DNA of 57,927 nucleotides from Spirochaetota bacterium. GTDB taxonomy: Bacteria; Spirochaetota; UBA12135; COTS27; CBDBHE01. Numbering within the stretch: position 1 is the first letter of the stretch; the number at the start of each line of letters is the position of its first letter. Under the pieces are notes generated by a model. The model made no database searches. It was not told where the DNA came from and saw nothing but the letters and a program-made list of their open reading frames with translations. The translations under genes and the position numbers were made by a program. Below, one piece after another: positions 1 to 57,927 of the stretch. The DNA is taken from the NCBI GenBank assembly GCA_965205605.1, contig CBDBHE010000004.1, forward strand, positions 1-57,927, read 5' to 3'.

Positions 1-1305
1 GATTATGTTTCAAATGAGTTTTTTTTAAATAAAACAAAGTCAAGAAAGCCAACCAATAAACAAATATCTTTTTTTTCTATTCCATTAGTTTCAGGTGCTG
101 AAGTCATCGGTGTAATGATGTTTGATGAATCTTTTGAAGATAAAAAAAATTTTAACACAACATTTAATTTTTTGAAAATTTTAGGAGGACATATTGAAAA
201 AGCTCTTCAAATTCATTTTTTAGCTTATCAAGAAAAAATAGAAATTGAAAAAGAAAATATTAATTTGAGAAATATTTTAACTAAAAATCAATATGATTTT
301 AAAGAAATTATCGGTAGAAGTAAGCAAATTAATTTAGTACTCAATCAAATTAAAATCCTTAGTGAATCTTCTGCTACGATTTTAATTACAGGAGAAAGTG
401 GGACGGGGAAAGAATTAGTGGCTTCATCAATTCATTCGTATGGAAATAGAAAAAACAAACCTTTTTTAGCCATTAATTGTGCTGCTATTCCTGAAGCTCT
501 TTTTGAATCAGAGCTTTTCGGTCATAAAAAAGGAGCTTTTACAGGAGCGTATGAAAATAAATTAGGTAAATTTCAATTGGCTCATGAAGGAACTCTTTTT
601 CTTGATGAAATAGGAGAAATGCCTTTGTTACTGCAATCAAAGCTTTTAAGAGTCCTTCAAGAAGGAAAGTTTGCTCCATTAGGTTCTAGCAAAGAAGAAG
701 AAGTGGATGTTAGAGTCATTACAGCGACCAACCAGTATTTATTTGATTTAATTGAAAAAAAAAAATTTAGAGAAGACCTTTACTATCGTTTATCAACAGT
801 GCCCATTCATTTGCCTTCTTTGAGAGAGAGAAAAGAAGATATTCCTCTTTTAGTGGATTTTTTTTTAAAAGAATATCGAAAAAAATTAAAAAAACCTAAA
901 ATTAACATAGGATCAAAAGCGTTTAGAAAATTAATAAAAGCTCCTTGGAAAGGGAATATTAGAGAACTTAAAAATGTCATTGAACGTTCGATCCTTTTTT
1001 CTGAAAAAAATTTAATTACAGAAATTTATTTTGATGAAGAAAGAAAAGATACTTTTAAAATAAAAGAAAATTTTGGCAATTTAGAATTAACAAACGAAAC
1101 AAAAAAAAAAACTGTGTTAGACTCTATTTTTGGAGAAGGAATGAATCTAAAAAAATATCGAAACCAATATGAAAAAAAATTTATTGAAAGTGCTCTTAGA
1201 CAAAATAAAGGAATTTCTTTAATCACAGCTAAAAAATTAGGAATCTCTAGAGAAACTCTTAGAAAAAGAATCCGAGAGCTTAAAATCAATATTTATAGTG
1301 AATAA
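1..1305 (+). CDS. Sigma54-dependent transcriptional activator (bEBP, GAF-AAA+-Fis HTH type), 5' end outside window
   Basis: Frame open from base 1; Walker A GESGTGKE, GAFTGA loop, Walker B LFLDEIGE, FREDLYYRL, WKGNIREL, C-terminal HTH (TAKKLGISRETL). Confidence 0.93.
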   Translation, partial: DYVSNEFFLNKTKSRKPTNKQISFFSIPLVSGAEVIGVMMFDESFEDKKNFNTTFNFLKILGGHIEKALQIHFLAYQEKIEIEKENINLRNILTKNQYDFKEIIGRSKQINLVLNQIKILSESSATILITGESGTGKELVASSIHSYGNRKNKPFLAINCAAIPEALFESELFGHKKGAFTGAYENKLGKFQLAHEGTLFLDEIGEMPLLLQSKLLRVLQEGKFAPLGSSKEEEVDVRVITATNQYLFDLIEKKKFREDLYYRLSTVPIHLPSLRERKEDIPLLVDFFLKEYRKKLKKPKINIGSKAFRKLIKAPWKGNIRELKNVIERSILFSEKNLITEIYFDEERKDTFKIKENFGNLELTNETKKKTVLDSIFGEGMNLKKYRNQYEKKFIESALRQNKGISLITAKKLGISRETLRKRIRELKINIYSE

Positions 1306-1360
1306 AAAATAAACACATAATCTTTAATTTTACTCTTTTAAGTATCGAAAATAAAAGTAT

Positions 1361-3295
1361 ATGAAATTTTTTTTTTATACTTTTTTACTTATTTTCTTAG
1401 CTCCTTTTGCTACTAGCAATCATCAATTTTTAATTAACTTCAAGTATTTCAAAGAAATTTCTCTTCAAATTGAAGAAGGAAAATTACCGTATAATCGCTA
1501 TAAAATTAAATTTATTGAAGCTAAAGATGAAATAAAAAAAATTGATAAAAATTATTATAAGTTATTTTATGATGAACTTTTATACGTTCGTTTAATTGAA
1601 CGTTATATTCATTCTACTCTTAATTGGTGTATTTTTTTTGATGAAGAAAAAAAATTTTATCGTTATGAAGAATTTTTTCAAGGAAAAAAAATAAAAGAAA
1701 TGAATTTTAATTCTATAGGAGTTTTGCTCAATACCATTAAATGGGACCCAATTCAAAATGAAAAAAAAGAAAGTAAATATTTTTATAACTTTAAAAAAAA
1801 ATTAATCAAAAAACAAAGATTCATTGACAATGACTTTTTTCAAGAAAGAAAATTGGTTTATTTAAAAGAGAACCGATACCAAGAACATGTTTTTGATCGT
1901 TTAAAAAAATATTGGGGTTATTTAGAGACTTCATTAAATGAAGTTAATTTGTTAGATACTGATTTAAAAACTAAAAATTATTTTATTTATAATAAAAATC
2001 GTCAACTTGTAAAGCATGATATACATACTTTTTTTAAAGACACTGTCATGATTTATGAAAAAAATAATAATACTTTACATATTAATCGATATGAAAATAA
2101 AGATAAAATTTTAATAGAAAGAATTTCTAGATATGTTGGTTTAAATAAAAATAGACTTAAAGTTCGTTATTATAACCGAATCATGTCGAAATATGATAAA
2201 AAAATTTTTAAAGAAAAATCTTCTTTAGAAAATGTGTTTTTGTTTCATTACTACTTTTGGGATGCTAATTTTTCACTTGTTAAAGAAGAAGTCGTTAATT
2301 TAAATGAAGCTCAAAAGATTGTAGAAAAAGTAACCATTAAAAAAACAAATACTACCATTAAAGTCATTACTAAATCCATGGAAAATGGGGTTTTTTTTAA
2401 ACTTTATTTTGATGAAAACAAATTTATTTCAAAAAAAAATATTTATAATAAAGAACATTTTTTTTTAGGCTCATATCATTATTTTTATGATGATTTTAAA
2501 AGAATTAAAAGAGAAGATTTTTATAATTCATCTCAAAAATTAGATAAAAGTACTTTATTTTTTTATAGGAATAATTTAAGTAAAAAAGAAATTAATGAAT
2601 TTGAAAAATATTTAAATACGTATGGAAGAGAAGGATTTCATTTTATGGGGCGAGCTATTTTAGAAAATCTTTTTTATGAGAACCTATATCCAAATAGTGA
2701 GTATTCATTCCCTAATTTTAATGAGCAAAAAAAAGAATTAATTAAATCTCTAAAAACTATTTTTAATGTGGGTTTTTCCAAAGTTATTTTTTTAGATGGA
2801 AAAGGAAATATTATTAATTATATTCGTATTGATTCTGGTCGTTTAAATGAAGATGAAAATTTTTTAACTTTTCGTTATTATGATCGTTCAATTAATTTTT
2901 TTTATTCTTCTGAAATAAGCTTTCAATCTTATGAAGAAAGTAAAAAACACCTTAATTCTTCTAAAATAGGTATTGGTGAAGGGAGTCAAAATAAAGTAAC
3001 AACTGCTATTGATACAAAAAGCAAAGTTAATAAAAAGAATTTTTTAACCCTCGCTGATGATGGAATTAACAAATTAGCTCACAAAGGAATTGAATTTTTG
3101 AGAGAAAAATTGATATTAGTTTATTCAAATAATGAAAGATATCCTTCTAGAGCAAATTGGTTTAAGTATAACACAGAAGATGGATCTATTGTTGAAGAAA
3201 TTAAAATTAACAATAACCGAGTTACTATTAAAAGAAAACCAAGAGGGGCTAAGAAAAATATTCAAGAATATTTAAAAGTTATTAGTGCACAATAA
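1361..3295 (+). CDS. Hypothetical exported protein, Tyr/Lys/Phe-rich, possibly beta-repeat (YD/MORN-like)
   Basis: 644-aa ORF with N-terminal signal peptide; no confident family motif. Confidence 0.6.
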   Translation: MKFFFYTFLLIFLAPFATSNHQFLINFKYFKEISLQIEEGKLPYNRYKIKFIEAKDEIKKIDKNYYKLFYDELLYVRLIERYIHSTLNWCIFFDEEKKFYRYEEFFQGKKIKEMNFNSIGVLLNTIKWDPIQNEKKESKYFYNFKKKLIKKQRFIDNDFFQERKLVYLKENRYQEHVFDRLKKYWGYLETSLNEVNLLDTDLKTKNYFIYNKNRQLVKHDIHTFFKDTVMIYEKNNNTLHINRYENKDKILIERISRYVGLNKNRLKVRYYNRIMSKYDKKIFKEKSSLENVFLFHYYFWDANFSLVKEEVVNLNEAQKIVEKVTIKKTNTTIKVITKSMENGVFFKLYFDENKFISKKNIYNKEHFFLGSYHYFYDDFKRIKREDFYNSSQKLDKSTLFFYRNNLSKKEINEFEKYLNTYGREGFHFMGRAILENLFYENLYPNSEYSFPNFNEQKKELIKSLKTIFNVGFSKVIFLDGKGNIINYIRIDSGRLNEDENFLTFRYYDRSINFFYSSEISFQSYEESKKHLNSSKIGIGEGSQNKVTTAIDTKSKVNKKNFLTLADDGINKLAHKGIEFLREKLILVYSNNERYPSRANWFKYNTEDGSIVEEIKINNNRVTIKRKPRGAKKNIQEYLKVISAQ

Positions 3296-3310
3296 AATGC
3301 TTTATTTATT

Positions 3311-4477
3311 ATGAAATTTATTCTTAATTTTTTATTTTTTATTTTATTTCTTTTTGGAAATGAAGTTGTTTTTTCTCAAGAAAACCATTCTTTTGGTTTT
3401 ATAGAAGAATATTATTCTCATTTTAAAATCAACCCAAGAGATTATTCTTTTTTTTTAAGTGGAAAAATGGAAAAGGGTGAAATAAAAAATGTTTGGAAAA
3501 GAAAAATTTTATTTGATTATAAAAAAGGTTATTATACAAATACTTCTTATTTTCTTAAAAATAAAAATATATATATTCGTCTTTTAAGGGATGAAGAGGG
3601 GAAGATATTGTATTTGTATAACCATATGTTCTCAGATAAGGTACAGAAATATGAATTTATTTATAATTTATCAGGGCATTTAAATACTATTAATATCTTT
3701 AAAAACGATTTATTTAAAGAAAAAAGAATCATCAAAAGAAAAAATGGAAAAATTATTTCTATCTTTTGGTATAATCAAAACCATTTAGTAAAATATTTTG
3801 ATAGTTACTACTATTTTAATGACAATGAAACTCTTATTTTAAGATTTTTTGCTAATAATGAACTCAAAGAAATTAATTGGTATAAAAAAATCAATGATAT
3901 CACTTATTATAAAAAAAGAGTTTATAAAGAAAAACCAGTTACTTTTTTGAGTAAAAATATAAAAAAAAAACCAATAATTATTTCCCAGATTTTTTCGTTT
4001 CGTTTCGATACTTGGAAAGATTATAAGAAAGAAAAGATTAGCTTTTTTTTAAATAACTTTCATGTTATTTTTGAGCATCGAGATAAAAATATTCCAACGG
4101 TTTCTTACTTTGATCGAGGGATTCTTTTAAAAAGAATCATCCCAATTGAAGCTAAAAAACACCTAAATAGAGAGACGATTGTTGAAACAATTCAAAATAA
4201 TGAATTACTTTGGGATGATTTTTATATTGAGGAATGGGACTGGCTTAATAAAACCTATTTTAAAAAGAAAACGATTATTGGAAGACTGCTTAGAGAGGAA
4301 AAAGTGACTCAAAATAAAGCAGAACTTTTTAAAAAAATTTATTATTATTATGATAATCATTCTTTAAAATCCATCTTTTTTTATGCAGAAGAAAAATTAC
4401 TTAAACGTTATTTATTTCCTATCAAAGAGAAAATGAATGCAGTCACTCTTAAATCTTTCCAAAAAGAATACTATTGA
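3311..4477 (+). CDS. Hypothetical exported protein, Tyr-rich beta-repeat-like
   Basis: 388-aa ORF with signal peptide (MKFILNFLFFILFLFG...FSQE). Confidence 0.6.
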   Translation: MKFILNFLFFILFLFGNEVVFSQENHSFGFIEEYYSHFKINPRDYSFFLSGKMEKGEIKNVWKRKILFDYKKGYYTNTSYFLKNKNIYIRLLRDEEGKILYLYNHMFSDKVQKYEFIYNLSGHLNTINIFKNDLFKEKRIIKRKNGKIISIFWYNQNHLVKYFDSYYYFNDNETLILRFFANNELKEINWYKKINDITYYKKRVYKEKPVTFLSKNIKKKPIIISQIFSFRFDTWKDYKKEKISFFLNNFHVIFEHRDKNIPTVSYFDRGILLKRIIPIEAKKHLNRETIVETIQNNELLWDDFYIEEWDWLNKTYFKKKTIIGRLLREEKVTQNKAELFKKIYYYYDNHSLKSIFFYAEEKLLKRYLFPIKEKMNAVTLKSFQKEYY

Positions 4478-5351
4478 AATATTAAAAAATTTCAATAAAA
4501 AGCCTTTAAAGAGTTTAGGGCAAAATTATCTTATTGACTTTAATATTGTTAACAAATTTTTTTCTTTTTGTAATTTCCCTTTAAAAGATAGTTTAATTAT
4601 TGAAATAGGTCCTGGAATAGGGGCTTTGACAAAAGTTTTTTTATCAAAAGGTTATAAAATATTAGCTATTGAAATTGATTCTTTTTCAATCAATATTTTA
4701 ATGAATCTTTTTAAATTAAAGTCTACTGGAGACATGAATTCTTTTAAGCAAAATCAATCTTCTTTCTTACTTTTTCAAGAAGATTTTATGAAATTTGATT
4801 TAGAAAAACAAGTAAAAGATTTTTCTTCAGAAATCTTTATAATCGGAAGTTTGCCTTATTATCTAACATCTTCTATTTTATTTAAATTATTTGAAAAAAA
4901 ACCTTTGATTAAAGAAATGGTTTTTATTATTCAAAAGGAAGTTGTTGAAAGAATTACTTCAAAAGAAAATTCAAAACAATATGGACTGCTATCTGTTATT
5001 TCTAGGTATTTTTATCATATTAAAAAAGGATTTTTAATTCAAAAAAATGCTTTTTATCCTATTCCCAAGGTTGAAAGTAGAGTAATTTATTTTAAACTTA
5101 AAGAAGACATTCCTAAAATTAATTATTTTTTATTTAAAAGTATTGTTAAATCTGCTTTTAATCAAAGAAGAAAACAATTGATGAAAGCGTTAAATACTTC
5201 TCCTCTAGTGACTTTTAATAAAGAGATCATTGATAAAACATTTAATTGTTTTCCCAATATGAAAACTATGAGAGCTGATCAAATTTCTTTTGAAAATTAT
5301 TTAGAGTTTTCAGAGAAATATGAGTTTTTTTTAACAAATGTTTCGAATTAA
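4437..5351 (+). CDS. rsmA: 16S rRNA m6,2A dimethyltransferase RsmA/KsgA
   Basis: KSLGQNYL, IEIGPGIGALT, IEID, SLPYY, FYPIPKVES, FNQRRKQL motifs. Confidence 0.95.
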   Translation: MQSLLNLSKKNTIEILKNFNKKPLKSLGQNYLIDFNIVNKFFSFCNFPLKDSLIIEIGPGIGALTKVFLSKGYKILAIEIDSFSINILMNLFKLKSTGDMNSFKQNQSSFLLFQEDFMKFDLEKQVKDFSSEIFIIGSLPYYLTSSILFKLFEKKPLIKEMVFIIQKEVVERITSKENSKQYGLLSVISRYFYHIKKGFLIQKNAFYPIPKVESRVIYFKLKEDIPKINYFLFKSIVKSAFNQRRKQLMKALNTSPLVTFNKEIIDKTFNCFPNMKTMRADQISFENYLEFSEKYEFFLTNVSN

Positions 5352-5928
5352 AAAAATTAGTCAAATACCAGTACGTTTTGGCCTTTTTAAAAAAGGAATA
5401 CTTTTATTTTCTATTTCTAAATCAATTTTAAAGACGTTTAATCTAAGCTTAGAGCTTGATTTTTTTATTGATTCAAATCAAGTAGAAGAAATCAAACAAA
5501 AAGAAAAAATCAACCTTCAATTAGAAATGTTTGACTATTTATCAAAATCTGAAAAATCTCCTTATCATTTAAATTTTTGGTTAGAAAAAAGGAAGCTTTG
5601 TGGAGAATGGGTTGAAACATTAACTGAAAAAGCAATTGAAGCAGGTTTTTTATCTAGAAAAAGATATCTAGAGAGGTATTTAGAGAAACGAATTCAACAA
5701 GGGAAGCCTTTTTGGATTGTGAAACAAGAAATAAAAGCTCTAGGGTTAATTTTAAACGATCTTGAAACGATTAATTATGATGATAAAATTGCTATTGATC
5801 ATTTGTTAAAAAGAAAAGGTTTAAAAAAAAAAGCTACTAAAGCTAGTGAGTTAAAAAATTTTCTTTTAAAAAAAGGTTTTAGGTATGGTGTGATTGAAGA
5901 TTATTTAAATCAATTATCTGAAAGTTAA
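5338..5928 (+). CDS. RecX-like regulatory protein (divergent)
   Basis: About 196 aa helical protein ending ...NFLLKKGFRYGVI resembling the RecX C-terminal repeat. Confidence 0.5.
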   Translation: MFRIKKISQIPVRFGLFKKGILLFSISKSILKTFNLSLELDFFIDSNQVEEIKQKEKINLQLEMFDYLSKSEKSPYHLNFWLEKRKLCGEWVETLTEKAIEAGFLSRKRYLERYLEKRIQQGKPFWIVKQEIKALGLILNDLETINYDDKIAIDHLLKRKGLKKKATKASELKNFLLKKGFRYGVIEDYLNQLSES

Positions 5929-5946
5929 GAAAATTAAAGTTGTTTT

Positions 5947-6984
5947 TCAAATCATCTGAAGCTTAATTAAAGAACTTTTATAAAGAAGATACACATAATT
6001 TAAACAAATTAAAGCAGCTAAAAATTGATGCGAAACGGCTATAATAAGATGATTATTTGTAACAATCGTTAAGATACCGAAAACAGTTTGAACTAAAATA
6101 AAGATGGTTAATAAGATAATAGCAAAAGTTAAATCAAAAGAGGAGGGGATTCGTTTCTTTGAAAATAAAAAAAGACAACAATAAAAGCAAGAAAACAATA
6201 AAAAAAATAATCCTAAAAATCGGTGAATAAAGTGAATCATAATAGGATTTTTAATCAAATTGAACACGGGATTATTTAAAGCAAAAATGCCTTGTGGGAT
6301 CCATTGCCCATTCATTTTTGGAAAAGTATGACTAATGAGCCCTGCTTTTAATCCAGCCATCATTGTTCCAAAAAAAAGTTGTAAAATAAGAAGAACTCCT
6401 AAAAAAATAAATATCTTTGAAAAAGGAAATTTTTTTTTAATAAGTTTTTTATTTGTGTAACTTAAGCAAAGAAGAAAAGAAAATGATAAAAAAATAATCG
6501 CTAAAAAGAAATGTAAAGAAAGTCTATAATGACTTACTTTTGGGGTGTTCACAAGCCCACTTTTTACCATATACCAACCAATAATTCCTTGAAAACAAAC
6601 TAGAAAAAATAAAATTGTGAAAAATTGATTTTCTTTTTTTGAATTTTTTCTTTTCCAAAAAAAATATAAAAAAGGAAAAAGTAAAAATAAACCTATAAAA
6701 CGACCTAGCATTCGATGAGAGTATTCCATAAAAAAAATAAATTGAAATTGATTCATTGAAATATAAGAATTGATTATTTTTCCTTCTGGAGATTGTTTAT
6801 AATCGTCAAAGGTTTTAATCCAATGTTGGTTACTTAAAGGGGGTATTATTCCTCGTACAGGTTTCCAATAAGTCATTGAGAGCCCAGAGTCTGTTAATCT
6901 TGTTAACCCACCTATAATTATAATGAAGAGAGTTAGGATGGTTAATGACAAAAGCCAATAAAATTTGATTTTTTGATAATACAT
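5947..6984 (-). CDS. ctaA: Heme A synthase (COX15/CtaA)
   Basis: GGLTRLTDSGLSM, EYSHRMLGR, GWYMVKSGL, HYRLSLH, HFIHR motifs; multiple TM helices. Confidence 0.93.
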   Translation of the reverse strand: MYYQKIKFYWLLSLTILTLFIIIIGGLTRLTDSGLSMTYWKPVRGIIPPLSNQHWIKTFDDYKQSPEGKIINSYISMNQFQFIFFMEYSHRMLGRFIGLFLLFPFLYFFWKRKNSKKENQFFTILFFLVCFQGIIGWYMVKSGLVNTPKVSHYRLSLHFFLAIIFLSFSFLLCLSYTNKKLIKKKFPFSKIFIFLGVLLILQLFFGTMMAGLKAGLISHTFPKMNGQWIPQGIFALNNPVFNLIKNPIMIHFIHRFLGLFFLLFSCFYCCLFLFSKKRIPSSFDLTFAIILLTIFILVQTVFGILTIVTNNHLIIAVSHQFLAALICLNYVYLLYKSSLIKLQMI

Positions 6985-7084
6985 AAAAAAAAATTATAAC
7001 TTTTAGTTTTAAAAATTGCACTTAATAAAAATCAAAGGATACCGTTTATTAAGGTATCGTTTTTTTTAATGAGAATATTTATTT

Positions 7085-7933
7085 ATGGTTAGAGGAATTT
7101 ACACAGGGGCTAGCTCAATGGTTTCAAAAATGATAGAAATGAATGTTATTGCCAATAACCTAGCTAATGTTAATACAACAGGATTTAAAAGAGATCAAAC
7201 TTTATTTAAAGCGTTTCCTGAAATGCTGATTCGCCGTACAAATGATAATGGAGTTCATTCATTTCCTTTAGGTTCTTGGGATACAAGACCTGTTGTTGGA
7301 AAGCTTGGTACAGGTGTTGAAACAAACGAACTTTATACTCGAAGAGAACAAGGTAGTTTGACTCAAACAAGAAATAATCTCGATATAGCTCTAGAAGGAA
7401 AAAAAGGATTTTTTGTTATTTTAACAGGTCAAGGGGAACGATATTCAAGAAATGGTTCTTTTACAATTAATAAAGAAGGTCTTTTAGTCACAAAAGAAGG
7501 AGATCTGGTTTTGGGTAAAAAGGGCCCTATTTATGTTAAACATAACAATATTTTAGTTAGTGATCGAGGTGAAGTTCATGTTGATGAAAATCTTCAGGAG
7601 GATAAAAAAAGACCTGTACAAGCAAAAGAAAATAGTTTTAAAAATGCTATTTTGCTCGATGAATTACAAATTGTTGATTTTCCAAGAACTCGTTATTTAA
7701 AAAAAGAAGGTCATTCTTTTTTCTCTAGCACTAATGAATCAGGTAAAAGTTTTGAGCTTATAAAACAACGTCCTTTAGTCAAACAAGGGTTTTTAGAAAA
7801 TTCTAACGTTAATGCCATTAATGAGATGGTTCAAATGATAACAGTCCAAAGAGCTTATGAAGCTTCTCAAAAAACAATTACCGCTCATGATGATTTACTT
7901 GATAAGCTAATTAATAAAATGACACGTGTTTGA
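7085..7933 (+). CDS. Flagellar basal-body rod protein (FlgF/FlgG/FlhO family), spirochaete type
   Basis: IANNLANVNTTGFK, YSRNGSF, QGFLENSNVN, QRAYEASQK; FPEMLIRR...VGKLGTGVE insert typical of spirochaete homologues. Confidence 0.9.
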   Translation: MVRGIYTGASSMVSKMIEMNVIANNLANVNTTGFKRDQTLFKAFPEMLIRRTNDNGVHSFPLGSWDTRPVVGKLGTGVETNELYTRREQGSLTQTRNNLDIALEGKKGFFVILTGQGERYSRNGSFTINKEGLLVTKEGDLVLGKKGPIYVKHNNILVSDRGEVHVDENLQEDKKRPVQAKENSFKNAILLDELQIVDFPRTRYLKKEGHSFFSSTNESGKSFELIKQRPLVKQGFLENSNVNAINEMVQMITVQRAYEASQKTITAHDDLLDKLINKMTRV

Positions 7934-8775
7934 TTTTTTTAAAAATTAATAAAAATTATTATATTATTTTTATAGCAATTATTTGCTTTTTTAATTTCCT
8001 TTTTTCTAATGAAACCGTCTTGGAAAAAGTCATTAGAGAAAGAAAAATCAAGCGAGCTCAACATAATAATAATCCTCATTTTCAATATCAACTCATTCCT
8101 TTCATATCAACTGATTCTAATCAAAAAAAAATCTTGTTATCTGTTTTAGAAAAAGGATACAAAAGAAGAACTAAAGAAAAAAATATTTTATTTAATTTAG
8201 ATTCTAAAGTGATTGATATTTATGAAACTTTTTTTCCTAGTAGGAGTCGATCTATAAAAAAAGAATTAATCAAAAAACATAAGCTTTTAAAAAAAAATCT
8301 TTATCCTTTTCCATTAGCAATTGATCGTATTTCTGACCTTAATAAAAATTATGAAATTCTTTTTTTTAGTTATCATGGAAAAGAAAATTATTTTGACTTT
8401 ACCTTAGAAAATGGAAAAAAAAAATATTTTATTTTTCGATATATTTCTTCACAACTTCTTATAAAACCTTTAAAAGTGATTTCTGTTTATAAAGCTTTTG
8501 ATGATGTTTTTATTGTTCTTATTGAAGAAAGGTTTTACGGGAAAGAAAAGTTATTAACTATTAAACAAACTCCTTTAGTTTTAAATATTAAAGAAATTTT
8601 AAATAATCCTCATTATCAAATCTTTATCGAATCAGAGTGGAAATTGAAAGAAAAACAAAGTAAGATAAAATACTTTACTTATTTTTTTTATAAAGAAAAC
8701 CTAAAATCTTCTTATAAAAATCGACAATTTAAAATCAATGGAAGATTAATCGAAAATTTTTCTTTAAAAGATTGA
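7930..8775 (+). CDS. Hypothetical exported protein
   Basis: 281-aa ORF, hydrophobic N-terminus, overlaps upstream stop. Confidence 0.6.
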   Translation: MIFLKINKNYYIIFIAIICFFNFLFSNETVLEKVIRERKIKRAQHNNNPHFQYQLIPFISTDSNQKKILLSVLEKGYKRRTKEKNILFNLDSKVIDIYETFFPSRSRSIKKELIKKHKLLKKNLYPFPLAIDRISDLNKNYEILFFSYHGKENYFDFTLENGKKKYFIFRYISSQLLIKPLKVISVYKAFDDVFIVLIEERFYGKEKLLTIKQTPLVLNIKEILNNPHYQIFIESEWKLKEKQSKIKYFTYFFYKENLKSSYKNRQFKINGRLIENFSLKD

Positions 8776-8794
8776 TGAAAATTATTTTAAACAA

Positions 8795-9382
8795 GTGGGG
8801 ATTTTTTTAATTATGCCTCTTTTTGTTAATAGTGAAAGGGTTGAAGATAAGGAAATTTATAAAGAATTTGATTTTATTTTAAAAACTCTTTCAAAAAAAA
8901 ATGCTGACTTTGATGAAAATTTGATACAAGGAGCTAGAGTTTTAGCTAAAAAAAACGTTCTTAAAAGAACTTTGATTAGACAAGAAGTTGAAAATAATCC
9001 TGATATTGATATCTCTTATAAAGAAATAGAATCTCATTTTAAAAAAATAAAAAAACATTTTGGTGGTAATGAAAAATTTGAAAAAACTTTTAAAGAAAAT
9101 AAAAAAAATGACTTGGAAATTAAAAAAAATATAGAACTTAGTTTAAAAGTAGATGGCTTAATTGAAAAATGGTCTAAAGAGGAGATTGAGTCTTCTAAAG
9201 AAGAAATCGAACTTTTTTATAAAAACAATCAAAATACTTTTTACAAAAATAACTCTTATGAAGAAATAAAATCTGTGGTTGAAAAAGATTTAATACAACG
9301 CAAGAAAAATATCTTAATCAAAAAAAAAATAGCAGAATTAAAAAATAAAGCAAAAATTATTGATCAAGTTATTCTTAAATAA
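8795..9382 (+). CDS. SurA N-terminal/PrsA-like chaperone domain protein (true start may be 8775, see findings)
   Basis: ISYKEIESHFKKIKKHFGGNEKFEK...EEIELFYKNN pattern of SurA_N/PrsA-like helical domain. Confidence 0.6.
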   Translation: MGIFLIMPLFVNSERVEDKEIYKEFDFILKTLSKKNADFDENLIQGARVLAKKNVLKRTLIRQEVENNPDIDISYKEIESHFKKIKKHFGGNEKFEKTFKENKKNDLEIKKNIELSLKVDGLIEKWSKEEIESSKEEIELFYKNNQNTFYKNNSYEEIKSVVEKDLIQRKKNILIKKKIAELKNKAKIIDQVILK

Positions 9383-10316
9383 TCGAGCAAATAATCAAAA
9401 TATAAGTTACAAAAATAGTTGGAATAGAACTATCTACTCGATCTAAAACACCTCCATGTCCTAAAACAATTTTTCCAGAATTTTTTATTCCACTACTTCT
9501 TTTTAAAACAGAAGCTAACAAATCTCCCGTTTGACAAATCGTAGCAAGAAACCAAGTACACCCAATACCATACCAATAAGGTTTGCCAAAAACAGTAGAT
9601 ATTAAAAACTGAGGGTGTAAATTTTTCATTGTAAATACAAGTATATAGTACGCCACTAAAGAGAGTAATAATCCCCCTAAAATCCCTTCCCAAGATTTTT
9701 TTGGAGAAACAAAAAGACCTAATTTAGATTTTCCAAATTTCTTTCCTATAAAATAAGCTCCCGAATCATACCCCCAACAAATTAATATCGGATATAAAAG
9801 ATAATAAACACTCAGCAGGTTACCTTCTGCTATAGATTTAATTGGGAATCTAAATTCATAAAAATTAAGGTGTAAATACCTAACTTCAATAATGTATGAA
9901 AACATAATAGTTGTGTAGAGAAAAGTAAAGGTTAAAAAAGAAATATTTTTAAGGCTACTTTTAAATAATTTATTGAAAATATTAAATACCCCTTCTAAAG
10001 TCATTAAAGCTAAAACAAGAAATATAATAATATCCCCTAAACTAAAAGGAGCAAAGCTTATCTTATTTAAGTAAGTATTGTATTTAACCCAGTAAACGAT
10101 TAACATAAAAAGATAAACAGGGGATTTTAAAAACCAATTTAAATTTTTAGTGAATTTTAAAAGTTCATAAATTAAAGAAAAAGAAATTAGAGTAATCAGA
10201 ATAAAAAAAACAATAGGGGGAGCAAAAATAATAACCCATAAAATAAAAGGAATTAAAAGAGCTGAAGTAGCGAGTCGTAAAAATAACATTTGATTCTTCT
10301 TGTTTTTAAGCCCCAA
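9375..10316 (-). CDS. cdsA: Phosphatidate cytidylyltransferase
   Basis: DSGAYFIG, SPKKSWEG, GDLLASVLKR, GHGGVLDRVDS motifs; follows uppS. Confidence 0.95.
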   Translation of the reverse strand: MGLKNKKNQMLFLRLATSALLIPFILWVIIFAPPIVFFILITLISFSLIYELLKFTKNLNWFLKSPVYLFMLIVYWVKYNTYLNKISFAPFSLGDIIIFLVLALMTLEGVFNIFNKLFKSSLKNISFLTFTFLYTTIMFSYIIEVRYLHLNFYEFRFPIKSIAEGNLLSVYYLLYPILICWGYDSGAYFIGKKFGKSKLGLFVSPKKSWEGILGGLLLSLVAYYILVFTMKNLHPQFLISTVFGKPYWYGIGCTWFLATICQTGDLLASVLKRSSGIKNSGKIVLGHGGVLDRVDSSIPTIFVTYILIICSII

Positions 10317-11004
10317 AACGTCTTTCTCTACACTGAAATTGATTAATGGCTTTATCTAAATCTTTTCTAGTAAAGTCAGGCCAAAACACCTTTGTAAAAT
10401 AAAGCTCTGTGTAAGCTAGTTGATATAATAAAAAATTACTAATACGAATATCTCCACCTGTTCTAATCAATAAATCAGGGTCTTTTATGATGCCTGTATC
10501 TAGGTATTTTTTAAAAGAATCTTCGTTGACATCTTCTAAAGGGATTTTTTTTTCTTGATGGTCGTGAAGACATTTTTTAACACCTCGAATAATTTCATTT
10601 CGGCCACCATAACTCAGTGCTATTTGTAAAAGGTATTTATCAAAATTTTTTGAATAATTCTCAGTTTTTGTAATGAGATTTTTTATTTCTTTTGAAAAAC
10701 GATCCGTGTCTCCTATAATTTTTATTTTAGTTTCTTTTTCAATAATTTTATTGATTTTCAATTTAAAAAAATTAATTAAAAGATTAAAAAGAATTTTCTT
10801 CTCTGCTTTAGAACGTTTCCAATTTTCACTTGAAAAAGCGTAAATTGTTACAATAGGAATTTTAAGTTGCTGACAATACTGTAAAATATCTTCAATTCTT
10901 TCCACTCCTTTTTGATGACCATAACCTCTAGTTTTTTTTTTTTTTATTGCCCAACGACCGTTCCCATCTAAAATAAAAGCGATATGTTTGGGATATGCCC
11001 TCAT
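10306..11004 (-). CDS. uppS: Undecaprenyl diphosphate synthase
   Basis: PKHIAFILDGNGRWA, FSSENWKR, YGGRNEI, DPDLLIRTGG.RISNFLL. Confidence 0.97.
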   Translation of the reverse strand: MRAYPKHIAFILDGNGRWAIKKKKTRGYGHQKGVERIEDILQYCQQLKIPIVTIYAFSSENWKRSKAEKKILFNLLINFFKLKINKIIEKETKIKIIGDTDRFSKEIKNLITKTENYSKNFDKYLLQIALSYGGRNEIIRGVKKCLHDHQEKKIPLEDVNEDSFKKYLDTGIIKDPDLLIRTGGDIRISNFLLYQLAYTELYFTKVFWPDFTRKDLDKAINQFQCRERRFGA

Positions 11005-11553
11005 TTAAATTGTTTCAATTTCACCTTTTTTATTACTAGTTGCATGATCGATTTGTTTAATATAGTCGTCTGTAAGATTTTGAATTTCTTTAATTCTAGT
11101 TTTTGATAAATCTTCACTTAAATCTTTTTCAGCTTTTATTTTTTCATTGCCATCTCTTCTAATATTTCTAATACTTATTTTACTTTCTTCTGCTTTTTCT
11201 TTTAAAATTTTTACAAACTTTGATCTTCTTTCTGTTGTTAAGTCAGGAATTGGTATAAAAAGCTGATTACCATCCACTCGAGGGTTTAAACCCAGCTTAT
11301 TATTTCGAACACTGTTATCAATACTGGCAACATTATTTTTATCCCAAACAGAAATATGAATTGTTTTTGGATCACTGGTAGTGATAGAAGCTAAATTTTT
11401 AATAGGTATTTTTTGATTATAAACTTCTACAACAAGGTCTTCTACAAGACTAGGAGAAGCTTGGCCGGTACGTATTGAGGAAAATTCTTTTTTTAAATTA
11501 GCAACACATTTTTGCATCTTTTCTTTTGCATTTTGATAAATTTCATTATCCAT
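11005..11553 (-). CDS. frr: Ribosome recycling factor
   Basis: IRTGQA, LTTERR, IRNIRRD motifs. Confidence 0.97.
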   Translation of the reverse strand: MDNEIYQNAKEKMQKCVANLKKEFSSIRTGQASPSLVEDLVVEVYNQKIPIKNLASITTSDPKTIHISVWDKNNVASIDNSVRNNKLGLNPRVDGNQLFIPIPDLTTERRSKFVKILKEKAEESKISIRNIRRDGNEKIKAEKDLSEDLSKTRIKEIQNLTDDYIKQIDHATSNKKGEIETI

Positions 11554-11593
11554 TTTTATTTTTTATTGTTAATTTCTATAAAAAAACAATGCC

Positions 11594-12440
11594 TTATTTA
11601 ATTTCAAATCTTTTATAAGATTGAATACTAATTTTAGTTTTTAATTCTTTTGAAAGAGAAATTTCAAGATCTTTTATTGTTAATTTTGGATTTTTTATAA
11701 AAAACATTTCTAAAAGACAATTTTCTGAAAAAAAATTTTTAAGTTTGCCTTCAACAATTTTTTCTTTAATATGTTTTGGCTTTTGATCATTTTCTATTTG
11801 TTTTAAGAAAATGTCTTTTTGTTCTTGCTTTTGTTGATGACTGATTTCTTCTTCTCTTAAAGCAATAGGGGACATCGCTGCTATTTGCATCGCGATATTT
11901 TTTCCAAATTCTTTTAATTTAACCTCTTCTTTTCTCATTACTTGTTGATCAGTTTCTATAGAAACTAAAACACCTACTTTTTTATTTGAATGTAAGTAAG
12001 AAGCAATAAAACCATTAGATTGCTCTAAACAAATTGCTTCAGAAACAATAATTTTTTCACCTGTTCTTGAAATACCTTTATTTAAAATATCTTTTAAAGC
12101 ATTTTTTTTTTAAAAAAGGATCCCCTTGTTTAATATAACCTTGGCCAATTTCTTTTACGATTTCATTAAATTCATTATTTTTTGCAACAAAATCAGTTTC
12201 ACAACAAACTTTAACAAGGTAGCCTTTTTTTTGATTATCCTTTATTTCTAAAAAAACAACTCCTTCTTTAGCCACTTTTCCTAAACGTTTCTCAGCAATT
12301 TCAAGTCCTTTTTCTTTTAAAATAACAATGGCTTTTTTCTTGTCTCCTTTGGCTTTAGTTAAAGCTTTTTTACATTCCATCATACCAATATTTGTAATGT
12401 CCCTTAGCTCTTTGACATCCATTGCTTTAATTTCACTCAT
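11594..12440 (-). CDS. tsf: Elongation factor Ts, split by a +1 frameshift in an A10 run (12102-12111)
   Basis: N-part VKELRDITNIGMMECKKAL, CETDFVAKN; C-part IAMQIAAM, GKLKNFFSENCLL; removing one A joins both ORFs via ...LKKNALKDILNKGISRTGEKI... Confidence 0.93.
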
Positions 12441-12476
12441 TTAAAAGAAATCCTTTTTTTAGACTAGTTTAATAAA

Positions 12477-13475
12477 TTAATTTTCTTTTTCTTTCTGCTT
12501 CTTTAGTAAAAATTTTAGTTTTTTTTCAGTTGGTTTAGCTGAGGCTTTAGCTTTTTGAGTGGCTTTTGAAGTTTCTTTTATTTCTAATTTAATTTTTTCA
12601 GATTTTTCTGACTCCTCTTTAAGCTTGATATCCTTTTTTTTTTCAATAGTTTCTTTTTCTATAGATTCAGCTTTATTTTTTAGTTCTTTTTCTTCTTTCT
12701 TTTCTTCCGTTATTGAAGAAGGCTGTGTATCTGTTTTAAACTCAGGAATTTCTTTATCTGAATGTTCAATTTCATTATTATTTAAAATCCCTTTTGCTTC
12801 AATAATCGCATCAGCAATATAAGTCGTAAATAAGTTAATCGCCCTAATCGCATCGTCATTACCTGGAATGACAACATCAATAAGCTCTGGATTTGCATTG
12901 GTATCAACTAAAGCAGCTATTGGAATTCTTTGTTTTCTTGCTTCCATGATGGTATTTTTTTCATAAAAAGCATCTACAATAAAAATTAAATCAGGTAGTT
13001 TTTCCATCTCTTTAATTCCACCAAATCTTTCTTCCATTTTGGCTTTTTTCTTAGATAAAGCAAAAAGTTCTTTTTTAGAATATTTTTTTTTCTCTTCTTC
13101 AGATGAAAAAATATCTTCCAGAAATTTCAAATAACTAATTGATTTTTTAACAACTTCAAAATTAGTTAAAAGCCCACCAATCCAACGATTAATAATGTAA
13201 TAATGCCCACATCGTTTGGCTTCTCTCATCACACTTTCTTTCGCTTGTTTTTTTGTCCCTACAAATAAAACTTTCCCCCCATTAACAACCACATTTCTTA
13301 CATGAAGATATGCTGCCCCCACTAATTTAAGAGTTTTTTGTAGATTAATAATATGAAGTCCTTTTCTTTTTAAAAAAATATATTTTGCCATCTTAGGATT
13401 CCAATTATTACTACGATGACCAAAATGCACACCTGCTTCTAAAAGTGCTTTCATTGTTATGCTTGCTAAACTCAA
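12477..13475 (-). CDS. rpsB: 30S ribosomal protein S2 with charged C-terminal extension
   Basis: LLEAGVHFGH, WNPKM, FVGTKKQA, DTNANP, PGNDDAIRAI; TTG start. Confidence 0.97.
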   Translation of the reverse strand: MSLASITMKALLEAGVHFGHRSNNWNPKMAKYIFLKRKGLHIINLQKTLKLVGAAYLHVRNVVVNGGKVLFVGTKKQAKESVMREAKRCGHYYIINRWIGGLLTNFEVVKKSISYLKFLEDIFSSEEEKKKYSKKELFALSKKKAKMEERFGGIKEMEKLPDLIFIVDAFYEKNTIMEARKQRIPIAALVDTNANPELIDVVIPGNDDAIRAINLFTTYIADAIIEAKGILNNNEIEHSDKEIPEFKTDTQPSSITEEKKEEKELKNKAESIEKETIEKKKDIKLKEESEKSEKIKLEIKETSKATQKAKASAKPTEKKLKFLLKKQKEKEN

Positions 13476-13627
13476 TTGATTACGGTTCCTTTTAAATTAA
13501 AGTTTCTCTTTTAAAGAGATATCGCTTAAAATTTACTATGCTATTTCTAATAAATCAACTTTAAATTACTTTTCTGATTCAACATTATATAATATTCTTT
13601 AAATTTATTTTTTAGAAATTTCGAAAA

Positions 13628-14470
13628 ATGCTGTTACTTTTTTATCAAAAAGCAAAAATTAAATCTTACTGTCAAAAACTTCTATTTCAAAAAAAAACCA
13701 TTGGGTTTGTGCCAACTATGGGTTCTTTGCATAAAGGACATCTTTCTATGATCGAAAAAGCTAAAAAAGAAAATGATGTGGTGGTGGTTTCTATTTTTGT
13801 TAATCCAACTCAATTTGAAGCTCACGAAGATTATGAATTTTATCCAAAAAATATCCAAAAAGACACTAAAAAAATAGAAGCATTAAAAGTAGATATTCTT
13901 TTCATTCCATCAAAAGATGATATTTATGAAAATAAACAAGAAACAATTTATATTACTAGTTTATTAACAAAATTATATTGTGGTATTTTTAGACCCCATC
14001 ATTTTGAAGGAGTTTTAAAAATAATAGCAAAATTATTTCATATTATTAATCCTTCAATTGCTTATTTTGGCCAAAAAGACTACCAACAATTTATTTTAAT
14101 TAAAAAAATGATCCAAGAACTCGACTTTTTTGTCAAAATAAAAGCTTGCACTACAATAAGAGACAAAAATGGACTTGCCTTATCAAGCCGAAATGAATAT
14201 CTTAATTATGAAGAAAAAAAAATTGCAGCTAATATTTACGCTTCCCTTAAAGAAATAAAAAAAATTAATGAAAAATTAAATATAAAAGAAATTAAAAAGA
14301 AAATAAAAAACTTTCTAAAAATGAAAAAAAAACTTAAAATTGATTATATATCTTTAGTAAACAAACATACTTTAGAAACACAGGAGGAAACAAATCATAA
14401 TAGTATTATTTTAATTGCTGTTTATTATAAAAAAGCTCGATTAATTGATAACATTACACTAAATATTTAA
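13628..14470 (+). CDS. panC: Pantoate-beta-alanine ligase
   Basis: GFVPTMGSLHKGH, SIFVNPTQF, RPHHFEGV, FGQKDYQQ, GLALSSRN, RLIDN. Confidence 0.97.
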   Translation: MLLLFYQKAKIKSYCQKLLFQKKTIGFVPTMGSLHKGHLSMIEKAKKENDVVVVSIFVNPTQFEAHEDYEFYPKNIQKDTKKIEALKVDILFIPSKDDIYENKQETIYITSLLTKLYCGIFRPHHFEGVLKIIAKLFHIINPSIAYFGQKDYQQFILIKKMIQELDFFVKIKACTTIRDKNGLALSSRNEYLNYEEKKIAANIYASLKEIKKINEKLNIKEIKKKIKNFLKMKKKLKIDYISLVNKHTLETQEETNHNSIILIAVYYKKARLIDNITLNI

Positions 14471-14473
14471 ATC

Positions 14474-15130
14474 ATGATTCTTGTTGAAGTAAATAATATT
14501 TCTGTAACAGATATGGGCTTTGTTATTTTTTTAAAAAATAACAAAGATAAACGATTTTTGCCTATTTTTATTAGTTCCCCAGAAGCCCAATCGATCTCAA
14601 TTACTTTAGAAGGAAACACATCAAAACGCCCTTTAACTCATGATTTAATAAAAAATATGCTTTCTACCTTAGGAAAAAAAGTAGATAAAGTCGTCATAGA
14701 TCGGGTTTATCAAAATACTTTTTATGCCAAAATTTACCTTGAACCTAAACATTTACTAAAAAAAAGCCTTCGAAGTAAAAAAACAGAACTTGATGCCAGA
14801 CCTTCTGATGCCATCGCAATTGCACTTCGTTTTGGTTCTAATATTTATGTTTCAGAAGATGTTTTTGAAACCTATGCTATTTTAATTAAACATTTAAATA
14901 TTGAGACAATCAAAAAAGAAGATGTTGAAAGTAGCTTTTTAGAAAATCCTTTAGTTGATCAAAAAAAAACATTAAAAGGCAAAGATTCTAGTTTAGAAGA
15001 TGTTAATAAAAAAATAAGCATTTATAAAAAAATGTTAAAAGACTCCATCAAACAAGAAAACTTTGAAGAAGCCGCTAAATTACGCGATCAAATTGAAGTT
15101 CTTATTAAGAAATTAAATCAATCTACTTAA
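14474..15130 (+). CDS. Bifunctional nuclease (DUF151) with C-terminal UVR domain
   Basis: LPIFI, RPLTHDL, DARPSDAIAIAL; ENFEEAAKLRDQI UVR motif. Confidence 0.92.
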   Translation: MILVEVNNISVTDMGFVIFLKNNKDKRFLPIFISSPEAQSISITLEGNTSKRPLTHDLIKNMLSTLGKKVDKVVIDRVYQNTFYAKIYLEPKHLLKKSLRSKKTELDARPSDAIAIALRFGSNIYVSEDVFETYAILIKHLNIETIKKEDVESSFLENPLVDQKKTLKGKDSSLEDVNKKISIYKKMLKDSIKQENFEEAAKLRDQIEVLIKKLNQST

Positions 15131-15271
15131 GTCTTTATTTTTTAAAGATTACACTTATTAAAATTCATTATAAAAATATTTAATTTTTAACTTTATTTTT
15201 CCGTTTATACTTATAGGGGCTTTTTTTACTTTAAAAAAAGAAAGCACATAATTATATTAGATTAATTTATA

Positions 15272-16378
15272 ATGATTTTAAAACTAAAGTTTTTCAATTT
15301 TTATTCTTTTTATTTATTAATTATTTGTTTATTGATTAGCTCTTGTACTAATTCTTCCTCTAAACAAAAAGATTTTTTAGAAAATATTTTAGAAAATCAA
15401 TCTAGAAAAGAATCTGAAAATATCATTGTATTAACTAATAATCAAACGAACAAAACAAATATCACAACAATCAATCGTTCAATTAGTAATGAATCAGGTA
15501 ATGATTTGTTAAATATTTTTTCATTAAATGAATCTAGTCCTCAAGCAGTTGTAAAAGAAGAAGTAACAGGGGAGGCCAAAGTAAAAAATAATCAAGACAA
15601 AGATGATAAGCGTCTTACAGAAGCAGAAGTTTTTATAGAAGAAGAGGATAATCATCTTATTATTTCAGATTTTACTTTAAGTGATATTAGAGATCTTTAT
15701 AAGAAAGGACATTATAAAAAAATTACTGATTTAAATTTCAATAAAGGTGATTTGAAAAAACGTTATTATCAAGCTTTGTCTTACTATTGCTTAACGATGG
15801 CTACTTATAATAGAAGATTAAAAAATTCTTATATTCAAAAAACTAAAGCAATCCTTCAAAAAATTAGCGATCAAACTTCTAATAAAGAGCTTAAAGCCAA
15901 AAGTTTTTTATGGTATGGGATTGTGCTTTTTCGTTATTCTAATAAAAGAGATGATTTTCAAAAAATATTAAAACCATTTTTGCATATTCGAAATCATTTA
16001 AAAGAAACTCGTTGTTATAATGATGCTTTATTTTATTCTGCTTTGCTTTATCAAAAGCATAAAAAGTATCCAGAAGCTTTGAAATTTTACAGGAAATTAG
16101 AAAACACTTCAAGGAATAATTTGATTTATGATTTTAAAGTAAAAAAAATGGTTTCACCTCAAAAAGCTTGTGCTTATTATATGAAGAAAATTAATTTTTA
16201 TTATCAACCAAATACAAAAATAAATAAAAAAAAAGAAACAATCGTTATTAATCAATTTAAATCTAAACCGACTACTTTTAAAAAGAAAACAGCTGAGTTA
16301 AAAAAAACAATTTTTCCTTCTAAAGAAAAAAAAGAGGTAAACGAAGCTTCTCCTTTAGAAGAAAGTTTTAATTGGTGA
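15272..16378 (+). CDS. Putative lipoprotein with TPR-like helices
   Basis: Signal with lipobox LLISSC; DALFYSALLYQKHKKYPEALKFYRKL TPR-like. Confidence 0.65.
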   Translation: MILKLKFFNFYSFYLLIICLLISSCTNSSSKQKDFLENILENQSRKESENIIVLTNNQTNKTNITTINRSISNESGNDLLNIFSLNESSPQAVVKEEVTGEAKVKNNQDKDDKRLTEAEVFIEEEDNHLIISDFTLSDIRDLYKKGHYKKITDLNFNKGDLKKRYYQALSYYCLTMATYNRRLKNSYIQKTKAILQKISDQTSNKELKAKSFLWYGIVLFRYSNKRDDFQKILKPFLHIRNHLKETRCYNDALFYSALLYQKHKKYPEALKFYRKLENTSRNNLIYDFKVKKMVSPQKACAYYMKKINFYYQPNTKINKKKETIVINQFKSKPTTFKKKTAELKKTIFPSKEKKEVNEASPLEESFNW

Positions 16379-16487
16379 TATTTTAAAAAATGAAATCTTT
16401 AAATAAAAAAGCTTCTCTTTGCTTAAAATTGACTCATCATTTATTAAATAAAAAAAAATCTTTGGGAACCTTAGAAAAAATAATTAA

Positions 16488-17351
16488 TCATATGGTCTCA
16501 TCTTTTAAATAGGAAGAGTAACTTGAGTTTGGCTCTTTTCTTTCTTCAAAAACTAGTTTTTTTAAATCCTCTTCATTAATTTCATCAATTTTTTTTTCTT
16601 TTAAAATACTTGTATTTAAAACAAGGTGAAAAAAATATTCTTGATTGCCTTTAGTGCCTTTTATAGGTGAAAAACAAGCATTTAGAACGGCTAACTGATG
16701 CTCCATACAAAAAGAAAAGATTTGCTTTAAAACTAACAAATGACTGTCTTTATTAAGAATAATACCTCCTTTAGGAACAAGGCGGCGTTTTAATTCAAAC
16801 TGAGGTTTAATAAGTGTGACTAAATGAATGAGATGGTTGTTTAAAAAAGAATCAACGATGTGTTTTAAAATTTTAGTAATTGAAATAAAAGAAACATCTA
16901 TCACAACAATTTCAATATTTTTTTCAGTAAATTCTTTTGATAAATAGCGGGCATTTGTTTTTTCAAAAACAGCTACTTTAGGATTTGTTCTAATTTTATA
17001 ATGGAGTTGATTAGTCCCACTATCAATCGCATATACTTTTTTAGCATTTCTTTGTAATAGGCAATCTGTAAAGCCTCCAGCAGAAGATCCAATATCAAGG
17101 CAGACTTTACCATTAGGATCAATTTTAAACTGCTCCAATGCTTTCTCAAGCTTAAGGCCTCCTCTTGAAACATAAGGCGGTTTTTTTTTAAGTCTAATGT
17201 CGGCATTTTCAATCACTAAAGCTGATGCTTTGGTTAGTTTTATATCATTAACAAGGACTTCACCTGCTAAGATAAGGGCACGAGCTTTTTCTTTGTTTTT
17301 AGCCAACCCTTTTGAATGAAGGAGTAAATCAAGTCGTTTTTTCTTAAGCAG
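16488..17351 (-). CDS. tlyA: TlyA family rRNA methyltransferase (start probably upstream of the ORF-track start at 17306)
   Basis: [48 protein letters not shown]; in-frame upstream KKRLDLLL S4-domain motif. Confidence 0.92.
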
Positions 17352-18588
17352 ATTTGTTTTTGGATTTTTTTTTATTAAAGGGGTAAAAAAAGTGATTTTT
17401 TAAAATATTTTTTTTACTTAAAATGATTTTATAGCCTATTTTTTCTGGAGCTTCATAAATAATTTCTAACATAAAGCTTTCAATAATACTTCTTAAAGCT
17501 CGACCTCCTGTTTGGACTTTTAAAGCTTGTTCTGCAATATAGTCTAAAGCATCTTCTTTTATTTCTAGATGAAGACCAATCAGTTTTAATAAGATTTCAT
17601 ATTGTTTTAAAATAGAGTTTTTGGGTTTTATAAGAATACTTTTAAGGGCTTCTGGAGTTAACTTTTTTAAGGAAGTGACAATCGGCAGTCTTCCAACTAA
17701 TTCTGGTATAAGACCATACTTAATTAAATCATCAATATTAACTTGAGAAAAAAAATTTTCTTTAGAAAGGTTTTCACTTTTTTTAGCTTGAAACCCAATA
17801 GACGATTTTTGAATACGATTACTAATAATTTTATCTAAACCAATAAAGGCTCCACCACATATAAAAAGAATATTTTTAGTATCAATATCAATATTTTGGC
17901 TCTGTGGATGTTTTCTGCCTCCTTTAATAGGAACAGAAGCAATGGTCCCTTCAATAATTTTTAATAAAGCTTGCTGAACTCCTTCCCCTGAAACATCCCT
18001 TGTAATGGAGGGGTTTTCACTTTTACGTCCTATTTTATCAATTTCATCGATAAAAATAATTCCTTTTTCAGCTTTTTTAACGTCAAAATCAGCATTTTGC
18101 ATTAAGCGTAAAAGAATATTTTCAACATCATCACCTACATAACCAGCTTCTGTAAGAGTGGTAGCATCTGCGATAGCAAAAGGAACGTTAATAATTTTAG
18201 CAATTGTAGAAGCAAGTAAGGTTTTTCCTGTACCACTTTCTCCTATAATGAGAATATTAGATTTGTCTAATTCAATTTGATGACTTTGAGTTATTTTATA
18301 ATTATGAAGAATGCGATTATAATGATTGTAAATAATAACAGAGAGAGTCTTTTTAGCTTCTTCTTGAAAAATAACATAGTCATCTAGTTTTTTGTGAATT
18401 TCTTTTGGGGTAGGGAAGCGTTGTTGATTTTCTGATAAGGCTTTTCTTTCTTCGTCTAATTTTTTGTTAATGACTTCTGTAGACTTAAAAACACAATCCA
18501 TGCAAATATAAGCTTTTTTCCCTGCAATAATATGAGAAGCTTCGCTTTTAGATTTTCCACAAAATGAACAAAAAATAAATTCATTCAA
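17344..18588 (-). CDS. clpX: ATP-dependent Clp protease ATP-binding subunit ClpX
   Basis: CSFCGK zinc finger, [37 protein letters not shown] loop. Confidence 0.98.
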
Positions 18589-18589
18589 A

Positions 18590-19174
18590 TTATTTTCTCT
18601 TGGTAATCACTTCATCAATAATACCATATTCTTTTGCTTCATCTGCAGAAAAAAAATGATCTCTATCGGTGTCTTTTTCAATTAAATCGATGGATTTTTT
18701 AGTATGGTTAGCTAAAATTTCATTTAATAGTTTTTTATACCGAAGGGTTTCTTTTATCTGAATTTCTAAATCACTTGCTTGTCCTTGAGCACCTCCACTA
18801 GGCTGATGAATCATAATACGGCTATGCTTGGTTGCAGAACGTTTGCCTCCTTTACCAGCAGTTAATAACAAAGCTCCCATTGAAGCCGCTTGTCCAATAC
18901 ACAACGTATTGATGTCACATTTAATGTATTGCATCGTATCATAGATACCCAGTCCTGCAGAAACCAATCCACCTGGACTATTAACATACAAATAAATATC
19001 TTTTTCACTATCTTGAGACTCTAAAAACAAAAGCTGAGCGATAATAATACTAGCAGAATGATCACTAACTTCTCCATCTAAAAAAATAATACGATCTTTT
19101 AAAAGTCTAGAATAAATATCATATTGAGCTTCTCCTCGACTTGTTTGTTCAATAACGTAGGGAATGGGCATCAT
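18590..19174 (-). CDS. clpP: Clp protease proteolytic subunit
   Basis: [33 protein letters not shown]. Confidence 0.98.
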
Positions 19175-19207
19175 AAACTCCTTATAAGTAATTTTTATAA
19201 AAAAACT

Positions 19208-20539
19208 TTATAAAACAGAAATTTCCTGAATATTTAACTTCTTACCTTTTTTTAAGGTAACTTTTTTTAATAAAAAGTCAATTGTTTCTTGCTTTTTAAG
19301 GTTATTCTTTAAATAAGTATACGCACCACTTTTAATCATTTCTTTTCGTTGATCAGCATAAGGCTTATTTTGAGCAGAAGCGGTTTTTTTAATTTCTTCT
19401 TCCAAGCTTTCTTCGGTAATTTCAATATTTTGATCTTCAATAAGTTTTGAAATAAGAATTTCATTCTTAATATTTTCTTGAGCTATTGCTTCGTATTTTT
19501 TTTCAAAATCTTCTAAGGTTTTGTTTTGTTCTTTTAAAAGAGAGTGTAAAGCTACTTGATCGTTATTAAAGTTGTTTTTAAACTCTGTCATATAACTATC
19601 GGTAAGCATTTTGATAGCTGACTTAGGTATTTCAAAAAGAGCATTTTTCTTAATCTCTTCAATTAATGTACTTCTTTTTTTCTCTTGCAACTTATCAGTT
19701 GCCCATTTTTCTAAATTTGTTTTTAATTCTTTTCGCATATTTTCTTCAGAAGAATACCCCATTTCTTTTAAAAGAGAATCTGTAATTTTAGGTAAATTGA
19801 TTTTTTGTACTTTTATTACTTTGATTTCTAAATCAAGTATTTTTCCAGCTAAATCTTGATCTGTATAATCTTTTTCAATTTTTTTGGTGATAGTTTTACT
19901 TTCATTTGCTTTCATACCAATTAATTGCTTTTTAATCGAAAAAGGATCCGTCGCTAAAGACTCATCCATACTAATAAACTGATTTTTAAAAGATTTGTTT
20001 TTAAGAGAGGGGTCTAAAAAATCAATATCAATATAAGCAACACTATCTTTATCTTTAACACTTTCAATATCTTCAAATTCACCCTTTGCTTTCATTAAGG
20101 CTCCTTTGATTTCAACTTCGACATCTTTTTCTTCGATTAGAAAATCATTGTTTTCAATTTCAACTTTTTTATTATAATTAATTTTGCAAGAAGGAGAACG
20201 ATCCACTGAGATTTGAATATTAAGGGGTTTTTTTGCTTCATATTTAGAAACATTTTCTGCAACAGGTTGCCCAAAAGGCTTTAGTTTTTGAATTTTAATC
20301 GCTTCATCATATGCTTTTGGGAGTGTTTTCTCTATGACTCGGCTTTTGATAGAATCTTGAAATTTTTTTTCTATTATATCTAAAGGAATTTTTCCTTTTC
20401 TAAATCCTGGTAAAGAAATTTGTTTACTCAGTTCTTTTTTGACAGTTTCATACTCAGCTTCTAAAACTTCATATGGCACATCAATATGGAGCTTGATTTT
20501 GCAATCTTTAGTATTTTCATGCTTTACTTTAAGGTTCAT
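19208..20539 (-). CDS. tig: Trigger factor
   Basis: PGFRKGK signature; tig-clpP-clpX synteny. Confidence 0.93.
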   Translation of the reverse strand: MNLKVKHENTKDCKIKLHIDVPYEVLEAEYETVKKELSKQISLPGFRKGKIPLDIIEKKFQDSIKSRVIEKTLPKAYDEAIKIQKLKPFGQPVAENVSKYEAKKPLNIQISVDRSPSCKINYNKKVEIENNDFLIEEKDVEVEIKGALMKAKGEFEDIESVKDKDSVAYIDIDFLDPSLKNKSFKNQFISMDESLATDPFSIKKQLIGMKANESKTITKKIEKDYTDQDLAGKILDLEIKVIKVQKINLPKITDSLLKEMGYSSEENMRKELKTNLEKWATDKLQEKKRSTLIEEIKKNALFEIPKSAIKMLTDSYMTEFKNNFNNDQVALHSLLKEQNKTLEDFEKKYEAIAQENIKNEILISKLIEDQNIEITEESLEEEIKKTASAQNKPYADQRKEMIKSGAYTYLKNNLKKQETIDFLLKKVTLKKGKKLNIQEISVL

Positions 20540-21283
20540 AAAATTCTAATATAATCATAACATCAAATTTTTAGTTACAAAAGAAGAAGCTTACTATTCT
20601 AATAACAAATTTTCATAAAAAAAATCTGAAAAAACAAATTGAAATTTTAATTTTCTCTTCATTTAACAAAGATTCTGTAAGATAAAAATCGTCAGCTATA
20701 ATAAAAATCTTAAGAATAAAGAAATTGCTAAAAATAAGCCCAAGTATTTACTACAAAACGACATTAAAAATTATTGACAAAGTCTACTAAAAAAACTCCC
20801 TTCAATAAGAAAAATTCCTAACCTCTCTAAATTTAAGTGCTCTACAATATAATCTTTAATTTAGCCGAATAGATGAGGAGTGGAAAGTGACAAAATTAAT
20901 TGAAAAATTAGAAAGACTCATTTTTATTTTATGAATTATTTTAGGGGTTTTTGGTTTTTTTTCTTTTATTAGGAAGAAAGATTGGAAAATCAAAACAATA
21001 AAACAAGCAAGCAAAAAAACCACTGCACTTAAGTAAGTAAAAAGTAAAGCAAGAATAACTGAGATGAAAAAATTAAAGTCATTGGAAAAGAAGGAATGAA
21101 ATAGAGTTAAAAGTAGAGTGGTATGAGGAAATAGGTATAAAATTGTTTTAATACGGTGGTACTGCCAAGATAGGCATATTTTTCTATAGATGTTATTCTG
21201 TTTTAGAAGAACAAATATTTAAACATCTTAATAGAGTTTAATGTTAGAATACCCTATATTTTTATTAAAATTAGGAGCTTACT

Positions 21284-23854
21284 ATGTCAATGAGATTTTT
21301 TTTAACCACATCGTGTGTGAAATACATACCTAAATATATTTTATTTATATCTATATCTGTTTTAATATTGACTACGTTAGGAGTATGTAAAAATGAAACA
21401 ACTTCAAAGCTCAAGTCAAAACAAATAGCTATCGAATCTCTAAGAAAACATTTCTCCAAGAATCGTCACAGAGGGCATCAATTAAAAAGATATAAATTAC
21501 CCCTTGATAAGTACATCAAATTATTAGACTCCAATGGAGAGTTTACAGATCTAAAACAAGAATTAAATGAAATTAGAAAAAAAAAATTACATTTAAATAA
21601 ATATGGAATCTCTCAGAAAAAAGTATCTAAGGTAAACACAATTGCTTTTAATCGTTTATGGAAGATTGCTGAGAGTATGCGAGGAAATAAAGATAGCAAT
21701 CTTATTAAAAATTCTGTTTTTATAAAACTGTGTAAAGGAATAATTCTATATGGAAATCTAGAATTAAGTCGTGCAAATGTATCAGGGGGACGATTTCACC
21801 CATCTTGTTTTGCGATTCCCACGGCTGCTATTAATATTTATTTTTCTCTTTTTGATATGATGAACGCTGTAGAAACTAAAAAACAGAAGAGTGAAAGATT
21901 AGTAGAAATAAATGATGTATTAAAAAGAGTGGGGATGCAGTCTTGGACTCAGCCTTATCGTAAAGATAAAACAGATTTAGATGTGGTACAAGTAGATCGT
22001 TTTAGAGGTCATGTTTGGTGGGTAGGGGGTAATGCAATTAGTTATCGCTCTGTACTCCCAGCTTCTGTGATGATGAGCTCTATTAAAATGATCGATGTGT
22101 TAGCTAAAGTCTATTATGGCTCTTTAAGTGTGGTGTCACAAAATACTTATGACAAAGCTTTTTGGGTAGAAGGGTGTACAGCAGATGGTGCTGGATGGGG
22201 ACATGGCAAACAATGTTTGGTATGGGGATATCCTGCTGATGGACTTCTTAGTGCATTAAAATCAATAAAAACATTAAAAGAGACTCCTTGGGGAGCGACT
22301 TTAACAGAAGATAATAAAGAAACAATTTTTAACTACATTAGAGGGTCATCTTGGTATTATTATAAAGGATTAAGGATTCCTGCTACAGGTAGAGGTAGTA
22401 TGGGATACAAAACGAATAAAACAAAACCTAAAACTCTCTCCCTTGTAAAAATACTCAAAAACAATTGGTTTGATTTTTTGACATCTAGCCAAAAAAAAGA
22501 GATAAAAGCATTAGAAACCAATATGAAAAATGAACGTATGCGTATGCTTGGTTTTCCTCAAGGGATGTACAACGGGACCCGTTGGTTTTACAATAATGAT
22601 AATTTGGTAAAGAAAAACGATAATTATCATATTTATGTCAGTATGGCATCAGTACGTTGTGATGGCATTGAAAGTGCCTACGTTATGGCCGATGGATATA
22701 ACTTTTATACCTGCGATGGGATGACGCTTTATCAAAGAGAAGGAAACGAATATAGTCAAGCCATGGGTGGATGGAATCTGACCGCTATTCCAGGTGTGAC
22801 AAGTAGACAGGGAGAAGATAAGCTAAAGCCAATTGTAAATTGGAGAGGGTATTGTAGTAAACACAATTATGCTGGAGCTGCTACAAGTGGTAAGGAAAAC
22901 GCTGTCTCTGGTTTTCAGTTTGAAAAATTAAATGCTTCTCAAAAAAAGAATGTGAATGATAGAGAGGGGTTGAGTAATGATGTTGAAATTTTATATGGTG
23001 TATCAGCTCATAAGTTTACTATGATGGCAGGAGACTACATGTTATCTCTAGGGTCAGGTATTAATAATTTAAAACAAGGTATTGAAGGAGATATATGGAC
23101 GACTGTTGACCAAACTTTATGGCAAAATTCGGTGAAAGTACTTGGAGAAGATTCTTTACAGAAGAGTTATTCTCTTGGTAAAAATAAAAGAATTGTCTTG
23201 AAAAAAGCTAGTGAAGGAGTCGTTAAAGATAGAGAAATATTATGGGCTTTTCAAAAAAATGGTTTTGCTTATGGGGTCCTTCCTTCTCAAACAACAGGTG
23301 AAGTTGTTTTAACATTACAAAATCGTAAGACAAAATGGAAAAAATTGAATTATTCCAATAAAAAGAAAAAAGATCTTCCTAAGAAAGTAAACATATTTCA
23401 GTTACACATCAACCATGGGAAAAAAGTTAAGGATGATCGTTATGGGTATATTACTTACTGCGGTACTGATACGGGTAAAATAGCTTTTAATAAAAATCCT
23501 TTTCTTGTTATAGAAAATACCACTAATATTCAGGCTGCACAAACTACAGATGGCTCCGTTATAGGAGTTTCTTTTTACAATAATAAAAAAACACTCAACG
23601 CAAAAGACTGGTCTATGTCTGTGAGTGTTCCTTGTGTGCTACTTTTAGAAAAAGAAAAATCTGGCTATAGATTGACAGTTACAGACCCTAAGCTTAATAA
23701 TAATTGTAAAAAGATAATTGTTAAAACAACATTAAAACTAAAAGAGGGGGCATCGGTAAAAAAAAAGGGGAAATGGAATGTTATCAAAGTTGATATGAAA
23801 GTAGATCAACAATGTGGTAAGCCCCAAAGTATTTTACTTGTAGATAATAAATAA
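21284..23854 (+). CDS. Polysaccharide lyase family 8 (chondroitin AC/hyaluronate lyase-like), secreted
   Basis: EGCTADGAGWGHG...WGY catalytic region, DGMTLYQREGNEY, WNLTAIPGVT, WTTVDQT, INHG...YGY, C-terminal LTVTDP; N-terminal signal. Confidence 0.85.
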   Translation: MSMRFFLTTSCVKYIPKYILFISISVLILTTLGVCKNETTSKLKSKQIAIESLRKHFSKNRHRGHQLKRYKLPLDKYIKLLDSNGEFTDLKQELNEIRKKKLHLNKYGISQKKVSKVNTIAFNRLWKIAESMRGNKDSNLIKNSVFIKLCKGIILYGNLELSRANVSGGRFHPSCFAIPTAAINIYFSLFDMMNAVETKKQKSERLVEINDVLKRVGMQSWTQPYRKDKTDLDVVQVDRFRGHVWWVGGNAISYRSVLPASVMMSSIKMIDVLAKVYYGSLSVVSQNTYDKAFWVEGCTADGAGWGHGKQCLVWGYPADGLLSALKSIKTLKETPWGATLTEDNKETIFNYIRGSSWYYYKGLRIPATGRGSMGYKTNKTKPKTLSLVKILKNNWFDFLTSSQKKEIKALETNMKNERMRMLGFPQGMYNGTRWFYNNDNLVKKNDNYHIYVSMASVRCDGIESAYVMADGYNFYTCDGMTLYQREGNEYSQAMGGWNLTAIPGVTSRQGEDKLKPIVNWRGYCSKHNYAGAATSGKENAVSGFQFEKLNASQKKNVNDREGLSNDVEILYGVSAHKFTMMAGDYMLSLGSGINNLKQGIEGDIWTTVDQTLWQNSVKVLGEDSLQKSYSLGKNKRIVLKKASEGVVKDREILWAFQKNGFAYGVLPSQTTGEVVLTLQNRKTKWKKLNYSNKKKKDLPKKVNIFQLHINHGKKVKDDRYGYITYCGTDTGKIAFNKNPFLVIENTTNIQAAQTTDGSVIGVSFYNNKKTLNAKDWSMSVSVPCVLLLEKEKSGYRLTVTDPKLNNNCKKIIVKTTLKLKEGASVKKKGKWNVIKVDMKVDQQCGKPQSILLVDNK

Positions 23855-24199
23855 CTATTCAATAATGGAGTTTATCGCTGATAAGCTTTGAAATCCGTTG
23901 AAGTAAGCACAAGTCACCATGTAGTTAGTGCTACTGACAAGTAACATGATCACTGAAGCAATGTATTCAGCAGGTGGGTTAAATCGTGGTAGTCCTTGTA
24001 AATCCATCGATGCGAAGATGAACTTCTTGATGATGTCGTCAACTCGAGCTCTGTCTTGAGCTATGAATGGGACTGATGTCTGAATGAAGTTGTAGTCGTC
24101 TTCGGTTATTCCGTAATGACTTAAGTCTTGAACGCCTGATGTGATTTTGATTTTTTAAATATCGAGAATAGCCTCTATTCGTAGGTCTTGGTCTTTCAT
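23855..24199 (-). pseudogene. Microviridae external scaffolding protein D homologue, nonsense codon at position 15, C-terminus short
   Basis: AGGAG SD (24206-24210), ATG 24199; reads MKDQDLRIEAILDI*KIKITSGVQDLSHYGITEDDYNFIQTSVPFIAQDRARVDDIIKKFIFASMDLQGLPRFNPPAEYIASVIMLLVSSTNYMVTCAYFNGFQSLSAINSIIE*; matches phiX174 D blocks TEDDFDF, IATDRSR, LDFVGYPRFPAPVEFIAAVI (recalled from memory). Confidence 0.85.
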
Positions 24200-24280
24200 T
24201 TTTTTCTCCTAATTATTTTACTTAGAAGAAAAAATTCACAAACTACCCTGAAGTTAACATAATAGGTATTATGGGAAGTA
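24145..24280. repeat. Left arm of perfect 136-bp inverted repeat
   Basis: Exact reverse complement of 24993-25128 by direct reading. Confidence 0.97.
24252..24279 (-). other. dif-like XerC/XerD recombination site (left copy)
   Basis: Minus strand ACTTCCCATAA-TACCTA-TTATGTTAACT; XerD arm 10/11 to E. coli TTATGTTAAAT, XerC arm 9/11 to B. subtilis ACTTCCTAGAA, 6-bp spacer. Confidence 0.9.
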
Positions 24281-24646
24281 CGCAATAAAGACACAGTCGG
24301 CATAGAAACAATCGGTTACGGCAGAAACTTAAGAGACAGAGGCATCACAGACAACGAAGCAGAATACTTACTACAAAACGACATCGAAGACCATAAACAA
24401 AGACTACTAGAAAAAAAACCCTGGATACGAGAAATACCATCAATACCCAGACGATGGGTACTATACAACATGGCATTCAACTTAGGAGTTAATGGACTAC
24501 TACAATTCAAAAACACCTTATCACTCATCAAAAAAAAACAATACAAACAAGCATCAAAATCGATGCTAAAATCAAAATGGGCAAAGCAAGTAGGCAAACG
24601 AGCCACTACCCTAGCCCACCAAATGAAAACAGGAGAATGGAAATGA
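24281..24646 (+). pseudogene. Phage lysozyme (GH24/T4-like endolysin), 5'-truncated
   Basis: Reads KDTVGIETIGYGRNLRDRGITDNEAEYLLQNDI...VLYNMAFNLGVNGLLQFKNTL...ASKSMLKSKWAKQVGKRATTLAHQMKTGEWK*; no start codon, and the N-terminal (H)EG catalytic Glu segment is replaced by the dif site. Confidence 0.9.
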
Positions 24647-24924
24647 AAAAATTAATAATCATGATGTTGCTATTATTCAATCTAGCCTTTAGTTACGAGG
24701 TATTATACTTTATTCGTTTTACAGATAAATATAATAGTCTTGATAATAATAAAATTACTGAAGTTAGAAATGGGATTGAGATTTATAACCTTTTAAATAT
24801 AGAAAAGATTATAAAAAAGAAGAAAAAACAAGGTTATCGAGTGGTACAATTTTGTCCTGTAGTGTTTGTAGAAAAAGCGGAGATTTTTGTTTTACTAGAA
24901 AAAACAGAAAATAAAAAAAAGTAG
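24643..24924 (+). CDS. Small secreted hypothetical protein, 93 aa
   Basis: AGGAG SD at 24631-24635, ATGA overlap with lysozyme stop, signal peptide MKKLIIMMLLLFNLAFS. Confidence 0.75.
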   Translation: MKKLIIMMLLLFNLAFSYEVLYFIRFTDKYNSLDNNKITEVRNGIEIYNLLNIEKIIKKKKKQGYRVVQFCPVVFVEKAEIFVLLEKTENKKK

Positions 24925-24953
24925 TTGATAAAAAATAAAAAATGGACTATAAA
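24925..24953 (+). promoter_or_regulatory. Putative sigma70 promoter pointing through the right dif site into the gene D stub
   Basis: TTGATA-N17-TATAAA; weak evidence in AT-rich DNA. Confidence 0.5.
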
Positions 24954-24992
24954 TAGATATAAATTTATATAAAATTACCTTAGAAATAAGTT

Positions 24993-25128
24993 TACTTCCC
25001 ATAATACCTATTATGTTAACTTCAGGGTAGTTTGTGAATTTTTTCTTCTAAGTAAAATAATTAGGAGAAAAAAATGAAAGACCAAGACCTACGAATAGAG
25101 GCTATTCTCGATATTTAAAAAATCAAAA
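24993..25128. repeat. Right arm of perfect 136-bp inverted repeat (dif + SD + first 18 codons of gene D)
   Basis: Exact reverse complement of 24145-24280; ATG at 25074, TAA at 25116-25118. Confidence 0.97.
24994..25021 (+). other. dif-like XerC/XerD recombination site (right copy)
   Basis: ACTTCCCATAA-TACCTA-TTATGTTAACT. Confidence 0.9.
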
Positions 25129-25262
25129 AGCATGGATATTTCATAAATATATTGTATTATCTTAACACTAGTTAAAAAAAAATTTACGACCTCACGCTTT
25201 ATAATAGATTATTATTCTTTAAATTTTAATTATTAGTTTTAAAACACCTGTAATAGAAAAAA

Positions 25263-26372
25263 ATGAAATTAAAAGAGAAAATATTAGTAATCTCTCCTTT
25301 TACAAGAGACATTGAATACATTCGATTTATTTTAGAGCCCAACTATCAAATTTTTGAAGGGAAAGAATACAAGCAAGTCAGCACTTTATTAAAAATTAGC
25401 AATGCTAAATTACTCATTATTATTATGATGGGATTTGAGACAAATGAAGATGTTAAATTAATCAATCAAATTAAAAAAGAAAATAATTCTTTAAGCATTG
25501 CTATGATTTTTGAAAATAGCGAGAAACGTTCAGAAGTATTTATACAAGATATAGATGCTTACTTAATTAAGCCTTTTTTTAAAAAAGAAATTGAACTGAT
25601 GGTTGATTGTGTTTTTAAAAAAATAGAAAAACACAATCAATTATTAAATGTTAATCATAAGCTTTATCAAGAAAAAGAAAACTTAAAAAAATATTTTTCA
25701 GAAGAAGTGATCAAAATGATTGAAAAAAAAAAATCAATGAATTCATTAGAGAGTTCTTATTTAAAAGTGACTGCCCTTTTTGTTGATATAAGAAATTTTA
25801 CTAGTTTGGGAGAAAATTTAGGTCCGAAAAATCTTGCTAAGGTTTTAAATCTTATTTTTACAGATATGATCGATATTATTTTTTCACATAAAGGATCCAT
25901 TAATAAAATTATAGGAGATGCTTTATTAACAACTTTTGGCTGCCCTTTTCCGTCAGATGAAGATAGTTTTAATGCTATTAAATGTGCCTTATCATTAATT
26001 AATACTGTTTTGGTATTTAATAAAGTGCCACCTGAATTTTTAAAAAATAAAATAGAAATCGGAATTGGGCTTGCAACGGGGATGGTTTTCGCTGGTAATA
26101 TTGGATCATATCGCCGAATGGAATATACTGTTATTGGTGATATTGTTAATTTAGCTAGTCGGCTTCAAAATTTAACTAAAGAAGTTAATGGCAATATTAT
26201 TATCGATAAAAAAACATATGAAGAAAATAAAAATAAAATTGATGTAACGCTTTCTGAGCGTAATATAATTGAAGGTAAAACAGAGAAATTAAATATTTAT
26301 ATATTAAGGGGTATAAAAGAAGAAAAAAAAAATAATCAAATCGCTCAAACCAAACAAAATTGGAGACTTTAA
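25263..26372 (+). CDS. Class III adenylate/guanylate cyclase with degenerate N-terminal receiver domain
   Basis: LFVDIRNFT, KIIGDA, GNIGS...EYTVIGDIVNLASRLQ; REC-like N-terminus ending AYLIKPF. Confidence 0.92.
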   Translation: MKLKEKILVISPFTRDIEYIRFILEPNYQIFEGKEYKQVSTLLKISNAKLLIIIMMGFETNEDVKLINQIKKENNSLSIAMIFENSEKRSEVFIQDIDAYLIKPFFKKEIELMVDCVFKKIEKHNQLLNVNHKLYQEKENLKKYFSEEVIKMIEKKKSMNSLESSYLKVTALFVDIRNFTSLGENLGPKNLAKVLNLIFTDMIDIIFSHKGSINKIIGDALLTTFGCPFPSDEDSFNAIKCALSLINTVLVFNKVPPEFLKNKIEIGIGLATGMVFAGNIGSYRRMEYTVIGDIVNLASRLQNLTKEVNGNIIIDKKTYEENKNKIDVTLSERNIIEGKTEKLNIYILRGIKEEKKNNQIAQTKQNWRL

Positions 26373-26376
26373 AAAT

Positions 26377-26736
26377 ATGAATATTTTAGTGGTTGATGAC
26401 TCTTCTGTTATTAGAAATTTCATAACTCAGCTTTTAAAAGATGCCGGTCACATGGTTATTACAGGAGAAGATGGTAGGGTTGGCTTAGAAAAATATAAAG
26501 CATTTTCTGATTTAGATTTAATTATTTCAGATTATAATATGCCTAAGATGAATGGGATTGAATTTATTATTGAAGTTAGAAAATTAGATCAAGATATCCC
26601 TATTTTAATTTGCACTACTGAAGTAGAAGAAGAATACAAAATCAAAGGATCAAAAGCAGGTGCAAATGGTTGGCTTGTTAAACCTATTAAAGAAGATCAA
26701 TTATTGGATATTGTTAAACAAATTGAAGAAAAATAA
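26377..26736 (+). CDS. cheY: CheY-like single-domain response regulator
   Basis: ILVVDDS, IISDYNMPKMNG, TTE, WLVKP. Confidence 0.9.
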   Translation: MNILVVDDSSVIRNFITQLLKDAGHMVITGEDGRVGLEKYKAFSDLDLIISDYNMPKMNGIEFIIEVRKLDQDIPILICTTEVEEEYKIKGSKAGANGWLVKPIKEDQLLDIVKQIEEK

Positions 26737-26764
26737 AAGAGAAAATAAAAAATTTCGAGATTAA

Positions 26765-27070
26765 ATGGATTTTTTTAAAATAAAGAATAAAGTCTATATT
26801 TCTTTTAATGAGGATGAGCTTTTATCTGATACAGAAGAATTGAAAAATAAATTACTTTCCGTTCAAGGAAGTATTAATCAAATAAAACATTTTATTATTA
26901 CTCTTCATGATGTTTCTGATTTATCAATTACAAGTGTTGCCAGACTTTATAATTACACAAAAATTTTAGCAAAACAAGATGTAAGATGTGACATTAAAGC
27001 TAATGAAAAACTTTGTTGTTTATTACAAAACTTTCCTTTTAGTCATTGTTTTTTAGAGCCTAAAAATTAA
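26765..27070 (+). CDS. STAS-like small protein
   Basis: 101 aa, LHDVSDLSITSVARL resembles STAS motif; located in che operon. Confidence 0.5.
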   Translation: MDFFKIKNKVYISFNEDELLSDTEELKNKLLSVQGSINQIKHFIITLHDVSDLSITSVARLYNYTKILAKQDVRCDIKANEKLCCLLQNFPFSHCFLEPKN

Positions 27071-27076
27071 TTCATT

Positions 27077-29619
27077 ATGCCTGTAGATTACGTTGCTCTT
27101 AAAAAAAATTTTGTCGAAACTTCTTTAGAGTCTTTAGAAAATAGTGAAAAAAACATCTTGCTTTTAGAGAAAGAATATAATGATGAGTTAGTTGGTAGTA
27201 TTTTTCGTTCTATTCATTCCATTAAAGGAAGTGCTGGGATGTTTGGATTGGACAATCTTTCTAAGATGAGTCATGTTTTTGAAAACTACTTAAGTTTTTT
27301 TCGAAAAAATCAAAAAACGCTCACCTCTTCTGATACGAATTTTATCCTTAAAGGAGTAGATGTTTTAAGAGGTTTGCTTAAGGATATAGATAATAGTCAA
27401 AATATTGATTGTAAAGACTTGATTAAAGAATTTTCTTCAAAATTACTTAATTTTGAAAACAAAACTGATTTTAATTTAAATGGAACCCCACCCTCTTCTA
27501 CTGAAAAAATCAAAATAATGTTATATCAGAAAAAGATGACTTTAAACTCAACATTCCAACTGTTTTTCTTGATAAAGCGAAGACACTAAAACATTATTTA
27601 ATTTATATCAGCTTTGATCTTATAGGAAGTGGTTTTTCTTACTTTAGTGAGTTACAGAAATATTTTAATTATTTGCCAATTTCGTGTAGCCTTTTCAAAA
27701 AAGGAATTATTAATGTTCCTCAAAATTCAAGCATTGAAAACCTCGATCGATTATCTTATTATTTTATTTTTTTAAGTAATCAACTTATTAAAAAAGATTC
27801 AAGAAAAATCGGTGAAATAAAACTCAAAAACCTTAAAATTTTATATGATCCTACTAAAAATAATGAAGAAACTTTAATTGAGAAAGTTGAAGAAAAGAAA
27901 TTAGAAAGTAATGAAAATAAAATTTCAAATGATAATAAAGATTATACATTTAAAATCGATACCAAAACTTTAGAAGACTTAATGACTCTTCTTGAAGAAA
28001 TCACTTTAATTAGAAATTCTCTTTCAAATAGAATTAGTTTTTTAAAAGATTCTGATAGTGAAATTTTTGTAAAACGGCTTAAATTTCTTATTAATTCTAT
28101 TAAAGATCATATTTATAAAATTAGACTTCAAGATATAAATTTACTGTTTAATAAATTATTTCGTATTTCAAGAGACGCTGCTCAGAAAAGTGGAAAAAGA
28201 ATTAAACTCATTACAGATGCAAATAATGTCAAATTAGACCGTAAGCTTTTAGATTTCATCGAATCCCCTCTTGTCCATATTTTACGTAATGCTATCGATC
28301 ATGGCATTGAAACTCCAGACCAAAGAGAAAAACTTAATAAAAATAAAGAAGGCATCATAAAAATTAGTGCCAGTCTCCATAGAAGAAAAATTATTCTTGA
28401 AATTCAAGATGATGGGAAAGGACTTGATTTAGATAAAATTAAAAACCTTGCAATACAAAGAGGTTTAGTTGATAAAGATAAGGTTGATTCATTAGTTAAA
28501 AAAGAAATAATTGATTTTATTTTTTCGCCTGGTTTTAGTACAACCAAAAAAGTCACCTCTCTTTCTGGAAGAGGTGTTGGAATGGATGTTGTTTCATCTC
28601 ATATCAAACAATTAAATGGTGGTGTGGATATAGATTTCACTCCTAATAAGGGTAGTACTTTTAGAATAAACATCCCTCAAACAATGAGTATCGTTTCTTG
28701 TTTAATTCTTAAGAATTTAGATTCGTACTTTTCTATATTAGAACAAGATGTAGAACAAATTATAAAGTATAACTCAGCTAATGAAATTGTGAAAGAAAAA
28801 ATTAATAATAAAAACAAAACAATAGAAATGTATCAATTTCAAGATACTTATCTACCTATGTTGAAACTAGATAAAATTTGTAATCAAAACTTTGTTCAAA
28901 AAAGAGACTCTAACAATTCTATTATTATCATTATAAATAGTGGTTGCTACCGGTTTGCTATTTTAACAGACAAAGTGATTGATACAGAGGATGTTGTTAT
29001 CAAACATTCTGGAAAAAAATTTAATTCTATTTTGGAGTATTCAGGGATGACTATATTAGGAAGTGGAGAAATTGCTTTAATTCTTGATGTTTATGCGATT
29101 ATTAATCATTATTTTAATGAAGAAAGTAAACAAGCTTATCAAGAAAAATCAAAAAAAAAGATTACAAGTATTCGTATAAAAAAGTCATTTTTAGTCTTTT
29201 TAATTTTGAATCAAAAAATATCGTTTCTAACAAATAGTATTACTAAAATTCAACGGCTTTTTCCTAAGCAGTTACTTTTCTTAGCGGGTAAAAAATATCT
29301 TAATTATAGAAAACGAACCATTCCTATTGTTAATTTAGAAGATTTTTTTTTAAATCAAACAGTATCGAATGAAACAAAACCTAGTATTCCTAAAAACAAG
29401 AATAGTAAGTATTTGATTTTCATTAAATTAAAAGATCAAATTTTTGCTTTATTATTAAGTAATATTCTTGAGGTTGTTCATAAAGTTGATTTAATTGAAG
29501 AAGGCAAATTGAAAAATAAGTTTTTATTAGGTAATTTAAAAATTAATGATGAGACGATTCCTTTTATTAATTTAGAGATGATTGTGAATGAATTTTTAGT
29601 TAGATCTAAAGACGCATGA
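27077..29619 (+). CDS. cheA: Chemotaxis histidine kinase CheA, split by a -1 frameshift in A6 run 27504-27509
   Basis: Hpt FRSIHSIKGSAG; HILRNAIDHGIE, DDGKG, FSPGFST, SGRGVGMDVV; CheW domains; one added A joins both ORFs (...TEKNQNNVISEKDDFK...). Confidence 0.92.
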
Positions 29620-30038
29620 AAATTTTAACTTACTTTATAGGAAATGGATTGTATGGACTCTTATTAGATCAAATCATTGAAGTTACTGAAAACAATATCA
29701 ATTATACTAAAGTTCCAAAATCTCCTACATCTATTTTTGGCCTTCTTAATTTACGTGGGGAAATTATTACCTTGTTAGATTTAAATCAAATTCTTTATAA
29801 TACACCGATAAATAGCTTAAGTGATGATAAAAATTTTAGGGTTATTCGTATTAAAAAAAATAACGAAAATCTTGGCATCATTATTAATGAAATTTCAGAG
29901 ATTTATAATGTCAATCAAAATGATCTTCGTACTGTTCCTCCAGATATCAAAAATAGCCAAACTGAATATATTTCAAATGTTATTTATATTAATGAAAAAC
30001 TGGTTTTTTTAATCAATATAAATAAATTAGAAGGTTAA
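29616..30038 (+). CDS. cheW: Chemotaxis coupling protein CheW
   Basis: TKVPKSP.IFGLLNLRGEIITLLDL. Confidence 0.93.
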   Translation: MKILTYFIGNGLYGLLLDQIIEVTENNINYTKVPKSPTSIFGLLNLRGEIITLLDLNQILYNTPINSLSDDKNFRVIRIKKNNENLGIIINEISEIYNVNQNDLRTVPPDIKNSQTEYISNVIYINEKLVFLININKLEG

Positions 30039-30039
30039 A

Positions 30040-30666
30040 ATGGAAGAAAAAAATTATGAATCTCTAATAAAAAAGACGGCTTCTTTAGTAAAGAGAAATT
30101 TTGAAATTTGTGTTATTGGAATTTCTACAGGTGGACCAGATGCTTTAGAAATTCTTTTTAAACATTTGCCTACTAATCTTAAAAAAAGTATTGTTATTGT
30201 TCAACATATTTATGAGGGATTTTGTATTAATTTAGTCAATAGGCTCAATCGCAACTCTAATCTTTCAGTTGTCTCTGCAGAAGCAAAAGCTTTTTTAGAA
30301 CCAGGAAAAATATTTATTGCAAAAGCAAATAACAAACATCTTATCGTTAAAAAAGGCCAACTATTATATACTAATGCTCCTCCAGAAAATAGTTGTCGAC
30401 CATCTATTAATGTCCTTTTTAGATCTGTTGCTAAAGAATATAAAAAAAAAGTCATTGGAATTATCATGACTGGTATGGGATCAGATGGATTAGAAGGTTG
30501 TAAAGCAATTAAAGAAATGGGGGGGTGTATTATTGTTCAAAGTGAAAAAACGTGTAAAATCTCTAGTATGCCAAACCACCCTATAAAAGCTGGTTTAGTA
30601 CCAGAAATTCTTTCTCCAATTGGAATTGCCCATAGGATTAAAGAATTATTAGGAATCATAAAGTAA
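30040..30666 (+). CDS. cheB: CheB methylesterase, catalytic domain only
   Basis: GISTGGP, VQH, RPSINVLF, MTGMGSDG; no receiver domain. Confidence 0.92.
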   Translation: MEEKNYESLIKKTASLVKRNFEICVIGISTGGPDALEILFKHLPTNLKKSIVIVQHIYEGFCINLVNRLNRNSNLSVVSAEAKAFLEPGKIFIAKANNKHLIVKKGQLLYTNAPPENSCRPSINVLFRSVAKEYKKKVIGIIMTGMGSDGLEGCKAIKEMGGCIIVQSEKTCKISSMPNHPIKAGLVPEILSPIGIAHRIKELLGIIK

Positions 30667-30674
30667 TAAGAAAT

Positions 30675-31532
30675 TTGATGGAAATAAAAAAATTAGAATA
30701 CCGTTTTATTATTGATATTATCAAAAAACATTCTGGTTTACATATAGCAAAAGAAAAGTCATATTTGATTCCTAGTAAACTAAATACAATACTTGAAGAG
30801 TATCATTTAAAAAATTATACTGAATTGGGAAAAGAACTCGAAAAAAATATCAACAAAGAAATTTTTTTTAAAACATTAGACTTAATTATTAATCATGAAA
30901 CAAGTTTTTTTCGAGAAAAAAATATTTTTCAATCAATTCATAAACAAATTATACCTGAATGGTTATTTTTGAATAACTTAAACAAAAACTATTTACCAAA
31001 AGATAAAAAATTTAAAATATGGAGTGCTGGGTGTTCTACTGGGCAAGAATCTATTTCTGTTTTAATAGCCATATTAGAAAAATACCCTAATTTTATTAAT
31101 CATATAGAAATCCTTGCTACCGACATTTCTCCTTATGTTATTGAGTATGCTAAAAAAGGAAAATACAGTGAGTTTCAAATAGATAGAGGCTTGGATAAAA
31201 AAAATTTAAAATCTTATTTTATAAAAATTAATAAAGGTTATCAAATTAAGAATTTGTATAAAAAACTTATTAACTATCAAACCCTAAACCTTGTAAATAG
31301 TCGCTACCCTACTCAATTTGATTTAATATTATGCCGTAATGTTGTGTTTTATTTTGATCAAAAAACACGTTTAAAAACCTATAATAGTCTTTTTAAAAGT
31401 CTTAATCCAAAAGGGATACTTTATTTAGGTTTAGCAGAAGATTTATCTTATTATAAGATAAAAAATCTTACTACAAAACATTACAATCAAAGCAAGTATT
31501 TTCAGTTTTCAAAAAAATCTGTTTTTTGTTAA
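30675..31532 (+). CDS. cheR: CheR methyltransferase
   Basis: [33 protein letters not shown]. Confidence 0.95.
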
Positions 31533-33574
31533 AAATAAAAAAAAGGAGTGATTCACCAATGGTAAATCCAATAAGCAATTTTATAAAAAATTTAAAAGTA
31601 AATTTAAAAATATACGTTATTATAATTGTATTTTTTATCCCTTTGATGTTTCTTTTCATCACTAAAATAGTGTCTTATCAAGAAACAATTAATGCTGTAA
31701 AAGAAGAAAAAGAAGCTTTAGTGTATATAAGGCAACTTTATACTCTTGTCATTAAAATACAATTACACCAATATCAAAGTGGTCGATATCTGAGTGGTAA
31801 TAGTACTAAAAATTTATTAGAACCCCTTAAAAAAACACGTGCAGAAATCAACGAACTCTTTGAAAAATCCTTAAAGTTAGATGAGCGTCACTTTGCTAAA
31901 TTTGAAGATCACGATGATGGGTTAACGGACTCAAAAAAAGCTTGGTCTAGTTTAATAAAAAGACTTAATGATAAACGTATTGATCTTATCGATGATTTTG
32001 AGCTTCACTCAGAGATTAATAAAGAGCTGATTGAACTTATGAGTCGGCTTGAGTTTATGAGTCGACCTAATCAAACCGCTAATTCTAAATCTGATAACTT
32101 ACTTTTATTATATTTAAGAACAGTTACTTTAAAAGATATCCCATATATTCAAGAACAAATAAGTCAACTTAGATTTGTATTAGGGACGATTAATGAAAAA
32201 AAAGAACGTCAAGAAATATCAAAGAATGTGTTTGCACGAGTACATCAATTGGAGCTAGAAACAAAAAGACTCCTTAGGCATTTTAAATATGTTTTTAAAG
32301 GACACCCTGAAATTAAAGAGCGTTTGGAGAAAAATTTAGATTATTTTAATTCAAATTCTCATGCTTTTTTTACTGAAGTTAATGAATCTTTTAGAGAAGA
32401 TAAAAATAAGGCTAGTTTTTTTTTAAAAAAAATTAATCAACAAATTGAATTACTTTTAGAATTAAGAAATCAAACTGAAGAAGAAATAGACCTTATTTAT
32501 TCAGGTTTTTCAATCAGGAGTAAAACAAAATTATATATTTTTTGGGTCATGGTGTTGGTGTTTTTTATTATAGGCAGTCTGATTACTTTTACAAGTATTA
32601 ACACTATTTTAAATCCAATTAAAACAATTGTTTCAAAAGTAAAAAATATTTCTCAAGGAGATTTAAGAGAAGTCATTAATTATCAAGCTAAAGATGAATT
32701 AGGAGAATTGGTTGTTTCCTTTAATTACTTTATAAAACAAATAGAAACTATTATTAAAGATATTTTAAAAAATAGTCTTGTGTTACAAAATGAAGCTAAA
32801 ATCATATCAAGTTCTGTACAAGGATTTTCTATGTCTTCAACTAAAATTAATTCTCAAACAGATGAAGTTGCTGGTGCTGAAAAAGAAATTAACCAAAGAA
32901 TACAAAATGTTGCAAGTGCCATAGAGGAAATGTCTATTTCTATTAATGAAGTTTCAAAGCAAACAACTAAAGCAGCTCAAGTAACAGCGAGAGCTTCTGA
33001 GTCTGCTAAAAGCACTAATAACATCATAGTTGACTTCAATGAGAAAGCCAATGAAATCGATGGGGTTATAGAAACAATTGCAAGTATCGCCGAACAAACA
33101 AAACTTTTAGCTTTAAATGCTTCTATTGAAGCAGCAAGAGCCGGTGAAGAAGGAAGAGGATTTTCAGTTGTTGCTTCTGAAGTAAAAGAGCTCTCTATTC
33201 AAACAGCTAATTCTTCAGAAGAAGTTAAATCAAAAATAGAAAACCTTCAGGCAAGTACTCAAAAAGCAATCAAAGCAATCAAAGATATTTTAAATAAAAC
33301 TTTAGAAGTCGATAATATCACTTCTTCTATTGCTACGGCTTTAGAAGAACAAACCATTACTGTTAAAGAAATTGCCATTAACCTATCTCAAACTTCTGAA
33401 AGATCAAATTATGCTTCATCTAATATCGTTTCAATTGGAAATCTTATGAAAACTCTTGATCAAGATAGTACCAATATAGCAGCAAAATCTAAAGGATTAC
33501 TTAATATTTCAACTTCTCTAAATAGAATAGTTAATCAATTTAAAGTTACAGAAACAACAACAGAAAAATTTTAA
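31526..33574 (+). CDS. Methyl-accepting chemotaxis protein
   Basis: Two TM helices, HAMP (DELGEL), signalling hairpin [34 protein letters not shown]. Confidence 0.96.
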
Positions 33575-33590
33575 ATTAAAACTCTTTTGT

Positions 33591-33622
33591 ATTTAATTAA
33601 AAAAATAATTTTTTAATTAAAT
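33591..33622 (+). terminator. AT-only hairpin after che operon
   Basis: ATTTAATTAAAAAA-ATAA-TTTTTTAATTAAAT, 14-bp stem. Confidence 0.45.
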
Positions 33623-33773
33623 TTAAATACCTCACTAAGGTAAAGTTATACATTTATATAGTTTTAAAAAATTTTAAATTTAGTCTATTAATTTTATTAA
33701 GTAAATTTAAAAACTTGTCGACATTCAAAAGAATTATCAAAAAAATATTAGGAATAAAAATTATTTAAAAAAC

Positions 33774-35579
33774 ATGCAAAAAAAAATTATTATAGGTGCT
33801 CTTGCTGGTGTTATATTATTGGGTTTGTTTTTAGGGATTAACCGATACAAAAAATCAGGGATTCATAAAGAAATTAGGCGATATGAAAATCGAGTTGAAA
33901 AATATCCTGAAGATCCAGAAAATTATAAAACTCTTTCTAAACTTTATGAAAAACTTAAAGATTATGAAAGCTCTGAAAAATACTACGAACTCGCTCAACA
34001 AGCTGAAATTTTAAAAAAAGAAACCGACCAACAAAAGCGTTTAGCTGAGCTACAAAAACTAGTCGGTTTTTCTAGAGCCATTGCCCAAAATAAAAAAGAA
34101 AAAGGAGAAATTGAAGATTCGGATGCTATAAAGACTTCTTTTGACTTAAAAAAGCTTGATAAAACAGACGACCCTATTTTAAATAAAGCCATCAATGCTT
34201 ATAACAAAGCACAAGAATATTATCAAAAAAAAGAACTCGAGGAGGCTATAAAAAAATTAAAAGAAGCGATTTCATATAAAGAAGATTTTGATAAAGCTTA
34301 TTCTTTATTAGCATCGATTCAATTAGAAAAAAAAAAATTTGATGAAGCTTTGAAAAATTCAAAAAAAGCAGTCTCTCTTAATCCAAAAGATGATAATGCT
34401 TTCTTTGTTAAAGGCGAAGTTTTTAGAGAATATAAAGATTTACAGCAAGCTAAAAAAAATTATAAGCAAGCAGTAGAAAACAATGATCAACATTATTTAG
34501 CTTTTTACCGCTTGGGCAATATAAAATACCGAATGAAATTTTACAAAGAAGCTAGTGGTTTTTACAAAAAATGTCTTAAAATAAAACCAGATTTTTATAA
34601 AGCGATTATCAATTTAGGAATGTGCTATTACCAAAGTAACAACTTAATTTCTTCTAGAAAACTTTTTGAAAAAGCTATAAGTACTAATAGCATACAAGAA
34701 GATAAACCTAGTTTATATTTTGCTTATTCTAGACTTGGGTTTATTAATAAAAAGCTCCGTTCTTATGATAAAGCGATCTTATATCTTAAAAAAGCTAGTA
34801 AAATTAAAGAAGATCCAAAAAATTTAGTTTTATTAGGAATTCTCTATGAAGAAAAAGGAAACAAAGCTTTAGCCAAAGAAGTTTATAACAATGCTTTGGG
34901 TGTTGATTCTGAAAATATAGAAGCTCTTTATAATTTTGGAACTCTTATCATGAATACCGATACCCCTAAAAAAGCTTTGGAATATTTTAAAAAAATTATT
35001 GATATTAAACCTTCGTATATCAAAGCTTATATTAATGCGGGTGTTTGCCATGTAAAATTACATGATAGAGACAGTGCTAAAAAATACTTTACAGAAGCTT
35101 TTAAAATTAATAATAAACACCCTGATGTTAATATCGAGCTTGCCAAATATTGGAAAGAAAAAACCATTATGGATAAAGCAGTCTATCATACTAAAATTGC
35201 CATCCTTAATGAAAAAAATCTTTCAAGAAAAGCAAAATATTTTAATGAATTGGGACTAATTTATTTAGATTTTGAATTAGAAGATGAAGCCATAAAATCT
35301 TTTTTAAAATCTAGAGAAATAGAACCAACTAATAAAGAGACACTTAAAAGCTTGATTAAGATTTATACTAAACAAAAAAATTGGGAAGAAGTTTCTAAAT
35401 ATACTACTATCCTTATTCGAATTGATAATAAAGCTTATGAATATTATGAAAATTTAGGAAAGGTATATCTTAAAATGAAAGAAAGTGGAAAAGCAAAGAA
35501 AATCTTTAATGATTTATTAAATAAAAATCCTTCTTATAAAAATCGAAAAGAAATTGAAAAAATTATACAAATTTTGTAA
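33774..35579 (+). CDS. Membrane-anchored tetratricopeptide repeat protein
   Basis: N-terminal TM followed by many 34-aa TPR units. Confidence 0.9.
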   Translation: MQKKIIIGALAGVILLGLFLGINRYKKSGIHKEIRRYENRVEKYPEDPENYKTLSKLYEKLKDYESSEKYYELAQQAEILKKETDQQKRLAELQKLVGFSRAIAQNKKEKGEIEDSDAIKTSFDLKKLDKTDDPILNKAINAYNKAQEYYQKKELEEAIKKLKEAISYKEDFDKAYSLLASIQLEKKKFDEALKNSKKAVSLNPKDDNAFFVKGEVFREYKDLQQAKKNYKQAVENNDQHYLAFYRLGNIKYRMKFYKEASGFYKKCLKIKPDFYKAIINLGMCYYQSNNLISSRKLFEKAISTNSIQEDKPSLYFAYSRLGFINKKLRSYDKAILYLKKASKIKEDPKNLVLLGILYEEKGNKALAKEVYNNALGVDSENIEALYNFGTLIMNTDTPKKALEYFKKIIDIKPSYIKAYINAGVCHVKLHDRDSAKKYFTEAFKINNKHPDVNIELAKYWKEKTIMDKAVYHTKIAILNEKNLSRKAKYFNELGLIYLDFELEDEAIKSFLKSREIEPTNKETLKSLIKIYTKQKNWEEVSKYTTILIRIDNKAYEYYENLGKVYLKMKESGKAKKIFNDLLNKNPSYKNRKEIEKIIQIL

Positions 35580-35611
35580 ACTTAAATTTTAAAATCATTG
35601 GAAAATAAAAA

Positions 35612-36034
35612 ATGAAGGTTCTCAGTTTTGATATTGGGGACAAAGTGATAGGAGTGGCGACAAGTGATTTAACAGAAATGATCGTCACTCCTAAAATGCC
35701 GATATTTTATGAAAAGGAAAAATCATTAATTGATCTTTTAGCTGCTCAAGTTATTAATGAAAAAACCCAAAAAGTAGTTATCGGCTACCCTCTAAATATG
35801 GATGGGACAAAAGGAAAGCAAGCTAATAAAATGACAAATATTGTAGCCTCTCTTAAAAAAAAACTCCCCAACATCGAATGGATTTTACATGATGAAAGAT
35901 TATCTTCTTGGTCGGTAAGAAGAAAATATTCTACTTTAAAACTTTCAAAAAAGAAACAAATTAAGAATATTGATAGCTTTAGTGCTATGGAAATTTTAAG
36001 TGATTTTTTAGAAATTCCCTCTAAAGAATTTTAA
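35612..36034 (+). CDS. ruvX: YqgF/RuvX pre-16S rRNA nuclease
   Basis: DIGDKVIGVATSD, GYPLNMDG, DERLSS, IDSFSA. Confidence 0.93.
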   Translation: MKVLSFDIGDKVIGVATSDLTEMIVTPKMPIFYEKEKSLIDLLAAQVINEKTQKVVIGYPLNMDGTKGKQANKMTNIVASLKKKLPNIEWILHDERLSSWSVRRKYSTLKLSKKKQIKNIDSFSAMEILSDFLEIPSKEF

Positions 36035-36064
36035 TTAATTTTTTAGAAAAATTAAATTATTACT

Positions 36065-39000
36065 ATGTTTAAATCTATTTCAAATGAAATTAATTTTCCA
36101 AAATTAGAAGCAGAAATCAACCAATATTGGGAAGATAATAATACTTTTCAACAATCTATAAAAAATCGTCTTGGCAATAAATCTTTTATTTTTTATGATG
36201 GGCCTCCTTTTGCGACAGGATTGCCTCACTATGGGCACCTTTTAGCAGGAACGATTAAAGACATCATTCCAAGATACCAAACCATGAAAGGAGCGTACGT
36301 AGAAAGACGCTTTGGATGGGATTGTCATGGCTTACCCATAGAAATGGAAATGCAAAATAAACTTAATTTAAAATCAAGAAATGATATTCTCTCTTATGGG
36401 ATCAAACCATTCAATGAAGCTTGTCGTTCTAATGTTTTAAAATATACCAATAAATGGGAAAAAATTGTCAATAAAATGGGTCGATGGGTTGATTTTAATA
36501 ATTCATATCAAACAATGGACAATGCTTTTATGGAGTCTGTTTGGTGGGTTTTTAAAGAACTTTATAAAAAAAATCTCATTTATGAAGGATTTAAAGTTTT
36601 ACCTTATTCTTGGAAAGCCTCAACAATTTTGTCTAATTTTGAAGCTAATTTAAATTACAAATCCGTTCAAGATCCAGCTCTTATTGTTAAATTTAAAATT
36701 AGAGATAGAGAAGAATTTTTACTTGCTTGGACAACAACTCCATGGACGCTTATTTCTAATACTGCTTTATGTGTTTCTAAAGACATTCTTTACATTAAAA
36801 TAAAAATTAAAAAAACAAATGAAATTTATATATTAAGTAAAAAAAGCAAAAATAAAATCTTTCAAGAAAATGAAATAATTGTTTTAGAGGAGTTTAAAGG
36901 TGAAAGAATGGTTAATTATCTTTATGAGCCACTGTTCCCTTACATGCAAAAAGAAATCGATACAAAAGATGCTTTTAAAGTTTTAACAGATGATTTTGTC
37001 CAAGATGAAGAAGGGGTTGGTATTGTTCATTTAGCTCCTGCTTTTGGAGAAGATGATTATCGAGTTTGTAATGAAAATCAATTGCCTCTTTTTGATCCGA
37101 TTGATTTAGATGGTAATTTTAATAATACTATAGGAGTTGTTTCAGGAGTTAATTTTAAAGACGCTAATAAAATCATTATTAAAGAATTAAAAAATAAAAA
37201 TCTTATATTTAGTCATCAAACCATAGAGCATTCCTACCCTTTTTGCTGGCGAACAGATACGCCTTTAATTTATAAAGCTATTTCTACTTGGTTTGTAAAA
37301 GTAGAGTCTATAAAAGAAAGAATCATTTTAAATAATAAAAAAATTAATTGGACTCCAGAGCATCTTAAAGAAGGTCGTTTTGGAAAATGGTTAGAAAATG
37401 CAAAAGATTGGGCAATTAGTAGAAATCGTTATTGGGGGACTCCTCTGCCTCTTTGGCGTTGTGAAAAAGATAATAGCTTATTATGTTTCGGAAGTATTAA
37501 AGAGTTAGAACAAGCAAGTGATCAAAAAATTAATGACCTACACAAACATTATCTCGATGAAATCAAAATTAAAAAAGACGGAAAAACTTATAAAAAAATT
37601 AGTGAGGTATTAGATTGTTGGTTTGAATCAGGGTCAATGCCATTTGCTCAAAATCATTATCCTTTTAAAACCACTTCACTTGAAAATATTTTTCCAGCAG
37701 ATTTTATTGCTGAAGGCCTTGATCAAACTAGGGGTTGGTTTTATACCCTTCTTGTTATTTCAACGGCTCTTTTTAATCAACCTCCTTTTAAACAAGTGAT
37801 TGTCAATGGTCTTATCTTAGCAAAAGACGGTAAAAAAATGTCTAAAAGACTTAAAAATTATCCTGAAGTAGACCATATTTTAGACTCTTACGGGGCGGAT
37901 GCTCTTAGGCTTTATCTCATAAGCTCCGGTGCCATAAAAGGAGAAAATCTATGTTTTTCTGAAAAAGGAATTTTAGAAGCAACAAAATTATTTCTTTTGC
38001 CCCTTTGGCATTCTTTTTCTTTTTTTATTTCTTACGCCAATATTGATCACTGGAAATATAATAAAAAACTTGATTTTAAAAAAAATAATTTTTTAGATGA
38101 ATGGCTTCTTTCTTATACCCAAACTACTCTTAAAAAAATTATAAATTCAATGGATCAATATAAACTTTATGAAATTCCCCCTATTCTTTACAAATTTATG
38201 GATCGCCTAACTAATATTTATATTAGAAATAACAGAAGACGTTTTTGGAAAAGTGAAAATGACAACGATAAAAATGAAGCTTATCAAACTCTATATATTA
38301 CTTTAAAAACTATCAGCCTTATTATTGCTCCTTTTACACCTTTTATTTCAGAAAAAATTTATCATACCCTTACTTATCAAGAAAAACCTTCTTCTGTTCA
38401 TCATCAATATTATCCAAAAATAAATCAACTTCTTATTAATCAAAAACTCGAAGAAAAAATGACTATTTTAGAATCTTCTATTTCTTTAGCAAGATCCCTT
38501 AGGCTTAAAAATAAAATAAAAAATAGACAACCCCTTGCGTATTTAACTCTTATTACTGAAGATCTTCTTGTTTTAAAAACCATTAAAGCCAATCAAAATA
38601 TTATTAAAGAAGAACTTAATGTTAAAGAAATCCGTATTGAAAAAAATGAAAATAATTACATAACTCATCATTTAAAAGCTAATTTTAGAGTATTAGGCAA
38701 TCGTTACGGAAAAAAAGTACAAAAAATTAATCAGGCTATTATAAACTTAAGCCCAAAAGAAATTGCGCTTTTTAATAAAAAAAAAAAAATATCTATTTCA
38801 ATTGAAAAAGAAGTCTACCATTTAAACGAAGAAGACATCCTTGTTAAAAGAGAACAAAAAGGAAATTTTATTATTGCTAATGAAGGTCCTATTACTTGTA
38901 TTTTAAATACAAAATTAACTCCCGATTTAATTAGTGAAGGGCTAGCAAAAGAATTTATAAATCGCATTCAAAAATATAGAAAAAATCTCAACTTAAATTA

Positions 39001-39190
39001 CACAGATTTTATTTCCATTGAATGGAACTCAGAAGATCAGTTTTTAATTGACGCTCTTTTAAAAAATAAAAACTATATTTTAAAAGAAACTCTTGGGAAA
39101 AATTTTATTTTTAAAGAAAAAGAAAACTCCTTCTTTCAAGATACTTTAAACAAAAGATTGATCACCTATAAAATCAAAAAATCTTCTTAA
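36065..39190 (+). CDS. ileS: Isoleucine-tRNA ligase (type 2)
   Basis: DGPPFATGLPHYGH, WTTTPWT, DWAISRNRYWGTP, EGLDQTRGWFY, KMSKR. Confidence 0.98.
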   Translation: MFKSISNEINFPKLEAEINQYWEDNNTFQQSIKNRLGNKSFIFYDGPPFATGLPHYGHLLAGTIKDIIPRYQTMKGAYVERRFGWDCHGLPIEMEMQNKLNLKSRNDILSYGIKPFNEACRSNVLKYTNKWEKIVNKMGRWVDFNNSYQTMDNAFMESVWWVFKELYKKNLIYEGFKVLPYSWKASTILSNFEANLNYKSVQDPALIVKFKIRDREEFLLAWTTTPWTLISNTALCVSKDILYIKIKIKKTNEIYILSKKSKNKIFQENEIIVLEEFKGERMVNYLYEPLFPYMQKEIDTKDAFKVLTDDFVQDEEGVGIVHLAPAFGEDDYRVCNENQLPLFDPIDLDGNFNNTIGVVSGVNFKDANKIIIKELKNKNLIFSHQTIEHSYPFCWRTDTPLIYKAISTWFVKVESIKERIILNNKKINWTPEHLKEGRFGKWLENAKDWAISRNRYWGTPLPLWRCEKDNSLLCFGSIKELEQASDQKINDLHKHYLDEIKIKKDGKTYKKISEVLDCWFESGSMPFAQNHYPFKTTSLENIFPADFIAEGLDQTRGWFYTLLVISTALFNQPPFKQVIVNGLILAKDGKKMSKRLKNYPEVDHILDSYGADALRLYLISSGAIKGENLCFSEKGILEATKLFLLPLWHSFSFFISYANIDHWKYNKKLDFKKNNFLDEWLLSYTQTTLKKIINSMDQYKLYEIPPILYKFMDRLTNIYIRNNRRRFWKSENDNDKNEAYQTLYITLKTISLIIAPFTPFISEKIYHTLTYQEKPSSVHHQYYPKINQLLINQKLEEKMTILESSISLARSLRLKNKIKNRQPLAYLTLITEDLLVLKTIKANQNIIKEELNVKEIRIEKNENNYITHHLKANFRVLGNRYGKKVQKINQAIINLSPKEIALFNKKKKISISIEKEVYHLNEEDILVKREQKGNFIIANEGPITCILNTKLTPDLISEGLAKEFINRIQKYRKNLNLNYTDFISIEWNSEDQFLIDALLKNKNYILKETLGKNFIFKEKENSFFQDTLNKRLITYKIKKSS

Positions 39191-39338
39191 TCAAAGAACC
39201 AAAATGACTTGTTTCTTTTAAAGAAATTAAATAATTGTTTCAATTTGATACATTTTAAGAAACTCTATTATTTTGTAATTATTTTCCCTTCAAATAACCT
39301 TTATACCATCTATTTTATATTATATTATTTTAAAAAAT

Positions 39339-39354
39339 TGGCACATTATTTGAT
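39339..39354 (+). promoter_or_regulatory. Putative sigma54 -24/-12 promoter
   Basis: TGGCACATTATTTGAT: GG-N10-GA versus consensus TGGCAC-N5-TTGC, about 50 nt before the sigma factor ATG. Confidence 0.6.
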
Positions 39355-39405
39355 ATATTTTAAAAAAGAAATCAATACTTTCAATAAAATTTATAAGGAT
39401 AAAAA

Positions 39406-40248
39406 ATGAGAACAATCGACAATAGTTTACTTTACTACATAAGTCAGATTAAAAACATTCCTACTTTAAGTCGTGAAGAAGAATATAAATTAGCAATAAA
39501 AGCTGAAAATGGTGATAAAAAAGCCCAAGAAAAATTAATTTCTTCTAATTTAAAATTTGTTATTCAAGTATCAAAACAATATTACAATAAGCAAATTCCT
39601 TTGATTGATTTAATTAGTGAGGGAAATTTAGGGCTTTTGAGAGCTTTAAAAACTTTTCAAGTAAATAAAGGTTATCGATTTATTTCTTATGCTGTTCATT
39701 GGATTAAACAGTCTATTATTAAATCTGTTGCTGAAAAATCCAATTTAATTAAACTCCCACTTAATGCTAACAACCAACTTGTTAAAATTAAAAAAGAAAT
39801 TAATAGTAATCTTGAAAATTATAATCATTACGAAATCATTGAAAATATAGAAAAAAAATTCAATTTAAATAAATTGACGATTTTAAAATTAATTCAAATT
39901 TCTTCAAAACACCAGTCCCTTGATCAAACAACTAATAGTAATGAAACCTTAAAAAATTCCCAAAATATGAAAGAAATTATTAAAGATGACAAGGATAACA
40001 ATCAACCAGAAGCCCAAATCTTAAAAAAAGATTTAAAAAAAAGTATCAAAAAAATTCTCTCTTCTTTAAAACCAATAGAAAAAGAAGTAATTGAAAAAAG
40101 ATTTGGAATTAAAACCGACCCTCAAACATTACTTGAAATAGGCAAAGAAACTGGTCTGACTAAAGAAAGAATTAGGCAAATAGAGCAAAAATCTCTTGAA
40201 AAACTAAGAAATATAGCACCACTTTTAAAAGACCATATTTATAATTAA
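39406..40248 (+). CDS. Alternative sigma70-family factor (RpoS/SigA-like, lacking region 1.1)
   Basis: LSREEE, NLKFV, DLISEGNLGL, FISYAVHWIKQ, TKERIRQIE. Confidence 0.92.
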   Translation: MRTIDNSLLYYISQIKNIPTLSREEEYKLAIKAENGDKKAQEKLISSNLKFVIQVSKQYYNKQIPLIDLISEGNLGLLRALKTFQVNKGYRFISYAVHWIKQSIIKSVAEKSNLIKLPLNANNQLVKIKKEINSNLENYNHYEIIENIEKKFNLNKLTILKLIQISSKHQSLDQTTNSNETLKNSQNMKEIIKDDKDNNQPEAQILKKDLKKSIKKILSSLKPIEKEVIEKRFGIKTDPQTLLEIGKETGLTKERIRQIEQKSLEKLRNIAPLLKDHIYN

Positions 40249-40283
40249 TAATTTACTTATAAAATAATGTAAACAAAAAAAAA

Positions 40284-41276
40284 TTAGTTTTTATTAGTTT
40301 TTTCTTGGAGTGGTTTTTTTCCTTCTTTTTTCTCTTGCTGTTTAGTAGATAAATTAGCATCAATAGTTTTTTGACTTGAAGATTTATATTTATCATCTAA
40401 ATAATCTTTATAAAGATTTTTATAATTTTCTCCTTTAAAATTAATCACTTTAACATAATGATTAGCAAGTTTTTTTAATTTATAATTTTTGATTTTTTCA
40501 TTTTCTTTTGTTAAAGAAATGGTTAAATTCCAAAGATAAAAAAGTTCTCTTTGAAGGTTATAAACGGCATAATAACTATGATTGCCACTGGATAATTCAT
40601 ATAAAAATTGATGAGATCCTATTAAGAATTTATAAATTTCTCTTCTTTCTTTTTCTCCTTGAGCATAAATAATTTTATTTTCATTGTTACCAAGAAGATA
40701 CTCAAAAATCGTAACAGCCTCTTTAATATGCTCCATATCCCCTAAAAATAATTTAAAAAGTCCCGATATTTTTTTAATACGATAAACGATATTTCTAATT
40801 TCTTTATCAACAGCTCCATAATAAGCAAGGCTGTCTTCTATTTCTGTCATACGTTTATCAATTTTTTTAAGAATAATAAGTGTTTTATGAACAAATTGAT
40901 CGTTCCTAAGAAATCTAGAAAGATTTTTATAATAAAATTTTTGCTTCCTAGAAAATAAATCAAACAAATACAATTTTTGTAACTCGATTTCATCTGTTAA
41001 TTTTTTAGCAAAATTTTCTACTTTATAAATAATTTTTTTAAGTTCTACTTCTTCAATTTTTTTGAGATTTGCCTTAATGATTTCATAATCTTCTTTTTCC
41101 AATTGGGGATTTGCTTCATCAATGCCTTTAGCATACGGGGCATATGGATTCAATGCTTCTAATGGATTTATTTCTGCTTTTTTTTGTTCCTCAACTACTT
41201 TATCATCTTGAGAAAAACCAATAATGACCATAAACATTACTACTACACTAAGTCTTAAACAATTTCTAAAAAACAT
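40284..41276 (-). CDS. Hypothetical exported protein
   Basis: 330-aa ORF with signal peptide. Confidence 0.6.
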   Translation of the reverse strand: MFFRNCLRLSVVVMFMVIIGFSQDDKVVEEQKKAEINPLEALNPYAPYAKGIDEANPQLEKEDYEIIKANLKKIEEVELKKIIYKVENFAKKLTDEIELQKLYLFDLFSRKQKFYYKNLSRFLRNDQFVHKTLIILKKIDKRMTEIEDSLAYYGAVDKEIRNIVYRIKKISGLFKLFLGDMEHIKEAVTIFEYLLGNNENKIIYAQGEKERREIYKFLIGSHQFLYELSSGNHSYYAVYNLQRELFYLWNLTISLTKENEKIKNYKLKKLANHYVKVINFKGENYKNLYKDYLDDKYKSSSQKTIDANLSTKQQEKKEGKKPLQEKTNKN

Positions 41277-41301
41277 AAAAACAACCTTTTTTTTAAAAAA
41301 T

Positions 41302-42534
41302 TTAGAAAACCCCTTTAATCGCTGAAAACAATTTCATATAAAAATTTTTATAAATGAAATGATTTTCTAGCTTTGATTTTTTCACGTCACTAAGTAAATT
41401 TAAAAAAATTCTTAATTGATTCTCTTGCTTCCATTGTAGACTAGAATTCATTTTTTTTTCAATAGAGAAAAGATATTTTAATAAAATAACCTCTATAGAA
41501 ACTTTTTTTTCAACTAAATAATCTTTAAATTCAATAATAGACACCTTTTTTTGATGCATCATGTTTTCTAATTGTATTTCAAGCTCTTTAGACAAACCTT
41601 CTTCAGTGCCTTTTTCAACAAAGGAAAATAAATCAAACAAATTATTTGTTAAAAATTTTGGAACTTTTTCATTATAAAGTCCAAATTTGTTTTTTAAAAT
41701 CTTTTGACAAACTCTTGCATTTAAATGATTAAAAGTTAATAAAGCACATCGACTTTTTAACGGCTTAATCACTTCTTTAGAAATATTTTTCAAATCATTA
41801 GCAATTAGAAATATTTGAGTATTAGGGGGAGGTTCTTCTAAGATTTTTAAAACACTAGGAATAATATCAAAGTGAAGCTTATGAATATTTTGTATAATTA
41901 AAATTTTTTTTTCTTTAGAAGCCATTTTTATTTGAGCAAAAATTTTAAGAAGACCTTCTTTTCTCATCACAGTACGATCGAGACAATTTTGAAGTTTAAT
42001 AAGGTCTAAAAACAAATTTTCTTCTAATAAAATTCCTACTTTAGCACTTTTATAAAAATTATTCAAAGCTTTATAAGTACTAATCGTAATCTTTTCTAGA
42101 TTTTGAGTACTAATCTTAATCCCTTCTACATAACTTTTTTTACTTTTAACTAATTTTTGTAAAAACCCAACTTGATGTCGATAAAGCAAATGTTTGATTT
42201 CATGAACAAGAAAAAAACATATTTTTTTGGGAATATTTGTTTTTTTATTTTTAAGTAAATACCTGAAAAATTGAATATTGGGTATTCTGTCATCATTTGA
42301 AAAAATAATAACATTTTTTTTTTGAAACAATTGTACTTTAATACAATCTTCACATTGATCACAAAAATGATTTTTTTTCTTTTTACAAAAAAAACTTTTA
42401 GTGATATTTAAACAACTTTCAAATTTCCCTACCCCTTGAGGACCACTTACTAAAATAGAATGATGAAATTTATTGAATTTAAGAGCATTATAAGCCATCT
42501 GAAGAGGAATCGTTTGGTTTAAAACAAGAGCCAT
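41302..42534 (-). CDS. holB: DNA polymerase III delta-prime-like protein
   Basis: HSILVSGPQGVGK, C..CDQCEDC zinc motif, LKILEEPP, LKSRC. Confidence 0.75.
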   Translation of the reverse strand: MALVLNQTIPLQMAYNALKFNKFHHSILVSGPQGVGKFESCLNITKSFFCKKKKNHFCDQCEDCIKVQLFQKKNVIIFSNDDRIPNIQFFRYLLKNKKTNIPKKICFFLVHEIKHLLYRHQVGFLQKLVKSKKSYVEGIKISTQNLEKITISTYKALNNFYKSAKVGILLEENLFLDLIKLQNCLDRTVMRKEGLLKIFAQIKMASKEKKILIIQNIHKLHFDIIPSVLKILEEPPPNTQIFLIANDLKNISKEVIKPLKSRCALLTFNHLNARVCQKILKNKFGLYNEKVPKFLTNNLFDLFSFVEKGTEEGLSKELEIQLENMMHQKKVSIIEFKDYLVEKKVSIEVILLKYLFSIEKKMNSSLQWKQENQLRIFLNLLSDVKKSKLENHFIYKNFYMKLFSAIKGVF

Positions 42535-42559
42535 TATAAAATTATTTCTTTATTTTCAA

Positions 42560-42784
42560 TCATCTTGTCTCTTCATCGTCTGAAAAGATATCAATTAAAG
42601 TGTAAATGCCTGATATAATAACACCAAAGAAAAAAAAGGCAATTAAGATTAAAATAAATAAAATATCTTTTATTTGAAAGAAAAAAATATTAATGGTGAT
42701 TGTTTTAGAATAATTTTGAATTGAGAAAATAAAAAATAAAAAAATTAAAATAAATAAAATAATTTTTTTAAAAAACACAATCAC
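42560..42784 (-). CDS. LapA/DUF1049-like small membrane protein
   Basis: Two TM helices with FSIQN between them. Confidence 0.6.
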   Translation of the reverse strand: MIVFFKKIILFILIFLFFIFSIQNYSKTITINIFFFQIKDILFILILIAFFFFGVIISGIYTLIDIFSDDEETR

Positions 42785-42815
42785 TATTAACTAAAGTATC
42801 AAAAATAAAAAATCA

Positions 42816-43760
42816 ATGAAAAAAGATTGCACATACGCTGCTTGCGACATTGGAAGTAACACTATATTACTAACGATTGTTAAAAAAGTCAAAGCAAGCT
42901 TTAAAGTTATTTTAGATGATTGTAAAGTAGTTCGTTTGGCTGAAAAGACTTATGATTCAAAAGTTATCACTGAAAAAGCACTTGATAGAACGATCCTTCT
43001 TTTAAAGAAATACAAAAAAATTATTCATAAAAAAAAAATTTGTTTTGTCCAAGCTGTTGCTACTAGTGCAATAAGAGAAAGTAAAAACCAAATGTTTGTT
43101 TTAAAAAAATTGTCCCAATACTTCACTTATCCAATTAAAGTAATCTCTGGAAAAGAAGAAGCTACTTTAATTTATCAAGGAGCTTGTTTAAAGCAAAATA
43201 AACAAGCTATTATTGATATTGGAGGGGGAAGTACTGAAATTATTTTAGGGAATAAAAATAAAATAATTCAAAAAAAAAGTCTAAAACTGGGTGTTGTAAC
43301 TTTAACTGAAAAATACTTTTCAAATAATCTCTTGGCCCTAAAAGATTTTACTAAAGTCACTAAAGTTAAAGAAATAATCCAAAAATCTCTAAAAAGCTTT
43401 TCTCCAAATAAAAATTTATTATTCATCGGTGTTGCATCTACCCCTACAGTCTTAGCTTGCCTTCATCACAAGTTAAAAAAGGTCCAAGTAAAAAAAATAC
43501 ATCACACAACACTCTCAATTGATTTTATCGAATTGTGTTTAAATAAAATGTTATCTCAAGATAAAAAAATGATCAAATTTCTATTAAAACTTGATCGTAA
43601 AAAAGCTGATTTAATCCCTATGGGGACTCTAATTTTATTAACAATAATGAAATACTTTAAAGTGCCCTCTCTTTTAGTTTCTACTCATGGCCTTCGTTAC
43701 GGGATAATAAAAAAAATGATTAATGAACAAACAAAAAATGGAAACAATTTTTTCAATTGA
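42816..43760 (+). CDS. ppx: Ppx/GppA exopolyphosphatase
   Basis: DIGSNT, ATSAIRE, ISGKEEA, DIGGGSTE, GLRYG. Confidence 0.93.
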   Translation: MKKDCTYAACDIGSNTILLTIVKKVKASFKVILDDCKVVRLAEKTYDSKVITEKALDRTILLLKKYKKIIHKKKICFVQAVATSAIRESKNQMFVLKKLSQYFTYPIKVISGKEEATLIYQGACLKQNKQAIIDIGGGSTEIILGNKNKIIQKKSLKLGVVTLTEKYFSNNLLALKDFTKVTKVKEIIQKSLKSFSPNKNLLFIGVASTPTVLACLHHKLKKVQVKKIHHTTLSIDFIELCLNKMLSQDKKMIKFLLKLDRKKADLIPMGTLILLTIMKYFKVPSLLVSTHGLRYGIIKKMINEQTKNGNNFFN

Positions 43761-44670
43761 CCAAATCCCAAAGAAGGTCCCTCTTTTTATCACTATCGGT
43801 AATTTTGATGGAATTCACATAGGGCACCGACATCTTTTATCTTTCTTTAAAAAACAAGCTAAAAAACATCAAGCAAAAACTTTACTAATTACTTTTGATC
43901 AACATACAAAATTAGCCAAAAATAAAAATGCTTATTTAACAACCAAAGCAGAAAAAGAAGCTATTTTAAACGATTTGGGAGTTGACATTATTTTAAATCT
44001 AAAATTTGATATCTTTAAACAAAAGCCTTACCAAGGTTTTTTAGATTTACTAATTAAAACTCTTGAAAAAGACTTTAAAGGATTTATTTCAAGTAAAAAA
44101 CTTTGTATTGGGTATCAAAGAAAAGGTAATACTAAAAAAATAAAATCTTATTTAAAAGAAAATGTTAATAACATCATGATTCATTTTCTTTCTTCTATTC
44201 GAAAAAGAGGAAAAAGAATTTCTTCTAGCCATCTTCGTTTGCTTTTAGAAAAAGGAAAAATTAAAAAGGCTAACACACTCTTAGCCAATCCTTTTTCAAT
44301 TAAAGAAAAGGTCATTAAAGGGAAACAATTAGGGCGTCATATAGGCTTTCCTACAATGAACCTTCCCTACCCTAAAGATAAAGTAAAACTTAAAGAAGGT
44401 GTTTATTTAACAAAAATTTTTTTAGAAGGCAAACATTATCCTTCTATGACATTTATAGGGCGTCCTTTTAATACAAAAGAAAATCAAGTGATTATTGAAA
44501 ACCACCTATTAAATTTTAATAAGGTAAAGTATAATATCTTTATTAAAGTCGAATTTATTTCATTTTTAAGAAAAAATAAAAAAATTAAAGATGAAAAAAA
44601 ACTAAAAAACATATTAGAAAACGACAAAAAAAAATTAATAAGATTTTTAAAAAAGGAAAGTAAAAAATGA
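43723..44670 (+). CDS. ribF: Riboflavin kinase/FAD synthetase
   Basis: [28 protein letters not shown]. Confidence 0.95.
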
Positions 44671-44930
44671 AATCTAAGTCTAATTTGGAAATGATTAAAG
44701 AATTTGGAAACAATGAAAAAGATAGTGGCTCTTCAAGTGTTCAAGTTGCTATTCTAACTCAAAGAATCAATCATTTAACAGAGCACCTAAAAGAAAACAA
44801 AAAAGACAAGCATTCTCGTTTTGGACTTATTAAAATGGTAAGCAAAAGAAGAAAATTACTTAAATACATAAGCAAAAAAAAAAACGATCTTTATAAAAAA
44901 ATCATAAAACAGCTGAATCTTAGAAAATAA
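44667..44930 (+). CDS. rpsO: 30S ribosomal protein S15
   Basis: [29 protein letters not shown]. Confidence 0.97.
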
Positions 44931-44953
44931 TTTTATCTTTGATAAAATTATTT
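44925..44953 (+). terminator. Hairpin between rpsO and pnp (terminator or processing site)
   Basis: AAATAATTTTATC-TTT-GATAAAATTATTT, 13-bp perfect stem. Confidence 0.55.
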
Positions 44954-45013
44954 ACTTTAGAAACTTATCTTTAAGGATTATCAGTTAATTTTAAATTAAA
45001 AGGAATAAAAATT

Positions 45014-47089
45014 ATGAAAACTATAAGTGTAAAAAAAGAAATTAATGGAAAAACTCTTCAATTAGAATCAGGTTATTTAGCAAAACAAGCAAATGGAGCT
45101 GCTTTAGTTTACTTAGAAGAAACTTCTGTTTTATCAACAGCAGTGATGAGTAAGGAATCAAAAGAAGGAGATTTCTTTCCTTTATCAGTTCATTATACTG
45201 AAAAAAACTATGCCGCTGGAAAAATTCCCGGCAGTTTTCACAAACGAGAAGGAAAACCTAGTGATCAAGAAATTCTCACTTGTCGTCTAATTGATCGCCC
45301 TATTCGTCCTCTTTTTGAAAAAGGATTTAGAAATGAAGTTCAAATTGTTCCAACGGTTTTAAATTTTGATGGGATCAATTATCCAGATATTATTGGTATT
45401 ATTGCAGCATCTACTTCTTTACTCATATCAGATATTCCTTTTACACACCCCGTTGGAGCTGTTAGAATCGGCTTTATTAATAATGAATTTATTGTCAATC
45501 CAACTATTGAAGAAATGGAATCTTCAAAATTAGAACTCCTTATTGCAGGGACTCAAAAAGCCATTACAATGATTGAAGGCGACGCTCATGAACTTACAGA
45601 AGAGCAAATTCTTAAAGCCGTTGAAATCGCTCACAAACCTATTATTGAAATTGCAAAATTACAATTAGAGCTTCAAAAGAAAATTAACAAGAAAAAAGTC
45701 GAAATCAAGCTTTTTAAACCCACTGATGATTTAGTTAAAAAAGTAACTCAAAGTTATAAAGCTTCTTTAGAAAACGCTTTAGATGAAAAAGACAAATTTA
45801 AAAGGGAAGAATCTGTTAAAGCTATTTACGACCAAACTAAAGAAGCCTTTACTAAAACAGAAGAAACAAAAATAATCCCTATGGTTTTTTCAATTCTCCA
45901 TGATTTAGAAAAAGAAATTGTAAGAAAATGGATTTTAGAAGATGACAGACGAATCGACAGCAGAAAGCTTGACGAAATTAGAGATTTGGATTGTAAAATT
46001 AATGTCTTAAAAAATGTTCATGGCTCAGCTGTTTTTACACGTGGGCAAACTCAAGCCTTAGTAGCTGTTACTTTAGGGTCTTCAAAAGATCAATTAAAGC
46101 TTGATACGCTTGAAGGCATTAAAATGAAAAATTTTTACCTTCATTATAATTTTCCTCCTTTTTCAGTAGGAGAGGTAGGTCGTGTAGGAGCTCCTGGAAG
46201 AAGAGAAATCGGGCATGGATTTTTAGCAGAAAAATCAATTGCAAACCTTGTTGAAAAAGGGGATGATTTTCCTTATACGATTAGAATTGTCTCAGAGATT
46301 TTAGAATCTAATGGTAGTTCTTCGATGGCTTCTGTATGTGGGACGAGTTTAGCTTTAATGGCAGCAGGAATTCCTATTAAAAAAACAGTTGCTGGGATTG
46401 CCCTTGGTTTAGTGGTGAAAGATAAAAAATATAAAATTTTAACTGATATTCAAGGTATCGAAGATGGTTTAGGTGATATGGATTTTAAAGTAGCTGGAAC
46501 AAAAGATGGAATTACAGGGTTTCAACTCGATACTAAAATAGAAGGTATTACCATAGAAATCATGAAAAAAGCTTTTGAACAAGCTAAAAAAGCTCGACTT
46601 GAAGTCATAAAAACAATGGAAGCGACTATTTCAAAACCAGCAAATAATTTGAGTTATTTAGCTCCTCAATATAAAAGAATTAATATTCCAAGTGATCGAG
46701 TGAAAAATCTTATTGGTCCTGGTGGAAAAAACATTAAATCTATTATTGAAGAAACAGGTAGTGATATTGAAGTTAATGACGATGCTAGTGTTAATATTTT
46801 TTCTTCTAGTCAAGAAATCATGGAACAGACCATTCAACTTATAGAAAGTCAAACAGGATCTCCACAAATAGGGACCACTTATAATGGAACGGTTAAAAAA
46901 ATCACTAACTATGGAGCTTTTATTGAAGTTATCCCTGGTACAGATGGTCTTTGTCATATTTCAGAAATCGCTCAAGAACGTATTGATAATGTGGAAAGCT
47001 ATCTTAGTGAAGGTGAGAGAGTCAAGGTCAAAGTTATCGGTATTGATGAAAAAGGACGCATTAGTCTTAGTAAAAAAGATGCTGAATAA
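45014..47089 (+). CDS. pnp: Polyribonucleotide nucleotidyltransferase
   Basis: RLIDRPIRPLF, FTRGQTQ, RREIGHG, SNGSSSMAS, GDMDFKVAGT; KH and S1 domains. Confidence 0.98.
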   Translation: MKTISVKKEINGKTLQLESGYLAKQANGAALVYLEETSVLSTAVMSKESKEGDFFPLSVHYTEKNYAAGKIPGSFHKREGKPSDQEILTCRLIDRPIRPLFEKGFRNEVQIVPTVLNFDGINYPDIIGIIAASTSLLISDIPFTHPVGAVRIGFINNEFIVNPTIEEMESSKLELLIAGTQKAITMIEGDAHELTEEQILKAVEIAHKPIIEIAKLQLELQKKINKKKVEIKLFKPTDDLVKKVTQSYKASLENALDEKDKFKREESVKAIYDQTKEAFTKTEETKIIPMVFSILHDLEKEIVRKWILEDDRRIDSRKLDEIRDLDCKINVLKNVHGSAVFTRGQTQALVAVTLGSSKDQLKLDTLEGIKMKNFYLHYNFPPFSVGEVGRVGAPGRREIGHGFLAEKSIANLVEKGDDFPYTIRIVSEILESNGSSSMASVCGTSLALMAAGIPIKKTVAGIALGLVVKDKKYKILTDIQGIEDGLGDMDFKVAGTKDGITGFQLDTKIEGITIEIMKKAFEQAKKARLEVIKTMEATISKPANNLSYLAPQYKRINIPSDRVKNLIGPGGKNIKSIIEETGSDIEVNDDASVNIFSSSQEIMEQTIQLIESQTGSPQIGTTYNGTVKKITNYGAFIEVIPGTDGLCHISEIAQERIDNVESYLSEGERVKVKVIGIDEKGRISLSKKDAE

Positions 47090-47111
47090 TTATTAAATTG
47101 ATTTTTTAAAA

Positions 47112-48548
47112 ATGAATCAAAAAGTACGCTTACGGTTTGCTCCTTCTCCTACCGGCGTACTTCATGTGGGTGGGGCACGCACTGCTTTATTTAATTATTT
47201 GTTTGCTAAATCAAATCAAGGTGATTTCATTCTTAGAGTTGAAGACACCGATCAAAAACGTTCTTCTTTAGAGTCTACTACAAAAGTAATTCAAGCTTTA
47301 AAATGGCTAGGAATTAACTGGGAAGAAGGCCCTGAAGTAGGGGGAAATTATGGGCCTTACTCTCAAGGAGAACGTCTTGATATTTATGAAAAATACTATA
47401 ATTTTCTTTTAAAAAAAAAGAAAATATATCATTGTTTTTGCACAAATGAACAACTTGAAATTAAAAAAAAAAGAATGAAAACAATGGGATACGCCCCTAT
47501 TTATGATAAGACTTGTCGGCATCTCTCGGAAAAAGAAGTTGATGAAAAATTAAGCCAAAAAATTATTTTTTCCTATCGATTTAAAGTAGAAAATCAAAAA
47601 ATTACTTTTAATGACTTAGTTAAAAATACGATCACTTTTGATTCAAAGCTAATTGGAGACTTTATTATTAAAAAAACAGACGGGTTTCCAACTTATAACT
47701 TTGCTGTAGTCATCGATGATGCTCTTATGAAAATCTCTCACGTGCTAAGAGGCGATGACCATATCTCTAATACACCAAGACAAATCTTACTTTATGAAGC
47801 TTTAAACTTCCCTACTCCTATTTTTGGGCACCTTTCTACAATTCTTGGAAGTAATAGAGAAAAACTTTCTAAAAGACATGGGGCAACTGATATTTTAGAA
47901 TTCAAAAATATTGGCTATTACCCTGAGCCAATGATTAACCATTTAGCTCTTTTGGGTTGGTCTCCTAAAGATGGCATTGAAATTATCTCTAGAAAAAAAT
48001 TAAAAAAATCTTTTACAAAAACAAAATTTACTTCTTCTGCAGCTACTTTTGATTACCAAAAATTAGATTTTTTAAATGCTCATTACATTCGAAATATCGA
48101 GTTTAAAACTCTTTATGAAAACTGTAAACCGTACTTATTAAAACAAAACTATGATCCCAATGATCCACAAGTTGAAAAAGCAGTGTTTTTTATTAAAAAT
48201 TATTTAAAAAAACTTTCTGACGTCACAAAAGAAATTAAAAACTTTTTTGAAGAAACAATTTCTCTTAGTGAATCTTTAAAAAAATCAATTTCAAACGAAA
48301 AATCTATTTTACTTTTTAAACTAGCAATCAGTTTCTTCTCAAAATTAAAAAATGAAGAATATATTTCTATGAACGAATTCAAATCCTTTTCTAAGGAAGC
48401 CAATAATAAGTTAAAAATCAAAGGTAAGGATTTTTTTATCCCTATAAGAATTAAATTAACTGGTAAAAAAAGTGGTATTGAAATGGGAAATTTGTTTCAA
48501 ATATTTAATAGAAACAAAATCATAAAACATCTTTCATCAGCAATTTAA
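47112..48548 (+). CDS. gltX: Glutamate-tRNA ligase
   Basis: RFAPSPTG.LHVGG, RVEDTD, RGDDH, KLSKR. Confidence 0.97.
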   Translation: MNQKVRLRFAPSPTGVLHVGGARTALFNYLFAKSNQGDFILRVEDTDQKRSSLESTTKVIQALKWLGINWEEGPEVGGNYGPYSQGERLDIYEKYYNFLLKKKKIYHCFCTNEQLEIKKKRMKTMGYAPIYDKTCRHLSEKEVDEKLSQKIIFSYRFKVENQKITFNDLVKNTITFDSKLIGDFIIKKTDGFPTYNFAVVIDDALMKISHVLRGDDHISNTPRQILLYEALNFPTPIFGHLSTILGSNREKLSKRHGATDILEFKNIGYYPEPMINHLALLGWSPKDGIEIISRKKLKKSFTKTKFTSSAATFDYQKLDFLNAHYIRNIEFKTLYENCKPYLLKQNYDPNDPQVEKAVFFIKNYLKKLSDVTKEIKNFFEETISLSESLKKSISNEKSILLFKLAISFFSKLKNEEYISMNEFKSFSKEANNKLKIKGKDFFIPIRIKLTGKKSGIEMGNLFQIFNRNKIIKHLSSAI

Positions 48549-48559
48549 TAAATAGGGTG

Positions 48560-49117
48560 TCTATCCATGAGTTTATACCAAATTATTAAATTTTTTGGAT
48601 CGTATCAATACACGATCCACGATACTCACCATTTCCCTTTCCTTTACTTGCCCTACTTTATATCCTTAATACACCTTTTTCTCCATCAAATCTTCTTTTT
48701 TTTTGCCCCTACAAACCTTACAATATTGCCTCTTTATATTATTGAACAGCTTTTGATAACGACTGAAAATCACTTTCTTTGGGTTTTGATATTCACTAAA
48801 TTACCCCTATGCCCGTCCTTATGCTCTATCTCCACTTTGCTCACAACTAAAATAACACCCCTCTTTTTTTGAATAGCTTTTTTAATGTTAGCAGGGATCG
48901 TTTTGTTTATCATTTGCTTTTTGAATCCGTGTAACTGTGCACCAATAATTTTATTCCCTTGTTTTCTCTTTTCTATGTTATAAAGCTCTCCAAAAGCCGA
49001 GTCATCTCTACACGAAGATCTGCCATTCCCAAAGCTTAATCCATTTTTCTCTAACATTGCAATAAAAATAAGCCTAGAAAATCTATCTTCATCGGGCTTC
49101 GCTAATTTTAGAAACAT
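48560..49117 (-). pseudogene. IceA1/NlaIII-like HNH restriction endonuclease, degraded (3' end approximate)
   Basis: FLKLAKPD..SR, GNG.S.CR, EIEHKDG, then in shifted frames DFQSLSKA, NNIKRQYCKVC, YDPK, like Helicobacter IceA1. Confidence 0.75.
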
Positions 49118-49735
49118 GTCCTCTCAAGCAAGCTATCGCAATTGTACCCGATCCCGAAAAAGTGCCTAGGACACAATATCATTTTCTTTTGAATGCTTTT
49201 TAACAAGCTCCTTAAAGAGCTTCAGAGGTTTCTGTGTTGGGTGACACCTATCGCCATCATTCTCAATAGAATGTTCATAATTGCCATTATTGTATTTTGA
49301 ATCAAAATAACTATCCCCTTTTTTCACGCCACAAATAGCAATTTCTTTCGCATTCGAAAGGTAGTTTGCCTTGCTATTGATTGGAACAGGATTTTTCTTA
49401 ATTCATTCTATAAATCTTAATTGTTTAAAATCACTTTCTAAAAGAGTTTGTGTCAAAATCGTTGTCTTCCAAAGATCATACCAAATAATACAAGTTTCCC
49501 CGTTCTTGCAAACCCGATAATACTCTTTGCAAAGAGGAAATAAATCAATTTGTTTTTTATCCCACTCCCCAAAGTCCATTGACACTGCAAATCTTTTTAC
49601 GCCATTGATTACATTTTTAAAAACCGTCGGTTTACTAATCGTATAAGGTGAATCGGTTAAAATTAAGTCTATCGAATCAGACTCAATACGCTTTAAAAAA
49701 ATTCTTACAGTTATCTTTAATAAGTTTATAAGAAG
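49118..49735 (-). pseudogene. N6/N4 DNA methyltransferase (beta class), degraded
   Basis: SIDLILTDSPY (DPPY motif), DFGEWD, HPTQKPLKL, FSGSGT; internal stops, frameshifts and truncated C-terminus. Confidence 0.88.
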
Positions 49736-50599
49736 GTGCAGAGAGTTTATTTAAATTGAGCCTAAAAACATATTCATTGATGTACTTTTGTAAATGCTTT
49801 TTACTCCAATAATGATATACGCCTATATATTCACGCTTTAATATCGACCAAAAATTCTCTATGTTGTTTATATAAAAAAAACCCCCACTAACGTATTGCT
49901 TTTCTGAGTGATTGACTTTCTAATAGGATAGCGAATTATAAGCTTTTAAAATCAATCACTGATAATGTCGGATTTACTATTTATAGTTTTATTGATATAT
50001 ATCGCTTCAAAGTGTTTGCCCTGATGTTTTTTGAATATGTTTTGCTGCATTGACTAGCTTATCATTGCCATAAGCCGCTTCTTTGTACACTACCAACAAA
50101 CCTACCTCTTAATACTGCTCCACCCTCCCTTGTGCCTTCTATTTTTTTTTGAGCGTGCTTATTGCTTTCTTTACCCATCGATTATAGGCCTCATCGATTT
50201 CGATGTCCCCTTTTAAAGTAATAAAATTACCTTTTGTCAATTCCCTAAGCCTGTGTAAAATAAACCACAAAGCTTTTTGAGATTTGTTAATCAATTTTAG
50301 ATAACTCGACACTTGAAATACCCTTGCTTGAATTGATTAACAAATAATAAGATAAAAACCATTTTCGTAATCCCACATGGGAAGCTTCAAAAATAGCATT
50401 AGTGATAACATTAAATTTTTTTTTACACTTCGAGCATTTATATAATTGACATTTCGCTTGAGTATTAAGAATATACATCTTTTCTTTGTTTTTACATCTT
50501 ACACAATAAATGAAGCCCGTTTTTAAATCTCATATGAAATAAATATTACTCGTATTTTTTATCACTTGAAAATTGATTTAAAAAATTTATTATATCCAC
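49736..50599 (-). mobile_element. IS1595-family transposase pseudogene
   Basis: Zn ribbon CVRC...YKCSKCKKKF, KWF, KGISSVELS, IEIDEAY, VNHSE, NNIENFWSILKR...GVYH..SKKHLQKYINEYVFR; multiple frameshifts; ends not identified. Confidence 0.88.
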
Positions 50600-50772
50600 T
50601 TTACATTCCTTATTTATAAAAATATTTTATTCTACTAATAAAAATAGAGCTTTTCAATAGAAAAAAAATTAGCCATTTAGTACAATAAGGTATATTTTTA
50701 CCAAAAATCCTTTTACTAAAAGGCAAAAGGACTAAGGACTAAAGATGAAAAAAATAAAAAAGATAAAATTTT

Positions 50773-53700
50773 CTATTCACAAAAAACATCAACCGAAAAA
50801 GAACCTTCATTTTCTATTTTAAGTAAAAAAATATTTTCTTTTTTTTGTAAAGAAATTTTATCCTTAGATTGGATTTGAGCAACGGAAACTCCTTTTGGAA
50901 GCTTAAAGGCAAGATAGCCTGCATTATTTTTTGTTGAACTCAAACGAAGCTTAGTTGGTTTTTTATCTGACCAATCTAAATCAACAATGACATTTCCTCT
51001 CGTCTTAAATCCTTTAAAAGATCCTTTAGATAACGAACTTGATAAAGCAGGTAAAACATCTAAAAGATGAATCTTGTTTCCTTCTACCGATATCAATTGA
51101 TGAGATTGTAAAAGCATTTCTCCCATTCCAGCGATAGCTCCAAAATTACCATCGATTTGAAAAGGGGGATGATCGTCAAATAAATTAGGTAAGGTTGATT
51201 TTTTTAAAATTAAGATTAAATTATTATAAGATTTTTCTGCTGATTTAAGACGTGCCCAAAAATTAATAATCCAAGCCCTACTCCAACCCGTATGCCCTCC
51301 TCCATGAGCCAAACGTGTTTCAAGTGATTTTCTAGCTGCCTCTACATACCCTTCCCTATCAAAAAAGTGAGCCGCTGGATGTAAAGCATATAGATGAGAC
51401 ACATGACGATGTCCTAGGTTAGCTTCTTTATAATCTTCATACCATTCCATAACACGACCATCTTCACCTATTTTTGGAAAAGCTAATTTTTGTAAAGCTT
51501 TTTTGACTTCTTTTACAGTGGCATCATTTTCTTTTTCCAAAACAGCTGCTGCATTAATAAAGTTTTCAAATGTATCCAAAGTAATTAACTGGCTCATCGA
51601 AGCCCCAGGAGAAATATTCATTTTTTTATTATTTGGAAGAACAAATTTATTCTCAGGACTATTTGAAAGTCTTGCTACAAGTTCTCCTGTTTTAGGGTGA
51701 ACGATTAAATAATCTAATAAAAACTTAGAGGCTCCTTTTAAAATAGGAAAAGCTCTTTTTCTCAAAAACTCTTTATCTTGAGTATACTGATAATATTCCC
51801 AATATTGCCTAGTGGCCCAAGCTCCCCCATACTGAAAAAAGGCATACCCAGGGCGCCCTTGTGCTATAGCGTAAGCCCAAATATCAGTGGCCTGATGAGC
51901 CATCCATCCTCTAGCGTTATAATAATACTTAGCTACTTTTGCTCCTCGTTTACTCACTCGATCGATTAAATCAAAATACGGCAAATGACATTCTGCTAAT
52001 TGAAACATTTGAGCAGGCCAGTAGTTCATTTGAAGATTAACGTTAATATGATAATCACTATTCCACTGACCTTTTACTAAATTGAAACACCAAATTCCTT
52101 GTAGATTAGCCGGTTGGGTGTTAGGTCTAGAAGAGGCAATGAGTAAATAACGACCATAATGAAAATACAGAGCCAATAAATCAGGATCTGCTTTTCCTTG
52201 TTTGAGTAATGAAAGACGTTTGTCCGTTGGTTTTTTTCTAGCTTCATGTCCCCCAAAATCCAATTTAACTCGCTTAAACAATTTAAAATGAGAACCAATC
52301 CCCTTTAACTTTACTTTTTCAAAAGACTTACTTAAAACATGCTTCATGTCTTTTCCAGCTTTTCTAGCTGGAAGAGTAAAATTAGAATTAAACAAAGAAA
52401 GGGCTTTATAAAAAAGACTCTTAACCCAGTTTTCTTTATAAAAATCAGTCCCCGCTGTTAAATATATAAAAACTTTATCAGCATTTTTAATTTCAAGATA
52501 ATCTTTCTTCTTAACAATATTTCCTGAAACGGTTTTGACTTTAAGACGTGTGTTAAAACGAACTCCTTTCTTAAATTGATACTTTTTATCACTTTTCATC
52601 TTTGCTCTTTTCCAGTTTCCACTTAGAGCAAGAGCTTGTTTTTTATTTCCTTGAGGGTAAATTTCACAAGCTTCTTTTCCAGATTGAAATTTTGTTTCAT
52701 ACCCTGCGCCAAAAATATAACCAGCATGAAAAGTCACTAACGTTAAAACAGCTTTACCCTTTTTAACCAATTTAGCAGGAATATCATAAAGCCTCTTTTC
52801 TCCAGGTAAAATACTCACCCCTACTTTTTGTCCATTAAACCAAGTTTCATCACTTCCATTTAATTCCCCTAAAAAAAGCTTGAGATCTTTCCCTTCCCAA
52901 GAATCAGGAATAACAATCCTTTTTCGATACCACTTAATCCCTGTAAAACTAACTTTTTCCTCTCCCCACTTATACGGAAGGGTTATTTCATCCCATTTAC
53001 TATCATTAAAAGAAGGGAGGTAATATTCTTTTTGCCAACCTGATTGATCAGCCCTTTTTATTTTACCCCAATACTCTTTTTCAAAAGCAACTCCTTTAAG
53101 TTTAATTTTTTCAACTAATTGCTTTCTATTATATTTAAAGTTAGGATGTATTATCGCTCTTCTAGCTAAACGTTCATCGTAATTTTTCAAATGATAAGCC
53201 CGAGCATTTAAAACAATGCTATCTTTTTCATATTTGATTTTAGCTCCTACATAACGATTAAGTTTAAGCCTGGTATTAATGGCTCCTTTTGCACTAGAAG
53301 ATAGCGTCATCATTAGCACTTGATCTACTTCACTAACAAAAACGTCTCTTGTGTATCGTATCCCTTCATGGTCAAAAACTGTCTGAGCAATTCCTGTTTC
53401 TAAATCAAGAGATCTTTTATAATTCTTTACCTTTAATTCATCAATCTTCATAAAATAAAGATCCAAATCAGCCATCGTTTGATAACTTCTTACCAAACTT
53501 TTAGCTAAAAACTCTTTTCCAATAAGCTTTTCAGCTTCAAAAGCTTTTCCTTCAAAAAACATTTTTTCAGCTTTAGAATAAATTTGATAAGCATTTTTTT
53601 TCAAAGGTTGGTCTGCTTTACTACCAGCCCAAATCGTATCTTCATTTAATTGAACGATCTCACGCTTAATGCCTCCATGCACCATCCCTCCTATGCGTCC

Positions 53701-53847
53701 ATTTCCAATAGGAAGTGCCTCATCCCAATTCTTAGCTGGTTTGTCATACCAAAGCTTCCATTTGCCAGTAAGGCTTAAATCTTCAGAAAATAAACAAATA
53801 GATAAAAAAGAAAAAATAAAAGAAAAAATAAAACGATTTTGTTTCAT
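50773..53847 (-). CDS. Glycoside hydrolase family 95 (alpha-L-fucosidase-like), secreted, with inserted beta-sandwich domain
   Basis: WDEALPIGNGRIG, YGRYLLIASSR, PANLQGIW, YHINVNLQMNYW, HRHVSHLYALHP, HPPFQIDGNFG. Confidence 0.93.
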   Translation of the reverse strand: MKQNRFIFSFIFSFLSICLFSEDLSLTGKWKLWYDKPAKNWDEALPIGNGRIGGMVHGGIKREIVQLNEDTIWAGSKADQPLKKNAYQIYSKAEKMFFEGKAFEAEKLIGKEFLAKSLVRSYQTMADLDLYFMKIDELKVKNYKRSLDLETGIAQTVFDHEGIRYTRDVFVSEVDQVLMMTLSSSAKGAINTRLKLNRYVGAKIKYEKDSIVLNARAYHLKNYDERLARRAIIHPNFKYNRKQLVEKIKLKGVAFEKEYWGKIKRADQSGWQKEYYLPSFNDSKWDEITLPYKWGEEKVSFTGIKWYRKRIVIPDSWEGKDLKLFLGELNGSDETWFNGQKVGVSILPGEKRLYDIPAKLVKKGKAVLTLVTFHAGYIFGAGYETKFQSGKEACEIYPQGNKKQALALSGNWKRAKMKSDKKYQFKKGVRFNTRLKVKTVSGNIVKKKDYLEIKNADKVFIYLTAGTDFYKENWVKSLFYKALSLFNSNFTLPARKAGKDMKHVLSKSFEKVKLKGIGSHFKLFKRVKLDFGGHEARKKPTDKRLSLLKQGKADPDLLALYFHYGRYLLIASSRPNTQPANLQGIWCFNLVKGQWNSDYHINVNLQMNYWPAQMFQLAECHLPYFDLIDRVSKRGAKVAKYYYNARGWMAHQATDIWAYAIAQGRPGYAFFQYGGAWATRQYWEYYQYTQDKEFLRKRAFPILKGASKFLLDYLIVHPKTGELVARLSNSPENKFVLPNNKKMNISPGASMSQLITLDTFENFINAAAVLEKENDATVKEVKKALQKLAFPKIGEDGRVMEWYEDYKEANLGHRHVSHLYALHPAAHFFDREGYVEAARKSLETRLAHGGGHTGWSRAWIINFWARLKSAEKSYNNLILILKKSTLPNLFDDHPPFQIDGNFGAIAGMGEMLLQSHQLISVEGNKIHLLDVLPALSSSLSKGSFKGFKTRGNVIVDLDWSDKKPTKLRLSSTKNNAGYLAFKLPKGVSVAQIQSKDKISLQKKENIFLLKIENEGSFSVDVFCE

Positions 53848-54054
53848 GCTAAAAACTCCTTCAGTTTAAAATAAAATTTAATCATCAATAAATAAAAAAT
53901 TCAAATTTAAAAAAAAAAAATTAGTTTTGGTATAAAATTGTGGATAGTTACAAAAAATAGCTAAATATTATATTTTTTTTATATTTTAGATTATAATTAT
54001 TTTTATAAGTCATAATAATTTAAACGATATCAGTACTATTAATGGAGTTATAGA

Positions 54055-54744
54055 TTGAACATTCAAAAATACAAATACTTACTTTTCATTTATTTATTTG
54101 GTTTATTTTTACAGTCTCCTTATTTATTAAGAGCTCAAGACAATACTAATACACCAGAACATGAAACTAAATTAAAAATTAGCTACTTAATGCGTAATAT
54201 TATAGGTGCCAATGGTGGTGATGCTGTTAGTGCTATTAATAATATTTTACCTAAAATTAATGAAGCCTTGAAAATTAAAGTCATTACTGCACTTGTGCTT
54301 TTAGATAAAAACCCTGAAGAAGCATATCCTGTTTTTGAACGATATGTAGCTTATGGGTATGACCAAGAATCAGATGATAATTCAGCATGGTTTGTAAGAG
54401 CAATTTGTGCTCTTAGCTTAGCTCAAATTAATAATAAAAAAATTCTTCCAAAAATAAGACATTTATACCTTAATGAACCAAATAATTTAACGCAAAGATC
54501 CTTACTTTTTGCTCTTGGGGAAATGAAAGATAATGATGCTGTTGATTTAATTATAAGACAACTAGAAGTAACAAAAGATGAAGCAACGGCAATTTATGGA
54601 ATCATTGCTTTAGGAAAAATAGGAAATAAAAAAGCAACAGAAACTTTAGTACGTTATACCATTGGTAATTATCTTAATTTGACTCAAAAAACAGCTGGAG
54701 AAGCTTTAAAAAAAATTAATTGGTCAGAAAAAACCCCTAATTAA
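54055..54744 (+). CDS. Exported HEAT-repeat protein
   Basis: Signal peptide; VRAICALSLAQI, ALGEMKD, ALGKIGN repeats. Confidence 0.8.
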   Translation: MNIQKYKYLLFIYLFGLFLQSPYLLRAQDNTNTPEHETKLKISYLMRNIIGANGGDAVSAINNILPKINEALKIKVITALVLLDKNPEEAYPVFERYVAYGYDQESDDNSAWFVRAICALSLAQINNKKILPKIRHLYLNEPNNLTQRSLLFALGEMKDNDAVDLIIRQLEVTKDEATAIYGIIALGKIGNKKATETLVRYTIGNYLNLTQKTAGEALKKINWSEKTPN

Positions 54745-54791
54745 AAACAAAATAATTTAATAAAAATTAAAATTTTTGAATCATTTTTTTT

Positions 54792-54818
54792 ATTTTTAAA
54801 GAAGTGATCTTTAAAAAT
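54792..54818 (+). terminator. Hairpin downstream of HEAT-repeat gene
   Basis: ATTTTTAAAGA-AGTGA-TCTTTAAAAAT, 11-bp stem. Confidence 0.4.
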
Positions 54819-54850
54819 TTTATATAATGTTTTAATAAAACAAATTCATT

Positions 54851-55804
54851 TTGAAAACTTTAATTATAGGAGTTATCGGTACAGGTCACATGGGAGAGTA
54901 CCACGTGAATGTACTTATTTCACTAAAAAATATATCAAAAATATTTATTTTTGATATCGACAAAGAAAAATTAAAAGAAATTACTAATAAATTTGATGTT
55001 TTCAAAACTAATTCTTTAGAAGAATTATTACAAAAAGTTGATTGTTGTGTTTTAGCTGTCCAAACAACGTTACACTTTAAAATCGGTATTCAGGTTTTAA
55101 AAGCAGGTAAACACTTACTAATTGAAAAACCTATAACAAATAATATTGAAGAAGCAAAAGAGCTAATAAATGTTGCTAATACTAAGAAACTTGTTTTACA
55201 AGTAGGTCACGTAGAACGATTTAATGGAGCTGTACAAGAGCTTCAAAATACAATTAAAAACCCTTTTTTATGGGAAAGCAGGCGAATAGGTCCAAATACT
55301 TATCGAAGTAATGATGTCGGTGTCAGTATGGATTTATTAATCCATGATATTGATATTGCTCTTAGAAGTATTGATGATGATATTATTTCTATAACTGCTG
55401 CAAGCCAAAGCTTTTTCAATACAGAACACGAAGATGTTATTTCAGCCACATTACGCTTTAAAAAGGGTTGTATTGCTAATTTCATTGCTTCTCGAGTCAG
55501 CCATCAAAAAGTAAGGACTCTCCATATTTCTCAAAAAAACTCTTATTTGTTTTTAGATTTTACCACTCAAGATTTCCAAATTCACCGTCAAGCCAATACT
55601 AATATCGTTACCTATAATGAAAAAATTCGCTATCGTCAAGAATCCCTTATTGAAAGACTTTTTGTTCATAAAGAAAATCCTTTAAAATTAGAACTTTCTC
55701 ATTTTTTAGATTCCATTATTAACAAAAAAAGCACTAAAAAAACAAATGAAATCGATTTAAAAACATTAACCATTATCAAAGAAATTCAAAAGAAATGTAA
55801 ATGA
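54851..55804 (+). CDS. Gfo/Idh/MocA family oxidoreductase
   Basis: IGTGHMG, LIEKP, VGHVERFN, DLLIHDID. Confidence 0.92.
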   Translation: MKTLIIGVIGTGHMGEYHVNVLISLKNISKIFIFDIDKEKLKEITNKFDVFKTNSLEELLQKVDCCVLAVQTTLHFKIGIQVLKAGKHLLIEKPITNNIEEAKELINVANTKKLVLQVGHVERFNGAVQELQNTIKNPFLWESRRIGPNTYRSNDVGVSMDLLIHDIDIALRSIDDDIISITAASQSFFNTEHEDVISATLRFKKGCIANFIASRVSHQKVRTLHISQKNSYLFLDFTTQDFQIHRQANTNIVTYNEKIRYRQESLIERLFVHKENPLKLELSHFLDSIINKKSTKKTNEIDLKTLTIIKEIQKKCK

Positions 55805-56448
55805 AACATTTTTCTCCTATTTTACTCGGATTTATAGCTTATCTTTTTTATTCTACTTTAATTAAAACTCTAAAAATAAAAATTATTGATTTCAATCCTG
55901 TAGGAAAAAACATCAATATTTATGGTGTTTTTCATGGTCAATTTTTTCTTATTCCTTTTATTAAACAAAATATAGAACGTGTTTTTAAAAAAAAAATAAA
56001 ACCTCAAGTACTTGTTTCCCCTCATCGGGACGGAGAAATATTACATTATTTTTTAAAACACCTTCGAATAGAAAGTATCAGAGGAGACAATCTTCATCAA
56101 GCAATTTCAAGTTTAAAAAAAATGATTAGAAAAGCAAAAGAAAATTACCTTTGTGTTATTGCTTTAGATGGTCCTATAGGGCCATATCATTCTGTATCAC
56201 CGGGAATTATCGCTATTGCAAAAGCATCTAAAAGACCTATCAACATTGTTTTTAGTGGTGCAAGAAACAAATGGACACTCAAATCATGGGATAAAATGAT
56301 TATTCCAAAACCTTTTACAACAGCTTATTTATATCTTTCTAAACAATTTTTCGTTGATCCAAAAAAAAGCTTGGATGAAAACTTAAAAATTTTTAAAAGA
56401 AAAATCAAACAAAAAGAAAAAAAATTTATTAAAATAATTTCTTCTTAA
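55801..56448 (+). CDS. DUF374 / lysophospholipid acyltransferase family protein
   Basis: FHGQ, SPHRDGE, DGPIGP, SWDKMIIPKPF. Confidence 0.85.
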   Translation: MKHFSPILLGFIAYLFYSTLIKTLKIKIIDFNPVGKNINIYGVFHGQFFLIPFIKQNIERVFKKKIKPQVLVSPHRDGEILHYFLKHLRIESIRGDNLHQAISSLKKMIRKAKENYLCVIALDGPIGPYHSVSPGIIAIAKASKRPINIVFSGARNKWTLKSWDKMIIPKPFTTAYLYLSKQFFVDPKKSLDENLKIFKRKIKQKEKKFIKIISS

Positions 56449-56477
56449 AAAAAGATATTTTAACTTTTAATTACGTT

Positions 56478-57545
56478 TTACGTTACTTTAGAGCGAATCT
56501 CAAAAAGTCGCCAAATTGCTATAAAAAAAGAAGCAATCAAAGGCCCTATCAAAACTCCAATTAATCCCATCCAAATAATTCCCCCCAAAGTCGAAAGAGC
56601 AATTAAAACCGGATGTACCCCTGAACGTTCTCCAACAAACTTAGGTTTAATAATATATTGACTAACAATAATTAAAGGAATCCCTAAAAATAAAACTAAC
56701 AAAGCAGAAAAAATATCTTTTGTAATAAGCTCATAAATAATTATTATCATAAAAACAGTATTGGTCCCTAAAAGAGGTAAAATAGATATAAAAGTAATAA
56801 AAATCCCAAGCAACAATGGATATTTATAATCTAAAAACCAAAGCAAAAATCCTCCAAAAGTTCCTTCAAAAATTCCAATTAAAATAGTTCCTATCATCGT
56901 TGCATCTGTAATTTTAATGAAGTTAATGAAAAAAAGATCCTTTTCTTTATGCGGCAAAGGAATCATTGCTTTAATCTTATTTAAAAAACCACTTCCTTCA
57001 ATAATAAAATAGTACATCACATATAAAAGTAAAAGAAAGTGGAAAGCGATTTTTGAAAAATTGATAAAAGTTTTTCTTAAAACCTGAAACAAAAACTCTA
57101 TCGTTTTTGTAAGCATTGCTAAAAATTTCTGTTGAACATCAATTTTAGCAATTTCTTTTTCTATAGTTTCATTTAAAGAAAAATATTCCATTAAAAATTG
57201 ATTGATATTTATTTTTTCTAAAAACATATAAATCCCTGACCAATTATTTTTAAAATGTAAATAATTGCCTGCCATTTGAAAAGAAATCGTAAAACTTAAA
57301 GCAAGAAAGGGAACAAAAACAAATAAAAAAACTAAAAAAGTAATTAAAAGACTTGCTATGTTTTTTGATAAATTAAATTGATTAATTAAAAAGTAATAAG
57401 GCTTTTGAAGGTAATAAGCAAAAAGAGCAGCACATAAAATAGAAATCCAAAATGGAAAAATAAGTTGATAAAAAGCAATTGATAGAAAAATAAGTAAGGC
57501 AAGAAAAAAATAAATTTCAATTTTTTGTTTAAATTCTTTTGTCAT
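56478..57545 (-). CDS. AI-2E family transporter
   Basis: Multi-TM protein; IKPKFVG...VHP.L...LGG...G.LIGP. Confidence 0.9.
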   Translation of the reverse strand: MTKEFKQKIEIYFFLALLIFLSIAFYQLIFPFWISILCAALFAYYLQKPYYFLINQFNLSKNIASLLITFLVFLFVFVPFLALSFTISFQMAGNYLHFKNNWSGIYMFLEKININQFLMEYFSLNETIEKEIAKIDVQQKFLAMLTKTIEFLFQVLRKTFINFSKIAFHFLLLLYVMYYFIIEGSGFLNKIKAMIPLPHKEKDLFFINFIKITDATMIGTILIGIFEGTFGGFLLWFLDYKYPLLLGIFITFISILPLLGTNTVFMIIIIYELITKDIFSALLVLFLGIPLIIVSQYIIKPKFVGERSGVHPVLIALSTLGGIIWMGLIGVLIGPLIASFFIAIWRLFEIRSKVT

Positions 57546-57550
57546 TTTTT

Positions 57551-57927
57551 TTAAATAATAGTATCCAAACCTGTTTTAATGGAAGCCCCTAACTTAGAAA
57601 GTTTTTGATCCAAGTTTTCATATCCCCTTTCAATATGATAAACCCTTCTAAGGGTTGTTGTGCCATTAGCCACTAAAGCCGCTCCCACTAAAGCCGCCCC
57701 CGCCCTTAAATCAGAACATTGAATATCAGCTCCTTGAAGCACTGAGGTTTTATTCATATAAGCTCCTCCCTCCTCATCAATACTCACATCAGCTCCCATT
57801 CGTACCATTTCTGAAGCATGATTAAAGCGATTTGGGTAAACCTGCTCTTTAATAAAACATTTCTTTGAGATCAATGTTCCTAAAACCATTAAAACAGATT
57901 GTAAGTCTGTTGGAAAGTCAGGGTACG
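57551..57927 (-). CDS. murA: UDP-N-acetylglucosamine 1-carboxyvinyltransferase, 3' part
   Basis: YPDFPTDLQ, NRFNH, DLRAGAAL, HIERGYE; runs off the window end. Confidence 0.95.
   Translation of the reverse strand, partial: YPDFPTDLQSVLMVLGTLISKKCFIKEQVYPNRFNHASEMVRMGADVSIDEEGGAYMNKTSVLQGADIQCSDLRAGAALVGAALVANGTTTLRRVYHIERGYENLDQKLSKLGASIKTGLDTII

Follow-up and report, generated by a model that had tools for sequence, protein, structure and literature searches.

Introduction

Few phages are as abundant in metagenomes as the microviruses, most lineages of which have no known host. The pequenoviruses, an uncultured sister group of the Bullavirinae in the D-bearing 'Family 1 / Suborder I', encode a homologue of the external scaffolding protein D (gpD) and are represented by free, circular sediment genomes of 5.7-6.2 kb whose hosts are unknown. 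Integration is not reported in their GenBank records, and in the pequenovirus KP087947 gene D comes after a non-coding gap that follows the replication gene. Records of the Bullavirinae name enterobacterial hosts, and phiX-like phages have been described as lytic (PMC7062461). 'Klebsiella prophages' were placed by Kirchberger et al. (2022) in D-bearing microvirus Family 1, and the links between microviruses and Spirochaetes given so far in that source are single contigs binned into MAGs (PMC9239249).

Integration at dif was described by Kirchberger and Ochman (2020) for the enterogokushoviruses, which possess no integrase, are inserted beside the chromosomal 28-bp dif site and require the host recombinases XerC and XerD. 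The phage-borne dif motif sits in a non-coding region, and the prophages are complete, with two differing dif motifs, one bacterial and one phage-derived (PMC7062461). Gokushoviruses lack protein D.

Here we report a truncated gene D at the dif site of a spirochaete chromosome. The window referred to below is the whole stretch of 57,927 nt that was analysed. A sequence-only reading of this DNA had proposed the relic of a phiX174-like microvirus with an att site and an endolysin of its own, and had known of no described example of such an integration. That last statement does not stand, since D-bearing Klebsiella prophages have already been published; they resemble the relic in their D-bearing family and in being inserted into a bacterial genome, but their host is a gammaproteobacterium and not a spirochaete (PMC9239249).

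Results

A gene D pseudogene in a spirochaete genome

The locus contains the following features, given with their coordinates in the window.

20665-21082, plus strand: upstream of the PL8 gene, an older and heavily decayed relic of the same lysozyme as at 24281-24646 and of the start of orf93, interrupted by stops and frameshifts
23855-24199, minus strand: gpD pseudogene (microvirus external scaffolding protein D), 114 codons
24206-24210, minus strand: AGGAG Shine-Dalgarno sequence, 6 nt ahead of the gpD ATG, read from the sequence
24145-24280, minus strand: left arm of a perfect 136-nt inverted repeat, with dif, a 52-nt leader including the Shine-Dalgarno sequence, and gpD codons 1-18 including TAA
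24252-24279, plus strand: dif copy 1 (11-nt arm, 6-nt centre, 11-nt arm), arms identical to the single-copy dif of the relative G001
24281-24646, plus strand: 5'-truncated phage lysozyme (GH24/T4 type), no start codon, foreign codon usage
24643-24924, plus strand: orf93, a small ORF with a hydrophobic N-terminus and host-like codons, its start overlapping the lysozyme stop
24993-25128, plus strand: right arm of the inverted repeat, with the second dif, Shine-Dalgarno sequence and gpD codons 1-18
24994-25021, minus strand: dif copy 2, the same sequence as copy 1 in inverted orientation

The minus-strand frame starts with an ATG at 24199-24197 and ends with a TAG at 23857-23855, where its 3' end adjoins the stop codon of the PL8 gene (23852-23854); the frame was found where the sequence-only reading had put it, together with the Shine-Dalgarno sequence that this reading had noted. 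It is a pseudogene and not an intact frame of about 150-170 aa, since it contains one in-frame TAA (24157-24155, codon 15) and lacks about 55 C-terminal residues compared with its relatives. The homology to protein D that had been claimed for it withstood comparison with profiles and structures. Pfam PF02925 (gpD) matched the frame with E=1.2e-13 and 51.7 bits, where the cut-off is 25 bits, and the match covers positions 4-101 of the 141 in the profile. A search of the whole genome with this profile returned the same single place. The phiX174 gpD chains 1tx9 and 1al0 of the PDB were matched by phmmer with E=4.8e-12, and PHROG 1386 matched with E=1e-25. When an AF2 model of the frame (pLDDT 87.4) was searched with Foldseek, the best seven PDB matches were all gpD chains (TMq 0.66-0.75; the next match had E=2.5), a fold match to be read with the caveat that gpD homologues made up the alignment behind the model. 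The relic shares its protein family and predicted fold with protein D of phiX174 and the Bullavirinae (PDB 1AL0, 1CD3, 1TX9). The frame is thus a true homologue of the microvirus external scaffolding protein D, and its origin is microviral.

Homologues of gpD comprised 386 cluster representatives at E<=1e-3, mostly of 155-170 aa. The best named match was the Eel River basin pequenovirus KP087947 (46% identity, E=2e-18), compared with about 35% identity to protein D of phiX174 and the Bullavirinae, while the nearest neighbours of the relic were unnamed metagenome proteins (P0001, 44% identity) and not named pequenoviruses. In a quick tree of 96 rows (82 taken from the 150 best library hits and 14 further ones, leaving out 58 phiX-like rows and 10 rows outside 130-200 aa), the relic grouped with P0001 and P0003 (SH-aLRT 90) on an 80-row side that includes the pequenoviruses; the split from the Bullavirinae side had a support of only 84. 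The description of the relic as phiX174-like therefore has to be corrected, as a pequenovirus is closer and the relic falls on the non-Bullavirinae side of this tree. All seven relatives from IMG/VR lie on contigs of 5.2-6.1 kb, and both of the contigs scanned with Pfam carry A and F, one of them G and H as well. Scans of IMG/VR with P0001 and with a narrow alignment gave no match, and a word index found no close homologues of the frame. Two narrow peptide patterns gave no match in GTDB genomes, an absence that is weakly supported as the patterns were strict. Within the phylum, gpD was found in 1 of 401 genomes, the present one, with no second case.

The rest of the genome (1.7 Mb, 91% complete) was examined for other microvirus genes. 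Of 185 frames from eight D-bearing microviruses compared with it by tblastn, gpD gave the only match, and PF02305 (major capsid F) had no match, nor did the same search give one in any control genome. The F and Rep A fragments for which a search had been advised thus did not turn up. Taken together in one element, F and A would mark a microvirus genome or prophage, and the relic does not have them: what is left of microviral genes in this genome is a single fragment, 345 nt of gene D. The relic is a fossil and not a live prophage, and what it says about lifestyle is accordingly indirect.

The host is marked as a spirochaete by three FlaA genes, against none in 14 control genomes, in agreement with the sequence-only reading. 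FlaA was used for the assignment because ClpX gave no taxonomic signal (best match 63% identical; the few named matches were Clostridia MAGs).

A chimeric join, whether from a co-assembled free microvirus or from amplification fold-back, could in principle have produced the gpD fragment or the repeat. Read depth is low (about 4-6), the two runs that contain the stretch come from one sample that may be the assembly's own source and are not independent, and the orientation of the 712-nt middle is not fixed by the k=31 graph. Against such an artefact, a 7618-nt unitig leads out of PL8 into gpD, covers 290 nt of unique gpD sequence and shows 0 differences, and independent unitigs of both of these runs physically join the gpD segment to the PL8 gene. 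The middle (772 nt), the repeat (136 nt) and the right flank (742 nt) each form a unitig of their own and can be connected in no order but the assembled one, and the unitig graph fits the succession left flank, repeat, middle, repeat, right flank. Run X3, which bears the same species label and comes from another study, contains next to none of the stretch and counts neither way. In run X2, a diverged strain that is co-resident was seen in PL8. Moreover, the gpD fragment is no live phage gene but a pseudogene, truncated and interrupted by a nonsense codon, and it is not spike-in carry-over because its identity to phiX174 is only about 35%. We regard an assembly artefact as very improbable.

The dif site lies at the replication terminus

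The first 28-nt dif copy sits 52 nt upstream of the gpD ATG, in line with the distance of about 50 nt noted earlier. The dif core pattern matched twice in the window, compared with 0.16 matches expected (2 of 100 shuffles reached two), and there was no further dif-like site within seven mismatches elsewhere in the assembly. The arms occur exactly once per genome in five of eight relatives of the same order, and a reversed-pattern control gave 0 in all nine genomes. In the relative G001, dif is intergenic. The 28-nt site is the lineage's own chromosomal dif. A phage-specific att site, as previously proposed, is not distinguishable from it, because the two copies are identical and carry the arms of the relatives' single-copy chromosomal dif. 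A separate 19-of-20 dif-like match in G001 lies inside the YceG gene, in a conserved Y-N-T-Y coding stretch, and was set aside as a coincidence. No synteny around dif was detected between this genome and four relatives, apart from one unrelated weak match.

The site is located at the replication-polarity switch of the contig, that is, at the terminus. Skewed 8-mers learned from other contigs numbered 15 on the plus and 7 on the minus strand up to position 22160, and 7 and 27, respectively, from position 25343 onwards. A classifier of third-codon-position skew, which reached an accuracy of 0.91 after training with 1060 ORFs from other contigs, assigned the minus strand as leading for all 17 ORFs to the right of 27.5 kb and gave a mixed signal for 23 ORFs on the left side (14 plus, 9 minus). 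Raw GC skew was noisy on the contig itself and changed sign across dif in three of the four 20-kb loci of relatives; the terminus was placed by the other two measures instead.

Exactly two tyrosine recombinase genes (PF00589) are present in the genome, with XerD (303 bits) and XerC (269 bits) as their best models, scores that lie below the respective NCBIfam equivalog cut-offs of 329.6 and 335. Among the ORFs of the window, there is no recombinase gene in or near the relic. As in an IMEX, a mobile element that the host's Xer recombinases integrate at dif, the site stands directly beside the element, and the host has a Xer-like pair while the element has no integrase; unlike in an IMEX, the two dif-like sites are not in direct orientation as attL and attR but are inverted and identical. 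In a genome of 1.7 Mb with a single dif, chance is an unlikely reason for a foreign fragment to lie only 52 nt away from that site (rough estimate, about 1e-4).

The inverted repeat duplicates dif and the start of gene D

Besides the dif site, the first 18 gpD codons are duplicated as an inverted repeat, an observation that is new here; position 25128, given as the end of the relic by the sequence-only reading, is the end of the right arm. In that arm, the gpD piece has its ATG at 25074-25076 and its TAA at 25116-25118 and is cut off against host intergenic DNA upstream of a cyclase gene. The arms are separated by 712 nt, and the genome contains no third copy of the 136-nt repeat. The repeat boundary falls 1 nt past dif, and neither dif copy touches clearly host DNA on its outer side.

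In CTXphi-type IMEX, a folded single strand with two inverted dif-like sites integrates via the host Xer recombinases, the two sites being about 90 nt apart and imperfectly paired. The resemblance of the present locus to CTXphi consists in an ssDNA phage, host Xer recombinases and an inverted pair of dif-like sites near one prophage end. If the repeat with its dif is more than chance debris, it could be the fossil of a hairpin integration, in which the single strand of the microvirus would have folded and offered a duplex dif to XerCD. Alternatively, it could bound a working Xer- or RecA-driven invertible segment, with the 712-nt cassette of lysozyme and orf93 flipping at the terminus beside the cyclase-chemotaxis operon. 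Unlike the sites of CTXphi, however, the arms here are 136 nt long, perfectly complementary and 712 nt apart, and they include part of a dead gene. We consider these two readings improbable even when taken together. If true, hairpin integration would be the first such case in the Microviridae; the inverted duplication of dif at the terminus is by itself a small curiosity.

The position of the relic could also be accidental. Foreign DNA tends to gather at the terminus, and microvirus DNA may have been taken up there by illegitimate recombination, with no Xer integration, the proximity of dif being a coincidence or the product of a later rearrangement. The small size of what is left (345 nt), the inverted instead of direct dif copies and the other debris in the region, namely two lysozyme relics and the G+C-richer PL8 gene, are compatible with such a capture. 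So is the scan of 13 free D-bearing microvirus genomes, in none of which was a convincing dif-like site found; phage Mimer, G4 and phiX174, the three Bullavirinae among the 13, showed no outstanding site, and the best match, in KP087957 (13 of 14 specified positions), was reached by 4 of 100 shuffles and is not significant over 13 tests. However, the 5' end of gpD, with its Shine-Dalgarno sequence and 52-nt leader, points exactly at dif, and the end of the repeat 1 nt beyond dif is the geometry expected of a site-specific exchange, not of random capture. Xer/dif integration has also been proven for other microviruses (PMC7062461). A stray capture appears unlikely to us.

The lysozyme fragment resembles tailed-phage endolysins

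A phage lysozyme fragment had been noticed close to the gpD frame, and PF00959 matched it at profile positions 12-119 of 125 (frame 24266-24646, E=6.5e-9). It is cut off 1 nt away from the end of dif. Its identity to P0151 is 67%, and it is short of 17-20 residues at the N-terminus, among them the H-E-G stretch that its relatives conserve and in which we presume the catalytic Glu to lie. No family in Pfam, PHROGs or NCBIfam was found for orf93, and its Atlas hits, at 0.84 or less, are leads only.

The bias towards C-ending codons that the gpD frame and the lysozyme had been said to share, and that the host avoids, was borne out: over six C/T-ending codon pairs, the share of C was 0.72 in the gpD frame and 0.88 in the lysozyme, compared with 0.13-0.18 in eight host genes. 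Local GC is 0.39-0.43 against about 0.27. Codon usage and local GC thus support a foreign origin of gpD and the lysozyme.

The GC of the PL8 gene is 0.33, compared with 0.25-0.29 for the cyclase, CheY, CheA, trigger factor, ClpX and IleRS genes; the PNPase and GH95 genes are likewise at 0.33. Promoter-like sites between 23700 and 25400 gave no signal (10 against 7.6±2.5 in shuffles), the window contains no tRNA, and no Rfam match was found at 20-27 kb.

The lysozyme may have belonged to the microvirus, as the sequence-only reading had it. The element would then be a composite, a temperate D-bearing microvirus-like phage with its own endolysin and orf93. Lysozyme, orf93, spacer, dif, Shine-Dalgarno sequence and gene D on the plus strand (24281-25128) would represent a piece of its circular genome across attP, or the junction of a tandem prophage, and the left repeat arm would be the inverted copy. 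Consistent with this, all four pieces at the right arm point the same way on the plus strand, the C-ending bias is common to gpD and the lysozyme, both of which look unameliorated and touch dif, and the closest homologues of the lysozyme are on short contigs of 2.5-4.1 kb. However, a lysozyme was detected by tblastn in none of the seven gpD-bearing IMG/VR contigs and is annotated in none of six GenBank genomes of D-bearing microviruses viewed, and none of 80 metagenome lysozyme loci had microvirus genes. The top 25 GenBank phage matches of the lysozyme are in records of 32-50 kb, that is, tailed phages, and one metagenome relative has an integrase and a CII-like regulator beside it; IMG/VR gave no match when queried with the lysozyme alone. 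Third-position T is 0.05 in the lysozyme and 0.23 in gpD, and the codons of orf93 are host-like. The older relic of lysozyme and orf93, 3.2 kb away, also lacks gpD. The lysozyme is like the endolysins of tailed phages and has no link to microviruses, so that the attribution of an endolysin to the microvirus finds no backing in these comparisons, and a composite phage seems to us a rather unlikely origin of the locus.

Discussion

The most likely explanation, which we hold to be probable, is that the relic is the remnant of a Xer/dif-integrated, pequenovirus-like, D-bearing microvirus of 'Family 1 / Suborder I' in a new host phylum. At the replication terminus, the replicative form of the phage would have entered the host chromosome by recombination at dif, in a reaction catalysed by the host XerC/XerD pair, as shown experimentally for enterobacterial gokushoviruses, and the phage att site would have been about 50 nt upstream of gene D. 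Decay of the prophage would have brought a nonsense mutation in gene D and the deletion of all sequence beyond codon 114 up to the PL8 stop codon, and with it the remainder of D and the genes F, G, H and A. The 136-nt block of dif, leader and 18 D codons may then have given rise to an inverted copy, or gene conversion may have made the two alike. The 712-nt segment would be debris of another mobile element, comprising a truncated endolysin of tailed-phage type and a small ORF. Xer-mediated integration, this order of events and the separate origin of the lysozyme are what we infer. An extra rearrangement must be assumed, because the dif copies are inverted and neither outer side is clearly host.

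Compared with the free genomes of the pequenoviruses, with which it has a gpD homologue in common, the relic is a truncated gene D within a chromosome, and compared with the Bullavirinae its host is a spirochaete and not an enterobacterium. It also differs from the enterogokushovirus prophages in that its dif sites are inverted and identical, that the prophage is almost entirely gone and that what remains is the gene for protein D, which gokushoviruses do not have.

The D-bearing branch is otherwise represented by enterobacterial isolates, Klebsiella prophages and sediment or metagenome genomes with no host. Here, a gene D fragment lies physically within a spirochaete chromosome, directly at dif and with housekeeping-type genes on either side, which assigns a pequenovirus-like lineage to a host through its anchorage in a chromosome. 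These results suggest that microviruses of the D-bearing group once inserted into a spirochaete chromosome by means of the host's own recombinases, and that Xer/dif lysogeny reaches beyond the gokushoviruses into the D-bearing branch.

Identity and relatives of the gene D frame

The features discussed are as follows.
24199-23855, minus strand: frame homologous to microvirus external scaffolding protein D (gpD), 114 codons from ATG (24199-24197) to TAG (23857-23855), with one in-frame TAA at 24157-24155 and AGGAG 6 nt 5′ of the ATG
24252-24279, plus strand: dif copy 1, 28 nt, 52 nt 5′ of the gpD ATG
24994-25021, minus strand: dif copy 2, 28 nt
24145-24280 and 24993-25128: arms of an inverted repeat, 136 nt, 100% complementary, 712 nt between them
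24266-24646: lysozyme frame, Phage_lysozyme match (E = 6.5e-9)
20665-21082: second, heavily decayed copy of the lysozyme and of the start of orf93 (a small ORF overlapping the lysozyme stop), with stops and frameshifts, between the trigger-factor gene and the PL8 lyase gene

We compared the gpD frame, its in-frame stop translated as X, with three independent libraries. It matched Pfam gpD (PF02925) over profile positions 4-101 of 141 with 51.7 bits (cut-off 25; E = 1.2e-13), PHROG 1386 'head morphogenesis' with E = 1e-25, and protein D of phiX174 (chains in PDB entries 1tx9 and 1al0) with E = 4.8e-12. Since the PDB match spans residues 4-106, the 14 codons 5′ of the TAA also belong to gene D. 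An AlphaFold2 model of the 99 residues 3′ of the TAA (input alignment of 81 sequences) had a mean pLDDT of 87.4, and a Foldseek search of the PDB with it ranked gpD chains in the first seven places (probability 1.00, TMq 0.66-0.75), the eighth match reaching only E = 2.5. The alignment to phiX174 protein D given in the sequence-only reading was therefore right, with significant profile and structure matches. Relatives of gpD typically have 155-170 residues, and an alignment with 13 of them revealed that the frame ends about 55 residues early, its last codon directly adjoining the stop codon of the PL8 gene (21284-23854). Because of this shortfall and the nonsense codon, we classify the frame as a pseudogene. 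A low-depth contig in both sequencing runs of the sample (X1 and X2) matches part of the relic at about 23909-23974 and diverges beyond 23974; the resemblance may be a brief coincidence, or the sample may contain a related sequence.

A HMMER scan of 1.84 billion representatives returned 386 proteins with E≤1e-3. P0001 ranked first (44% identity over 168 aa, E = 2.6e-19). Among the best 150 library matches, 58 shared ≥85% identity with phiX174 D, many of these with odd lengths of up to 318 aa; the two sequences read, P0002 and P0004, are fused or duplicated and have the appearance of sequencing spike-in chimeras within public assemblies. IMG/VR yielded seven gpD relatives, every one on a contig of 5.2-6.1 kb, and a Pfam scan of two of these contigs found A, D, F, G and H on L002 and A, D and F on L003. 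The relic matched 555 GenBank phage records, with the Eel River basin pequenovirus KP087947 at their head (46% identity, E = 2e-18) compared to 33-35% identity for the Bullavirinae ID11, G4 and phiX174. A 96-row maximum-likelihood tree was built by a quick procedure, the careful search being incomplete, after the 58 phiX-like rows and 10 more with lengths beyond 130-200 aa had been left out. In it the relic clustered with P0001 and the library protein P0003 (SH-aLRT 90) within an 80-row side shared with three pequenoviruses; phiX174, G4 and Pectobacterium phage Mimer fell on the opposite 16-row side (split support 84). An origin from a D-bearing microvirus thus has good support; the earlier label 'phiX174-like' is too narrow.

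Host chromosome and replication terminus

Within the window are a chemotaxis operon and the genes of trigger factor, ClpX, IleRS, PNPase and GluRS. The genome, the only representative of its family among those compared, contains three FlaA genes (PF04620, a family we take to be specific to spirochaete periplasmic flagella), which were found in 0 of 14 control genomes. In the PL8 polysaccharide lyase gene, local GC rises to 0.41, but codon usage resembles that of the host, and the encoded N-terminus is lipoprotein-like. Together with a GH95 fucosidase-type gene at 50773-53847, the PL8 gene suggests a glycan-degrading, host-associated lifestyle; PL8 could also have been acquired long ago at the terminus. 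Extra low-depth contigs of run X2 over 23000-23753 differ considerably from the window in the 3′ part of PL8 (e.g. 12 in 177 nt), pointing to a diverged co-resident strain.

Cumulative GC skew is monotonic on the other contigs, with a single turning point within C7, and the present contig is unlike them. We applied two polarity tests whose training used no sequence of this contig, only the others. The 12 8-mers with the strongest strand skew occurred 15 times forward and 7 times reverse up to 22160, against 7 forward and 27 reverse from 25343. A discriminant based on third-codon-position skew (1060 training ORFs, accuracy 0.91) called the minus strand leading for every ORF to the right of 27.5 kb (17 of 17); of the 23 ORFs left of 26.4 kb, it called plus in 14 and minus in 9. 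Polarity thus switches at about 24-27 kb, coinciding with dif, the left side being mixed. The cumulative skew minimum of the largest contig, at about 460108 of C7 with two of the three FlaA genes at most 5 kb away, likely marks the replication origin region.

The dif sites and the inverted repeat

The dif site noted earlier about 50 nt upstream of the ATG is present, as is the AGGAG. Its 28-mer occurs twice in the assembly, which holds no further dif-like site with ≤7 mismatches. Searching nine genomes of the order with the two 11-nt arms, a free 6-nt centre and ≤3 mismatches, we found that five of the eight relatives have exactly one site apiece: G001 (0 mismatches, intergenic), G005, G006 and G007 (1 each) and G003 (2). 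None was found in G002, G004 or G008, the reversed pattern matched nowhere in the nine genomes, and the 6-nt centres vary among genomes. Since relatives carry single-copy sites with the same arms and the control was empty, the 28-nt site is the lineage's own chromosomal dif and no phage-specific sequence, contrary to the proposal that the phage brought its own dif-like att site. The genome encodes only two tyrosine recombinases, whose best models are XerD (303 bits) and XerC (269 bits), both scores lying under the NCBIfam equivalog cut-offs. One 19/20 match to the dif core in G001 (C1:117988-118007) was rejected as a coincidence, as it lies within a conserved Y-N-T-Y coding stretch of a YceG/MltG gene; it could lead searches for dif in AT-rich genomes astray.

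Each repeat arm contains dif, a 52-nt leader with the Shine-Dalgarno sequence and gene D codons 1-18 including the TAA. The inner boundary lies 1 nt past dif; at its outer boundary the left arm continues into the remainder of gene D, and the right arm abuts AT-rich DNA that lies 5′ of the cyclase gene (25263). Since both arms hold the nonsense codon, duplication, or a homogenising conversion, came later than gene death. Logan unitigs from the two runs of one sample include a 7618-nt unitig spanning 23000-24174 with 0 differences, a 772-nt unitig (24251-25022), a 136-nt unitig (the repeat) and a 742-nt unitig (25099-25840); their graph permits only the order left flank, repeat, middle, repeat, right flank, with the orientation of the middle not fixed. 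As depth is about 4-6 and the runs are possibly the source of the assembly itself, this agreement represents consistency, not independent proof. Within 24993-25262, the right arm, with its former gene D leader and Shine-Dalgarno sequence, faces the cyclase-CheY-CheA operon, which lies 135 nt downstream; in this arm, promoter-like hexamers are no commoner than in shuffles.

The lysozyme fragment

Homologues of the lysozyme reach 67% identity and have 135-145 aa. The frame has no start codon and lacks their first 17-20 residues, including a conserved H-E-G stretch (presumably the site of the catalytic Glu of T4-type lysozymes), and the truncation point is the dif boundary. Codon counts bore out the earlier remark that lysozyme and gpD share a bias for C-ending codons avoided by host genes, as would fit a composite phage in which both came from one element, with an endolysin as part of the microvirus. 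We consider such a phage improbable. Third-position T amounts to 0.05 in the lysozyme versus 0.23 in gpD, and orf93 has host-like codon usage. No lysozyme was found on the seven IMG/VR D-bearing contigs or annotated in the six GenBank D-bearing microvirus genomes viewed, nor any microvirus protein at 80 metagenome lysozyme loci. The best 25 GenBank phage matches of the lysozyme are records of 32-50 kb, and one metagenome relative adjoins an integrase and a CII-like regulator. The copy at 20665-21082 shares 63-74% nucleotide identity with the lysozyme module and is matched by an HMM of 50 full-length homologues (E = 5.6e-9), so that two lysozyme relics bracket PL8 and the module has a separate, older history at this locus. 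We therefore treat it as probable debris of another element.

Proposed integration at dif and known microviruses

Across the genome (1.69 Mb, 8 contigs, 91% complete), no microviral fragment other than gpD turned up. Pfam Phage_F gave no match, a result weak on its own as the same search was silent in all control genomes; 185 stop-to-stop frames of eight D-bearing microviruses, used as tblastn queries, matched only the gpD place. The relic region has no further copy beyond its own inverted repeat, and among 401 genomes of the phylum gpD occurs solely in this one.

The best-supported account is that a D-bearing microvirus would have integrated at the host dif via the Xer recombinases and then decayed, with a local inverted duplication after decay, the order of events being our inference. 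In its favour, the 5′ end of gene D faces dif at 52 nt, and the dif site is unique in the genome and sits at the terminus. Counting against a simple Xer account, the dif sites are in inverted orientation, neither is bordered on the outside by DNA that is clearly the host's, and 0 of 13 free D-bearing genomes has a convincing dif-like site. The sole candidate att site among the 13, in pequenovirus KP087957 (about 6065-6083 and over the record start, just 5′ of the replication gene), matches the generic dif core at 13/14, a score reached in 4 of 100 shuffles and not significant across 13 genomes. The inverted dif duplication is an extra oddity of this locus.

Experiments have proven Xer/dif integration in gokushoviruses of enterobacteria, where it requires xerC and xerD of the host and a dif motif on the phage (PMC7062461), and microvirus-related proviruses are recorded in Bacteroidetes (PMC3091885). 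The study of Kirchberger et al. 2022 (PMC9239249) places Bullavirinae, 'Klebsiella prophages' and pequenovirus MAGs in Suborder I / Family 1, with the external scaffolding protein as its hallmark, and states that links of microviruses to Spirochaetes and several other phyla are based on single contigs binned into fragmented MAGs. As the Klebsiella prophages belong to Family 1, temperate D-bearing microviruses are already published, and the earlier statement that no integrated example was described does not hold. A non-exhaustive keyword search of the open-access literature found no D-bearing microvirus reported from a dif site or from a spirochaete chromosome. We file the relic with microvirus remnants at dif, an already known kind; what is notable in it is the host phylum and the viral branch.
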